This document shows, piece by piece, positions 1 through 64,000 of a stretch of 64,000 nt of DNA (position 1 is its first letter; every line of letters starts with the position of its first letter). The notes beneath the pieces were generated by a model. The model searched no databases, had not been told where the DNA came from, and was given only the letters and a program-made list of their open reading frames with translations. This DNA comes from an uncultured Oscillospiraceae bacterium (GTDB taxonomy: Bacteria > Pseudomonadota > Gammaproteobacteria > Burkholderiales > Burkholderiaceae_F), in contig CAVACW010000001.1 of NCBI GenBank assembly GCA_963587345.1, forward strand, positions 38,645 to 102,644, read 5' to 3'. A program made the translations under genes and the position numbers.

Positions 1-999
1 GTCGATGAGCTTTAACGCAGGGAGCTTCGCGTGCGCCGCCGCACGAAGGGTGATCGACAGCAACCGGTAGCGGCCCTCCTGCGCCTTCGCCCAAGTTTCC
101 AGTGACGGCGTCGCCGACCCCAGCACACAGGTGATGCTGAGCGTGTGCGCCCGCTTCACTGCGAGGTCTCGCGCGGAGTAATAGATGCCGTCTCCTGCCT
201 TGTAGCTTGCGTCGTGCTCTTCATCCACGAGAATGAGCGAGAGCTTCGTGAAGCTCGCAAAGATCGCCATGCGGGTGCCCACCAGCACTCGAGCCCGGCC
301 TTCGTGCACGGCAAGCCAGCTCGCCGCCCGCTCCTTCAAAGCAAGCTTTGAATGAAGCGTCACCACAGTCTCCCCGGCAAAGCGGGAGCGCACGCGGTTT
401 TCCAACTGCGGCGTAAGGTTGATTTCCGGCACAAGCAGCAGCACCTGCGCTTCCGGATCCTTTTTCAACACCGCCTGCATGGCAGCGAGATACACCTCCG
501 TCTTGCCCGAACCCGTAACGCCAAACAAAAGAAAGGGCGCAAAGCCCTGCGCTTCGGTGATGGCCTGCACCGCAGATGCCTGCTCAGCATTCAAAACGGG
601 CGCCTCCGTTGGCGTCACGGCTTTTTCCTTCAGCGTTTTCAGCGAGGCCACCGTCGCTTCATGTCTTGCCCTCGGCACGCGGCGCCAGAAGGGCGGCAGC
701 GCCGGCAACGCCGCCTCCCCCCAAAAGGAAAGGTAGTAGTCCGCCGCAAAGCGTGTGAAGTCCAGCCATTCCTTTGAAAGCGGCCGAGTGTCCGCCAAAA
801 GCTTCGCCACCGATCGCAGCTTCTTCGGCTCAACATCCGTAGCCGCCCTCAGCTCTGCAACGATACCCACGACCTTTCGCGTCTGCAGAGGCACCACCAC
901 ACGGTCCCCCGCCGCAAGCGACATGTCTTCCGGCACTTTGTAGTCAAGCGGCGGCAGGGGCGAGTCAACCAGCACCCGGGCATACTGAAAGGACGTCAT
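1..999 (-). CDS. priA: Primosomal protein N' (replication restart helicase), 5' part; runs off the window start
   Basis: Not in the ORF track. Hand translation from ATG 999 gives MTSFQYARVLVDSPLPPLDY, Walker A GVTGSGKTEVYL and VDEEHD. Confidence 0.95.
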   Translation of the reverse strand, partial: MTSFQYARVLVDSPLPPLDYKVPEDMSLAAGDRVVVPLQTRKVVGIVAELRAATDVEPKKLRSVAKLLADTRPLSKEWLDFTRFAADYYLSFWGEAALPALPPFWRRVPRARHEATVASLKTLKEKAVTPTEAPVLNAEQASAVQAITEAQGFAPFLLFGVTGSGKTEVYLAAMQAVLKKDPEAQVLLLVPEINLTPQLENRVRSRFAGETVVTLHSKLALKERAASWLAVHEGRARVLVGTRMAIFASFTKLSLILVDEEHDASYKAGDGIYYSARDLAVKRAHTLSITCVLGSATPSLETWAKAQEGRYRLLSITLRAAAHAKLPALKLID

Positions 1000-1122
1000 G
1001 ACAAAGGAACAATCGATGGGAGGAATTGACGCATCCTACCCGATTCCCCAAAAGGCATTTTGTCAATCGCTACCCATAGGGGATGCCCACCCCAGGAAAC
1101 ACAAGATGCTGACCGAAGAAAG

Positions 1123-1341
1123 TTCTCCACCTGTGGATAACTTTGTGGAGAAGAGGGAAACACCGAAACGAACAGTGGAGAGCTCATGCTTCCGCCCTCC
1201 TTTATGCCAGCATCTGCAAAAAAAGTAGTTTCTTTTATTTTCAATGCACGACACACCAAATCTAAGGAAAAAATCAGCCGCTGTCACTTCAAGAATGACA
1301 GCGGCTGCATCGGAAAATTCTGTGGATAACTCTGTGGAATT
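1123..1341. promoter_or_regulatory. DnaA-box cluster between hemE and priA
   Basis: TTCTCCACC 1123, TGTGGATAA 1132, TGTGGAGAA 1144; TGTGGATAA 1321, TGTGGAATT 1333. Confidence 0.75.
1268..1307 (-). terminator. Intrinsic terminator after hemE
   Basis: 12-bp stem CAGCCGCTGTCA/TGACAGCGGCTG followed by a T-tract on the minus strand. Confidence 0.8.
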
Positions 1342-1372
1342 GCTTTTTTTAGCTTCCCCAACCTCGCAATTT

Positions 1373-2440
1373 TCAAGCGTGCTTCGCTCGAGAATACTGA
1401 TGCACTTCATCCACCAGAATTTGAACGGCGTCCGGATCGGTGAACTGGCTGATGCCGTGGCCAAGATTGAAGACGTGGCCTCCCTGGCCAACCGACCCGA
1501 ATTCGTCCAAAAGCCGGCGAGCTTCCGAACGAATGGCATCTTCTCCAGCAAAAAGAACCGCGGGATCCATGTTGCCCTGCAACGCCACTTTGTCACCCGT
1601 GCGGCGTCGAGCCGCCGCAAGATTCACGCACCAATCAACGCCAATGCAGTCAGCGCCGCAAGCCGCGAGATCCTCAAGCCAGTTGCCGCCCCCCTTTGTA
1701 AAGACAATCACAGGCACCTTCTCGCCGTCGTACTCCCGATGAAGATCGCGAATGATGTCAGCGATGTACTTGAGGGAGAAAGCCTGATAAGCGCCGTCGG
1801 CAAGCGCGCCGCCCCAGGTGTCGAAAATCTGCACTGCCTGCGCGCCCGCTTCAATCTGTGCGTTCAGATACGCCGTCACAGCGCGGGCATTGACGTCAAG
1901 AATGGCGTGCAACAGATCCGGCCGACGATAGAGCATTTGCTTCACCGTCGCGAAGTCCTTCGAAGAACCACCTTCGACCATGTAGCAGGCGAGCGTGAAG
2001 GGGGAGCCTGAAAAGCCGATGAGCGGAACGCGGTTGTTAAGTGACCGGCGAATGACGCTCACCGCATCCGTCACATAGCGAAGCTTGTCCGCAGGATCCG
2101 GCACATAGAGCGCCTTCACATCCTCTTCCGTGCGAACGGGCTTGGCGAATACCGGCCCCTCGCCCTTCACAAAGGAAAGCCCCAGCCCCATCGCGTCCGG
2201 CACCGTAAGAATGTCGGAAAAAAGAATGGCGGCATCCAGACCAAATCGATCCACCGGCTGCAGCGTCACCTCGCAGGCGCCCTCTGGCGACTGCGCCAGC
2301 GCCAAAAAACTCCCCAAACGTTCCCGCGTCGCGTTATATTCCGGCAAGTAGCGGCCGGCCTGGCGCATCAGCCACAGCGGCGTGTATTCGGTCTGTTCGC
2401 GCTTTAAAGCACGCAGGAAAGTATCGTTGGTCGGTTTCAT
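1373..2440 (-). CDS. hemE: Uroporphyrinogen decarboxylase
   Basis: [31 protein letters not shown]; start moved to ATG 2440 (MKPTNDTFL). Confidence 0.97.
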
Positions 2441-2789
2441 GAGTCGAAGTAAAAAAAGAGCTGCCGTTGTTTCGGAGAGCGCGTCCGCCGTTTCAGCGAC
2501 GGACGCTCCGTGGATCACGCCGCATGCAGCGGGCGCCGTTCTGGCAGTTCACGCCCAGCCTGGGGCCAAGCGCGATGCTGTTGTCGGAGAATACGACGGA
2601 AAGCTTAAGATAGCCCTAACGGCGCCGCCGGTGGACGGAAAGGCCAACGAGAAGCTTCTCCGTTTTCTGGGAGAAAAAACCGGTCTCGCCAAGTCCTCGC
2701 TTGAGCTCATCGCCGGCGACACTTCGCGCGCCAAGCGCATTCTTTTCAAAGGCCTATCCGCCTCAGAACTAGCGTCCCGGCTGAAATAA
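2439..2789 (+). CDS. DUF167/YggU family protein
   Basis: HAQPGAKR...[18 protein letters not shown]...GDTSRAK; in-frame ATG at 2439. Confidence 0.88.
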
Positions 2790-2854
2790 AAAAGCCGCCG
2801 GCACCGTCGGAACGTCTCCCCCGACCGTTGCTGGCGGCATTCGTCAAGCAAGAC

Positions 2855-3262
2855 TTAGCGAATCACGAGCACCGGACGGTCAGCCTTCGCAAGAACCTTC
2901 TGCGTTTCGGAGCCAAGAATAAGGCTTCCCAGCGTGCCAAGACCTCGGCTTGCCATCACGATGCACCGGACTTCGTAGCGCTCAGCCACAGCCAAAATGC
3001 CGCTGGACACTTCGTCGCAATGCTCAGCCACAAGATCAAACGGCACTTCCGCTGCTTCCGCAAGGCGTTTTACCGCGTTGAGGCGCTCCTGAACATCCTT
3101 TGACTCGTTTTCCAAGCCCGCCACGAGGTTGGGCTTGCCGAGCACCGCCGTCATGCCGACCACCGGCAACTTCAGCTCCTTGGCGATTTCCACAGCCGAT
3201 TCAATGCCTTTGTGCGAAAGGTCGCTACCATCGGTGCAGACCTGAATCACATCTTTCAACAT
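2855..3262 (-). CDS. Universal stress protein (single Usp domain)
   Basis: VCTDGS N-terminus; IVMASRG...LGSETQKVL...PVLVIR. Confidence 0.92.
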   Translation of the reverse strand: MLKDVIQVCTDGSDLSHKGIESAVEIAKELKLPVVGMTAVLGKPNLVAGLENESKDVQERLNAVKRLAEAAEVPFDLVAEHCDEVSSGILAVAERYEVRCIVMASRGLGTLGSLILGSETQKVLAKADRPVLVIR

Positions 3263-3320
3263 ATCCCTTCCTCTATTTGAAAAGTCATATTCCGTTTTGA
3301 ACGGATTCGATCATCCTACC

Positions 3321-3353
3321 AAAAAAAAGACGCCCGGGAAGATCCCGAACGTC
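3321..3353 (-). terminator. Intrinsic terminator of the atp operon
   Basis: Minus strand GACGTTCGGGA-TCT-TCCCGGGCGTC then T8. Confidence 0.8.
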
Positions 3354-3390
3354 CTTTTCGCTGCAAACACAGCCAAAGAACCGAAGTTCT

Positions 3391-3801
3391 TTAGTGACGC
3401 ATTCTGCGGATGTAGGCAAGCTGAGCCGCCAGAGCAGACATCGTCGCTTCAAGTTTCGCGATTTCCGTATTGCTCTTGGCCTGTTCCTTGGCCTGCTTGG
3501 CATCTTCGAGCGCTTTCTTTGCCTTAGCTTCATCAAGGTCTTTGCTGCGGATAGCAGTGTCGGCAAGAACCGTCACGCGATCGGGCTGAACCTCAAGAAT
3601 GCCGCCGGCAACGAAAATATTTTCCTCCTTACCCTCAGAGGTCTTGACGCGAACGGCGCCCGGACGAATGCGGGTAATGAGCGGGACGTGGCCGGGCAGA
3701 ATGCCGAGTTCACCTTCCTGGCCGGGAAGCGCCACAAAAGACGCTTCGCCCGAGAAGATGCCCTCTTCTGCGCTGACGACGTCAACAAAAAGCGTTGCCA
3801 T
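3391..3801 (-). CDS. atpC: F1 ATP synthase epsilon subunit
   Basis: [14 protein letters not shown]; position in operon. Confidence 0.97.
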
Positions 3802-3881
3802 AAGTTGCTCCGTTTAATCGGCGGGAAATAAACCTCAGGCGAAGCCGCGGCGAGACGCCGCCGCTTCGCGTCTGAGTCTTA

Positions 3882-5288
<1,407 letters not shown>

Positions 5289-5311
5289 TTAATCCTCGGT
5301 ATTCAAATCTC

Positions 5312-6196
5312 TTAAGACACCGCAGCGGCACCACCGACGATTTCGGTGATTTCCTTCGTAATGCCGGCCTGACGGGTCTTGTTGTAGACGAGCTGCAGAT
5401 CTCCGATGAGCTTCTTCGCGTTGTCCGAAGCCGCCTTCATGGCGACCATACGGGCCGACTGCTCAGAAGCCATATTTTCTGCAACCGCCTGATAAATCAA
5501 AGCTTCGACGTAGCGCTTGAGCAATTCGTCGAGCACAGTCTGCGCATCGGGTTCGTAGATGTAATCCCACGAGTATTGACGCGGCTCTTCACCGATCGCG
5601 GCGAGCTTTTCCTCAGAGAGCGGCAAAAGCTGCTCAACCGTCGGAATCTGCTTCATTGCGTTCACGAAACGCGTATAAGCGAGATACACGGCGTCAACCT
5701 TGCCCTGCGCGTACGCATCCAGCTGAACGCGGATAGCGCCGAGCAGGCGTTCGAGGTTAGGCCGATCGCCGAGCTGCACGACCTGACTCACGACCTCCAG
5801 ACCGAGATGACCGGAAAAGGCGACAGCCTTGTTGCCGATAGCGGTCACGGAAAGGGACTGGCCCTTTTCGCGGAGTTCCTGAGACTTGTGAAGCACGAGG
5901 CGCTGAATGTTGGTGTTCAGCGCACCCGCCAGGCCCTTGTCGGTGGCGACGATGATCATCGCCGTCTTGCCGGACTGGGCCTTGTGCTTGACGAGGAAGG
6001 GATGCGAGTAGTCCGTCGAGGACGCCGCGAGATGCGCAATGATGTTGCGAATCTTGTCAGCGTAAGGACGAGCCTGACGCATCCGATCCTGAGCTTTGCG
6101 CATCTTCGAGGCCGCAACCATTTCCATCGCCTTCGTGATCTTGCGCGTGTTCTGCACGCTCTTGATCTTTCCGCGAATTTCCTTTGTACTAGGCAT
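5312..6196 (-). CDS. atpG: F1 ATP synthase gamma subunit
   Basis: [29 protein letters not shown]. Confidence 0.98.
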
Positions 6197-6219
6197 GTGG
6201 TCCTCTTAAAAATGCGCAG

Positions 6220-7761
6220 TTAGTAAGCGCCGTTCTTCTGAAAGTCTTCGATCGCAGCCTTGAGCGCAGCGTTGTCCTCCTTGGAGAGCTGCTTTTCAGC
6301 TTCGATGTGGGCGATCAGATCAGCATACTTCGTCTGCAGGAAGTCGCGCATGGCGCGTTCGCACTTCAGAGCGTCCTTCACAGCGACGTTGTCATAGAAG
6401 CCCTGTTCCACCGCGAACAGCGTCACGGCTTCTTCCCAAACCTGCAGAGGCTGGTACTGAGGCTGCTTCATGAGTTCGGTCACCACGCGGCCGCGTTCGA
6501 GCTGCTTGCGGGTCGCTTCGTCGAGGTCGCTCGCAAACTGAGCAAAAGCCGCCAGTTCACGATACTGAGCGAGCGCGAGACGCACGCCGCCGCCCAACTT
6601 CTTGATGATCTTCGTCTGAGCGGCACCGCCCACGCGAGACACCGAGATACCGGGGTTGATGGCGGGACGAATACCAGCATTGAAGAGGTCCGTTTCCAGG
6701 AAGATCTGGCCGTCGGTAATCGAAATCACGTTCGTCGGAACGAAGGCCGTGACGTCGCCTGCCTGCGTTTCAATGATCGGAAGAGCCGTCATGGAACCGG
6801 TCTTGCCCTTCACTTCCCCCTTCGTGAAGCGTTCGACGTAAGTCGGATTCACGCGAGCGGCGCGTTCGAGCAAACGGGAGTGCAGATAGAAGACGTCGCC
6901 AGGGTAGGCTTCACGTCCCGGCGGACGACGCAACAGCAAGGAAATCTGACGATAGGCCCAAGCCTGCTTCGTCAAGTCATCGTAAACGATGAGGCTGTCC
7001 TGGCCGCGGTCGCGGAAGTATTCGCCCATCGTGGCGCCGGCGTACGGCGCGATGTACTGCAAAGCCGCCGTTTCAGAAGCGGAAGCAGCGACGACGATCG
7101 TGTATTCCATGGCGCCGTGCTCTTCGAGCTGGCGGACGACGTTGGCGATCGTAGAAGCCTTCTGGCCGATAGCGACGTAAACGCAGATGAGGTTCTTGCC
7201 CTTCTGGTTGATGATCGTATCGAGCGCGATGGCGGTCTTGCCCGTCTGACGGTCACCGATGATGAGTTCGCGCTGGCCGCGGCCGACGGGAATCATGGCA
7301 TCGATGGACTTCAGGCCGGTCTGCACCGGCTGAGACACGGACTGACGTTCGATGACGCCCGGGGCCACCTTTTCGACCACGTCGTATTCCTTCGTGTCGA
7401 TCGGGCCCTTGCCGTCGATCGGCTGGCCGAGAGCGTTCACCACGCGGCCGATCAGAGCCGGACCAACGGGAACGGAAAGAATGCGGCCGGTCGTCTTGAC
7501 CGTGTCGCCTTCGGAAATATGTTCGTATTCGCCGAGAACCACCGCACCAACGGAATCACGCTCAAGGTTGAGGGCGAGGCCATAGGTGTTATTGGGGAAT
7601 TCGAGCATTTCGCCCTGCATCACGTCGTGAAGACCGTGCACACGGCAAATACCGTCGGTAACCGAAATCACGGTCCCTTGGGTACGGAGATCAGCGGAGA
7701 CCCCGAGGCCTTCGATTCGCTGCTTCAGCAGTTCGCTGATTTCACTGGGATTGAGTTGCAT
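6220..7761 (-). CDS. atpA: F1 ATP synthase alpha subunit
   Basis: [31 protein letters not shown]. Confidence 0.99.
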
Positions 7762-7777
7762 CTTTGAGCTCCGAAAT

Positions 7778-8329
7778 TTATGCGGTGAGCGCCGCCTGCA
7801 TCTTCTTCAAGCGGGCACGCACGGACGTGTCGATGATCTGGTCGCCGACAGTGATGCTCACGCCGCCGATCAAGTCCGGATTCACGGTCACGATCGGGTT
7901 GAGCTTCTTGCCGGGGAAGCGATCAGACAAGTCTGCGAGAACCTGCTTCACAGCCTTGTCATCCAAGGCGTAGGCGGTCTCAATGTAGGCGTCAGCGACG
8001 CCTTCGGATTCGTTCTTAAGAGCGCGGTACTGCGCGGCAATTTCAGGCAGAGCTTCCAGACGACCGTTTTCGATCACAACACGGATCAAACCGGTAAGCT
8101 CGGGAGCGAGTCCCTTGCCCAAGGCACCGGTAATGACCTCGTAGACCTGATCGACGGTCAGTTTGGGGTCGTTCACGAGCTCATTGATCTGAGCATCGTG
8201 AGAAACCTCGGCCAGCACATCAAGGTACTGACCGATCTTGGTGATCTTCGCCGCGGAAGTGTTGTGTTCCGTAAGCGCCAGCCAGAGGCCTTCGGCGTAC
8301 GGGCGTGCAATCGTCGAAAGTTCAGCCAT
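7778..8329 (-). CDS. atpH: ATP synthase delta subunit
   Basis: [30 protein letters not shown]. Confidence 0.97.
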
Positions 8330-8331
8330 GA

Positions 8332-8802
8332 TCAGAGCTTCGCCTTAAGTTGGTCAAGCATCTGAGCGTGAGCGGCCGCATCGACTTCGCGCTGGAGAAT
8401 CTTTTCTGCACCGGCGACGGCAAGAGCCGCCACTTCGTTACGGAGAGCTTCGCGAGCCCGCTGCGCTTCCTGAGCGACTTCTGCTCGAGCTGCAGCGATG
8501 ATGGCATCGGCTTCAACCTGGGCCTGTTCCTTGGCGCTCTCGACAATCTTGGCTCCGCGCTTTTCACCGTCGGAAACGATCGTCGTCGCACGAGCACGCG
8601 CCTCGGCTTCGATTTCACGCCCCTTGGCTTCCGCTTCCGCCAGAGCGACAGTGCTCTTGTCAGCAGCCGCCAGACCTTCGGCGATCTTCTTTTGGCGTTC
8701 TTCGATCGCTTTGACCAAAGGCGGCCAGATGAACTTCATCGTGATCCAACAACCGATGAAGAACACCAGCATCTGTACAAACAGTGTTGCGTTGATGTTC
8801 AT
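8332..8802 (-). CDS. atpF: Fo ATP synthase subunit b
   Basis: MNINATL, N-terminal [14 protein letters not shown] coiled coil. Confidence 0.97.
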
Positions 8803-8893
8803 TATGGGAACCCCGTTACGTCAGTGCCGGCCCAAATACGGCAGGCACTGACGGCGTCATTGATAAAAAAGACGTTGTGCCGCAGGCTAGGAA

Positions 8894-10029
<1,136 letters not shown>

Positions 10030-10050
10030 AAGTAAACCGATCCTAGGTTT

Positions 10051-10404
10051 TCAATGATTAAAAATCGGCAACAGCAACACGCTGAGCGCGGCAGCAATGA
10101 TCCCGAAGACCACCGCTGGCCACACAAGCCCCGAAAACAAGACAGCCGTCAGGAACAGCAGCAGGCACGTCGCCAAAACTTTCAGAAACTCCAGCACCAG
10201 CACCATTCCGGGCGCAATCGGACGCTTCGTCACATCACTCACAAGAAGGTTCAACACCACCAGCGAGTTCGGTATCGCTACGCACATTCCGCCCGCCGCA
10301 GCAGAAAATGCCGCGTTCAAGCTAAAAAATGCTGACAAAACAACCGTTACAAGAACCAGCAACCACTGGCAGATCACGACATGAAACAGCTCTTCGCGGT
10401 TCAT
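10051..10404 (-). CDS. atpI: ATP synthase protein I
   Basis: Four hydrophobic segments; first gene of the atp operon. Confidence 0.85.
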   Translation of the reverse strand: MNREELFHVVICQWLLVLVTVVLSAFFSLNAAFSAAAGGMCVAIPNSLVVLNLLVSDVTKRPIAPGMVLVLEFLKVLATCLLLFLTAVLFSGLVWPAVVFGIIAAALSVLLLPIFNH

Positions 10405-10542
10405 TTCGCGACCCTTGCATGAATGTATCTGAAAAACTGCATTATTTTACGTACGCTCACATTTTTAAACAAGTACCCAGATGTCTAAAAGTACTAGTCT
10501 TTCCGAACTAGCTGACGCCCTGTTTACGGTATTTGACTCAGA

Positions 10543-11460
10543 TCAAGCCGGCTCCTCACCAGGAAGAAGCTTTTCAATGATGGCCTGAAGATCATCAAGA
10601 TCCGCAAAGTCAATCACAATCTGCCCCTTTCCGAGCCGTCCCACATTGACGTGCACAGGAGCCGCCAGCGCATCGCTCAAGCGCCGCTCAAGAATTTCAT
10701 CATCCTTAGTGCGCTCTGGATTCTTCTTGGGCTTGGCCAGCTTCTCCTTGCCCCAGTTCGACACCATTTTTTCAGCCTGACGAACGCTCGAACCTTGACG
10801 AACAATCTCCGTAGCCGCCAGAACTTGTTCGCCGCCCGAAAGCGAGAGAAGCGCCCGCGCATGCCCCATCTCCAGCTTTCCTTCGGACACCATCTTCTGC
10901 ACGGGTTCCGCAAGATTCAAGAGACGCAGCAGGTTCGACGTCGCCGGACGGCTGCGGCCAATCGCTTTCGCCGCCTCTTCGTGCGTGAAGCCGAACTCAT
11001 CGATGAGACGCTTTACGCCCACCGCCTCTTCCATGACGTTCAAGTCCTCACGCTGCATGTTTTCAATGAGCGCAACAGCAAGCGTCGTCTTGTCGTCAAG
11101 CTCCCTAACGATGGCTGGAATCTTTGTCCTGCCCGCAAGCTGCGAGGCCCTGAAGCGCCGTTCGCCCGCAATGATCTCGTAACGCCCTTCGCCGATCGGG
11201 CGAATGATGATGGGGCTGATGACTCCCTGCTCACGAATGGAGTCCGACAGCTCGCGAAGCTTCTCCTCCTCCATCTTCGAGCGCGGCTGATACTTGCCCG
11301 CCTGCAGGAGCGACATGTCCATTTCAGTAACAACGTCTCCAGACACCACCGCTTCCTGAACGGTCTTTTCGCCCAAAAGTCCCTGCATCTGAACCATCGA
11401 CACATCGTCACCCAAAAGACCCTTGAGGCCGCGGCCCAGACCGCGATGAGGCTTTGCCAT
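10543..11460 (-). CDS. parB: Chromosome partitioning protein ParB
   Basis: LGRGL, YQPR, AGERRFRA, IENMQREDLN, HTH. Confidence 0.97.
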   Translation of the reverse strand: MAKPHRGLGRGLKGLLGDDVSMVQMQGLLGEKTVQEAVVSGDVVTEMDMSLLQAGKYQPRSKMEEEKLRELSDSIREQGVISPIIIRPIGEGRYEIIAGERRFRASQLAGRTKIPAIVRELDDKTTLAVALIENMQREDLNVMEEAVGVKRLIDEFGFTHEEAAKAIGRSRPATSNLLRLLNLAEPVQKMVSEGKLEMGHARALLSLSGGEQVLAATEIVRQGSSVRQAEKMVSNWGKEKLAKPKKNPERTKDDEILERRLSDALAAPVHVNVGRLGKGQIVIDFADLDDLQAIIEKLLPGEEPA

Positions 11461-11463
11461 GAC

Positions 11464-12246
11464 TTACTTCTCCTTTGACGGCGTTTCCACGCGCTTCACG
11501 ATTTCACGCGCAAACTGCAAATAGGCCTTCGCGCCGCGGCTCGAAGGATCGTAAAGAACGCCGGGAAGACCATAGGAAGGCGCCTCCGCCAGACGAACGT
11601 TTCTAGGAATGACCGTATCAAAGACACGATCCCCAAAATTCTCCTTGAGCTGATCACTCACCTGCTTCTGCAGCGTCATGCGTGGATCAAACATGACTCG
11701 TAGCAATCCGATCATCTTCAAGTTGGGATTCTTGTTAAAACGCACGCGCTTCACCGCGTTCACCAAGTCACTCAATCCCTCGAGCGAGAAATACTCGCAC
11801 TGCATCGGAATGATGACGCCCACAGCAGCGCACAGCGCATTCACCGTCACAATGGAAAGCGTCGGAGGGCAGTCGATCAAAATCCAGTCATACTTGCCCG
11901 CCAACGGGTCCAGAGTCTTCTTCAGACGCATGTCGGCGTCATCACATTCCATAAGATCCATTTCCGCCGCAGCAAAGTCGCGATTGCTCGGAATGACGTC
12001 ATACTTTCCCTGCTCGCTGCGCACGACAACCTCATCAAACTTCGCCGTGCCGATCAAAAGCTCATAAACCGTCTTTTCGCATTCACTCTTTTCGATGCCG
12101 GAACCCATGGTGGCGTTTCCTTGAGCATCCAAATCGATCATGAGGACCTTCTTGCCTTTTTTTGCCAGAGCTGCCGCCAGATTCACCGTCGTAGTTGTTT
12201 TTCCGACACCGCCCTTCTGATTGGCTATGCAAAAGTTATAAGACAT
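11464..12246 (-). CDS. parA: Chromosome partitioning ATPase ParA/Soj
   Basis: NQKGGVGKTTT, DCPP, IPRNVRLAEAPS. Confidence 0.97.
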   Translation of the reverse strand: MSYNFCIANQKGGVGKTTTTVNLAAALAKKGKKVLMIDLDAQGNATMGSGIEKSECEKTVYELLIGTAKFDEVVVRSEQGKYDVIPSNRDFAAAEMDLMECDDADMRLKKTLDPLAGKYDWILIDCPPTLSIVTVNALCAAVGVIIPMQCEYFSLEGLSDLVNAVKRVRFNKNPNLKMIGLLRVMFDPRMTLQKQVSDQLKENFGDRVFDTVIPRNVRLAEAPSYGLPGVLYDPSSRGAKAYLQFAREIVKRVETPSKEK

Positions 12247-12272
12247 ATAATTTCCCTTTCTTCAGTCAATAG

Positions 12273-12929
12273 TTAACGCGGAAGTGTAGCCCACAACTCA
12301 GAAAAACCTGCCCAGAATATGGTGACACCAAGGCAGATCAGAATAAAAGCAAAGATTCGTGCGAGAGCATCGCCGCCCGCCGCCCCCACTCGCTTGTTGA
12401 TGCGATCACAGTAGCGATAGCAAACCCAAATGGACAACCCGCTCAACAGCACGCCAACTATGCAGCCGACGGCATCACCCACGTTGCGAACCGGCGTTGC
12501 ACCAATCGCCACGGCGACTGAAATGGCGCCTGGCCCCGTTGTCAACGGCAGAGTAAACGGGTAAAAAGCCATGGAAGAAAGCGCCAGCGAACTTTTGGGT
12601 TTTGCTTGCGGCGCAGAATCATCCTGACTAGGCGCATTCAAAGCAGACCACCCCGCGCCAAAAAGCACGATGCCCCCCGCCACGCGCAAAGTAGCAATGG
12701 AGATGCCAAAGAAATTCAGAATGAGGTTGCCCGCATACATGCTCACAAATAGCACGATGATGGAGTAGATCGCAATGCGATTGGCCATGCGAGATCGAGT
12801 CGCGGTATCAACGCCTTTTGTCAGCGCCAGAAAGAACATGGCACCGCCAATCGTGTTGAGCACCGGAAAAAATGACACGAACACAAAGAGCGCAGTGGAA
12901 TAGGCGCTCGAGATTTCCGTAGCAAACAT
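12273..12929 (-). CDS. MarC family integral membrane protein
   Basis: FGISIATLRVAGGIVL; PFTLPLTTGPGAI. Confidence 0.92.
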   Translation of the reverse strand: MFATEISSAYSTALFVFVSFFPVLNTIGGAMFFLALTKGVDTATRSRMANRIAIYSIIVLFVSMYAGNLILNFFGISIATLRVAGGIVLFGAGWSALNAPSQDDSAPQAKPKSSLALSSMAFYPFTLPLTTGPGAISVAVAIGATPVRNVGDAVGCIVGVLLSGLSIWVCYRYCDRINKRVGAAGGDALARIFAFILICLGVTIFWAGFSELWATLPR

Positions 12930-12943
12930 AAGCCGATTTTCTC

Positions 12944-13594
12944 CTAATGTTTCCGTCGACGAATTACCACGAGGTGTCTTTCAACGTCAGCCCCCGGCAA
13001 TGTCAGAGGAATGCTCGTCACATCAAAGCGAATTGCATCCAGCTCTCCCAATTCCTCTTCGGAAAGCTTTCCCTTCATGGCAAGCCACACCCCATTTTCA
13101 TCGAGCAAGTGCTCCGTCCAGTTAGTCATATCCTTCAAGGAGGCAAACGCCCGGCTTGTGATGACGTCAAACGGAAGCACTGCCAACTTTTCCACCCGGT
13201 CATTGAAGACCGTGAAATTCGTGAGCCGGCACACCGCCCCTGCCTGACGCAAAAACACCGCCTTCTTTTTCACCGTATCCACCGCTGAAACGGAAAGATC
13301 CGGCCGCATGACCGCAAGCGGAATGGCTGGCAAACCGCCGCCGCTTCCCACATCAAGCACACGCTTTGCATCAGGCGCAAACTCCGCTACTTTCGGCACC
13401 AGCGTAAGCGAATCCGCTACATGCAAGGTAAGAACCGACGCAAAATCGGTGATGTGCGTCAGGTTGTACGTGGAATTCCACTTCAACAGCGTTTCACAAA
13501 AGGTCGCCAGCTGCTGTGCCTGCTTTTCCTCAAACGAAAGATTGAGGCTCTCCAAACAGGCAACAATATCGGACGTCGTAATTTTTTCCACCAT
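12944..13594 (-). CDS. rsmG: 16S rRNA m7G527 methyltransferase
   Basis: WNSTYNLT, HVADSL, DVGSGGGLP, SRAFASL. Confidence 0.96.
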   Translation of the reverse strand: MVEKITTSDIVACLESLNLSFEEKQAQQLATFCETLLKWNSTYNLTHITDFASVLTLHVADSLTLVPKVAEFAPDAKRVLDVGSGGGLPAIPLAVMRPDLSVSAVDTVKKKAVFLRQAGAVCRLTNFTVFNDRVEKLAVLPFDVITSRAFASLKDMTNWTEHLLDENGVWLAMKGKLSEEELGELDAIRFDVTSIPLTLPGADVERHLVVIRRRKH

Positions 13595-15498
13595 TAAGCC
13601 CTCGCTCCATGCTTGCGCTTGAGGTAAATCAACAGCAGTGAAATAGCCGCCGGCGTAACCCCAGAAATTCGTCCAGCCTGGCCCAAGGTCGCAGGACGCG
13701 CCTTCTTCAACTTCTGGCGCACTTCAAAGGAAAGCCCCGTGACCGCGTCATAATCCAAATCCTCAGGCATCACCAAAGTTTCATTGGCGAGCGTCCGCGC
13801 AATCTCGTCCTTCTGGCGTTCAATGTAGCCGCTGTACTTAAGTGCAATATCCACCTGTTCTATCTGAGCTTCGTCCGTCAATGTTTCACGTGAAACCATT
13901 TCCCCATTTTTATCCTTGAGGGACATCAGGCAACCGTACTCTACATTCGGACGAGACAAAAGCTGAGCCAGCGAATACTCACGCTCGATTGTCTTTCCGA
14001 GCACTCGTTCAGACTCTTCCTTCTCCAACATCAACGGGTTCACCCAAGTGGACTTCAGACGCTCCAATTCTTTGGCGACAGCTTCACGCTTCTTCACAAA
14101 GCGAGCCCACTTATCTTCGGGCAAGAGTCCCAGCCGATGCGCCGTCTCGGCAAGACGTTCGTCGGCATTATCTTCGCGCAGGCTCAGACGATACTCAGCG
14201 CGGCTTGTAAACATGCGGTACGGTTCCGTCACGCCACGCGTCGTAAGATCATCCACCATGACGCCAAGGTACGCTTCATCGCGACGTGGCGCCCAGGTTT
14301 CACGCCCCAGTGCCTTCAAAGCAGCATTGGCGCCGGCCAGCACGCCCTGAGCAGCCGCCTCTTCATACCCCGTTGTTCCGTTGATTTGTCCAGCAAAGAA
14401 AAGTCCACCGATCTGCTTTGTCTCAAGCGTGCGATAGAGATCACGGGGATCGTAGTAATCGTACTCAATGGCATATCCTGGGCGCACCATGTAGGCATTC
14501 TCGAGTCCAGGAATGCAATGAAGCATGGCAAGCTGAACATCAAAAGGCAGTGACGTCGAGATGCCATTGGGGTAATACTCATTCGTCGTCAAGCCTTCGG
14601 GCTCAAGAAAGATCGGGTGACTGTCCTTTCCGGCAAAACGCTGCACTTTGTCTTCAATCGACGGACAATAGCGCGGCCCAACTCCCTTGATGATGCCAGA
14701 GTACATCGGCGAACGATCAAGATTAGCGAGAATGATTTCGTGCATCTGCTTGTTGGTGTGCGTAATCCAGCAAGGCACCTGCTGAGGGTGCACGATATCT
14801 GGCTCCATCAGAGAGAAGTGCGGCACTGGATTCAAATCCCCTGGCTGTTCCACACACTTACTGAAGTCAATGGAACGCCCGTCAATACGACAAGGCGTAC
14901 CGGTCTTCAATCGTCCCTGATGCAACCCATACGCAATCAACTTTTCCGCCAGCGGAACCGCCGCGGGATCACCAGCGCGTCCTGCGCGGTAATGTTCCAA
15001 TCCCACATGTACCAAGCCATTCAAAAATGTGCCAGCCGAGAGAACAACACTTTTCGTCTTAAACGTGAGATTCGTGCGAACGGTTACCGAAACCACCTGG
15101 CCGTTTTCCACACCAATATCTTCCGCTTCCTGCTGGAATATCCATAAATTCTGCTGTGACTCGATGCGGCGGCGCATCTCCGTGCGATAAAGCTGGCGAT
15201 CAATCTGAGCTCGTGTTGCCCGAACAGCTGGTCCTTTAGAGCCATTCAAAATTCGAAACTGAATACCAGCCACATCAGTGACAGCGCCCATAGCGCCCCC
15301 CAAGGCATCCAGTTCTTTAACCAAATGTCCTTTACCAATACCGCCCACAGACGGATTGCACGAGAGCTGGCCAATGGTTTCTACGTTATGCGTGATCAAC
15401 AGTGTCTTTGCGCCAATGCGGGCAGAGGCTAGCGCCGCTTCCGCGCCAGCATGGCCGCAACCAATGACCACTACATCAAAATTATCGGGAAATAACAT
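13594..15498 (-). CDS. mnmG: tRNA uridine 5-carboxymethylaminomethyl modification enzyme (GidA)
   Basis: [46 protein letters not shown]; start moved to ATG 15498. Confidence 0.98.
13882..13897. promoter_or_regulatory. parS site inside mnmG
   Basis: TGTTTCACGTGAAACC (read as VSRET in MnmG). Confidence 0.85.
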
Positions 15499-15505
15499 AG
15501 GTAGG

Positions 15506-15521
15506 TGTTTCACGTGAAACA
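15506..15521. promoter_or_regulatory. parS site
   Basis: Perfect palindrome TGTTTCACGTGAAACA. Confidence 0.93.
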
Positions 15522-15531
15522 ATGTCTCGGT

Positions 15532-15564
15532 CAACCGTGTGATTAGACTCTAATCACACGGTTG
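15532..15564. repeat. 33-bp palindrome
   Basis: CAACCGTGTGATTAGA-C-TCTAATCACACGGTTG. Confidence 0.9.
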
Positions 15565-15663
15565 TCTACAACTATCAGCCGAGTGATAAAAATTTCTTGA
15601 TCATTTTAATGAGCAGTTCACTTTTTATCCTCCCTCTCAAATATTTTTTCCTTCAGCCACCAA

Positions 15664-15679
15664 TGTTCCACGTGAAACA
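15664..15679. promoter_or_regulatory. parS site
   Basis: TGTTCCACGTGAAACA. Confidence 0.9.
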
Positions 15680-15709
15680 TAAAACATAAAACAACGCACC
15701 CAGACCAAA

Positions 15710-15725
15710 TGTTTCACGTGGAACA
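15710..15725. promoter_or_regulatory. parS site at the centre of a 65-bp inverted repeat (15686-15750)
   Basis: TGTTTCACGTGGAACA. Confidence 0.9.
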
Positions 15726-15759
15726 ATTAGGTCTGAGTGCGTTGTTTTATTTTTTTCAC

Positions 15760-15775
15760 TGTTTCACGTGAAACA
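15760..15775. promoter_or_regulatory. parS site inside a 28-bp perfect palindrome (15754-15781)
   Basis: TGTTTCACGTGAAACA followed by two more GTGAAACA half-sites. Confidence 0.92.
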
Positions 15776-15795
15776 GTGAAACAGTGAAACAGCTT

Positions 15796-17163
15796 CTATT
15801 TCCCAATGCAGAAGCGGGTGAAGATCATTCCAAGCAAATCGTCTGGCAACACTTGCCCCGTAATTTCACCAATCTCATTACCAGCGAGACGCAACTCCTC
15901 CGCTGCTAGTTCAAGCGTCATCTGCTGCAGATTGGCCTGTACCAGCTCCAAATGCGTCTTTGCACGTGCCAAACAATTCAGATGCCGACTACGAGCCAGA
16001 AAATCCCCTTCATTTTCAATACTCTTCCCTGAAATGCTTTTAAGCCGATCAATCAGCGCATCAATGCCGTCGCCTGTTTTCGCTGACAAAACAACTGTTT
16101 GCGGAGATAAATTTGTCGGACGATTGATATCCGCCTTATTGACGACATCAATGCTGAACACCCCCTCGCGAAGCCGCTCCTGAATCTTCATAGCAGCCCA
16201 GGTGTTGTCTGACTCCGCTCCTGCCGCATCTCTAAGCGACAAAACGACATCTGCATTCTCGACGGCAGCAAGGGTTCGCTCCACCCCGATTTTTTCCACC
16301 GGATCTTCGGTTTTACGCACCCCTGCCGTATCAATGAGATGTACCAGCAATCCGTCCAAGTTGATGTCATGCTCAATGCGGTCCCGCGTCGTGCCGGCGA
16401 TCTCCGTCACAATCGCCACATCGCTTTGCGAGAGCGCATTCATGAGAGAGCTTTTTCCAACATTAGGCGCCCCCACCAGAACCACCGTCAGGCCATCCCG
16501 AAGCACCTTGCCTCGCAACGCCTTCCTTTCAAGATCTGTCAGTTCCAAAAGAATGCCATCAACCTGCTCACGAATTCGTCCGTCAGCAATGAAGTCAATA
16601 TCCTCCTCCGGAAAATCCAGCGTCGCCTCCACATAGGCTCTGAGCTCGGTGATGTGATCACTTACTTTTTGAACCTTTTCAGAAAATACTCCCTGCAACG
16701 TGCGAGTCGCTGCACGTGCTGCCGCGGCAGTTCCGGCGTCGATCAAGTCTGCCACCGCTTCGGCCTGTGCCAAATCCATGCGCCCGTTCAAAAAGGCTCG
16801 TTGCGTAAATTCTCCAGCGTCCGCCAGTCGCAAATTCACCGGACGCCCAACCTCAAGCAATCGATCAATGATCATCTGCAGCACTGCTGTGCCGCCATGC
16901 GCCTGAAATTCAATCACATCCTCGCCAGTGTAGGAATGAGGTCCTTCAAAGTAGAGAATGACCGCCCGATCAATGATGCGTCCTAGCGCATCACACACTG
17001 GCAGCAGCGTCGCTCGACGCGGTTGCAGCGAACGATTGGGAAAAAGTGATTCTGTAATACTAAATATATGCTTTCGACAACCCGACACGCGAACAATGCC
17101 GATGCCGCCACGCCCTGGAGCCGTCGCCCGAGCAACAATGGGATCCTGATCTGAATGCATCAT
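15796..17163 (-). CDS. mnmE: tRNA modification GTPase MnmE (TrmE)
   Basis: ATAPGRGGIG, SYTGED, GAPNVGKSS, DTAG, NKAD, C-terminal FCIGK. Confidence 0.98.
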   Translation of the reverse strand: MMHSDQDPIVARATAPGRGGIGIVRVSGCRKHIFSITESLFPNRSLQPRRATLLPVCDALGRIIDRAVILYFEGPHSYTGEDVIEFQAHGGTAVLQMIIDRLLEVGRPVNLRLADAGEFTQRAFLNGRMDLAQAEAVADLIDAGTAAAARAATRTLQGVFSEKVQKVSDHITELRAYVEATLDFPEEDIDFIADGRIREQVDGILLELTDLERKALRGKVLRDGLTVVLVGAPNVGKSSLMNALSQSDVAIVTEIAGTTRDRIEHDINLDGLLVHLIDTAGVRKTEDPVEKIGVERTLAAVENADVVLSLRDAAGAESDNTWAAMKIQERLREGVFSIDVVNKADINRPTNLSPQTVVLSAKTGDGIDALIDRLKSISGKSIENEGDFLARSRHLNCLARAKTHLELVQANLQQMTLELAAEELRLAGNEIGEITGQVLPDDLLGMIFTRFCIGK

Positions 17164-17247
17164 TTAAAAAGTGAGTGATTGCTTTTTTAGCAGCGGCTGA
17201 ACCGCTATTATCCTGAGTCTGTCCCGACACTTTAACGGACTCCGTCC

Positions 17248-17553
17248 ATGTCGCTTAAAAAAGATCCAAACGAATTCTTCGGCGCACAATTGGCCGGCGC
17301 TTCCCTCGCCGTTGTTGCCAGTGTTCCGCTCGCTGCCTGGCTCGGCAGCTTCTTTGGGGACACCTACAACTCGCGAGTCGCCATCTATGGCGGACTGCTT
17401 CTCTGGGCAATCACCGGCGCCGTCTCCATCTACTTCATTACACGAAATGCTGCCGCACGCTTTTCCGCCAGCCGTTTGCTCCTCTGGTTCACAAGCACCT
17501 GGCTCTGGCCAATTCCCGTAGCCATGTGGTGGCTCAAAAAAACAAAACGGTGA
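17248..17553 (+). CDS. Small hypothetical membrane protein (about 3 TM)
   Basis: Fills the mnmE-yidC gap; hydrophobic, Trp-rich C-terminus; GGA upstream of the ATG. Confidence 0.7.
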   Translation: MSLKKDPNEFFGAQLAGASLAVVASVPLAAWLGSFFGDTYNSRVAIYGGLLLWAITGAVSIYFITRNAAARFSASRLLLWFTSTWLWPIPVAMWWLKKTKR

Positions 17554-17625
17554 AACACCGCCAGGCATTTCACCGCTTCCTTGCCTCGCGCCCGCTTCTT
17601 AAAAGAGCGGGCGCTTGCTTTCAAG

Positions 17626-19368
17626 CTATTTTTTAGCGTTGGCTGCCGCCAGTCGATTGGCGCGCTCAGTCGCAATCTGCTTGTTCACGTACCACTGCTG
17701 CCAGATCGACAGAAGGTTGTTCGTGAGCCAGTAAAGCACGAGGCCCGACGCAAAGAAGAAGAACATCACGCCAAAGACAAGCGGCATCACCACCATCATC
17801 TTCGCCTGCATCGGATCCGTCGGCGTTGGATTCAATTTAATCTGCAGGAACATCGTGAGCATCATCACCGCCGGGAGAATGAACCAAGGGTCCGGCATCG
17901 CGAGATCCGTCACCCAGAAAATCCACTCGGACCCGCGAAGCTCCACCGATGCCAGAAGCACCCAATAGAGCGAAAGGAACACCGGGATTTGCAGGAAGAT
18001 CGGAAGACAGCCGCCCACCGGATTGATCTTCTCACGCTTGTAGAGCTCCATCATCGCCTGCTGATAGCGCTGCTTGTCGTTGCCGTACTGCTCCTGCAAC
18101 GCCTTCATGCGTGGCGTCACTTCCTTCATTCGCGCCATGGACTTGTAGCCCGCAGCAGAAATCGGGTAAAGGATCGCCTTCACGAGACAGGTAAGGAGCA
18201 CAATGGCCCACCCCCAATTGCCGACGAGGCCATGGAGAAAATTCAAGACGGCATAGATGGGCTTAGCGAGGAACGTGAGCCAGCCATAGTCAACCACAAG
18301 ATCAAGACCATCGGCGATATAGGAAAGACGCGCCTGATCCTGCGGACCAACGTAGAGCACTTCCTTCTGCGTCACGGACTTACCAGGCTCAATGTCGTTC
18401 ATGCGAACGATGGAACCGACGGCATAAAGGTCATTATCAAGCTTGGAGGTGTAGAGCTCGCGCTGCACTTTCACATTCTCGCCGCGGACGTCCGCCCAGG
18501 CCGAAAGGAAATAGTGCTGAATCATCGCCACCCAGCCGTTGTCTGCCTTCACAGGACGCTGGTCGGCCACATCATCAAACTTCACCTTCTGGAACTTGTC
18601 TTCGTTGGTGTAGATGGCGGGCCCCGTGTAGGTGTAGTAGAAGGAGCTTTCGCCTTCGGGCTTGGCCCCATCACGAGTGATCTGATAGTAGATGCTCGGA
18701 CGGACCGTTGAGGTACCATTGTTCGTCACCACGTCACGCACCGTGAGGCCATAGTGTCCATCAGAAAGAACGTAATTCTTCTGAACCGTCACTCCGCCCT
18801 GCGTCGCTTCAAACGTAGCCGTCGTCACCTTCACTTCGCGTTTGAGCTCCTTGTCGAACTCATTGGAAGTCTTCGTGCCAACGAACTTGTACTGCGACTT
18901 GTGGTTGGGGAAGTCGCCGCCGATCAGGCCGCTCTGCGCCACATAAACATGCTTTGCGGACACATCAAAAAGAACGATGTTCTTCGGCTCCGGCGCCTTC
19001 TTGCCGAGAATCATGCCAGCGAGCCCCACTTCGGTCCAATCCGCTTCCTGATGCTCCTTCAAGAGCTCGGCACGCGTCACCACCGCCCCCTGCTCGTCAA
19101 TCGTGAGCTTCAGAAGGTCATTAGCAACTTCCACTGGGCTGCCGGTCTGAATCATGCCCTTGGCAACCGCTTCAGAGCCAGCCCCCGTCACGGGAACCGA
19201 AGCGTCGGGCACAGCGGCTACTTCGGACTGAGCCGCCTGCTGTTCGGCTACCTTCGTGGTGCCGAGAAAAGACGGCTTGCCGTTGTAGACCTGCCAGTTG
19301 TCCCACAACATGAAAACTGCGGCGGCCAGAACCACCCACAGAATGGTACGTTGAAAATCGCTTCCCAT
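17626..19368 (-). CDS. yidC: Membrane protein insertase YidC
   Basis: VVDYGWL, GNWGWAIV, NPVGGCLP, SGLVLYW; start ATG 19368. Confidence 0.97.
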   Translation of the reverse strand: MGSDFQRTILWVVLAAAVFMLWDNWQVYNGKPSFLGTTKVAEQQAAQSEVAAVPDASVPVTGAGSEAVAKGMIQTGSPVEVANDLLKLTIDEQGAVVTRAELLKEHQEADWTEVGLAGMILGKKAPEPKNIVLFDVSAKHVYVAQSGLIGGDFPNHKSQYKFVGTKTSNEFDKELKREVKVTTATFEATQGGVTVQKNYVLSDGHYGLTVRDVVTNNGTSTVRPSIYYQITRDGAKPEGESSFYYTYTGPAIYTNEDKFQKVKFDDVADQRPVKADNGWVAMIQHYFLSAWADVRGENVKVQRELYTSKLDNDLYAVGSIVRMNDIEPGKSVTQKEVLYVGPQDQARLSYIADGLDLVVDYGWLTFLAKPIYAVLNFLHGLVGNWGWAIVLLTCLVKAILYPISAAGYKSMARMKEVTPRMKALQEQYGNDKQRYQQAMMELYKREKINPVGGCLPIFLQIPVFLSLYWVLLASVELRGSEWIFWVTDLAMPDPWFILPAVMMLTMFLQIKLNPTPTDPMQAKMMVVMPLVFGVMFFFFASGLVLYWLTNNLLSIWQQWYVNKQIATERANRLAAANAKK

Positions 19369-19451
19369 TTCCGATCTGTCAGTTAAGAAATTGATGTTTC
19401 GTGACGACCCGAGCGCCGGACCGTTCAAACCAAAGGGAGCATTTTAGGCTG

Positions 19452-19745
19452 TCACGCCTGCGGATTCTCTCCCTCTCCGCTCAAAGAAAGCGCTCTTTGC
19501 TCATCGTGCCGCCAGCAGTCCCAGCGAAACCTCTTAGGCACCGGATCCCAGCCCTTGCCGCCCAACGGATGACATCGAAGTATCCGCATCACGGTAAGGT
19601 ACAAGCCGCGCGCCGCGCCGAATCGCTCAAAGGCCTCGATTGAATACTCCGAACAAGTCGGAATGAAGCGGCAGCCGCGGCCGACCCAAGCAGAAAAAAC
19701 GAGCCGGTAAAACTTGACAAGCGCTATGAAGAACTTTGCCGTCAC
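19452..19745 (-). CDS. yidD: Membrane protein insertion efficiency factor
   Basis: [10 protein letters not shown]...RILRCHP..GWDPVP; GTG start overlapping the rnpA stop. Confidence 0.93.
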
Positions 19746-20203
19746 GCCGCAGCCTTCTGAGAGCGCTCCACCGCTTCCGGCAGGCGCTTCTTCGCTGCCT
19801 TGAGGCACGCCTCAGCGCTACAACGAACTGCCGCCTTGGCTTCCGCAACCGTAATGCCACGTCCGACGTTCTTCAACGGCTGCCTCAAGCGCAGTCCGAT
19901 CTCAAGACCGGCAGAAAGCTCAGCAGCCAGAGCGCGGAAATTCGGCAACTCCTTGCGACAGCAGTCGCGCAACACGCGCTTCACGAGCGCACGATCCACA
20001 CTTCGGGGTACGTTGTGCTTGCCAACCGTAAAACCAAAACGGACGCGACCGATATCCTTGTTCGGAAGAACATTGATGGATACCAGATCACGTCCGAGTC
20101 GGACTGCGCCCGGATCAACCGAGCGCAACAACTTTCCAAAATCCTCAGATTTGATAATCCGCACGGACCTCGGAAAGCCGAGGCGAGTGTTCTGCGAAAT
20201 CAC
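19742..20203 (-). CDS. rnpA: Ribonuclease P protein component
   Basis: [28 protein letters not shown]; lies between rpmH and yidD. Confidence 0.88.
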
Positions 20204-20242
20204 AAAAGCACCCGTAATCGCTTTCTTCGTCCGAAGCGCCGA

Positions 20243-20383
20243 TTAGAGAGCGAGCTTATGACGGCCCTTGGCGCGACGGCGGGCGAGCACGAGGCGGCCG
20301 CCCTTGGTGCGAGAACGAACGAGGAAGCCATGCGTGCGAACACGCTTGATCTTGGAGGGCTGATAGGTACGCTTGGTAGCCAT
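20243..20383 (-). CDS. rpmH: 50S ribosomal protein L34
   Basis: Not in the ORF track; hand translation [46 protein letters not shown]. Confidence 0.97.
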
Positions 20384-20557
20384 GATGAATCCTTGCCTTC
20401 AGTAAATAGCTTAAAAAAGGGCGCCGACGCTCTATGGAAAAGGAGCTCAGAGCCGTGTAAACACGAGGCCGAAGGAAAGCCCTGTGAGCTTCGTTCAGCC
20501 GTATGCAAGTCATTTCCGAAGGTCGTCGTCGGACGCCTGGACTTGCGAAAACTCGAT

Positions 20558-20587
20558 ATTACACTCCATTACCCCCCCTTCTGTCAA
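20558..20587 (-). promoter_or_regulatory. Candidate sigma70 promoter of the rpmH operon
   Basis: TTGACA-N18-TGTAAT on the minus strand. Confidence 0.55.
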
Positions 20588-20662
20588 CACCCAACAAGCT
20601 GAAAACCAAAGATTTTTTATGGCACACGTTATTTCGCTCCCTGAGAACGGCAGATCTGGTGG

Positions 20663-20697
20663 TTATCAACAGGTTTTACACAAGCACTTGTGGACAA
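20663..20697. promoter_or_regulatory. Three degenerate DnaA boxes upstream of dnaA (probable autoregulation)
   Basis: TTATCAACA 20663, TTTTACACA 20674, TGTGGACAA 20689. Confidence 0.7.
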
Positions 20698-20886
20698 CGC
20701 GAAAATATTATGCAAAAACAATTTGCACCATCATTTGGTGAAACGCCGTTTGCAAGCTAAAATTCGCCCGCTCAGAAAAATTTGACTCGCCGGCGCCGAC
20801 GCTTTCCCCCATTTTCATGGTTCGACTTCTCGGGTGCTCAGGGCGATTTTTTTGTCATCTGAAAAACAACAACTGAAGCGAATCGT

Positions 20887-22227
20887 ATGTCGGAATTCTG
20901 GAATCAATGTCTCGACGTGCTGCGGCAGAAACATGCGCAGGACGTCTTTCAAACGTGGTTTGCCGATCTCAAGGCTGATGACACGGGACTCGCCGATGGC
21001 GTGCTCACGCTCATCGCCGACTCCTCGGTGAAATCACGGACGATTCAGGAGTCTTACGGCAAATCGATCACCGCCGCCGTCAATCAGGTGGCGGGGCGCG
21101 ACGTTGACATCTCGTGGACCGTCGAGGCCTCCCCCGTGACGCCTCCCCCGGTGCAACCTGTCACGCCCACGCCGGCTAACCTGCAGGAGCAATCGGGCCT
21201 CCTGCCCAATCTCACCTTTGAAAACCTGGTGCTTGGCAGCGCCAACCAGCTCGCCTACGCTTCCGCCATGCAAGTGGCGACTGCCCCCGGCACACAATAC
21301 AACCCGCTCTTCATCTACGGCGGCGTCGGCCTCGGCAAGACGCACCTCATGCATGCCATCGGTCACAAGTTTCTGGAAGCGCACCCCAACGCCCGCGTTC
21401 GCTGCGTCTCCGCTCAGCAGTACATGAGCGAATACACGACCGCGGTGCGCAAGCTCAACAGCCAGGGCGAGCAGGCCATGCAGAGCTTTGAAGCACGATA
21501 TCAGGACCTCGACCTGCTTCTCATCGACGACATTCAGAGCTTTGCCAACCGCGAAGGCACGCAGACGAACTTCTTTCTCGCCTTTGAACGCATGGTGCCG
21601 CGCGGCAAGCAGATCGTTCTCACGAGCGACACCTACCCCCGCAACCTCAAGGACTTTCAGGAGCGTCTTCTCTCGCGCCTCACGCAGGGCCTCGTGGTGT
21701 CGGTGGAACCGCCGGAACTTGAAATGCGCATCCAGATTCTGATGCAGAAAGCGGATCGCTCCGGCCTTGAAATGCCCGAAGACGTCGCCGTCACCATCGC
21801 CAAGCGATTAAAGAGCAACGTCCGAGAATTGGAAGGCGCCGTCCAGCAGGTGCTCGCCTACACCAACTTCCACAATCTGCCGGTTACGATCGACACGGTG
21901 AAGGTGGCGCTTCGCGACATCTTCAAAGTAAGCGCCGTTCCCGTCACGATTGAAAACATTCAGCAAGCGGTCGCCGAGTACTACAACCTCAAGGTGGCCG
22001 ACATGTACTCCAAGTCCCGAAAGGGACCGATCGTTTACGCCCGTCAGGTGGCGATGTATCTTGCGAAGGAACTCACCCAGAAGAGCCTTCCCGAGATCGC
22101 TTCCTTCTTCGGCAAGCGCGACCACACGACCGTGATGTACGCCTGCCGCAAGATTCAAGCCGCCCGCAACACGGACGAAGGCCTGAAGCACGAAATCAAC
22201 ATTCTTGAGCAGCGGCTCAAGAATTGA
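20887..22227 (+). CDS. dnaA: Chromosomal replication initiator DnaA
   Basis: YNPLFIYGGVGLGKTHL, LLIDDIQ, NVRELEGA, RDHTTVMYA. Confidence 0.99.
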   Translation: MSEFWNQCLDVLRQKHAQDVFQTWFADLKADDTGLADGVLTLIADSSVKSRTIQESYGKSITAAVNQVAGRDVDISWTVEASPVTPPPVQPVTPTPANLQEQSGLLPNLTFENLVLGSANQLAYASAMQVATAPGTQYNPLFIYGGVGLGKTHLMHAIGHKFLEAHPNARVRCVSAQQYMSEYTTAVRKLNSQGEQAMQSFEARYQDLDLLLIDDIQSFANREGTQTNFFLAFERMVPRGKQIVLTSDTYPRNLKDFQERLLSRLTQGLVVSVEPPELEMRIQILMQKADRSGLEMPEDVAVTIAKRLKSNVRELEGAVQQVLAYTNFHNLPVTIDTVKVALRDIFKVSAVPVTIENIQQAVAEYYNLKVADMYSKSRKGPIVYARQVAMYLAKELTQKSLPEIASFFGKRDHTTVMYACRKIQAARNTDEGLKHEINILEQRLKN

Positions 22228-22250
22228 CGAGAAGTCCTTGTCAACTCCGC

Positions 22251-22277
22251 AAAATGCCGCCTGAAAGCGGCATTTTT
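22251..22277. terminator. Terminator-like hairpin between dnaA and dnaN
   Basis: AAAATGCCGC-CTGAAA-GCGGCATTTTT. Confidence 0.7.
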
Positions 22278-22348
22278 CAATTACAATAGTTCATTACTCT
22301 GCGTTTCGGCGCAATGAATCTCTAACTGATTTAAAAGGGATTTTCCAA

Positions 22349-23461
22349 ATGCCATTTATCAAGTGCACGCGTGACGCGCTTTTGAAGCCCCTCCAGATCG
22401 TCGGCGGCATCGTTGAAGGCCGCCAGTCGGTGGCCATCCTTTCCAACATCCTCGTGGAAAAGATGAACGAAAAGGTGACCTTCACGGCAACGGATTTGGA
22501 AATCCAGACTCAGGTGACCGCCATGGTGGGCGACGGCGAAGGCGAAGTGAGAACGACGCTTCCCGCTGCAAAGCTCACCGCGCTTTTGAACGCCATCACC
22601 GGCACGAGCACCGAAGTGACGCTCGAAGACGAAGGCCGCCACGTCGTGCTGCGCTCCGGCAACGACGCTCGCTTCAGTCTCGCGCCTCTCGCAGCGGACG
22701 GCTACCCCAAACTCACCGCGGGCACGATGGACGCTGAGATCACCGTGCCCGCCGCCGCCCTGAAGCACATCATCCAGATGGTGCACTTTGCGATGGCGCA
22801 ACAGGACGTCCGCTACTACCTCAACGGTCTTCTTTTCGTGATTGAAGGCGCCACGATTCGCGCCGTCGCCACCGACGGCCATCGCCTCGCCTGCTGCGAC
22901 GCCTCGCTTGAAAGCGAGAGCCCGGTGCGCGTGGAGGCGATTCTTCCCCGCAAGACGGTGATGCAGTTGATCAAGATGCTTCCCGACAACAACGATCCGG
23001 TGAAAGTGGAGATCTGCTCGCAGCAGGCCCGCTTCTCCTTCGGAAACATCGAATTTCTCACGAAGCTGATCGACGGCAAGTTCCCCGACTACAACCGCGT
23101 CATTCCTACGGGCAACGACAAGAAGTTCCTCATCAATCGCGAAGCCCTGATCGGCGCGCTGCGCCGCGCAGCCATTCTCACCAACGAGAAGTTCAAGGGC
23201 CTGCGCTGGGTGATCACCCCCGGGAAGCTTCACATCCAGAGCGCCAACTCCGAAATGGAGGAGGCGGCCGAAGACATTGCGATCACGTACGACGGCGACG
23301 AACTCGATCTCGGCTTCAACGTGACGTACCTCCTCGATGTGCTGGGCAACCTGAAGAACACGGAAGTGTGTTTTGCCTTCGCGAACTCTCAGGGCGCCAC
23401 GCTTCTCACGATGCCTGAAAGCGATCAGTTCCGCTACGTGCTGATGCCGATGCGCATCTGA
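22349..23461 (+). CDS. dnaN: DNA polymerase III beta clamp
   Basis: ATDLEI, QDVRYYLNG, VATDGHRLA, GKFPDY, YVLMPMRI. Confidence 0.99.
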   Translation: MPFIKCTRDALLKPLQIVGGIVEGRQSVAILSNILVEKMNEKVTFTATDLEIQTQVTAMVGDGEGEVRTTLPAAKLTALLNAITGTSTEVTLEDEGRHVVLRSGNDARFSLAPLAADGYPKLTAGTMDAEITVPAAALKHIIQMVHFAMAQQDVRYYLNGLLFVIEGATIRAVATDGHRLACCDASLESESPVRVEAILPRKTVMQLIKMLPDNNDPVKVEICSQQARFSFGNIEFLTKLIDGKFPDYNRVIPTGNDKKFLINREALIGALRRAAILTNEKFKGLRWVITPGKLHIQSANSEMEEAAEDIAITYDGDELDLGFNVTYLLDVLGNLKNTEVCFAFANSQGATLLTMPESDQFRYVLMPMRI

Positions 23462-23531
23462 TCGACCTGCCAACCAAAGCCGGATCGCTTCAACCGGCTT
23501 TTCCGGCACACTCAGGCTTCTCCTTCACTGA

Positions 23532-26120
<2,589 letters not shown>

Positions 26121-26166
26121 CGTTTTTTAACGACAATTTGAGCTGTTTTATCAGCGGGAGGTCATC

Positions 26167-27096
26167 GTGAAAACAACAGAAAACCAGTTGGTAGTCGCGG
26201 TGTCCTCCCGCGCTCTTTTTGATCTAGAAAGCGAGCATGAGCTCTTTGAGCGGGAAGGCATCGCCGCCTACCGCGCCTACCAGGAACGCCACCGTGACGA
26301 TCCGCTGCGCCCCGGCGTCGCTTTTCCCTTCATCCGGCGGCTCTTGAAGCTCAACGAGCTCTTCGACGGCGCCGAGCCCTTCCGCGTCGTTGTGCTGAGC
26401 CGCAACTCGCCCGAAACTGGCCAGCGATTCTTCAGCTCCTGCCGCCATTACCATCTTCCTATCCGGGCAGGCGCCTTCACGTCCGGCCAGTCCACTTTCC
26501 CATACCTCGCCTCCTTTGACGTCTCGCTCTTTCTCTCTGCCAATCGCGAAAGCGTGATGAGCGCGCTCGCCGCCGGACAACCGGCGGGCTGGGTGCTCCC
26601 CAGCAACTCTGGCGAAGCCGCGGAAGACGGCGACAACGAGCTGCGCATCGCCTTTGACTTTGATGGCGTCATCATTGACGACGAAGCCGAGCGCGAGTAC
26701 CAGAAGGACGGCCTGGAGGGCTTTCAGTCGCTTGAAATTGCCAAGGCGGCGACGCCTCACACGCCCGGGCCGCTGGCAAAGCTCTTTAAAAAGCTCGCCG
26801 CCTTCCAAAAGATGGACGCCAAGCGAGGCCAAAACGATCCTTACTACCAGCCGGCCATCCGCGTCGCCATCGTCACAAGCCGCGGCGCTCCGAGCGAACA
26901 GCGTCTCATTACTACCTTGAAGGCTCAGGGGATGAGCGCCGCCGAGCTCTTTCTGATGGACGGACTCCCCAAAAGCCAGGTGCTCAACGTACTCCGTCCG
27001 CACATCTTTTTTGACGACCAGCTGCGCCACCTTGAGCGCACGGCAACCACCATCCCCAGCGTGCTGATCCCCTTCGGCATCAACAACCCGCATTAA
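26167..27096 (+). CDS. 5'-nucleotidase (cN-I-like, PF06189 type)
   Basis: VAVSSRALFDL, LSRNSPETG, LFLSAN, RIAFDFDGV, PHIFFDDQ. Confidence 0.88.
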   Translation: MKTTENQLVVAVSSRALFDLESEHELFEREGIAAYRAYQERHRDDPLRPGVAFPFIRRLLKLNELFDGAEPFRVVVLSRNSPETGQRFFSSCRHYHLPIRAGAFTSGQSTFPYLASFDVSLFLSANRESVMSALAAGQPAGWVLPSNSGEAAEDGDNELRIAFDFDGVIIDDEAEREYQKDGLEGFQSLEIAKAATPHTPGPLAKLFKKLAAFQKMDAKRGQNDPYYQPAIRVAIVTSRGAPSEQRLITTLKAQGMSAAELFLMDGLPKSQVLNVLRPHIFFDDQLRHLERTATTIPSVLIPFGINNPH

Positions 27097-27169
27097 CGGC
27101 CCCAAAAAGGCCCTCTGCGGCGCTTGTTGTCCACAGCCCTTCTGTGGATATCAAGCGCCGTTTTGCGTC

Positions 27170-27640
27170 TTAAATACCTTCGTCTTTCTTCAGCGTGCGA
27201 CGCACCGTCATCCCAAGCGCTCGCAGCGAGATGCTCACCTCGCGAGAAAACAGCACGGTGGAGATGACGATGAAGCCCACGGCAAGAAAGAGCAGCAAGT
27301 CCTCCATGATTCTCAGATTGAGGCTGAACATTGTGGACAAGACGCTTGTCCACACTAGCAGCCCCGAGAAGGCAGCTGACATCACGACAAAGAGAATTGA
27401 TCCCTTTAGTAATTTAGATCTATGAAAAATAAGCAATATTTCTTCATTAATCAGTTTTACATCATCGCTTTTGTCTGACAGATTGACTATCTGCAACCGG
27501 CTTTTCAGCAGTTCGCGAATGCGATTTGTGGTGTGCGCATAACGTGCTGACATGGTGAGCATCAGAAGCCCTACGCCGGAAATTAACGTCACCGGCGTCA
27601 GCGCAGAACTTAGCACTGAAACAAATTCAACATTATTCAT
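27170..27640 (-). CDS. DUF2721-like membrane protein
   Basis: ALTPVTLISGVGLLML..RY...RIR; C-terminal REV.IS. Confidence 0.8.
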   Translation of the reverse strand: MNNVEFVSVLSSALTPVTLISGVGLLMLTMSARYAHTTNRIRELLKSRLQIVNLSDKSDDVKLINEEILLIFHRSKLLKGSILFVVMSAAFSGLLVWTSVLSTMFSLNLRIMEDLLLFLAVGFIVISTVLFSREVSISLRALGMTVRRTLKKDEGI

Positions 27641-27859
27641 AAAGTTCTTTCACCTGACATATAAGACTCTTTATACATTGTTTTTATAAAGTTTTCCCTT
27701 GGTGAGGGGGAAGATTTTAGTCATGGAAATTGGCCAAGGCACCTTTATTTGCGATCGGTTTGCCTTCGAAGCAAGAACTCCCTCCGCTTTACTTTCTCAC
27801 AGAGGGTCTGTGGAGAAGAACAGGAGTTCCACGCCTTCGAAATGCAAAAGGGCTTCCCT

Positions 27860-28111
27860 AAAAATGATAATTTTTTAAGATTTAAACATAACAGTAGTAA
27901 ACAATAGGGTGTGGACAAAACTGTTGATAAGCGGGGAAAATTAAGCAACATCAGTAGCTTAGCGTGTGGATAAAGCTGCGGAGACTAGGACGGAAAGGCT
28001 GTGGCCTGCCTGTGGATGGTTGTGTGGAAAAAGACGAGGGTAAAAACGGACGAAAAATTATCCGCAGATCGAGTCCAGTTGTTAAGACAGTTGTCCCATC
28101 TTTTATCCACA
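27860..28111. other. Replication origin module 1 (oriC-like)
   Basis: AT-rich tract 27860-27888; trios TAA CAG TAG TAA (A) CAA TAG; boxes at 27910, 27922, 27965, 28011, 28023; reversed boxes at 28058 and 28103; IHF-like CATCAGTAGCTTA 27949. Confidence 0.8.
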
Positions 28112-28270
28112 GCGACCGGAGGAAAAGCGAAGGGGAAGAGGGACTGTCGGCCAGAAGTGATTCGGAAGAGGGGAATTTTTGGTAGTGGAGGAAAGAGAAT
28201 ATTGATCTACAAGCTAAAAAACGTTCATTGCAAAGCGGCGACTACACTGGACGAGTTATTCCTGCCGTTC

Positions 28271-28514
28271 TAATAAAAATTTAATTTTTTAAATAACAGT
28301 AGTAACAATAACGGCGAACAACTCTGTGGATAAAAACTGAAAGTCATTTTATTTCATGGCTTTGAGCTGTGAAAAACGTTGGGGACGAGCGATCGGATTG
28401 GTTGTGCACAGCCTGTGGAGAGCTGTGTGGAAAAGAGGGGGGTAAAGAGCGGCTGAAATTCCATCCCCAGCGGACATCGACTTCTTCTTTGGATTGTCCA
28501 CAAAGTTTTCCACA
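28271..28514. other. Replication origin module 2 (oriC-like)
   Basis: AT-rich tract 28271-28293; trios AAA TAA CAG TAG TAA CAA TAA; boxes at 28325, 28368, 28403, 28414, 28426; reversed boxes at 28494 and 28506; IHF-like TTTCATGGCTTTG 28352. Confidence 0.8.
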
Positions 28515-28609
28515 GAGCCATTGGTCCGCAACGGGCCGCCGCTGTTGCGGTGAAGCGAAAAGCGCAGTAAATTTTCCCTGTTTTTCGTGTTTTGCTTGGA
28601 TGAGGCGGC

Positions 28610-29383
28610 ATGTTCAGCCTGGAAGTAATGCCTTGGTTCTCTCCGGCGGTTTCTCCGGAGATTGCCCGAGTCATGCACAACCTGGGATATCGTTCGGAGC
28701 TTTGGCCAGGCGAGGAGATTGGTCAGGGCTTTTTTCGCCGCGTTGTTTTTGTTGCCGGCGGATTTGCGGCAAATGCCTTGATTGCAACAGGCAGCCATGC
28801 GCCGCTGCAGATGACGATGGCGGGCGCAGGCAGCTTTGCGGTGACTGGAAGCGCGCTTTCGGTGGATGACAATGAGCCGCGCCGTTGCTGGGCGCTTACT
28901 CGATGTACGACGCTTTCTGTGAGTCCTGAAATATTGATTCGTCTTTCCGAAGTGGAAAGCGCCTGGAGTAAGGAGCTGACGTCGTACCATATGCGCCGTT
29001 GCGTGAGCGAGCGATTTGGTCAGATGGTCTGTCATGTAGCCAAGCCCGACCGTCGACTGGGCGTATTGCTGGCGACGTCTACGGAAGCTGTGAGTGCTTC
29101 CTCTCGCGGTCGGTTGAAGGAGTCAGCGGACGGCTGGGTTCGCCTGCCGCATCTTCCTTCGCGTAAACTCATTGCCTCGGTGATTTCCTGTTCTCCCACT
29201 ACGCTGGATCAGGTGATTCGCGACTGGATGGCGCAAGGTCTCTTTCGCCATGAAGGTGGTTCACTGTGGATGAAAAAGTCGGCAGTGAAGGAGCATCGGC
29301 AGTGGCTGACGCCCTTCCTGCAAATGCAAAAGGACATCGAGAAGGCCGTCAACGTGCGGTCGAATTTTCATTTTCCGGAGTAA
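28610..29383 (+). CDS. Divergent Crp/Fnr family transcriptional regulator
   Basis: cNMP-barrel-like N-half (VVFVAGG, ALTRCTTLSVS) and C-terminal HTH (PSRKLIASVISCSPTTLDQVIRDWMAQGL). Confidence 0.7.
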   Translation: MFSLEVMPWFSPAVSPEIARVMHNLGYRSELWPGEEIGQGFFRRVVFVAGGFAANALIATGSHAPLQMTMAGAGSFAVTGSALSVDDNEPRRCWALTRCTTLSVSPEILIRLSEVESAWSKELTSYHMRRCVSERFGQMVCHVAKPDRRLGVLLATSTEAVSASSRGRLKESADGWVRLPHLPSRKLIASVISCSPTTLDQVIRDWMAQGLFRHEGGSLWMKKSAVKEHRQWLTPFLQMQKDIEKAVNVRSNFHFPE

Positions 29384-29385
29384 CC

Positions 29386-30078
29386 ATGACGCGTTCCTTT
29401 AAGAAGCTTTCTCTTTTTGCTGCAGCCGCTTCGTCGGCGGTCGTTTTGATGACGACGGGGTGCGCGCCGCTCATTTTCGGCGGAGCTGTGGTGGCAGGAG
29501 GCACAACCGTGTCTTCCGCAGCGGACCGTCGATCCACTGGCGCTCAGGTGAACGATGGCATTTTGGAAACCCGCGTAAGGGGGGAAATTCTTCGTGCTAT
29601 TGGCAGTGATGCAAAGACGCACTACACCGTGACAGCTTACAACGGCAGTGTGCTGCTTTCCGGTGAGATGGCGACGGAAGAACTGAAGGCGACTGCAGTG
29701 AAGACGGCTCGCGCCAGTCTGGACGTGAAGCGTGTCATGGATGAAATCGCCGTCATGGAGCCCGTGAGCGTGGGGCAGAGAATGAGTGACTCGACGCTGG
29801 CGACGAAAGTTCGCAGCAACATCATTGGCAACAAGAACGTCTCCATCAATCAGTTGAAGATCACGGTGGAACGCGGCATCGTTTACATCACGGGTCTTTT
29901 GACGCCGGAGGAAAACAAGGAAGCCTGCCAGTCCGCTGCGAAGACGAGCGGTGTAGTGAAGGTGGTGTCGCACGCCGAGCTTTTGAGCGCCGAACGCATT
30001 GAGAAGATGAAGGAAGAGGAGGCGGCGCGCAAGGCGCGTCTTGCGCAGGATCAAGCGGATCAATCGGCGACGCAGTGA
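29386..30078 (+). CDS. Dual-BON domain lipoprotein (DolP/YraP-like)
   Basis: Lipobox TTGC, DRRSTGAQVND, two BON repeats; start ATG 29386 with GGAG RBS. Confidence 0.88.
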   Translation: MTRSFKKLSLFAAAASSAVVLMTTGCAPLIFGGAVVAGGTTVSSAADRRSTGAQVNDGILETRVRGEILRAIGSDAKTHYTVTAYNGSVLLSGEMATEELKATAVKTARASLDVKRVMDEIAVMEPVSVGQRMSDSTLATKVRSNIIGNKNVSINQLKITVERGIVYITGLLTPEENKEACQSAAKTSGVVKVVSHAELLSAERIEKMKEEEAARKARLAQDQADQSATQ

Positions 30079-30097
30079 TTTTGCGGTTGCATTACGC

Positions 30098-30130
30098 AAA
30101 AAAAAGGGGAGCCTGGCGGCTCCCCTTTTT
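30098..30130. terminator. Bidirectional intrinsic terminator
   Basis: A8-GGGGAGCC-TGGC-GGCTCCCC-T5 between convergent genes. Confidence 0.85.
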
Positions 30131-30141
30131 GTACCGTGTCC

Positions 30142-31059
30142 TTAGAACTTTGTGAGGACAAAGGCGATGATGGCGCCTGCGGTGAGCGCTAGCGAAAAGA
30201 GAAGCTCCAGCCGGATGACGGAGAACATCACGGCATTCAATTCCAGCCCGTTTTTTCGCGCCAGATTACGCGAGGCAACGACGGCGAGCGGGATCGTTCC
30301 CCAAGTGATGAGAACGGGCCACAGCGCATGATTGATGGCCGCCAGAAGAGCAGTGAGCAGGTAGGGCAGGAGGATGCTTGCGGTGAAGACGGCCAGCATG
30401 CCTTTTTTTCCCAGCAGCACGGCGAGCGTGCTGCGGCCGACGGAAGCATCATGCTCTTCGTCGCGGTAGTTGTTGACGGCTAGTACGGCGGCGGCGATGA
30501 AGCCCACGGCGGAGGCGGAGAGCACGGCTTCCGTTGAAACTGTGAGCGTCTGCAGGTAGTAGGTGCCGCAGACGGCGACAAGCCCGAAGAAGAGAAAGAC
30601 GGTGATTTCGCCAAAAGGGGTGTAGGCGATGGGCTTGGGGCCGCCCATGTAGCAGTAGGCGGCGACAATCGACGCGACGAAGATGGCGAGCATGACCCAG
30701 CCGCCGCAGTAGATGAGATAGGCAGTGTCGAGAAGCGCTATGACGCCCAGCAGCTTGATCGCCCGTTCGACGGCGGCGACGGTGAGCCAGCCGTTGGCCG
30801 TGGCGCGCGGAAGCCCTTTGCGCTTGGCATTTTCGGCCTTGCGCTTGGTGTAGCCCGCGTCGTTTTCCATGTTGCTCACAATTTGCATGAGAACGGAGAG
30901 AAGGAGCGTGGCGGCAGCGACGGGCCAGTTGAGACTTCCCGTGACGGCAAGCGCGAGAGCAAGTCCCGTAAGCACCGGGGCGAGTGCAATGATCCAGGTT
31001 TCGGGACGAGCACAAGCAGCCCAGGCTGCAAGACTGTTTTTCTTGATGTCGTTGGTCAT
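30142..31059 (-). CDS. menA: 1,4-dihydroxy-2-naphthoate prenyltransferase
   Basis: ARPET, YMGGPKPIAYTPFGE, NNYRDEEHD..GRSTLAVLLG; start ATG 31059. Confidence 0.88.
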   Translation of the reverse strand: MTNDIKKNSLAAWAACARPETWIIALAPVLTGLALALAVTGSLNWPVAAATLLLSVLMQIVSNMENDAGYTKRKAENAKRKGLPRATANGWLTVAAVERAIKLLGVIALLDTAYLIYCGGWVMLAIFVASIVAAYCYMGGPKPIAYTPFGEITVFLFFGLVAVCGTYYLQTLTVSTEAVLSASAVGFIAAAVLAVNNYRDEEHDASVGRSTLAVLLGKKGMLAVFTASILLPYLLTALLAAINHALWPVLITWGTIPLAVVASRNLARKNGLELNAVMFSVIRLELLFSLALTAGAIIAFVLTKF

Positions 31060-31063
31060 GGGG

Positions 31064-31357
31064 CTACAGCACGATCTTGACCATGGGGTGGCTTGTGAGC
31101 AGCCGGTAGACGGAGTCGAGCTGCTCTCGACTGTCAACGTGCACGGTGATGGTAAGCGATGTGTACTTGCCGGTCTTTGACTTTTCCTGACGGATGGTCG
31201 AAGGATCAAAGGAGGGCAGTATTTCATGAACGGCAGCGCCAACAGCCTGAGGAAAGTCGGGAGTCGAGAGCCCCATCGCCTTGATGGGAAAATCCGTCGG
31301 ATAAGTGATGAGGGATTCCTCCATGGCGAGGGGGCTGTCAGTAGTTTTTTCTGTCAT
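31064..31357 (-). CDS. YbeD/DUF493 protein
   Basis: LITYPTDFPIKAMG, SKTGKYTSLT, SREQLDSVY..L.SHPMVKIVL. Confidence 0.92.
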   Translation of the reverse strand: MTEKTTDSPLAMEESLITYPTDFPIKAMGLSTPDFPQAVGAAVHEILPSFDPSTIRQEKSKTGKYTSLTITVHVDSREQLDSVYRLLTSHPMVKIVL

Positions 31358-31371
31358 GTCGTGTCGTGTCC

Positions 31372-32550
31372 TTATTTCTTTTCCGGCTCCGCCCCGATCT
31401 TGAGGCGGACGGAGTCAATGAAGCGGCTGAAGAAGCTCCCTTCGCCGATGTCGTAGAGCGCGTAAAGAGGAAAGCTCGCGAGCCGCCGTCCTTCAAAATC
31501 CACGTGAAGCGTGGCAATTTTGTCGCCCTTTTTCAAGGGGGCCCAAAAGGGGTGTAAGTGTTCAATGGAAGTGGAAAGCCCGCCGGTGCCGCGGCCAGAG
31601 AGATCTTTCTGGCCGATGCTCACCCAAATGTCTTCGGCGGCGCCAACTTCGATGCGATCGCGATTGCCTCCCAGCACTTCTAGGCGGGCGATGGGGGCTC
31701 CTGCGTCAAAAAGACGGATGGTTTCGTAGTCTGTGCGTCCCTTCACAAAAAGAGACAGCACGGCGTTGGCAGCGGCGTCCGTAAGCGGTCCCGCCTTGTC
31801 GCTCAGGTAGACGGCAACCAGCCGGCGATCGACTTCGCTGTTGTTTTTGCGGTAGGTTGAGGAGGCGATGAAGGAGGGAGAGGTTGTTGAACTCATCACC
31901 CCGTCCACTTCATTGCTGCGCCAGAGGAGCACGTTGCGGCTTCGTTGCGCATTGCCAAGATAGGTGAACGTCTTGTCGGAGAACCAGCGAAACACCTCAG
32001 GGTATTTGTGGCGGATCGCTTGCGTTAGGATCGCCAGATCGCGTGAAGTGGAGCGGTTGGCGGCATGTGGAACTGGAGACGCAAACCGACTTTTTTTGAG
32101 CCCTAGCTTTTGAGCTGTATGGTTCATGGATTCGATGAAGCCTTCGCGCGAATCGGCAAGGCCGTCGGCGATCGCAAGGCAGGCGTCTTCCGCTCCGACG
32201 ACAGCGATGGCGTGAAGCAAAACACCGAATTCCGTCTGCTGGCGTGCGGTGAGATAGATGCGTTGCTGGCCAGTGACGGCCGCGGCCTGCGGTGATACGG
32301 TGATTTTTTTTAAAAATCGGTCTTTTTCTCCGTCAGTGAGCTGCAGGGCCGTGTAGATCGTCATGAGCTTTACGAAGTCGTTGGGATTGACGACAGTGTC
32401 GTCGTTTTCCGACGCGAGAACCATGCCGCTGATGCTGTCGAGAAGCGTCCAGGAGGGGGCGGCTTGTGCAGTCGCCAACAGGCTAGAGAAGGCCGCGGCT
32501 GCCACAAAGCTCATTTGACGCAGAAAAGAGGAAAAACCAATGTCCGACAT
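31372..32550 (-). CDS. DacA/PBP5-like D-Ala-D-Ala carboxypeptidase homolog with catalytic motifs lost
   Basis: Peptidase S11 fold plus PBP5_C tail; PNDFVKLMT replaces PASLTKMMT; sits in the dacA-ybeD position. Confidence 0.82.
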   Translation of the reverse strand: MSDIGFSSFLRQMSFVAAAAFSSLLATAQAAPSWTLLDSISGMVLASENDDTVVNPNDFVKLMTIYTALQLTDGEKDRFLKKITVSPQAAAVTGQQRIYLTARQQTEFGVLLHAIAVVGAEDACLAIADGLADSREGFIESMNHTAQKLGLKKSRFASPVPHAANRSTSRDLAILTQAIRHKYPEVFRWFSDKTFTYLGNAQRSRNVLLWRSNEVDGVMSSTTSPSFIASSTYRKNNSEVDRRLVAVYLSDKAGPLTDAAANAVLSLFVKGRTDYETIRLFDAGAPIARLEVLGGNRDRIEVGAAEDIWVSIGQKDLSGRGTGGLSTSIEHLHPFWAPLKKGDKIATLHVDFEGRRLASFPLYALYDIGEGSFFSRFIDSVRLKIGAEPEKK

Positions 32551-32761
32551 CAGAAAGCGTTGAATTGATATGGTTGAATCGTCCGCCGCGGGGAACAGGA
32601 GTTGGAAGCTATCGGGCGGAAGTAATGGTTTTCAGGCAAAATAGGAACTTCTCTGCGGCAGAAGGTCATCTGCGGCAGATTTCTTTTGAGCCGACGCTGC
32701 GTATTGTAAGGATTCAAGGCGACGCGCTGAAATGGGTTCGGCAGGGACAGGACGCCTCAAC

Positions 32762-33535
32762 GTGACGGTTTTACTGATTGATCTGGGCAACACGGCATTG
32801 AAGTGGACGACACTTGACAAGCCGGACGAACCCCATACGTATGTGCACGGCGGCAGCGATGCGGTGTCTGAGTCGCTTCTTTCAGAATGGCTCGCGCTGA
32901 AGCCCTCGCGAGTCGTCGGCTGCATGGTCTCCAGCGAAACGCTGGCTCTGACGCTCACCCGTTTTTTCAATCAGCACGGCATTGCTTGGGAGTGGCTTCA
33001 TTCCGAAGAACGATTCGTCGGGGACTTCACGCTGGTGAACCGTTACGAGAACAGTCGGCAGCTTGGAAGCGACCGCTGGTACGCCGCCGTGGGCGCTGCG
33101 GGACTCTATCCGGGGGAGGCGCTTCTCGTCGTGCACATGGGGACGGCGACGACAGTGGACACAATTCTCCCGGAAGGCGATCATCTGGCTTTCATGGGGG
33201 GGCGGATTCTTCCGGGGCCGCTCATGATGTACGACTCACTGGTGAAGGGCACCCGGTGCCGGCCGGAAGGCGTTGTGCGCATCGAGTCGTTTCCGCTTTC
33301 AACGGACGCCGCCATCTCCACTGGCATTCTGGAAGCGCATCTAGGGGTTTTCGAGCGTGCGTTGCAGTCAGTGAGGGAGCGGGGGCATGAGGCGCGTTTT
33401 GTCTTTGCGGGTGGCGCGGCGCCCCGCTACGCCTCCTACATTCAAACGGCCTATCCAAAGGCGGTTCTAAAGCACAATATGGTGTTGCGAGGCTTGGCGC
33501 TGAAGGCGCTTTTGAACGGACAAGGGGCGGATTGA
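32762..33535 (+). CDS. coaX: Type III pantothenate kinase
   Basis: IDLGNTALKW, LGSDRW, GTATTVD, GGRILPG; GTG start 32762. Confidence 0.92.
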   Translation: MTVLLIDLGNTALKWTTLDKPDEPHTYVHGGSDAVSESLLSEWLALKPSRVVGCMVSSETLALTLTRFFNQHGIAWEWLHSEERFVGDFTLVNRYENSRQLGSDRWYAAVGAAGLYPGEALLVVHMGTATTVDTILPEGDHLAFMGGRILPGPLMMYDSLVKGTRCRPEGVVRIESFPLSTDAAISTGILEAHLGVFERALQSVRERGHEARFVFAGGAAPRYASYIQTAYPKAVLKHNMVLRGLALKALLNGQGAD

Positions 33536-34188
33536 TGCGAGGTTTGCTCATTGTCTGTTCAGTCGTTCTGGCAGCACTTTCTGCCTGGGGGCTGAAGGAC
33601 GTTTCGACAGAGGACTTTGGGAGCGCTGATGTGGCGGGCAGCGCGCAGATGAAGTTTGAGAAGCATCGGGCGGAAAAAATGTCGGCGGCTGAGGCGAAAA
33701 CAGCGGCAGCCGAGGAGACGTGTCTTGTCTGGGGGGGCTTTCCCGTGGGGGATTTGGTGCGGGTTCGCCTGCATTTGAAGCGACAGCGCTTGGAAGACAA
33801 AGTCATCGTGCAGGATCGCTTCGGTCCTGAGCGCTTCGTGGCTTATCTCGGCCCCTACGACAATCAGACGGCGGTGAGAGCCTTTGTGAAGCAGTTCCGG
33901 CAGCAAGGGTTTAGAACCGTTCGTCCCATTTTGTCGGGCGAGCTTTCCTATGGGGTGGAGATTGCTTCTTTCAAGACCCGTGAGGCGGCGGAGGCGTTTC
34001 TCACAGGAAAGAAGGCGCCTGACATGAAGGGCATCAAGATCACGAATCGACTGGGAGAGCCCACCGGCATGGTGGACCTTGTCTTCAGCCGTTTAAACGA
34101 CGGTGAGAAGACAAGGCTTGAGGCGTTGAGAGCGCTTTATCCGAGAACGATGCTTAGCGCCTGTTATCAACCGGAAACGCCGAATTGA
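33535..34188 (+). CDS. SPOR-domain protein
   Basis: N-terminal TM; CLVWGGF motif typical of the gene following coaX; TGATG coupling to coaX. Confidence 0.75.
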   Translation: MRGLLIVCSVVLAALSAWGLKDVSTEDFGSADVAGSAQMKFEKHRAEKMSAAEAKTAAAEETCLVWGGFPVGDLVRVRLHLKRQRLEDKVIVQDRFGPERFVAYLGPYDNQTAVRAFVKQFRQQGFRTVRPILSGELSYGVEIASFKTREAAEAFLTGKKAPDMKGIKITNRLGEPTGMVDLVFSRLNDGEKTRLEALRALYPRTMLSACYQPETPN

Positions 34189-34603
34189 GTCGTTCGGGAA
34201 GCAGCGTGAGAAGCTTGAGGTGGTGCTCCTTGCGTTTATTAATGACCTCAGCGTCGGTTTTCCGCTTTCTTGCGGCCCAGATGGCGTCAGGGAAGGTGGC
34301 GTCATCCGCAAAGCGCGCGATGACGTGCCAGTGCACATGGGGCACCATGTTGCCGAGTTGCGCGAGATTTACTTTGGCGGGCTGCATGCACTCGAGCACC
34401 GTCCTTTCCACGACGTTTACGACATCCATGAGATGATGGCGAGCCTCTGTGGAGAGGTCGCTCATCTCCTTGACGTGAGCCTTGGTCACCACGCGGATGA
34501 ATCCAGGCCAGTCTTCTTCTGCGGCGTCAATGACAAAAAGCGAGTCGTCCTCCCAGAGCACATGCCAGCGGGAGCGGTCGCACAGAGGGCAGTTGAGAGC
34601 CAT
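34154..34603 (-). CDS. HIT family hydrolase
   Basis: CPLC, HVKEMSDL, LGNMVPHVHWHVI; start ATG 34603. Confidence 0.92.
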   Translation of the reverse strand: MALNCPLCDRSRWHVLWEDDSLFVIDAAEEDWPGFIRVVTKAHVKEMSDLSTEARHHLMDVVNVVERTVLECMQPAKVNLAQLGNMVPHVHWHVIARFADDATFPDAIWAARKRKTDAEVINKRKEHHLKLLTLLPERLNSAFPVDNRR

Positions 34604-34614
34604 GATGAATTTTC

Positions 34615-37600
34615 CTAAACGAGAACGTGTTCGATGCCGTCCGTCTTTACTTCTGTAAGGAAGGCGGCGAGCCAGTGCTCGCCGTACATGAGGCGGGCCA
34701 TTTCCACGATGAGAAACTCTGCTTCGGTTCCGACGGCCTCGCTGTAGCGGCTCATGCCCTGATAGCACCCAGGACAGGCTGTAAGCACCTTCACCTTGCC
34801 AGCAAAGCCGTCGGCGGTGAGCCGGGACTTGCGAAGGCGCAGGTCCTCCTCTTTCTTGAACCGAACCTGCGTGGCGATGTCTGGGCGGCCGACGGCGAAG
34901 GTTCCGGCTTCGCCGCAGCAACGGTCGGTGAGCATCACGTGCGTGCCGTCCGAGGCTTCCAGCAACGACTGCACCGTCGTGATGGGGGAGGCGGTGTTAA
35001 AGGGGCTGTGGCAGGGATCGTGGTAGAGATAGCGGGTGTTTTCCGCCCCTTTAAGATGCAGGCCCTTTTCCGCGAGATAATCGTGGATGTCCAGCACGCG
35101 GCAGCCCGGGAAGATCTCCTCGAAGTGATAGTCCTTGAGGGATTTCAAGCACGTGCCGCAGGATGCCACAACGGTCTTGATGTCGAGGTAGTTGAGCGTG
35201 TTGGCGATGCGGTGAAAGAGAATGCGGTTGTCGGTGACGATCTTCTGCCCCATGGCGGGAAGGCCGTTGCCTTTTTGCGGAAAGCCGCAGCAAAGGAACT
35301 TGGGGGGAATGACGGTCTGCACGCCGGAGGCAAAAAGCATGGTGAGCACCGCAAGGCCAGCTTCCGGAAAGAGCCGCTCGTTGCCGCAGCCGGGGAAGTA
35401 AAAGACCGCTTCAGCGTCTTTGGCGTCAGGGCGACGGATGATCGGAACGGTTGTCGGATCGTTGAGCTTCAGAATGGAGCGCAGCGTGCGGTGCAGACGA
35501 GGTTCGGGGAGCTTGCGGTTCACGAGTGTCACGACCTGTTCGCGCAAGGAGGGCTGCCCCGTGGTGTTGAAGGGGCGTTCGAGCGTGGGGGCTGCGAGCT
35601 TTTTGGCAAGCTCCGCCGCCTTGCGCTCAGTCTTGAACCCGATGTCCACCATGCCCTTTCGCGCAATTTCCACGGCGCGAGGGTTGGAGAGTGCCAGGAA
35701 CTGCATGCCGGTTTTCTTCAGCGGGTTCTTTGAAGTGCAGTTCATGCGCGAAAGGAAGTTTCTCAAGAGCATGGTCACTTCCCCGAAGTTGATTTTTACG
35801 GGGCAGGGGCGCTGGCACTTCAGACAAACCGTGCAGTGGTCGGCAATGTCAGAAAAAGAGAGCAGATGTTCGAAGTTGACGCCGCGGCGAGTCTGTGATT
35901 CGTAGAGGAAGGCTTCGGTGAGAAGACTCACTGCGATGATCTTGTTGCGGGGCGAATAGAGTAGACCGGCGCTTGGAACGTGCGTCGTGCAGCGGGACTT
36001 GCATTTGCCGCAGCGAAGACAGTTTTTCACCGCGTCGCTGATAGCCTTCAACTCCGTCTGCTGCATGATGAGCGACTCAGCGGTGAGAAGGTTGAAGCTT
36101 GGTGTGTAGGCATTCTCCAGACCGAGCTTCAATTTGCCGCGGTTGAAGCGGCGCTGCGGATCCACGCGGTCAAGGTAGTCGTAGAAGGGGCCGAGTTCTT
36201 CGGGCGGCAGAAATTCGATCTTGGTGAGCCCCACGCCGTGCTCGCCCGTGATGGAGCCTCCGAGCGCTTTGGCGGTTTTCATCACAAGATGAACTGCCTT
36301 CTGCCCAAGCTGCATCATGGCGTAGTTGTCGGAATTGAGCGGAACATTCGTGTGCACGTTGCCGTCGCCGGCGTGCATGTGCAGCGCAATGAAGACGCGG
36401 CCGCGGAGCACTTTGGCATGAATGGCGTCAAGCTGCGAGCGAATTTTTTCAAAGGCGTCGCCGGCAAAGATGTGAAAAAGACGGCTTCTTAGTTCTTTTT
36501 TCCAGGAGATGCGAACAATTCGATCGTAAATGACGTCAAAAACTTTCTTTTGACGGTAATTTTTGAAAATCTTGCCATTGGTGCTGATGCCGAGCTTTTC
36601 AAGTTCGGGCGCTGCGACAAGCCAGTCATCATCGAGATGGGCAAGAACATAGCTCCAGCGTGCCATGACGGACTCAATGACGTCGAGCGCTTCGGGAACC
36701 GTGGTGTCGAGCAGCTCCTTTTTCGTGACGCCCGCTGTCATGGTGGGGTTTCCGAGCGAAATGTAGCCTTGCAGGTAGTCGCGCGCTGCCCGGGCCATGT
36801 CAAGCTTGTTGGCGATTGAGCATTCGATGTTGAAGCGCTCGCAGGTGAGCGTGTATTCGCCGATGCGATCCAAAGGAATCACCACGTCTTCGTTGAGTTT
36901 GAAGGCGTTGGTGTGTGCGCTGATCGCTGCAGTGCGGCTGCGCTCGTGCCAGAACTTGAAGCGTTCGGACTCCGTCTTGGCAATGAAGCCTTCGCCGTTT
37001 CGGGTGGTGCAGATCTCCACTACGCGGGCGGTGATTTCGTCGAGCGCCGCTTCATCATCCCCCACGATGTCGCCCACGAGCACCATCTTCGGATACTCGC
37101 CGCGGTGGCTCTTCACGGGATAGTTGACGGCACGCAGATAGCGGTCGTCAAGGTGTTCGAGACCTGCGAGCATGCAGCCCTTGGGATGCGTGTCGAGAAG
37201 CTGCGTGATTTCCACGATGGCAGGGCCGGCGAGTCCCGCAGCGCCGAAAAACTCCAGACACACGGTGCGGGCGCAGGGCGGCATCTTGTGCAGGATCCAG
37301 GTGGCGGAGGTGATGAGGCCGTCGCAACCTTCCTTCTGCACGCCGGGCAGTCCCCCGAGGCACTTGTTGGAAACGTCTTTGCCGAGGCCCTTCTTGCGGA
37401 AGGAGGTGCCCGGCATCCTCAGCACGTCTGTGCGCAGCACGCGGGCTTTTTCTGGATCTCTTTCATGGCCGTCCTTGAGAGTGATTTCCCAGACGACTTC
37501 CTCCTGCTTGTGAATCTTGCCGAGGTTGTGGTTGATGCGGACGACCTCAAGCCAGTTACCGTCGGGATTTACCATGCGGAACCGCGCCAGATTGTCTACG

Positions 37601-38517
37601 GCGGTGCCCCAGAGAACGGCCTTTTTACCGCCGGAGTTTTCGCTGATGTTGCCGCCAATGGAGCTAGCATCGGCGCTGGCCGGGTCCACGGAAAAGACGA
37701 GTCCGTCCTCAGCAGCTGCTTCCGTAACGCGCCTTGTTACGGCGCCGGATCCTGTGTCGATGACGAAAGTGGGAGTGGAGTGGCCGGGCAGCACCATCTC
37801 CCGGGCTCGACCGATGTGGTTCAGTTTTTCTGTGTTGATGACGACGCTCATGGCAGTCATCGGCACGGCGCCGCCGGTGTAGCCTGTGCCGCTGCCTCGC
37901 GGAATGATCACAAGGCCGAGATCAATGGCGGTGCGGACGAGATCAGGAACTTCGCTTTCACTGTCGGGAGTAAGAACGACGAAGGGGAACTCCACGCGCC
38001 AGTCGGTGGCGTCGGTGACGTGGCAGGCGCGGGCGAAGCCGTCAAAGCGGATGTTGTCTTCGTGGGTGTATTTCTTGAAAAGCTTCAGGGCGCGATGCCG
38101 CAGCTTTTCAATTTTTGGGAATTCCGACTCAAAGCGGGTGACGGCTTCGTGGGCTTTTTCAAGTAGCTTTCCTACGAGCGCATCGCGCTCCGGCTGCGAC
38201 GGATCGCGGCGCTTTTCCGTTTCCGTCAAACGATGCTTTAGGGCGTCAATGAGAAGCAGGCGGCGCCGGCGGTTGTTTAAAAGGTCGTCTTGCAGATAGG
38301 GATTTCGCTCGACGGCCCAGATGTCCCCCAGCACTTCGTAGAGCATGCGGGAGGAGCGGCCGGTGCGGCGCTGGCCTCGCAGTTCGCAGAGGATGCGCCA
38401 GGCGTCCTCGCCCAGCAGGCGACCTACGATTTCCTTGTCGGAAAATGAGGTGTAGTTGTAGGGAATTTCACGGATGCGCTCTAAAGCGGTGGCCGTCTGA
38501 GATTCCTCGCTTTTCAT
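34615..38517 (-). CDS. FAD-linked Fe-S oxidoreductase (DUF3683/FAD-binding/4Fe-4S/CCG/DUF3400 architecture)
   Basis: [47 protein letters not shown] motifs; start ATG 38517. Confidence 0.9.
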
Positions 38518-38575
38518 GAGGGGCCTTTTTCTGTAGGAAGGTGTTCGGGGAATTTTATCGGCAGCCGCGGCGCTC

Positions 38576-38836
38576 TCAGTTGGAGGCATTTCGTATAAGA
38601 CGACGCAATCCCTTTTCGATTGGACGGTCCACGAGGTGGTAGACGCCGCTGCCGTCGTCCACCACGTCAAAGTCCCACTTCTTGTTGCCCCGCATGTCTT
38701 CGAGCCAGACATTGAGCGGCAAGTCGAGTTCATCGACGTTGCCGTTGATGAAGCTTTCCGCCTCATAGGGCGTGGCGAAGTTCTCCCAAAATTCGCCGTA
38801 GTCTACGATGACCTGAACGACAAGATCGCGACGCAT
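38576..38836 (-). CDS. Small acidic hypothetical protein
   Basis: AAGGAG RBS just after the M20 stop; fills the operon gap. Confidence 0.75.
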
Positions 38837-38845
38837 GACAGCTCC

Positions 38846-40252
38846 TTACGGCATGGCGTGAAGAAGGTTTGCCACGGCAGTCGTGAGCTTGACGGTGTAG
38901 CCGATGTCAAGCATTTCGTCGGGGCCGTGGGCGTTGGAAGCTGGGCCAAGGACGCCGGTGACGAACATCTGAGAACCGGGGAAGGTGTCCGCGAAGAGGT
39001 TCAGAATGGGAATGGAGCCGCCTTCGGCGATGTAGGCCGAGGGAGCACCAAAGACGGAGTGTCCGATCTCTTCAACGGCCTTTGTAAACCAAGGAGCTTC
39101 GAGAGGAGCATTCCAGCCGTTCGCGGCCTGCGTGTTTTCAATCGAAACTTCAGCGCCATAAGGAACGTTTTCGGTGAGCTTTGCCTTGAGGCTCGTGAGC
39201 GCTTTTTCTGGATCGACGCAGGGCGGAATGCGGATCGAAAGGCGAAGCGCCGTCTCCGGGCGCAGAACGTTGCCCGCTTCCTGCAGACTGGGGATTCCCT
39301 CGGCGCCGATGATCGCGAGCTGAGGCTTCCAGGTCTGCGCGAGCAAGTTTTCAGAAATTGTGGCAAAGCGCGGCTGCGTGTTGCCAGCCCAGGGGAAGTC
39401 GTCTGTCACTTTGTCGGCCAGAAGCTTTGCCGCCGCATCAATCTGGTTTCGGCGCTCCGCTGGAATGGGACAATTGAAGGCAGGGTCGGTGATTTCACCG
39501 GTGGCGCAGTTTTCGACGCGAGAAAGGAGCTCTCGGGCGATCATGAAGCTTTCGGGGGCGATGCCGGAGGCCGTGCCGGAATGCAGGCCGTGACGCAGCA
39601 CCTTGACGCGCAGCGTGGCGGCGACGATGCCGCGGAAGCTGGCGGTGATCCAGAGGCGCTCATAGTCGCCTGCAGCGCTGTCGAGCACGGTGACAAGTCC
39701 CACCTTGTCGCAGCGAGGCGCCACTGTCGCGAGCCAGTAGGGGAGATCTTCAGACCCCGACTCTTCTCGCGTTTCTATCAAGCCGCAGCAACGGGGGTGC
39801 GGCATCTTGGCTTCTTCGAGCGCCTTCACTGCAGTGAGGGCGGCGTAAATGCTGTAGCCGTCGTCGGCACAGCCGCGACCATAGAGGCGACCTTCCTCGA
39901 TGACGGGCTTGAAGGGGGCGCGGTTTTTGGTCCAGCCGGCGGCCTCGGGCTGCTTGTCAAGGTGGCCGTAGAAGAAAGCGGCGGCTTCGGAGGCTTCGCC
40001 CTGAGCGGGAATGTCGAAAAAGAGGCAGGGCGTTTTTCCCGGAGCTTCCAGCACTTCAAACGTTGCCTGCGGGAAGCGCTTCTGTCCCCAGAGGGCGGCC
40101 TTCTGGCAGGACGTCTTCAAAAAGCCGTGAGACTCCCAGTCAGCGTCAAAGGCTGGAGACTTGGCGGGGATCCGAACGAAGTCGATCAGGGCGTCGAGCG
40201 TGTCGTCTTCCCAATGGTGTTCGATGAGGTTAGAAAGAATAGTGTTTGACAT
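38846..40252 (-). CDS. M20 family metallopeptidase (dipeptidase-like)
   Basis: YGHLDKQP, GRGCADDG, EESGS, NAHGPDE. Confidence 0.92.
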   Translation of the reverse strand: MSNTILSNLIEHHWEDDTLDALIDFVRIPAKSPAFDADWESHGFLKTSCQKAALWGQKRFPQATFEVLEAPGKTPCLFFDIPAQGEASEAAAFFYGHLDKQPEAAGWTKNRAPFKPVIEEGRLYGRGCADDGYSIYAALTAVKALEEAKMPHPRCCGLIETREESGSEDLPYWLATVAPRCDKVGLVTVLDSAAGDYERLWITASFRGIVAATLRVKVLRHGLHSGTASGIAPESFMIARELLSRVENCATGEITDPAFNCPIPAERRNQIDAAAKLLADKVTDDFPWAGNTQPRFATISENLLAQTWKPQLAIIGAEGIPSLQEAGNVLRPETALRLSIRIPPCVDPEKALTSLKAKLTENVPYGAEVSIENTQAANGWNAPLEAPWFTKAVEEIGHSVFGAPSAYIAEGGSIPILNLFADTFPGSQMFVTGVLGPASNAHGPDEMLDIGYTVKLTTAVANLLHAMP

Positions 40253-40261
40253 GGAGAATAT

Positions 40262-41626
40262 TCACTTGAAAGCTGCAAAAGCCGTCGTTCCGAGGCGGTC
40301 CGAAATTGTACGAGCGATTTCTCGGGCTTTCGTCTGCGTGGTGTTGCCCACCATGACGCACCAGCGGTTCCCCGAAGGCGCAATGCGCACGGGAGCCGTG
40401 ATGCCTTCCGTGGTGAGCATCATTTCTGTGTGGGCAGCGAATTCCTGAGCATTCGTTTTGTTGTCAAAGGCGCCGATCTGTGCTCCCCAGGCTACTTCGC
40501 TGGAGTCAAGGAGCTTCAGCTCGGATGCGTCGTCAGCGGTGACAGCTGCTGCGGTCTCTACGCTGCCGGCTTCGGGGAAGACGCTGTCAAAGGACTCGTC
40601 TTCGGATGCGACAGCTGGGGTGGATGCGTTTACTTTAGCTTCTGACGGCAAGAGATCGGCAAGCGGATCGGAGACCGTAACAGCGGTGGCTTCCGGAGTT
40701 GCCGGTGCGGCTTCCTGCGGCAGGTAAGAGGCAATCGTGTCTTGAATGCGGCGAGCTTCGGCATCCGCATTTTGAGCAGCGTTCGGCAGCGTCGCCATGG
40801 CGCCGACGACAGAGGAGTTCGTAGCGGGCTGCGGCGTTTGAACGGCGGAAGCGGCAACCGTTGTTTTTTTCGCTGATGGTAGCGTGTTCAGTTGCGTTGC
40901 GCTCGGAGGCGTTTTCTGCAAAACGCTCGTGCGATTGACGGAGCGGACGGCACTGACAGCTCCTGTTGCTGCGGCGAGCAGCGTGCTTGTCTTGCTGGCG
41001 GACTTTGAGGCAGCCGTAGTGTCGGAAGCGAGCGCTGCCGCAAGCGTTACATCGGTGTGCGTGGCGCTCGGAATATCGCCTCGGGCGATCTGTCGGCGGG
41101 TGATGCGCTCGATTCGAACTTTGGTGGTTCCCTTCTTCTGGTAGCCGAGCTTTACGGCGGCAGCGTAGCTCATGTCGATGGCGCGGCCGCCGATGAAGGG
41201 GCCGCGGTCGTTGACGCGCACGATGACGCTGCGGCCGTTGGCAAGGTTTGTGACCAAGGCGTAGCTCGGGAGTTCCATCGTCGGATGCGCAGCCGTCATG
41301 GCGTACATGTCGTAAGTCTCGCCGATTGCGGTCTTCTTGCCATGGAACTGCTTGCCGTACCAGCTCGCGGTGCCTGTCTGCGAAAAGGGCTTGTCGCCTG
41401 TCATCGGCGTGAAGCTCTGCCCCATCACCCGGTAGGGGCGGTTGGCGAACTTGTGAGCGGGCTCGACGCGAATCTTCATGGCGCCTGTGCTGCCGGCGCG
41501 CCAGGCGCTCACAGTGGAAGGGGGGCCGTCCTTGTCAAAGTACTTGCCGCTGTTGGAGTTGAAAGAGCAGCCGGCGAGACTTGCGGCAAGGAGAAAGGAA
41601 AGCCAGCAAAAATGTTTCTGAACCAT
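40262..41626 (-). CDS. rlpA: Septal ring lytic transglycosylase RlpA
   Basis: Lipobox LAGC, GTASWYG, TAAHPT, VNDRGPF, C-terminal SPOR. Confidence 0.93.
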   Translation of the reverse strand: MVQKHFCWLSFLLAASLAGCSFNSNSGKYFDKDGPPSTVSAWRAGSTGAMKIRVEPAHKFANRPYRVMGQSFTPMTGDKPFSQTGTASWYGKQFHGKKTAIGETYDMYAMTAAHPTMELPSYALVTNLANGRSVIVRVNDRGPFIGGRAIDMSYAAAVKLGYQKKGTTKVRIERITRRQIARGDIPSATHTDVTLAAALASDTTAASKSASKTSTLLAAATGAVSAVRSVNRTSVLQKTPPSATQLNTLPSAKKTTVAASAVQTPQPATNSSVVGAMATLPNAAQNADAEARRIQDTIASYLPQEAAPATPEATAVTVSDPLADLLPSEAKVNASTPAVASEDESFDSVFPEAGSVETAAAVTADDASELKLLDSSEVAWGAQIGAFDNKTNAQEFAAHTEMMLTTEGITAPVRIAPSGNRWCVMVGNTTQTKAREIARTISDRLGTTAFAAFK

Positions 41627-41843
41627 GGACGTCTGGAAAAAAGGAATGGCTGGCGAAAAAATCCTGCTTATTTAGGAATCAGCGCCGCCACCCGTAATGC
41701 TAGACTGTCGAACGCTCAAAAACCGCTGTTTTTCAGGCTCTGTTGCAGAACTTTTCAACTGCGTCGGGGAGTTGAAGAACGGTGCAGTTCATGCTTGGTT
41801 TTCCAACGCTTTAATTTCCGCATAGAAAGTAACAGGTAAGAAC

Positions 41844-42131
41844 ATGTCCCTCGGATTGGATGATGTTCGCCGCATTGCCGAGCTCGGTCACATCGACATC
41901 AGTGATGACGATGCCGTGCGCATGCAGGGCGAACTCAACGACATTTTCAAAATGATCGAACGCATTCAGGCCGTCAACACCGACGGTGTGGAGCCGATGA
42001 TGCATCCTCATGACGGCGTGCAGCGCCTGCGTGAAGACGCCGTGGTGTTTGGCGATGACCGCGAAGAAAACATGAAGAATGCGCCAGAAGAATACGAAGG
42101 GCTCTTCCTGGTGCCCCGCGTGGTGGAATAA
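41844..42131 (+). CDS. gatC: Asp/Glu-tRNA amidotransferase subunit C
   Basis: [21 protein letters not shown]. Confidence 0.96.
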
Positions 42132-42142
42132 GGAGTGCCGCT

Positions 42143-43600
42143 GTGGAAGATGTGAAATTTGCCTCCGTGATGGAGCTTTCCCGGGCGCTCGCCGCTAAGG
42201 AAGTGAGTGCAGTGGAACTGGCGCAGGCTTACCTTGATCGCATGGAAGCGCATAAGAATCTCAATTGCTTCCTTGACGTTCGTCCGGAAGTGACGCTCGC
42301 GGAAGCCCGTGAAGCTGACAAGCGCATTGCTGAAGGGACGGCGGGACGCCTCACCGGCATTCCTATCGCGCACAAGGACATTTTCGTGACGAAGAAGTGG
42401 GCCTCCACGGCCGCAAGCAAGATGCTCGAAGGCTATATGAGCCCCTTTGACGCGACGGTGGTGAAGAAGCTTTCCGCCGCTGGCATGGTGACGCTCGGAA
42501 AGCTCAACTGCGATGAGTTTGCCATGGGCTCTGCTAATGAAAATTCAGCCTACGGCCGGGTCTACAACCCGTGGGACGTGAAGGCGGTTCCGGGGGGCAG
42601 TTCCGGCGGCAGCTCCGCCTGTGTGGCGGCGGGGCTGGCTCCCATCGCAACGGCGACGGATACGGGCGGCTCCATTCGCGAGCCCGCTTCCTTTACGGGG
42701 GTGACGGGCTTGAAGCCCACGTACGGTCGTCCGAGCCGTCTTGGCATGATTGCGTTTGCTTCAAGCCTTGACACCGCCGGCCTCATGGCGCATTCCGCTG
42801 AAGACATCGCCTGGGTGCTGGGCGACATGGTTGGCTACGAGCCGTGGGACTCCACGAGTGAAAATCGTCCGACGGAAGATTTCACGCGTGATCTCAATCG
42901 CGGCGTAAAAGGCCTCAGAATCGGCGTGCCGCGCGCGTGGTTCACGGAAGCGCTCGATGCGGAGGTGGGCGCGGCGATTGAGAAGGTGATTGACGAGTAC
43001 CAGCGTCAGGGCGCCGAGATCGTTGACATCGCGCTTCCGACGGCGGAGCTGGGGGTTCCCGTCTATTACGTCGTCGCCTGCGCTGAAGCAAGCTCAAACC
43101 TTTCGCGCTTTGACGGCGTGCGCTACGGCCATCGTGCCGCACAGTACGACGACATTCAGGACATGATCAAGAAGAGCCGCAATGAAGGGTTCGGTGCGGA
43201 GCCCAAGCGCCGCATCATGATTGGCACCTACGTGCTCTCTCATGGCTACTACGACGCCTACTATCTCAAGGCGCAGAAGGTTCGCCGCCTCATCACGCAA
43301 GAATTTGACAAGGCGTTCGAGAGTGTGGATGCGATTCTGAGTCCGGTGACGACCTCCACGGCCTTTGACTTTGGCGCCAAGAGCGATCCGGTCACAGCGT
43401 ACTTGGGCGACCTTTACACGGTGCCGGAGTCTTTGGCGGGGCTCCCCTGCATGAGTCTCCCCTGCGGCATTCATTCCAACGGCCGCCCCATTGGCGTGCA
43501 GCTCACCTGCGCGCGCTTTGAGGAAGCAAAAATGCTTGGAATTGCGCAGGCCTGGCAGAACGCCACCGACTGGCACATGAAGCATCCGACCGGGTTTTAA
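42143..43600 (+). CDS. gatA: Asp/Glu-tRNA amidotransferase subunit A
   Basis: [29 protein letters not shown]. Confidence 0.98.
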
Positions 43601-43615
43601 TTGAGAGTGAAGAAC

Positions 43616-45067
43616 ATGGAATGGGAAGTTGTCATCGGTCTTGAGACGCACGTTCAGCTCTCGACCGAGTCCAAGATTTTTTCTGGCGCCTCCACTGGCT
43701 TCGGCGCGGAGCCCAACACGCACGCCTGCTACATCGACCTCGCGCTCCCCGGGGCGCTCCCCGTTTTGAATAAGAACGCGGTGGAGAAGGCGATGCGCTT
43801 CGGGTTTGCCATCGGCGCCGAAGTGGCGGACAAGTCGGTCTTTGATCGCAAGAACTATTTCTATCCTGATCTGCCGAAGGGCTATCAGATCAGCCAGTTC
43901 GAGCTGCCGATTGTGAAGGGCGGCCAGCTTTCCTTCACGGTGCAGCCCAAGGACGGCGAGCCCTATGTGAAGACGATCAACCTCACGCGCGCTCATCTTG
44001 AAGAAGACGCGGGAAAGAGCGTGCATGGCATCGTGGCGCACAAGTCGGGCATTGACTTGAATCGTGCGGGGACGCCGCTTCTTGAAATCGTGACGGAACC
44101 CGAGATGCGCAGCTCGGCCGAAGCCGTCGGCTACGCCCGTGCGTTGCATGCGCTCGTGGTGTGGCTTGGCATGACGCGCGGCAACATGCAGGAGGGCAAC
44201 TTCCGCTGTGATGCGAACGTATCCGTGCGTCCGAAGGGCGAGACGAAGTTCGGCACGCGCTGCGAGATCAAGAATCTCAATTCCTTCAAGTTCCTGCAGG
44301 ACGCCATCGACTACGAAGTGCGTCGCCAGATTGAACTCATTGAGGCGGGCGGCCGGGTGGTTCAGGCGACGCGCCTCTATGACCCGGATCAGAATGAAAC
44401 CCGGCAGATGCGCAGCAAGGAAGACTCGATGGACTATCGCTACTTCCCGGATCCCGATCTGATGCCGCTCGTCATCAGTCCGGAATGGAAGGCGAAGGTG
44501 CAGGCGTCGATGCCGGAATTGCCCGAAGCGATGAGAAAGCGTCTGGTGGCGAACTTTGGTCTCACCGACTATGACGCGGGCGTCATCACGTCTTCTCGCG
44601 ACGTGGCGGACTACTTCCTCAAGGCCTCCGAAGGATTGAAGGACAAGAAGATCGCCGCCAACTGGGTGATGGGGGAAGTGGCGGCGAACGTGAACGCCGT
44701 CGAGGGCATGACCTACGCTGACGCGCCGGTGAAAGGCGAGACGCTGGGCGACATTCTGAAGCGGCTGGCCGATGGCACGGTGAACGCGAAGGGCGCCAAG
44801 CGCCTCTTCTCGCTTCTCTGGGATGGCGCCGAAGGCACGGTGGACGCGCTGATTGAGAAGGAAGGCCTCAAGCAGATTTCGGACGCTTCGGCGATCGAAG
44901 GCATCATCGACGAAGTTCTCAAGAACAACGCCAAGATGGTGGAGGAATTCCGCGCCGGCAAGGAAAAGGCCTTCAATGCACTCGTGGGGCAGGCCATGAA
45001 GGCCACTCGAGGCAAGGCCAACCCCAAGCAGGTGAATGAAATCCTGCGCGCGAAGCTCGCCGTTTGA
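43616..45067 (+). CDS. gatB: Asp/Glu-tRNA amidotransferase subunit B
   Basis: [34 protein letters not shown]; start ATG 43616. Confidence 0.98.
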
Positions 45068-45138
45068 CTCGAGCTTTGAAGCAACTGTTGCGCCTGCTTT
45101 TCTTTGTCGGAGAGGCAGGCGTTTTCTTTGGTTCATCC

Positions 45139-45516
45139 ATGAAGCGCTTGAGTTGGATTCGCCCGCTGGATCGCGTGAAGTTCGGCCGAGTGAGCCGCGC
45201 GGTATTCTGGAGCACGGCAGTGTTTGACGTGTTGCTCCTTGTCGTGGCTTTTTTCGGACCGCTGGAAGTGGCTTATCAGTTGCAGCTGGAGCCCGAGGGC
45301 TGGTTCATGCGCGCGTGGGTGCTGGGCTGGGGCGTTCTGGCCGTCACGCTGTTCGTGTGTCTCGGGCGGCTGGCGCGTCGTCGTCTGCACGATGTCGGGC
45401 GGTCGGGGGTGTCGTTGCTGTGGCTTCTCGTTCCGCTGGCCGGGTGGCTTCTGATCGGCTGGCTTTTGACGAGGCCGTCGGTGGCAGGCAAGACTCGATA
45501 CGATGAGCTTTCATGA
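45139..45516 (+). CDS. DUF805 family membrane protein
   Basis: GRVSRAVFW; RRLHDVGRSG..LLW; start uncertain. Confidence 0.82.
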   Translation: MKRLSWIRPLDRVKFGRVSRAVFWSTAVFDVLLLVVAFFGPLEVAYQLQLEPEGWFMRAWVLGWGVLAVTLFVCLGRLARRRLHDVGRSGVSLLWLLVPLAGWLLIGWLLTRPSVAGKTRYDELS

Positions 45517-45537
45517 AAAAGCCGCCCGAAGGCGGCT
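45516..45537 (-). terminator. Intrinsic terminator after pyrE
   Basis: AGCCGCC-TTCG-GGCGGCT then T-tract on the minus strand. Confidence 0.75.
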
Positions 45538-45556
45538 CTGAGACAATGTGCGTGCT

Positions 45557-46234
45557 TTATGCGCCGTAACGCTGGCGGTAAGCGGCGACGGCGTCCTTGT
45601 AGGCGGCGACTGCTTTGGCGGCGTCGCTTTCGCCGTCCATGAAGCTCAGAAGGTCAGCCAGGTTGGCAATCGAGATGACCGGAATGCCGATTGTCTTCTC
45701 CACGTCCTGCACGGCGGACGTTTCCGTCATTACCTCGGCATTTCCGCCCTTTTCCATGCGGTCGAGCGCGATCAGCACGCCGGAAGGCGTGGCGCCGTTG
45801 GCTTTGATGAGAGCCACGGACTCGCGCACGGAGGTGCCTGCGCTGATTACGTCGTCAATGATGATGACGCGGCCTTTGAGGGGCGAGCCGATGATAGTGC
45901 CGCCTTCGCCATGATCCTTGGCCTCCTTACGGTTGAAGGCGTAGGGAACATCAAGGCCGAGACGCGAAAGGTTGATGGCGACGGCGGCTGCTAGCGGGAT
46001 GCCCTTGTAGGCAGGACCGTAGATCATGTCAAAGTCCACGCGTCCGGCCTTTTTTGCGTTGAGCAGTGCCTGCGCGTAGAAGTGGCCGAGGCGGTCGAGC
46101 AGCGCGCCGGTGTTGAAGAGCCCGGCATTGAAGAAGTAGGGGCTCAGGCGGCCGGCCTTGGTCTTGAATTCGCCGAAGCGAAGGACATTGGCATTGAGCG
46201 CAAACTCGATGAACTGGTGATGATTTTCGGTCAT
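45557..46234 (-). CDS. pyrE: Orotate phosphoribosyltransferase
   Basis: FKTKAGRLSPYFFN, GPAYKGI, RKEAKDHGEGG, IIDDVISAGT. Confidence 0.98.
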   Translation of the reverse strand: MTENHHQFIEFALNANVLRFGEFKTKAGRLSPYFFNAGLFNTGALLDRLGHFYAQALLNAKKAGRVDFDMIYGPAYKGIPLAAAVAINLSRLGLDVPYAFNRKEAKDHGEGGTIIGSPLKGRVIIIDDVISAGTSVRESVALIKANGATPSGVLIALDRMEKGGNAEVMTETSAVQDVEKTIGIPVISIANLADLLSFMDGESDAAKAVAAYKDAVAAYRQRYGA

Positions 46235-46359
46235 GACGTAGGATTCGTTGCGAAGGCCTGAGGGGCGGTCGCGAGGTGAAAAAATGGGTAAGGAAGCCTC
46301 AATTCTAGCCCGCGGTCGCCCCCGCTAAAATGGGGCGTCGAACTTAGGAGATTCAATCA

Positions 46360-47136
46360 ATGCTGCGCCTTGTGACATTCAATGCGAACGGCATCCGCAG
46401 TGCGGACAAGAAGGGCTTTTGGTCTTGGTTTGAGGCGCAGAATGCTGACGTTCTTTGCGTTCAGGAGCTGAAGGCGCAGGAAGCGGACTTGTTGGAAGTC
46501 ATCCGGTGCCGGCCGGGATACCACGCGTGGTTTCACTGTGCTCAAAAGAAGGGATATTCCGGCTGTGGCATTTGGTCACGCGCGAAGCCCGAACAGGTTC
46601 AGATCGGCATGGGTGTGCCGGAGTTTGACGAGGAGGGCCGCTATGTACGGCTCGATTTCAAGAAGACGTCGGTGATCGGCGTCTACTTTCCCTCGGGCAC
46701 GAGCGGCGACGATCGTCAGGCGGCGAAGTATCGCTTTCTGGCTGCTTTTGAAGCGCATGTTGAAGCGCTTCGTAAGGAAGGTCGCGAAATTGTCTTCGCG
46801 GGCGATGTGAACATCGCGCATAAGGAAATCGACCTCAAGAACTGGAAGGGCAATCTCGACCATACGGGTTTTTTGCCTGAAGAGCGCGCATGGATGACGC
46901 ATCTTTTTGATGATCTTGGCTGGTGCGACGTCTTTCGAAAATTGGATCCGCGTCCGGATCAGTACACCTGGTGGAGCCAGCGGGGGCAGGCCAGAGCGAA
47001 GAACGTCGGCTGGCGCATTGACTATCAAATTGCGACGCCGGTGCTGGCAGCCTCGGCGCGCGCTGCGGCGATTTATGCGGCGGAGAAGTTTTCAGATCAT
47101 GCGCCGCTCACGATTGACTATGACTGGAGTCTTTGA
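46360..47136 (+). CDS. xth: Exodeoxyribonuclease III / AP endonuclease
   Basis: NANGIR, QELKA, GYSG, GDVNIAH, GWRIDY, SDHAP. Confidence 0.93.
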   Translation: MLRLVTFNANGIRSADKKGFWSWFEAQNADVLCVQELKAQEADLLEVIRCRPGYHAWFHCAQKKGYSGCGIWSRAKPEQVQIGMGVPEFDEEGRYVRLDFKKTSVIGVYFPSGTSGDDRQAAKYRFLAAFEAHVEALRKEGREIVFAGDVNIAHKEIDLKNWKGNLDHTGFLPEERAWMTHLFDDLGWCDVFRKLDPRPDQYTWWSQRGQARAKNVGWRIDYQIATPVLAASARAAAIYAAEKFSDHAPLTIDYDWSL

Positions 47137-47846
47137 TGCGTTTGGAAGACGTTCTTTTTTCTCAGGGGTTTGGTACGCGGCATGAATGCCGGGGCCTTAT
47201 TGCCTTGGGACGCGTCACGTTTGACGGCGTCAAGATGGAAGACCCGGATGCACCGGTGGATCCCGAGGGAAAAAGCTTTACGGTGGATGGCGAGGCGTGG
47301 TCGTATCGAGAGAAGGCGCTCATTGTGCTCAACAAGCCCGCAGGTTATGAATGTTCTCAAAAGCCCTTGCATCACCCGTCGGTGATGCAGCTTTTGCCGC
47401 CGCCCTTGCGTGTTCGGGGGCTGCAGCCCGTGGGACGCCTTGACGAGGACACGACGGGACTCCTTCTTTTGACGGACGACGGCGCGCTCATTCATCGGTT
47501 GACACACCCAAAAAAGCACGTGGCGAAGACGTATGAAGTTCTTTGCAAGCATCCAGTGACCGACGTTATGGTGAAGAAGCTTCTTGCCGGCGTGATGATT
47601 GAAGGCGAGAGGGAGCCTGTGGCGGCTGTGCGGTGTGAGATTACGGGAGAAAAGACGATGCGGCTTGTGATCACGGCAGGAAAATACCATCAGGTGAAGC
47701 GCATGACGGCGGCGGTTGGCAATCGTGTGGAAGGCTTGTCTCGTTCGGGATTTGGCGCTTTCACGTTGCCGCCAGACTTGTCTGAGCGCGCCTGGCGCTG
47801 GCTTACGGACGAAGAGACGAAGGCCGTTCAGCAGAGGAATTTTTAA
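47136..47846 (+). CDS. rsuA: 16S rRNA pseudouridine synthase RsuA family
   Basis: S4 domain, NKPAGYECS, VGRLDEDTTGLLLLTDDG, GKYHQVKRM. Confidence 0.88.
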   Translation: MRLEDVLFSQGFGTRHECRGLIALGRVTFDGVKMEDPDAPVDPEGKSFTVDGEAWSYREKALIVLNKPAGYECSQKPLHHPSVMQLLPPPLRVRGLQPVGRLDEDTTGLLLLTDDGALIHRLTHPKKHVAKTYEVLCKHPVTDVMVKKLLAGVMIEGEREPVAAVRCEITGEKTMRLVITAGKYHQVKRMTAAVGNRVEGLSRSGFGAFTLPPDLSERAWRWLTDEETKAVQQRNF

Positions 47847-47858
47847 GGAGCGTCTTGC

Positions 47859-49178
47859 ATGAATCGGCTTCTGGAATGGCTGGAACCGTACCGCAATCCG
47901 GCAGCGCTGCGCATGTTTTTTCTAGGGTTCTCCTCGGGGCTGCCGCTGCTTCTTGTGCTGGGAACACTTTCCTTTCGATTGCGCGAGTGCGGCATCGATT
48001 TGAAGACCATCGGATTCATGAGTTGGGTGGGTCTTTGCTGGGGCATGAAGTGGCTGTGGGCTCCGCTGGTGGACCGGCTGCCGATTCCCTTTTTGACGTC
48101 GGCGTTCGGACGGCGACGCTCCTGGCTACTTTTGGCGCAGGCGGGGCTGGTGGCGGGGCTGGCGCTTTTGGCATTCGCCCGCCCGGAGGCGGATTTGACG
48201 CAGACGGCGGTCTGTGCGCTCGTCACGGCGTTTTTTGGCGCCACGCAGGACATTGCGTTGGATGCTTACCGCATTGAGTCCGGCAGCGAAGAGGAGCAGG
48301 CGGCGTTTGCTGCGACGTATCAGACGGGGTATCGACTGGCCATGATCTGGTCGGGCGCCGGGGCGCTGGCGATTGCGGCGGCGTTTGACGTCGGAAGTTC
48401 GGGCGGATGGAAAGCGGCGTATCTCGTTATGGCGGTGAGCCTGCTTCCCGGCGTATTGACGGTGTTGCTGAGTCCGGAGCCCGCGGTGGAGAACCGGATC
48501 GTCAAGGCTAAAAATCCCGCGGCGTGGTTTTATGAGGCGGCTTGTCTGCCTTTCATCGATTTTTTCAAGCGCTTTGGCGTCTGGGCGATTGCAGTGCTTC
48601 TTCTGATTGCCACCTATCGAATCAGCGACGTGGTGATGGGCATCATGGCGAATCCCTTCTATAGCGACATGGGCTTTACGAAGGAGGAGGTGGCTGCTGT
48701 GAGCAAGGTGTTCGGCGTTGTGATGACGCTTGCGGGCGCTTTTGTTGGCGGCGTGGTGGCGATGAAAATCGGCGTCATGAAGACGCTCTTCCTTGGAGGG
48801 CTTCTGTCGGCGGCCACCAACTTGCTGTTTTCCGTGCTCGCCGCTCGAGGGCATGATCTGGCGTTTCTTGTCTTCACGGTGAGTGCGGACAATCTGGCGG
48901 GCGGACTTGCGTCAGCGGCCTTCGTGGCGTATTTGTCGGGCTTGACCAACTCGGCTTATTCCGCGACGCAGTACGCGCTCTTTAGCTCCATCATGCTGCT
49001 GTTGCCGAAATTCTTGGCGGGCTTTTCCGGCATGGCAGTGGAATTGATGGGGTATGCGGGCTTCTTCACGACGACAGCTTGTCTCGGCATTCCTGTGCTG
49101 TTTTTCGTAGTGCTTGCCGGCAGGGCTCGCCAGACGATGGCAGAGAAAAACAAGGAGCCGCCCGCGGACGGCTCCTGA
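47859..49178 (+). CDS. ampG: AmpG muropeptide permease (MFS)
   Basis: LGFSSGLP, KWLWAPLVD, GRRRSW, ATQDIALDAYRIE, SATQYALFSS. Confidence 0.93.
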   Translation: MNRLLEWLEPYRNPAALRMFFLGFSSGLPLLLVLGTLSFRLRECGIDLKTIGFMSWVGLCWGMKWLWAPLVDRLPIPFLTSAFGRRRSWLLLAQAGLVAGLALLAFARPEADLTQTAVCALVTAFFGATQDIALDAYRIESGSEEEQAAFAATYQTGYRLAMIWSGAGALAIAAAFDVGSSGGWKAAYLVMAVSLLPGVLTVLLSPEPAVENRIVKAKNPAAWFYEAACLPFIDFFKRFGVWAIAVLLLIATYRISDVVMGIMANPFYSDMGFTKEEVAAVSKVFGVVMTLAGAFVGGVVAMKIGVMKTLFLGGLLSAATNLLFSVLAARGHDLAFLVFTVSADNLAGGLASAAFVAYLSGLTNSAYSATQYALFSSIMLLLPKFLAGFSGMAVELMGYAGFFTTTACLGIPVLFFVVLAGRARQTMAEKNKEPPADGS

Positions 49179-49192
49179 AGTTCGCTAAAAAA

Positions 49193-49882
49193 TCAGCGGC
49201 GGGAGCGCGGCTTTTTTGTTGCTTTCGGCGTAGACCGCTGAGCGCGAGCGATGTCAAGCGCCCGCGTGACTTCGGCAATTTCCTGCACGCAGGCCTGCAC
49301 GTCAGCCAGTGCTTCATCAAGGTCTGCGAAGGCGACTTCCGAATCAATGACGTTTTCAATCGCCGCTTCGTTACTGTCAGCGGTGTCGCTCGGTTCGTCA
49401 GGCGTTTCGGTCTTGGCCGCCCAGCGAAGGATGCCCACCATGCCGGCTTGAACAGCCTTGGTGCTGTTCTGCACCAGTTCCGGCCACAGTGCGCATGCGG
49501 CGGCGAATCCGTCGGCAAAAGGCGTCAAGGCGGCAAGCGAGGCTTCGCCTGCAAGCTCTTTGCCCGTCTCTTCGTCAAAGTCAAAGAGAATCGGATCAAT
49601 CGGTTTTTCAGCAAGCACGGCAGCTTCGATTTCGGCGCCGCGACGCAGAATGAGCTTTTTGACACGGCTCTGATCTGGCTCCGCGAGTTTGGCGCGAGGA
49701 TTGGCGCCTTCATCAAACACATAAGGAAGCCAGTCAGCCTGTTCGGGCGGATGCTTCATGAGCGTGAGCGCCGTGAGAAAGCCGTCCAGCATGTCGGGCT
49801 CCATCGCGGAGAACTCATCGGGAATGCGGGCGAGAAGTTCGCCCAGCAGTTCAATTTCTTCAAGCGAGAGAGGCGTCGCCAT
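49193..49882 (-). CDS. YecA/UPF0149 family protein (no SEC-C tail)
   Basis: PLSLEE..L, LDGFLTAL...P..WLP; start ATG 49882. Confidence 0.8.
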   Translation of the reverse strand: MATPLSLEEIELLGELLARIPDEFSAMEPDMLDGFLTALTLMKHPPEQADWLPYVFDEGANPRAKLAEPDQSRVKKLILRRGAEIEAAVLAEKPIDPILFDFDEETGKELAGEASLAALTPFADGFAAACALWPELVQNSTKAVQAGMVGILRWAAKTETPDEPSDTADSNEAAIENVIDSEVAFADLDEALADVQACVQEIAEVTRALDIARAQRSTPKATKKPRSRR

Positions 49883-51854
49883 CGTTTTTTCCTTTTGTTT
49901 GCGGGGATACGGGATAGGCGGCCTTGAGCGAGGTGTAGCTCGTGAGAGCGTCCTTCCCGGTGACCAGCCGGCGGATGTTGCCGAAGTCGTGCATGCGGCT
50001 GATGCGCGCAATGATGTTTTCCGCCTCTTTGTAGCGCATGCAGAGGATCATTTCCTTCAGGGGCAGAATGCGCGCGCTTTCCATGGAAAGGTGACGAGCT
50101 CCCATGCCGATGAGAAGCCGGGCCATCATGGGGTCGCCAGCGATTTCGCCGCAGATGCTCACGGGCTTTTTGGCGCGGTTGGCGGTGCGGATCACCTGAT
50201 TGAGTAGCAAGAGCACAGCCGGGTGCAGCGGATCGTACAGGTCGCTTACGCCGGGATCGTGACGGTCGACGGCGAGCGTGTACTGGATCAGGTCGTTGGT
50301 GCCGAGACTGATGAAGTCAAGGTCATGCAGAAAGGTCGGCAAGGCAAGAGCGGCAGCCGGCACTTCAATCATGCCGCCAAGCGCGATTTTGTCGGCGCAA
50401 GCGACGTTTCGATCTCGGAGCTCTTCCTGCGCTCGGCGGATGAGTCCGCGGGTGATTTCAATTTCCGAGGGGCGCGTGAGCAGCGGCAGCATCATGCGGA
50501 CGTTGTTTCCCTGGGCGGCGCGCAGAATCGCTTTGATCTGCGTGAGGAAGAACCCCGGATGATTCAAGCTGAAGCGGATGGCGCGGCGTCCGAGCGCTGG
50601 ATTGGGGAGCGTTTCTTCTTCGGCGAAGTTGAGTGATTCCATCGCTTCGTGCGACAGCATCTTGTCGCCGCCAAGGTCCATGGTTCGGATGGTGACGGTC
50701 TTGCCCTTCATGGCGCGGATGACACGCAGGTAGGTCTCGTACTGCTCGTCTTCACTCGGCGCCGTGGGACGATTCATGAAGAGAAATTCCGAACGAAAGA
50801 GTCCGATGCCGTCTGCGCCGACGCGCTGAGCGTCGCGAACGTCTTCGGGAAGAGCAATGTTGGCGTGAAGCGATACGCCGACGTTGTCCAGCGTGACGCA
50901 GGGGCAGGAAATGAGCTTTTTAAGGCGCGTGCGAACAGTGCTCAGTTCACGGATGCGCTGAGAGACGGCCGGCATCAGAGCCGGATCAGGGTGGATTGTG
51001 AGCGTTCCCTTGTCGGCGTCAAGAAGCACCACGTCGTCCGATGTGATGCGGCTTGCGGCGCCGTCCACGCTCACGAGCATCGGAATTTCCAGAGAGCGAG
51101 CCAGAATCGCAGAGTGTGACGTGGGCGAGCCAGAGCTCGTTACAAGGCCGGCAAGTGACAAGTCGCGACGACGCTTCAGAATGAGGATGTCCGCTGGATT
51201 GAGGTCTTCCGCAATGAGAATGACCTTGTCTTCATTTAGCGGCAGCTTCACGTTGTCCGCTGGACGACGACGGCCGCTCAAGACGCGCTGAACACGCTCT
51301 ACAACTTGCGAAATGTCCTCGATGCGCTCAGCGAGGTAGTCGTTGTCGATTGTTTCGAACGTGCGGCGCAGCTCCTCCATGCGCAACGACAGCGCCCACT
51401 CCGCATTGATGAGCTTTTCCTTCATAAGGGAAAGCGTGTCGGTTATGAGGCTTTCGTCCGCGAGAATCTGTCGGTGCAGGTTGATGAAGGAGAGGGCTTC
51501 AGAAGGCGCATCCATGTTCTGCGACAGGCTTTCTGCGACTTCGGCAAGCTCCTTGTCCACCGAACTGATGGCGGCTCTGAGGCGCATGGCTTCCGATCGA
51601 GTCTGCGACTTGTCAATCGCAAAGTGCGGAATTTCCAGATCGCCTTCGGAAAGAATCTGCGCCTGACCGAGGGCGACGCCGGGGAAGACGGCAATGCCCG
51701 AGAGCGTGATGGGCTGTTCGTCCTGCGTTTCTTCTTCAGCGCTGTTTTCGGGCGCCGGGGGAGTTGAAGCGGGAGGAACTGGTTTTTCGGTGTCAATGGG
51801 CTCAGCGCCGGGGACTAGGGCCGAACCTTCTTTGATTTTGTCATTTTCGTCCAT
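49860..51854 (-). CDS. ptsI: PEP-protein phosphotransferase (PTS Enzyme I)
   Basis: TSHSAILARSL (active His), GIGLFRSEF, NPALG.R, GTNDLIQY, SICGE. Confidence 0.96.
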   Translation of the reverse strand: MDENDKIKEGSALVPGAEPIDTEKPVPPASTPPAPENSAEEETQDEQPITLSGIAVFPGVALGQAQILSEGDLEIPHFAIDKSQTRSEAMRLRAAISSVDKELAEVAESLSQNMDAPSEALSFINLHRQILADESLITDTLSLMKEKLINAEWALSLRMEELRRTFETIDNDYLAERIEDISQVVERVQRVLSGRRRPADNVKLPLNEDKVILIAEDLNPADILILKRRRDLSLAGLVTSSGSPTSHSAILARSLEIPMLVSVDGAASRITSDDVVLLDADKGTLTIHPDPALMPAVSQRIRELSTVRTRLKKLISCPCVTLDNVGVSLHANIALPEDVRDAQRVGADGIGLFRSEFLFMNRPTAPSEDEQYETYLRVIRAMKGKTVTIRTMDLGGDKMLSHEAMESLNFAEEETLPNPALGRRAIRFSLNHPGFFLTQIKAILRAAQGNNVRMMLPLLTRPSEIEITRGLIRRAQEELRDRNVACADKIALGGMIEVPAAALALPTFLHDLDFISLGTNDLIQYTLAVDRHDPGVSDLYDPLHPAVLLLLNQVIRTANRAKKPVSICGEIAGDPMMARLLIGMGARHLSMESARILPLKEMILCMRYKEAENIIARISRMHDFGNIRRLVTGKDALTSYTSLKAAYPVSPQTKGKNDGDASLA

Positions 51855-51857
51855 GGC

Positions 51858-52127
51858 TTATTCCTCTTCACCGAATCGGGAAGTGACGAGCGAGACGAGA
51901 CTGTCGAGGGCGACGGCTTCGCCGGGGCCGTCGGTCGTAATGGTGATTTCCTCTCCGCATTTGGCAGCGAGCGCCATCACCGCCAGAATGGATTTGGCGT
52001 CGATGGTTTTGCCGTTTTTGGTGATGGAGATTTTGCAGCCGAAGAGGGTGGCCGTTTTGGTGAACAGTGCTGCTGGACGGGCGTGCATGCCCAGCTTGTT
52101 GATGATCTTGACGTTACGGGACAGCAT
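51858..52127 (-). CDS. ptsH: HPr phosphocarrier
   Basis: NKLGMHARPA (His15), DAKSILAVM (Ser46). Confidence 0.95.
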   Translation of the reverse strand: MLSRNVKIINKLGMHARPAALFTKTATLFGCKISITKNGKTIDAKSILAVMALAAKCGEEITITTDGPGEAVALDSLVSLVTSRFGEEE

Positions 52128-52189
52128 GGTCTCTTCCTGACAGAGTCAGAAATGGCGTCCCGCAGGAATCCGTGACAGGGCGGAACGCC

Positions 52190-52594
52190 TTAGTGTTCTA
52201 GGGTTCCCTCAATGATACTCACCATTCCCGCTTCTTTGACGAGACGGGTAATGTCTGTCAGATTTTCGTCGCGATGGCAGAGTGCCGTAAGCACCATGGG
52301 AAGGTTGGCGCCGGCGAGGACGGCCGTCTTGTCGTACTCGAGCATGCGGTGCGCGATGTTGGAAGGCGTGGCGCCGACGACGTCGGTGAGAATCAGAACG
52401 CCGTCACGGTTCTTTTCCGTTTCGAGCGCAGACGCCACGACGCTCGCCACGGCATCGGTGTCGGAGTCGGGTAGCACGTCGAAGGCGCGAATGCGATCGG
52501 CGGTGCGCTTGTCGCAGCTATACACGTGCACTGCGCAGTCTTTGAGCGCAGTCGCAAGCGGCATATGAGCGATGATGAAGATGGAAACGGACAC
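52190..52594 (-). CDS. PTS EIIA, mannose/fructose type
   Basis: IIAH, LILTDVVGATPSN, GANLPM. Confidence 0.92.
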   Translation of the reverse strand: MSVSIFIIAHMPLATALKDCAVHVYSCDKRTADRIRAFDVLPDSDTDAVASVVASALETEKNRDGVLILTDVVGATPSNIAHRMLEYDKTAVLAGANLPMVLTALCHRDENLTDITRLVKEAGMVSIIEGTLEH

Positions 52595-52927
52595 AATACT
52601 TTTGGAGCGTATTTTTCAGGCGTTTTTGGCCGCCTTGATTTTTGGGAACCGGGAAAAGCAACGGGAAGGAGTCTACCTGAGAGAAAAATGACGTGTGAGG
52701 TGCATTATTTGAATGCAAAATTGTCGTAAGTTGCCGCAAAAAGAATGCTGTTTGTAGTAAATTGAAAGAAAGTCTGGTCAACTTGCGCAGTTGTGTACGG
52801 TTCTGGTGTTAATTTTTCTGCAGGAAGCGCGCTTCAAGGTGGCAAAAGATATTTTGACTGGAAAGTGTTCACGGAAACGATTAAGGTGAATGAGTTAGTT
52901 CACCCTTAAATTTAAGGAAATGCATTT

Positions 52928-53308
52928 ATGTCTCTTCTGGAGTTTCGCAGCAAGGCGGCTGCTGGTTTTTACATGATGCCTGACACCTTTCGATCGGTTT
53001 GCCGAGTTATAGGGCGGGAATATTCGGAGCAGGGGTGCCTCCTCCCGGAGGATTTGCCTGCGCTCATCCAGAAACTGTCTGACGAGATCGCTCGTGAAAA
53101 GGCTTTGTTGACAGAACTGCAGGCAAAGCGAGAAAAGCGGGAGCGAGAGGGGCGAGGATTTTTGAGCTACGAAGAAGAGGATGAGCGGGAGAAAGAGGAG
53201 CGGCGGGCGGCGGAAAAAGTGCCGATGAGCGTCCGGTTTTTTCCGCTGCTCGAGATGATGCAGCGGGCCCAAAAGAAGCATCAGAATGTGATGTGGGGCG
53301 TTCCTTGA
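52928..53308 (+). CDS. DUF1840-like protein
   Basis: FRSKAAA N-terminus; RFFPLLEM..A....VMWGV C-terminus. Confidence 0.8.
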   Translation: MSLLEFRSKAAAGFYMMPDTFRSVCRVIGREYSEQGCLLPEDLPALIQKLSDEIAREKALLTELQAKREKREREGRGFLSYEEEDEREKEERRAAEKVPMSVRFFPLLEMMQRAQKKHQNVMWGVP

Positions 53309-53354
53309 CGTCGGTAAAAAATGAGGCCCGGAGAAATCTCCGAGCCTCGAAACC

Positions 53355-54074
53355 TTATTCGGCGGATGCCGCTTCAGCTTCGGCCGCCTTTTCAGCAGCA
53401 TGCCGGGGAATCGGAATGTCGAGTGCCTTCAGCTTTCGGTAGAGGTGGGTTCTTTCCAGTCCTGCACGCTTGGCGACGCGCGTCATCTGATTGTTCTCAA
53501 AATTCATGAGCGACTTCAGGTAGGCTCGTTCCGTCGTTTCGCGCACTTCCTTCAAGGTGGAGGTGAAGTCAATGGTGATCCCGGTGCCGTGCACCTCGAA
53601 GACCGGCAGTTCCTCTTTTACTGGTTCGGGCGGAATCTGAGGCGCAGGAGCTTCGACCGGTTTTTCCTCAGGTTGATCCGGACGGTACTTTGCCATGGCG
53701 CGGATGCGCTCCCCTACCTGTAGGCCGTGCTGCACGCTTTCAAGGAGCTTTTGCATGGAGATGGGCTTTTCCAAGCAGGCCAGTGCGCCGAACTTGGTGG
53801 CTTCCACCGCGGTTTCGATGGTGGCGTGGCCGCTCATCATCAGCACGGGACAGTGCAGAAGGTGTCGGACATTGAGCTCCTTCAAGAGCGAGACGCCGTC
53901 GGTGTCCGGCATCCAGATGTCGAGCAGGATCAGGTCAAAGGACTCCGCACTAATGCGGCGCCGAGCGGCTTCGGCGTTTTCGGCGGTGTCAACGGCGTAC
54001 CCCTCGTCCGTCAAGATGTCGGACAAGAGCTCGCGAATGCCGATTTCGTCGTCGACGACGAGGATTTTTGCCAT
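53355..54074 (-). CDS. NtrX/PlrR/EsaR-like response regulator (REC plus Fis HTH, no AAA+)
   Basis: ILVVDDE, LLDIWMPD, MMSGH, KP, GLERTHLYRKLK. Confidence 0.9.
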   Translation of the reverse strand: MAKILVVDDEIGIRELLSDILTDEGYAVDTAENAEAARRRISAESFDLILLDIWMPDTDGVSLLKELNVRHLLHCPVLMMSGHATIETAVEATKFGALACLEKPISMQKLLESVQHGLQVGERIRAMAKYRPDQPEEKPVEAPAPQIPPEPVKEELPVFEVHGTGITIDFTSTLKEVRETTERAYLKSLMNFENNQMTRVAKRAGLERTHLYRKLKALDIPIPRHAAEKAAEAEAASAE

Positions 54075-54241
54075 TGTGCTCGGTGCTCCCAAAGTCTCAG
54101 GCGGGTGAATGATCCATTTCAGCCCCCGATTTTATCTCCGAAGGCGCAACTGCCGATTGATTTCTTTTGAAGTCAAGATACCACAGGCCGGCCGGTGGAT
54201 CAACTTTGTATCACGTGCCGTGTGATCTGAAACAAGGGATT

Positions 54242-56401
54242 TCAAGCAATTGCAGGGAAGATCATGGTGATGAGCGCTCCGAGGACGGTGCCGTCCTCCG
54301 CTGTGCGGTTGCTTAGCGTGATCTTGGCGTGATGCTCCTCGATGATCTTCTTGACCATCGGCAGGCCCAGGCCGGTGCCTGTGGGCTTCGTGGTGATGTA
54401 GGGCTCAAAGGCCTTGTTCAGAATGGCAGCGCCAAATCCCGGCCCGTTGTCTTCAAGCGTGATGCGCACGGCTTGTGTTTCTTGTGCATCATTTTTCATC
54501 GGCGCGGCCGAGAGACGGATGATGGGCTGAGGAAGTTCTGCCGTGGCGTCAATGGCGTTGCCGACGAGATTGTGGATGATCTGACGAAGCTGCGCTTCGT
54601 CGCCGTTGATGCGCGGCAAATCTGGCTGTGGCGTGAATTGAACGGGCGTGCCCGCCGTGAGGTAGAAGTCCGTGAGTTCGCTGAAGAGCGCATTGATGTT
54701 CAATGGCTTCAGGACGGCGGTGGGGAGCTTTGCGTAGTCGCGGAAGTCATTCACCATCATTTTCATGGCGTCCACCTGATTGACGATGGTGCCGCAGGCT
54801 TTCTTGAGGAGCTGGTCGTCCTTTTCGTCGAGCTTGCCGTCAAGCTTCATGGCGAGGCGTTCTGCCGCAAGTCGGATCGGCGTGAGCGGATTTTTAATTT
54901 CGTGCGCGAGACGCCGGGCCACTTCGCCCCAAGCAATGGCTCGTTGGGCGTCGATGACGCTTGACATGTCGTCAAAGACGATCACCCAGCCGCGGCCAGT
55001 CTCGAGCTTGATGCGGGAGCCGCGGACAAAGAGCGCTAGCGTGGCGTCGCTTGTCTTTCGTTGCAGTGTGAGTTCAGTGTGAAAGCTTTCGCCTTCCGTG
55101 ATCTGAATTTGTTCGGTGAGAACGGCGGCGAACTCAGGCTCGGCATCCGCAAGCTGCGTGCCGACGCAGACGTCGCTGTTTTTAAGAACAACGGCAGCGG
55201 CGTTGTTGACAGAGTAAAGATAGAGCTTGTCGTCTGTGACGAGCACGCCCGAGGAGATGGTGGCAAGAATGCGCTCCAGCCAGGCGCGAGCGCGCTCAGC
55301 CTGCGCTCGCTGGTTCTCCACGATGGTGCGCGACTCTGCAAGCTCTGCCACCATGGTGTTGAAGGACTGTGTGAGCGTGTTGATTTCGTCGTTGCCCTGA
55401 TACTCGCGAATGGGGCGCAAGTCGCCTTCTGCTACTTTGCGTGTGCCTTTGGCGAGCTGCAAAACGGGCGCCGTCATGGTGCCAGCAAAGCGAAGCGCAG
55501 CTGCAATGGCGGCAAGGACCACAAGTAAAAGCGTCAGCGTTAGCGTGATGCCATAGATGTTTCTCAAGGCGCTGCGCGTGAGAACAAGCTCCTGATAGTC
55601 GCGGTAGCCGGCAAGCAGGTCGGCGATGTTGGAGGCGAGCGTGGCAGGCGCAGCCTGCGTGAGTTGCAGGAAGATGTTGTGGGAGCCGCCTTCTGTGGCA
55701 AAACGTCCGATGGGAACGAGAGCGCGGATCTGAAGCGGTTCGCCGCGTTCGCTCTCATCCTCGAGCAGCGTGAGCGACTGTTCCTTGAGCGCAGTGGCAA
55801 GCTGTTCTGCGGTGGGGGCGATGAGAGGGATGGCGCCTGGATTCTCTTCTGACTGCGAGAGCACGGCGCCAGTTTCATCAAAGAGATCAGCGCGGCTGTA
55901 ATCCGCAGCGTCTCTCAACTTTTCCGTTTGGGTGGAAAGATCCTTCCAGCGGCTCGTGGACAAGGTTTTTGCCATGCGCAACGCCGCTGACTGCAGACGT
56001 GTCTGCTCCCGGCCAAGAATATCGCCCGAAAGGGCGACGCCGGAATCCAGGGCGTGCTCGACGCGGACGTCAAACCAGGAGTCGATGCTTCGTCCGATGA
56101 ACTGGCTTGAGATGAGATAGATGAGAAGACAAGGCAACAGGGCGATGAGTGAGATCGCGAGCACGAGTTTTCCCGTCATTCGAGAGCCGAAGGCGCGCTC
56201 CCTCCAGCGTTTGACGAGGCGAAAGACAACAGCGCTGATGAAGAAGAAAAGCGTGATGACCGCAAAGAGGTTGCAGACGAGGAGAATGGGGAACCAGCGG
56301 TCAAAGAGTTCGGAGCTCGCGCCGCCGGCGGCCACGAAAAAGAGCAGAACAACGGCGAGCGTGAGAAGCGAGGCGAATGAAATTCGTAACCAGCGCGGCA
56401 T
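54242..56401 (-). CDS. NtrY/PlrS/EsaS-like sensor histidine kinase
   Basis: RSIDSWFD, HAMP, PAS, AWGEVARRLAHEIKNPLTPI, GTGLGL. Confidence 0.92.
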   Translation of the reverse strand: MPRWLRISFASLLTLAVVLLFFVAAGGASSELFDRWFPILLVCNLFAVITLFFFISAVVFRLVKRWRERAFGSRMTGKLVLAISLIALLPCLLIYLISSQFIGRSIDSWFDVRVEHALDSGVALSGDILGREQTRLQSAALRMAKTLSTSRWKDLSTQTEKLRDAADYSRADLFDETGAVLSQSEENPGAIPLIAPTAEQLATALKEQSLTLLEDESERGEPLQIRALVPIGRFATEGGSHNIFLQLTQAAPATLASNIADLLAGYRDYQELVLTRSALRNIYGITLTLTLLLVVLAAIAAALRFAGTMTAPVLQLAKGTRKVAEGDLRPIREYQGNDEINTLTQSFNTMVAELAESRTIVENQRAQAERARAWLERILATISSGVLVTDDKLYLYSVNNAAAVVLKNSDVCVGTQLADAEPEFAAVLTEQIQITEGESFHTELTLQRKTSDATLALFVRGSRIKLETGRGWVIVFDDMSSVIDAQRAIAWGEVARRLAHEIKNPLTPIRLAAERLAMKLDGKLDEKDDQLLKKACGTIVNQVDAMKMMVNDFRDYAKLPTAVLKPLNINALFSELTDFYLTAGTPVQFTPQPDLPRINGDEAQLRQIIHNLVGNAIDATAELPQPIIRLSAAPMKNDAQETQAVRITLEDNGPGFGAAILNKAFEPYITTKPTGTGLGLPMVKKIIEEHHAKITLSNRTAEDGTVLGALITMIFPAIA

Positions 56402-56995
56402 CTATCGGAGGGTGAGATCTTTGGTGAGCTTCACGTCGTTCCAGTCACTTTCAAGCGCCCAGTCGGAGTTGCCACCGACGCTTACCTGCAGAGGCTTGGG
56501 AAGCTTCGTGAGGTCAAGGTGCATTCGTGTTTCGGCGGTGAAGGCATCGACATCGTCCACGGCATCAACGTCTGCGACGCGCCAGTCGCCAACATGCTTT
56601 AAAAGCGGAAGCACGTCATCAATCGTGTGGAAGGACTGAATGAGGCCGCCGCGGGAGAATCGCCAGCGGCGCGAAAGCGGGCTGTAGCCCACGCGCTGCA
56701 CAAGGCGGGAAGACGACACCGTTTTGTTTGCCCAGTACCATCGAGGACGCTCCAGCCGGAATTCGTACTCAAAATAAAGCGCGATGCCGCGCTTCATGCT
56801 GTCAATGAGCAACTCTGGAAGGTCAAACTCCCAGTCTGCCGTGAGGTAGAGGCCGGGAGTGATGTCTTGCGTGACGCGAGCAAGCTGCGCCTGCATGAGT
56901 TGCGCGTCGGTGCCTGCAGCGCGCGCCACAAAGCTCGTCGACAGGAACATCGGCGAGGCGAGGGCGCAAGCACACAGTTGACGGCGCGTGAGCAT
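56402..56995 (-). CDS. DUF4390 periplasmic protein
   Basis: RPRWYW, LDLTKLPKPLQV; usual position between rsmB and ntrY. Confidence 0.85.
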   Translation of the reverse strand: MLTRRQLCACALASPMFLSTSFVARAAGTDAQLMQAQLARVTQDITPGLYLTADWEFDLPELLIDSMKRGIALYFEYEFRLERPRWYWANKTVSSSRLVQRVGYSPLSRRWRFSRGGLIQSFHTIDDVLPLLKHVGDWRVADVDAVDDVDAFTAETRMHLDLTKLPKPLQVSVGGNSDWALESDWNDVKLTKDLTLR

Positions 56996-57000
56996 GGAAA

Positions 57001-58317
57001 TCAGGCGGCAGTTTTTGTTAAGAGAGCGTAGAAGAAGCCGTCATGGGGGCCGGCCACTCCGAATTCATCGGCGCCGCCCGTCGTCGGCAGAAGTCGCAGC
57101 CTGCTTTGCGTCAGCCCTGGAAGCGGTGTTTCTGCCGCATCACAATGGCGCTTCAAGAAGCTTTGAATCTGATTTTGACCTTCCTCATCGAAGATTGAGC
57201 ATACGACATAGAGAAGTCTTCCGCCAATTTTGAGGCAGGGCCAGAGTGCTTCCAGGAGCTTTTGTTGTTGTTTTGCCAGTTCTGTGATGTCTCGGGGCTC
57301 GCGAAAGAAAACGATGTCGGGGTGGCGGCGCACGATGCCGCTTGCGGTGCAGGGGGCGTCCAGCAAGATAGCGTCAAAGGGCTGGCCGTCCCACCAGGCG
57401 CCGGTTTCCGCTGCATCGGCACGAGCAACGCGGGCGGCAAGTTGCAGGCGAGTGAGATTTTCCTCAATGCGGGCGGCGCGAACGGGATCGATTTCAAGCG
57501 CCGTGACGTCGCAGTCCTCCACTTCCAGAAGGTGTGCTGTCTTGCCGCCAGGGGCGGCGCAGGCGTCCAAAATTCGCTCCCCCTTTTTCGGGGACAGAAA
57601 GTGTGCGGCGAGCTGGGCGCCGGCGTCCTGAACGCTGACGAGGCCTTCCTTGAAGCCGTGAAGCAACTCCACTGGCACGGGGTCAGCGACGAGAACGGCC
57701 TCGCGGCTGATGAGCGCGGCCTTTTGTCCAACTGCTTGCGCGGCGTTGCACCAGGCTTCGGGCGTTGTTTTGCGTTGGTTCACGCGCACCGTAAAGGGGG
57801 GCTTTGTGAGGTTGACGGTGAGAACGCGGTCAGCCGCTTCGCGGCCCAGCGTCTTGTCGAGCCGTTCGATCCACCAGCGAGGGGCGTTGAATTTCAGACA
57901 GGGATCGCGCATCAGGTCATTAAGGAGCGTTTCCTTGTCTCGTGTGAATCGGCGCAGGCAGGCGTTGAGAAAGCCGGCGGCGAATTCGGTTTCAGAAGCT
58001 GACTTGGCGGCAGCGATGGCTTCGTTTACGACGGCATAGGCCTTTTCCGGACGATCCAAGAGTTCGGAAAGTGCGCAGGCAAGAAGGTGCCGAACGGCAG
58101 GGGCGGGTGGCCGGTTGGCGAGCTTTTTAATGAGGCTTTCCGTGAGAAGGGCTCGGCGCATGGCGCTGTAGACGAGCGACTGCATGGCCGCCTTTTCTTC
58201 TCGGGAGGCGTCGGCTCCGGCGAGCGTGAGCGCCTTTTCCAGGGTGGCACCTTCTTCGATGAATTCCCGGGCCTTGGCGGCGAGCTTCAGGGACTCGCGC
58301 AACTTGACTCCGTTCAT
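57001..58317 (-). CDS. rsmB: 16S rRNA m5C967 methyltransferase
   Basis: VQDAGAQ, LDACAAPGGKT, LDAPCTASG.RRHPDI, HDGFFYA. Confidence 0.95.
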   Translation of the reverse strand: MNGVKLRESLKLAAKAREFIEEGATLEKALTLAGADASREEKAAMQSLVYSAMRRALLTESLIKKLANRPPAPAVRHLLACALSELLDRPEKAYAVVNEAIAAAKSASETEFAAGFLNACLRRFTRDKETLLNDLMRDPCLKFNAPRWWIERLDKTLGREAADRVLTVNLTKPPFTVRVNQRKTTPEAWCNAAQAVGQKAALISREAVLVADPVPVELLHGFKEGLVSVQDAGAQLAAHFLSPKKGERILDACAAPGGKTAHLLEVEDCDVTALEIDPVRAARIEENLTRLQLAARVARADAAETGAWWDGQPFDAILLDAPCTASGIVRRHPDIVFFREPRDITELAKQQQKLLEALWPCLKIGGRLLYVVCSIFDEEGQNQIQSFLKRHCDAAETPLPGLTQSRLRLLPTTGGADEFGVAGPHDGFFYALLTKTAA

Positions 58318-59270
58318 TTCAGCACCTCTCCGGCCTTGAGTTGAAGGCTCTGGGTGAAGGCTTGCGCTGTCATGGCCGGCTTGCCGGCGCGTTGCAACTT
58401 GGTGCAGGCGACGGCGCCCTGACCGCAGGCAACGACAACCGTGTCGCCGACGGCGAGAATTTCCCCTGGGGCGCCTGTGCCTTCTGTGGAGCGGGCAAAC
58501 CAGATTTTGACAGTTTCGTCCCCGCGCAGTGCGGTAGAGCCGGGGAAGGGAGAGAACGCGCGGATGCGGGCCGCGACGTCGCTAGCGTCGCGCGTCCAGT
58601 CGATGGGGCTTTCGCTTTTAAGAAGCTTTTTGGCGTAGGTGACGCCTTCGGCAGGCTGCGGGCGGTGCGTGAGGGTGTCAGGCGAGGTCAAAGCGTCAAC
58701 AATAAGCTGGGCGCCTACGGCTGTCAGGTCTTCCGTCAGCGTGGCGGCGTCATGGTCTTCCGTGATAGCGACGGGGTGAGAGAGGATGATGTCGCCTGTG
58801 TCAAGACCGATGTCCATTTTCATGAGGTCCACGCCAGTGGCGAGATCCCGGGCCTCAATCGCTCGGTTGATGGGCGCTGCGCCGCGCCATCGCGGCAGGA
58901 GAGACGCATGGATGTTGATGCTTTTGATGTCGCCGTCGCGGCCGATTCCACGGGCGGCGTTCAAGGCGCGCTCCGGCAGAATCAGACCGTAGGCGGCGAC
59001 GACGAAGACGTCGCTGTTGGAATCTTCAAGCGCCTTCAGGGCGGCTTCGCTCTCTGCGCCTCCCTTCTCTGTTCGAAGCGTCAGCGGCGTAAGGACAGGC
59101 AGTTCGTTTTCAAGCGCCACCGCTTTGACGGCGGAGGGCTTGAGCTTCATGCCGCGGCCGCTAGGCCGGTCTGGTTGCGTCAGTACAAGCGTGATGGTGT
59201 GGCCGGCCGCTATAAGTGCCTTGAGTGCGGCGGCGGCAAAATCCGGCGTTCCGGCAAAAGCAATGCGCAT
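58314..59270 (-). CDS. fmt: Methionyl-tRNA formyltransferase
   Basis: FAGTPDFA, TQPDRPSGRG, NIHASLLPRWRGAAPI; start ATG 59270. Confidence 0.97.
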   Translation of the reverse strand: MRIAFAGTPDFAAAALKALIAAGHTITLVLTQPDRPSGRGMKLKPSAVKAVALENELPVLTPLTLRTEKGGAESEAALKALEDSNSDVFVVAAYGLILPERALNAARGIGRDGDIKSINIHASLLPRWRGAAPINRAIEARDLATGVDLMKMDIGLDTGDIILSHPVAITEDHDAATLTEDLTAVGAQLIVDALTSPDTLTHRPQPAEGVTYAKKLLKSESPIDWTRDASDVAARIRAFSPFPGSTALRGDETVKIWFARSTEGTGAPGEILAVGDTVVVACGQGAVACTKLQRAGKPAMTAQAFTQSLQLKAGEVLK

Positions 59271-59409
59271 GAATGGAAGTCTCCGCGTCGGGAAGTCAGG
59301 GCCGGGCACAAGACGGCCCGGCAAGGTTTGGAAAGAAATTGTACCCGCAGCAGGTCGGCGCCCTGCGGGCCTTATCATGCGGTTGTTTGTGATTTCCCGA
59401 GTGATTGAA

Positions 59410-60303
59410 ATGAGTTCTTCCCGCGCGATGGATCTGGCCTGCCGAACTTACGGCGATCCGCACATGCCGCCTTTGGTGCTGCTGATGGGGCTGACTACGC
59501 CTGCGGCAGCATGGCCTGAGCCCTTCATCGCTTCTTTGGTGCAAAAGGGGCTGTACGTGGTGACGCCGGACAATCGCGACTGCGGCGCGAGTCCTGCATC
59601 GCAGGGGGACGTGACGCCTCGCGAGCTCTTTTTTTCCATTGTTCGCTATGTGCTGGGGGGCGCCGTGGCGGCGCCTTACACGCTGACGGACATGGCGGAC
59701 GACACGCTTCGGCTCATGGATCAGCTGGGGCTCGCAAAGGCGCATGTTGCAGGCGTTTCGCTGGGGGGCATGATCGCGCAATGCGTGGCGCTGAAGGCGC
59801 AGCATCGCACGCTGTCGCTTGCCTGCCTGTCCACGGCGTCGGGAAATCCCCGCACGGGGCTCGGGAAGTTTCGGGCGCTGAAGGCGATTCTCGCATCGCC
59901 TGACGCACGAATGGATCCGAAGGAGCATCTCAAGAAGGTGATGGAGACGATCGGAACGCCCGGTGAATCGTATGACGACGCCTTCGTTGAGAAAGTGCTT
60001 CGGGCGGCTTCAGCGAATCCAGATGCTGTAGCGGGCGGGAGACGTCAGGTGATGGCGCTTCTCGCTGAAGGCAACCGCAATGCGCGGCTGAGGCAGCTTT
60101 TTGTGCCGACGCTGGTTATTCACGGGCTGGCGGATCCGCTGCTGCCGCCGGCGGCCGGAAAGGAGCTTGCCTCTGTCATTCGTGGCGCTGAATTTCTGGG
60201 CATTCCCGGCATGGGGCATGACATTCCCCAAAAGCATTGGGAGACGATTGCAGGGGCCATGGCGCGACATTGTTATGACGCAGCACGGAAAACCCGCGCT
60301 TAG
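59410..60303 (+). CDS. Alpha/beta hydrolase
   Basis: LLMGL, DNRDCG, GVSLGG (Ser), HGLADP (Asp), GMGHD (His); start ATG 59410 or 59428. Confidence 0.88.
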   Translation: MSSSRAMDLACRTYGDPHMPPLVLLMGLTTPAAAWPEPFIASLVQKGLYVVTPDNRDCGASPASQGDVTPRELFFSIVRYVLGGAVAAPYTLTDMADDTLRLMDQLGLAKAHVAGVSLGGMIAQCVALKAQHRTLSLACLSTASGNPRTGLGKFRALKAILASPDARMDPKEHLKKVMETIGTPGESYDDAFVEKVLRAASANPDAVAGGRRQVMALLAEGNRNARLRQLFVPTLVIHGLADPLLPPAAGKELASVIRGAEFLGIPGMGHDIPQKHWETIAGAMARHCYDAARKTRA

Positions 60304-60310
60304 AAAATAG

Positions 60311-60340
60311 AAAATGCCCGCTGATTTTGCGGGCATTTTT
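60311..60340. terminator. Bidirectional intrinsic terminator
   Basis: AAAATGCCCGC-TGATTTT-GCGGGCATTTTT between the convergent hydrolase and def. Confidence 0.85.
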
Positions 60341-60357
60341 AGGTGGTGAGGAAAAAA

Positions 60358-60891
60358 TCAGACGCTGGCTTTTTCCTTGGCTTCCCGGGCCTTTTCCTTT
60401 CTGAGCTTGGCAAGCTTTGTGACGGCGCGGCCTTTTTTCAAGCGGCTCAAGTGATCAACGAACACGATGCCGTTCAAGTGATCCGTCTCATGCTGCACGC
60501 AAACGCTCAGAAGTTCATTGCAGTCGATTGAAATCGGCTTTCCATCGAGATCCTGCGCCGTGACTCGGACGCGGGCGGGGCGGGAGACTTTTTCGTAGAC
60601 GCCGGGCAGGGACAGGCAGCCTTCCTCGCACTCGACCTCTTCGGGGGAAAGAGGCTCCACCACCGGGTTGACGAGCGTCATGAGCTGATTTTTTTCTTCG
60701 CTGATGTCGATCACCACCATGCGGATCAGCTTGCCGATTTGTGGCGCAGCCAGACCGACGCCTGGCGCCTTGTACATGGTTTCCGCCATGTCGGCTGCCA
60801 GTTTTTTCAGGTCGTCGTTGAATTCGGTGACAGGCTCGGCCACGGCGGCAAGCCGCGGGTCGGGATACTGAACGATGCTCAGAAGGGCCAC
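60358..60891 (-). CDS. def: Peptide deformylase
   Basis: GVGLAAPQ, EGCLS, QHETDH; GTG start 60891 with GGAG RBS. Confidence 0.97.
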   Translation of the reverse strand: MALLSIVQYPDPRLAAVAEPVTEFNDDLKKLAADMAETMYKAPGVGLAAPQIGKLIRMVVIDISEEKNQLMTLVNPVVEPLSPEEVECEEGCLSLPGVYEKVSRPARVRVTAQDLDGKPISIDCNELLSVCVQHETDHLNGIVFVDHLSRLKKGRAVTKLAKLRKEKAREAKEKASV

Positions 60892-60972
60892 GAAAGAAAT
60901 CTCCAGAGATGAAACGGTGCTGTCCGTCAAAGAGCTGATAGGATACAGCAGAGAATGTGCGGAACGCCTTGT

Positions 60973-61902
60973 ATGTGCGCAGATCCAACCTTTAATGATA
61001 CCGCCCGCGGCATAGATCGATTGAGTGACGAGGAGCTTCTCGCCTGGCTCAGGATTGCCCGCGTCTATCGAGGGCGGGCGAAGGAGGCGCTGCGGCTTGT
61101 GGCGGCCTTCGGGCTGCCGGAGGCGATTTTTGAGGCCCCTCGATCTCGCGTAAAGGACAAGATCGGTCGCGAGGCGGCCATGGCGCTCTTTGATGGTGGT
61201 GTCGAAGAGGAGGCGCAGCGGGCGCTTCACTGGCTGCGCCGGACGGGGACGGCGGATGCGGTTTTTTTGACCGATTCCGATTACCCGAGGGAGCTCATTG
61301 AGTCTGGCACGGGGGACGTGCTCTTCTTCATTCGAGGCCGGCGCCAGACGCTTGCTCGACCGCGGGTGACGCTTCTCATCACGGCCAAGGCGGACGCGGA
61401 AGGTCGACGCAATCTTTCGGAATTTGCCGCGGCGCTCGCTCGGCGCGGCGTGGCTTGCGTCTTTTCCATGGAAAATGAAGCCGAGAAGGCGGGGGCGGCG
61501 GCCTTGGAAGTCGAAGGCGGTGCGGTCATTGTCTCCGCCTCCGGACCGGATCGAGTGCCCGCTGCCTGTCTAGACGTCTGGCGCCGGGCGGAGAAGAGCG
61601 GAATGATTCTTACGGGTGAATTTCCAGGAACTTCCGGCGCGGAGGCGGGACGTGAACCGAGGAACCATCTGCTGGCGGGATTGAGCCGAGGCATTCTGGT
61701 GATTGAAAGCGAGCGACGGGATCCTGTGCTTGAAGTCACGCGCCTTGCGGCGGAGTTGGGGCGCGACGTGGCGGCGGTCCCGGGCTCCATTCACTCTCGA
61801 ACCTACAAGGGTAATCACTTGCTCATTCGGCAGGGGGCAAAGCTCACGGAATGTCTGGAGGACATCGTGAAGGACTTTGGTCTTGAAGACGCCTTGGAAT
61901 GA
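60973..61902 (+). CDS. dprA: DNA-processing protein DprA/Smf, divergent
   Basis: DSDYP.EL, RNHLLAGLS, GRDVAAVPGSIHS..KG...LIRQGAKL; def-dprA-topoisomerase synteny; start uncertain. Confidence 0.82.
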   Translation: MCADPTFNDTARGIDRLSDEELLAWLRIARVYRGRAKEALRLVAAFGLPEAIFEAPRSRVKDKIGREAAMALFDGGVEEEAQRALHWLRRTGTADAVFLTDSDYPRELIESGTGDVLFFIRGRRQTLARPRVTLLITAKADAEGRRNLSEFAAALARRGVACVFSMENEAEKAGAAALEVEGGAVIVSASGPDRVPAACLDVWRRAEKSGMILTGEFPGTSGAEAGREPRNHLLAGLSRGILVIESERRDPVLEVTRLAAELGRDVAAVPGSIHSRTYKGNHLLIRQGAKLTECLEDIVKDFGLEDALE

Positions 61903-62025
61903 AAAAAAGCGACGGGTCGCCACTCAGTCGTCACGAAAAGACAGTATGCTAAAAAAAGACACCGCCGTTCGAGAGAAAGCCGGACGGTGAATTTTTTAGC
62001 GGCAGCGCTTCGGGCGCTGTTAAGT

Positions 62026-64000
62026 ATGAAGACACTCATCATTGCAGAAAAACCGTCGGTGGCGACGGACATTGCCCGCGTCATCGGCGGACTCAAGAAG
62101 AACGGCGACTATTACGAAGGCGACGATTACATCGTCGGCAATGCGCTGGGCCATTTGCTGGAGCTTGCCTGCCCCGAAAAGTATGAGGTGAAGCGCGGCA
62201 AGTGGACGTTTGCGCACCTGCCGGTGCTGCCGCCCACGTTTGACCTGAAGCCGATTTCGCGCACGGCGGACAAGCTGAAGAGTCTCTCAAAGCTCATCAA
62301 GCGTGAAGATGTTGGTGAAATTGTCAACGCATGTGATGCGGGACGAGAGGGGGAGCTGATCTTCCGCTACATCATGCAGGCGACGAAGGCGACGAAGCCG
62401 ATCAAGCGCCTGTGGCTGCAGTCGATGACGGCTTCTGCCATTCGCGAGGCGCTGGGGCATCTGCGCACGGATGAAGAGATGCAGTCTCTGGCAGCGGCGG
62501 CGAAGTCTCGTTCTGAAGCCGACTGGCTCGTCGGCATCAATGGCACCCGCGCCATGACGGCTTTCAATAGTCAGGGGGGCGGCTTCTTTCTCACGACCGT
62601 GGGCCGTGTGCAGACGCCGACGCTGGCGATTGTGGTGAAGCGTGAAAACGAAATTCGCGCCTTCCGTCCCAAGGACTACTGGGAGGTGAGTGCGACGTTT
62701 TCGATTCCCGGCGCGGAATACGACGGCCGCTGGTTTGATCCGGCCTTCAAGAAGGAGGCGAGTCGCCCTGAACTTCGGGCCGAGCGACTCTTTGACGAAA
62801 AAGCGGCGCAGGCGGTGGCCGATCGCTGCCGTGGAAAAACGGGAACGGTGGAGGAGACGAGCAAGCGCTCGACGCAGCTCTCTCCGCAGCTCTTTGACCT
62901 CACGAGCCTGCAGCGTGAGGCCAACAACAAATTCGGCTTCTCTGCGAAGACCACGCTTTCCATTGCGCAGAGCCTTTACGAAAAGCACAAGGTGCTCACC
63001 TATCCGAGAACGGATTCCCGTGCGCTGCCTGAGGACTACCCTGCTACCGTGCGTGAGACGCTGCAGCACGTTTCTCAGATGGCTTCCTTCAAGGCGCCGG
63101 CGGAAAAAATTCTTGAAAACAACTGGGTGAAGCCCAACAAGCGCATCTTCAACAACGCTGGCATCAGTGATCACTTTGCCATCATCCCGACGCTGACGAT
63201 GCCTGCTGGTACCATGTCGGAAGCCGAGCGCAAGGTTTATGACCTGGTGGTGCGCCGCTTCATGGCGGTGTTCTATCCGGCGGCGGAATACGACGTGACG
63301 ACGCGCATCACGACCGTTGGCGAAGACCACTTCAAGACGGAAGGCAAGGTGCTTGTCAATCCGGGCTGGCTGGAAATCTACGGCAAGACCGGCACGGGCG
63401 AAGGAACGCTCGCGGCGTTGGGCGGCGCCAAGACGGTAGCGGTTGAAGCCGTGGACGTGACGAAGGATGAAACGCGCCCTCCTGCCCGTTATACGGAAGC
63501 GACGTTGCTCTCAGCCATGGAAGGCGCCGGCAAGCTCGTTGAAGATGGCGAACTTCGTGACGCCATGGCCGAAAAGGGGCTGGGAACGCCGGCGACGCGC
63601 GCTGCCATCATTGAAAACCTCATTGACCAGACCTACATGGTGCGTGACGGCCGGGATCTTCGGCCGACCGCGAAGGCGCAGCAACTTTTCTCTCTTTTGA
63701 AGGGGCTGGGCATTTCAGCGCTTTCTGATCCGAAGCTCACCGGTGAATGGGAGTACAAGCTCGCCCAGATTGAGAAGGGCCGTCTCTCCCGCGATGACTT
63801 CATGCAGGAGATTCGCGGCATGACGACTGACATCGTCGAAGCCGCCAAGCGTTACGAAGGCGACACGGTGCCCGTGGAGCATCCGGCGCATCTTGAGCAC
63901 CGGTGCCCCAAGTGCGGCGGTGAAATTGTGGAGAACTATCGCGGCTTTGCGTGTACGACGAAGGGGTGCGACTTCCGGCTGCCCAAGCATCCGGCGGGTC
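62026..64000 (+). CDS. topB: Type IA DNA topoisomerase (Topo III type); runs off the window end
   Basis: Not in the ORF track; MKTLIIAEKPSVA, ACDAGREGELIF, VGRVQTPTL, LTYPRTD, GLGTPATRA, CPKC zinc ribbon. Confidence 0.93.
   Translation, partial: MKTLIIAEKPSVATDIARVIGGLKKNGDYYEGDDYIVGNALGHLLELACPEKYEVKRGKWTFAHLPVLPPTFDLKPISRTADKLKSLSKLIKREDVGEIVNACDAGREGELIFRYIMQATKATKPIKRLWLQSMTASAIREALGHLRTDEEMQSLAAAAKSRSEADWLVGINGTRAMTAFNSQGGGFFLTTVGRVQTPTLAIVVKRENEIRAFRPKDYWEVSATFSIPGAEYDGRWFDPAFKKEASRPELRAERLFDEKAAQAVADRCRGKTGTVEETSKRSTQLSPQLFDLTSLQREANNKFGFSAKTTLSIAQSLYEKHKVLTYPRTDSRALPEDYPATVRETLQHVSQMASFKAPAEKILENNWVKPNKRIFNNAGISDHFAIIPTLTMPAGTMSEAERKVYDLVVRRFMAVFYPAAEYDVTTRITTVGEDHFKTEGKVLVNPGWLEIYGKTGTGEGTLAALGGAKTVAVEAVDVTKDETRPPARYTEATLLSAMEGAGKLVEDGELRDAMAEKGLGTPATRAAIIENLIDQTYMVRDGRDLRPTAKAQQLFSLLKGLGISALSDPKLTGEWEYKLAQIEKGRLSRDDFMQEIRGMTTDIVEAAKRYEGDTVPVEHPAHLEHRCPKCGGEIVENYRGFACTTKGCDFRLPKHPAG

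Follow-up and report, generated by a model that had tools for sequence, protein, structure and literature searches.

A preprint on gammaproteobacterial origins predicts dual origins, oriC1 and oriC2, in Pseudomonadaceae and Halomonadaceae, and places a C of the IHF site 21 bases after the R1 box (bioRxiv 10.1101/2025.08.05.668638). The same preprint gives Pseudomonas aeruginosa as the sole known chromosome with two functional origins (bioRxiv 2025.08.05.668638), and another paper describes oriCII of this species as conserved, able to replicate a plasmid, dispensable on the chromosome, and active as a promoter activator (PMC13438810). In the literature retrieved, the two origins of such a pair are separated by distances between about 5 kb and 882 kb, as in Pseudomonas, Halomonadaceae, and the examples of PMC4403523, and duplications of the whole origin region are on record in BCG. 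A full-text literature search, which left out most subscription papers, the Halomonadaceae supplements, and DoriC, returned no complete tandem units in one gene gap. The locus described here resembles the dual origins of Pseudomonas and Halomonadaceae in having two complete units (DUE, trios, R1 box, IHF site, and box array) on one chromosome with one dnaA and in having the IHF C 21 bp after R1, and it shares the twin R1 boxes with the Halomonadaceae. However, the described copies are about 5 kb (Pseudomonas) or 20–30 kb (Halomonadaceae) apart and occupy separate gene gaps (rpmH-dnaA, mnmG), whereas ours share one gap at a distance of 150 bp. Furthermore, the right halves of the described copies differ, and they have been argued not to be recent duplicates, whereas here the layout is the same from end to end. 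An earlier note on this DNA knew of no described origin of this kind, which overlooked these dual complete origins; the layout also recurs across the order.

Other known architectures resemble parts of the locus. Each unit shares element order, orientation, and a length of about 250 bp with the continuous oriC of the E. coli type, as given in a 2026 paper (PMC13643167), but that origin is present once and has GATC 13-mers, whereas here the layout is present twice and DnaA-trios replace the 13-mers. The units are also like the basal unwinding system (BUS) of B. subtilis and most bacteria, with tandem boxes, a spacer of 13–14 bp from the distal box, at least three NAN trios, and an AT tract, except that here two such modules occupy one locus. 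According to Pelliciari et al. (PMC8287927), 13 bp is the commonest spacer and a strong distal with a weak proximal box the commonest pair, which is the pattern of our unit 2. Bipartite origins (B. subtilis, H. pylori) and bilateral ones, which together with the canonical type are the only layouts given in the 2026 paper (PMC13643167), have more than one cluster of DnaA boxes, as does our locus, where the second DUE is flanked by arrays on both sides. Yet these origins have a single DUE, and the clusters of the bipartite ones are split by dnaA, whereas here a DUE and trios accompany every cluster and the clusters are not separated by a gene. The published BUS search kept a single candidate per genome (PMC8287927), and Ori-Finder 2022 is described in the preprint as unable to detect dual origins (bioRxiv 2025.08.05.668638). 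Since such searches give one candidate per genome, tandem arrays would be systematically missed.

Anatomy and setting of the two units

The window, i.e., the whole stretch of 64,000 nucleotides that was analysed, contains two head-to-tail units of about 250 bp in one gene gap, 403 bp apart and 1.7 kb past dnaA-dnaN-gyrB. The gene order is yidC, an rnpA-like and an rpmH-like ORF (these three labels come from ORF translations), dnaA, dnaN, and gyrB (20887..26120, forward strand), a 5'-nucleotidase gene, a leftward DUF2721 gene (27170..27640, reverse strand), the two units, and then a divergent Crp-like gene (28610..29383, forward strand) and, after it, the gene of a BON-domain lipoprotein. The distance from dnaA to the two DUE-trio modules is 5.6 kb, and no gene separates the modules. 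No second dnaA was found in the genome, and the genome scan returned no origin unit upstream of the one present. The left neighbour of unit 1 is the DUF2721 gene, which points away from the DUE and is found at the locus in the four two-unit genomes only; the left neighbour of unit 2 is unit 1, and that of the unit in several single-unit relatives is a rightward gene. The matches of the Crp-like gene and its homologues to HTH_Crp_2 and cNMP are weak and under the Pfam cut-offs. A very divergent Crp-like protein adjoins the origin in many family members and is missing from that place in the G005/G008 clade; a regulatory role linked to the origin is conceivable.

GC skew changes sign at about 28 kb of the window, and the cumulative G-C minimum of the 138-kb contig (C1) falls at window position 27698, within a plateau that spans 27250–27750, and lies some 200 bp to the left of unit 1. 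The assembly has 240 contigs, so the curve is a contig-level one, and skew does not resolve sites 400 bp apart. The position of the minimum supports the prediction, already made in the earlier note, that the region is the chromosomal oriC. In the sister genome (G023), DnaA has the same sequence as a protein labelled Duodenibacillus massiliensis, so the genus of the genome studied here (G000) is likely Duodenibacillus, a genus of gut betaproteobacteria. Outside the units there are opposed pairs of DnaA boxes, 16 bp apart, at 27127-27151 and 27793-27817, and a third pair at 27332-27354; the first of these is conserved in G010 and G033, with perfect boxes in the latter. A non-coding RNA was rejected as a candidate at the locus, as the single Rfam match is a chance one (E 0.35) outside the units.

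Both units have the same orientation and the same order of elements: an AT tract, DnaA-trios, twin reverse boxes (-12 and 0), an IHF site at +27, reverse boxes at +43, +55, +78, +89, and +101, and forward boxes at +136, +169, and +181, so that each has a full left and a full right array. Every element class is thus present in each, as expected from the proposal of two complete origin units, and the twelve element pairs listed in the earlier note were all recovered at their coordinates and offsets. A gapless alignment of 27910-28111 with the copy 403 bp downstream has 56% identity, against 26 ± 4% over offsets of 300–519 and 40% for the next best offset. The spacing of 403 bp holds for the listed pairs, but the TAACAGTAGTAA strings that precede the boxes are 405 bp apart, which implies a 2-bp indel left of the -12 box. 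These strings had been seen before without being recognised as what they are, runs of NAN DnaA-trios in both units; they occur twice in the whole 3.1-Mb assembly, at 27889 and 28294. The listed DnaA boxes are likewise present, but several have 3–4 mismatches to TTWTNCACA (+55, +78, and +169 in the first unit; -12, +55, and +136 in the second).

Unit 1 (27862..28111, forward strand, like all elements of both units) is a complete predicted oriC module. It starts with an AT-rich tract (27862..27888, 89% A+T) that is a predicted DUE, with opening probabilities of 0.15–0.36 in a simplified supercoiling model. The DnaA-trios (27889..27907) read TAA CAG TAG TAA, then, after a register shift of one base, AAA CAA TAG; three are in the proximal register, 14 bp from the R1-type box, and four are shifted by one base. 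The same trio string is found in the sole origin of G023. The twin reverse boxes (27910..27930) are TGTGGACAA at -12 and the R1-type box TGTTGATAA at 0, with one mismatch each, and they are unchanged in G000, G010, G001, and the contig L207. The IHF-like site (27949..27961), which matches 8 of the 9 defined positions of WATCARNNNNTTR on which these sites were scored, has the conserved C 21 bases after R1. The left array (27965..28031) has the same offsets as single-unit relatives, most of which have a +99 box instead of +101, and the right array (28058..28111) consists of a strong box at +136, a weak one at +169, and a perfect one at +181. The linker (28112..28262) is 151 bp here and 151–184 bp in relatives, with 55–67% identity, gaps included, in five genomes.

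Unit 2 (28265..28514) is also a complete predicted oriC module. Its predicted DUE is a pure A/T run (28273..28290) with modelled opening probabilities of 0.61–0.83, and its seven trios are all in register (28291..28311; AAA TAA CAG TAG TAA CAA TAA), 13 bp from the R1-type box. The twin boxes (28313..28333) are a degenerate one at -12, GGCGAACAA, which has three mismatches and yet is invariant in four close relatives, and a perfect R1-type box, TGTGGATAA. The IHF-like site (28352..28364) matches 7 of the 9 positions; its TTTCAT variant is also found in the single origins of G008, G025, and G022. The element alignment places the left array, with the same five offsets, at 28368..28434, and the right array (28461..28514) has a weak box at +136, a strong one at +169, and a perfect one at +181. 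Box strengths are thus complementary between the copies: unit 1 is strong at -12 and +136 and weak at +169, whereas unit 2 is perfect at 0, strong at +169, and weak at -12 and +136. Both units carry the predicted BUS signature (three or more NAN trios no farther than 16 bp from a box that has two mismatches at most), and in both the predicted DUE lies, in the simplified model, about two helical turns from the reverse R1-type box. This 1 kb holds 7 of the genome's 91 perfect DnaA boxes, and GATC occurs three times in 660 bp.

The pair stands out in the genome. A matrix trained on 28 single-unit origins, from which the two-unit clade, G023, and G004 were left out, gives 82.4 to unit 2 and 59.6 to unit 1, the top and second scores, and 22 to the next best of the 6.2 million positions of G000. 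When each training origin was left out in turn, its score fell within 35–118, except for G026, which has a one-base shift in its arm and scored -2. Units 1 and 2 are also the sole sites in the whole genome that satisfy a model-free rule requiring a box, trios, an AT tract, and an IHF site, and Model R1 gives them 140.6 and 151.6 bits, respectively. The genome's second box cluster (C32:10290-10370) was rejected as a chromosomal origin; it belongs to a locus (L250, C32:10272-12200) in which four GGCAACTTGTGTAA direct repeats and a gene for a 484-aa RepA-family protein (PF10134) accompany five DnaA boxes clustered within 80 bp. Because it adjoins these repeats and this gene, the cluster is likely an iteron plasmid origin in the assembly, and similar partial model matches are found in G010:C62 and G001:C116. 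Genes for both IHF subunits are present in the genome: that of IHF beta is above its profile cut-off, whereas the best match for IHF alpha, in a scanned piece of 89 aa, is below it. SeqA and DciA were not found with Pfam profiles in any of five genomes (G000, G033, G001, G023, G031), an outcome that is alike in one- and two-unit genomes.

Distribution and conservation

We compared the region from the nucleotidase to the BON gene across all 33 other genomes of the genus. A sequence-only model built on 27 units, eight of them tandem, has 38 matches of at least 60 bits, in 34 of 34 genomes, and the next match is at 27.6 bits. One unit is present in 30 of the 34 (partial in G004) and two in G000, G010, G001, and G033, so that the two-module layout sought in relatives does exist and the rule of one unit per chromosome fails in 4 of 34. 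In a tree of DnaA, DnaN, and GyrB from 32 genomes, which leaves out G004 and G018 (without the region), these four form one clade with support 1.0, and the single-unit G023 is its sister. Both units are also present on contig L207 and on the metagenome contig L117; within the set of G000, G010, G001, G033, L207, and L117, spacings of 403 bp (twice), 422, 423, and 436 bp (twice) occur. The possibility of an assembly artefact can be set aside, because the copies have no more than 56% identity and because G010, G001, G033, L207, and L117 also carry the pair, diverged and at spacings of 403–436 bp. A metagenome pattern scan returned at least 118 stretches; among those listed, 113 are unrelated, three are G023-like with one unit, and two are G033-like, of which L117 has both units and L176 is too short to tell. 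In the origin unit of G004 (L052, C10), no AT tract or trios can be recognised where they normally lie, and extra boxes are present instead; the unit is possibly rearranged or misassembled.

Single-unit genomes of the genus have the same offsets, with +99 for +101, small shifts in the right arm, and, in the G005/G008 clade, a shorter right arm. The earlier note had taken the identical spacing as a mark of an old duplication. The pair is indeed old and clade-wide, but every single-copy origin of the genus is laid out with this spacing, so the indel-free match between the copies reflects normal constraint and is no proof of copying.

Elements vary much less than spacers in each unit. Among G000, G010, G001, and L207, the variable columns are 14/99 in elements vs 52/103 in spacers for unit 1, and 6/99 vs 61/103 for unit 2. 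Identity to G033 follows the same direction, with 64/81 in elements vs 34/96 in spacers for unit 1 and 54/81 vs 36/96 for unit 2. The columns of the AT tract and trios vary in 2/38 (unit 1) and 6/38 (unit 2) among four close relatives, and conservation extends to the degenerate boxes of both copies. The element columns are those listed in the earlier note, drawn from G000, and the species are kin, so that Fisher p-values overstate the significance; the contrast itself is nonetheless large. Judged from these substitution patterns, both copies are under purifying selection, in agreement with the claim that both have been kept. For the ORFs that overlap the units a coding explanation appears unlikely, because the variation among relatives is concentrated in spacers and extends to linker indels of 13–20 bp, as expected for DNA sites rather than codons.

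Multiple units are not confined to this clade. A match was found in 68 of 151 family genomes scanned. In genus g47, G099 and G115 have pairs 263 bp and 261 bp apart, respectively, between gyrB and the BON gene, and G079 has one unit; this pair (L218, L219), in a genus of 35% GC, is an independent one, in which the boxes of the first copy are weaker although its elements are conserved (differences: 4/64 vs 16/68). In genus g38 (G070 and G092; L221-L224) one full unit lies between dnaA and dnaN and a second, dispersed from it, precedes the Crp-like gene, in the manner of the dual origin of Pseudomonas. In G113 a gene separates two weak origin-like units that lie 2.1 kb from each other (L225, C36:10448-12767). 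In a scan of 151 genomes of the order, with arrays defined as same-strand neighbours within 1.5 kb, candidate arrays were found in G000 and seven others from five other families, f10 (three), f56, f57, f31, and f26. The copies of G045 (L252; 583 bp apart, left arms 76% identical) and of G235 (L253; 391 bp, left arms 88% identical, in a single-contig genome) are young duplicates. The pairs of G307 (429 bp, 54% identity), G201 (246 bp, 50%), G287 (725 bp, 45%), and G227 (244 bp, 40%) are more diverged, and G314 (L257, C1:1851000-1858000) has three successive origin-like units at distances of 615 and 778 bp, with genes in at least some of the intervals. The pairs of G227 and G201 (L255, L258), which are from different families, both lie between a glycosyltransferase gene and waaC. 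By eye, each of the order arrays has an AT- or trio-like run, an R1-type box, and an IHF-like site. Both copies satisfy the strict model-free rule in G000 and G307; a single copy does so in G227, G201, and G314, and no copy does in G045, G235, and G287. With no match in 93 of the 151 genomes (58 have one), the frequency of arrays in the order is rough.

Function of two units at one locus

The reading that we prefer, and to which we give an even chance, is that both units are competent for initiation and that they act as alternatives at a single start point, where one or the other unwinds. If they work like the origins of E. coli and B. subtilis, ATP-DnaA would load in each unit on the twin boxes and on the left array bent by IHF, would then extend over the DnaA-trios and melt the AT tract, and the converging arrays of the unit would load the helicases. 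Because the two AT tracts share one supercoiled domain, opening of one would suppress the other, so that one bubble, and one pair of forks, is predicted per round. Retention of the second copy may be due to initiation being more probable, or more steadily timed, when it is present; it would also bind extra DnaA. The spacing, which varies between 403 and 436 bp, and the poorly conserved linker fit independent units. Against this reading, fully redundant copies should decay, and the complementary strong and weak boxes hint at divided labour.

A model of supercoiling, which is our own simplification with assumed parameters and no proteins (DnaA is ignored), ranks the two DUEs above all other sites for destabilisation over 3 kb of G000, with opening probabilities of 0.15 (unit 1) and 0.83 (unit 2) at sigma -0.055, where both open together in 1%. 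The favoured DUE differs between species: it is that of unit 1 in G001 (0.89 vs 0.12 for unit 2) and that of unit 2 in G000, G010 (0.003 vs 0.99), and L207 (0.07 vs 0.93); in G033 the two (0.20 and 0.23) rank below a stronger upstream site. These values are indicative only, because the true DUE of single-unit controls has 0.99 in G009, 0.44 in G023, and 0.22 in G031, where it ranks second.

It is rather unlikely, although a serious alternative, that there is one working origin and that the other unit, dispensable for initiation, has been kept as a regulator binding DnaA and IHF, be it a sink, a site of ATP hydrolysis, or a control of the flanking promoters (DUF2721 leftward, the Crp-like/BON operon rightward). 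There is a direct precedent: oriCII of P. aeruginosa, which the chromosome can do without, replicates plasmids and activates gidAB-parAB (PMC13438810), and oriC1 is often downgraded in Halomonadaceae (bioRxiv 2025.08.05.668638). Given that oriCII is conserved all the same, a complete-looking conserved unit need not fire in vivo. The region 27600-28700, for which 1.2 ± 1.2 sigma-70-like sites are expected, has five, of which four fall within the units, and unit 1 scores under unit 2 with the matrix in four of the close genomes, but in G033 the units score equally (87.7 and 87.1). AT tracts and trios serve unwinding rather than box binding. They are conserved in both units, and a sink or an activator needs neither. 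A sink of the datA type has DnaA boxes and an IHF site without a conserved DUE or trios, whereas both our units keep them; for the same reason a pure DnaA-titrating decoy appears the least favoured of the four functions proposed in the earlier note. Nor is there a lost regulator to replace: Hda is present in all four two-unit genomes (G000, G010, G001, G033), which rules out that the second unit stands in for it.

A cooperative, composite origin, in which one DUE opens while the arrays of the neighbour stabilise it or load the second helicase, or in which each unit loads one helicase, is unlikely. The forward boxes of unit 1 lie 150–200 bp left of the second DUE, a bilateral geometry that still loads DnaB in engineered E. 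coli origins whose right array was moved left of the DUE (PMC13643167), and the complementarity of strong and weak boxes between the copies would suit such an arrangement. The spacings of 403, 403, 422, 423, and 436 bp correspond to 38.4–41.5 helical turns with fractional parts of 0.19–0.52, but they represent three independent length changes only, one of which (+13 bp) breaks the phase, and helical phasing was rejected because independent lengths are too few. Moreover, each unit retains full left and right arrays, both face the same direction, the linker is unconserved and changes in length, and spacings in other lineages range from 244 to 778 bp. Two initiation-competent units, either of which may open, remain our preferred reading.

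History and meaning of the pair

We infer that the pair likely arose by tandem duplication in the ancestor of one clade, on the basis of its restriction to this clade, the adjacency of the units, and a few shared derived bases. Identity does not reveal the copying, because the copies (0.56–0.61) are no more alike than some unrelated origins are to them: the unit 1 orthologues of G000 and G033 have an identity of 0.57, and unit 2 has 0.58 to the unrelated origin of G031. Between-copy identity is at saturation, and the module tree, with supports of 50–57, has no resolution at depth. The derived bases, -30 A, -19 C, and +103 T, together with the +101 box, are common to all ten units and mostly to G023, and the bases occur in 0/13, 1/13, and 1/13 outgroups, respectively. 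The left arm of unit 1 matches the sole origin of G023 (45/55), which carries unit 1 bases in 6 of 7 diagnostic columns, all of them left-arm positions; the right end of that origin is somewhat nearer to unit 2 (22/35 vs 15/35 against G000, 23/35 vs 20/34 against G033). The single origin of G023 may be either the state before duplication or a collapsed chimera.

A competing account concerns where unit 2 came from and not its function. It holds that the origin of another lineage or locus, such as the dnaA-dnaN unit of related genera or one of the G005 type, was moved beside the resident one. The trio string and weak -12 box of unit 2 match the sole origins of G005 and G016, its 22-bp trio region being identical to that of the distant G005; its sequences do not group with unit 1 in the module tree, and one of the two dispersed units of g38 is indeed located between dnaA and dnaN. 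Yet both units share with the sister G023 the derived bases rare in the 13 outgroups and the +101 box, the right array of unit 2 has the offsets of the main clade and not the G005 layout, and obvious young duplicates do occur elsewhere, at 76–88% identity in G045 and G235. We consider such an import improbable. That one copy is a neutral, decaying leftover, as the several sites per copy with 3–4 mismatches might suggest, is hardly credible, since spacers are saturated and elements, degenerate sites included, are nearly invariant in both copies over five genomes.

Complete head-to-tail units conserved across species would be a further origin architecture, against the usual picture of one origin. 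They offer a natural experiment on why there is usually one origin, on how orisomes 400 bp apart avoid double firing, and on how origins arise, and the young (88% identical), old (about 50%), and triple arrays make up an evolutionary series. Tentatively, and with doubt prevailing, many members of the order (Burkholderiales, a name that we take from that of the genus) might have tandem arrays of two or three complete oriC units within one gene gap that were repeatedly duplicated and selected, that compete through supercoiling with one firing per round, and that diverged in affinity for tuning or switching. If this were true, the copy number of the origin would be an evolvable dial of replication control, masked by databases that record one site per chromosome.
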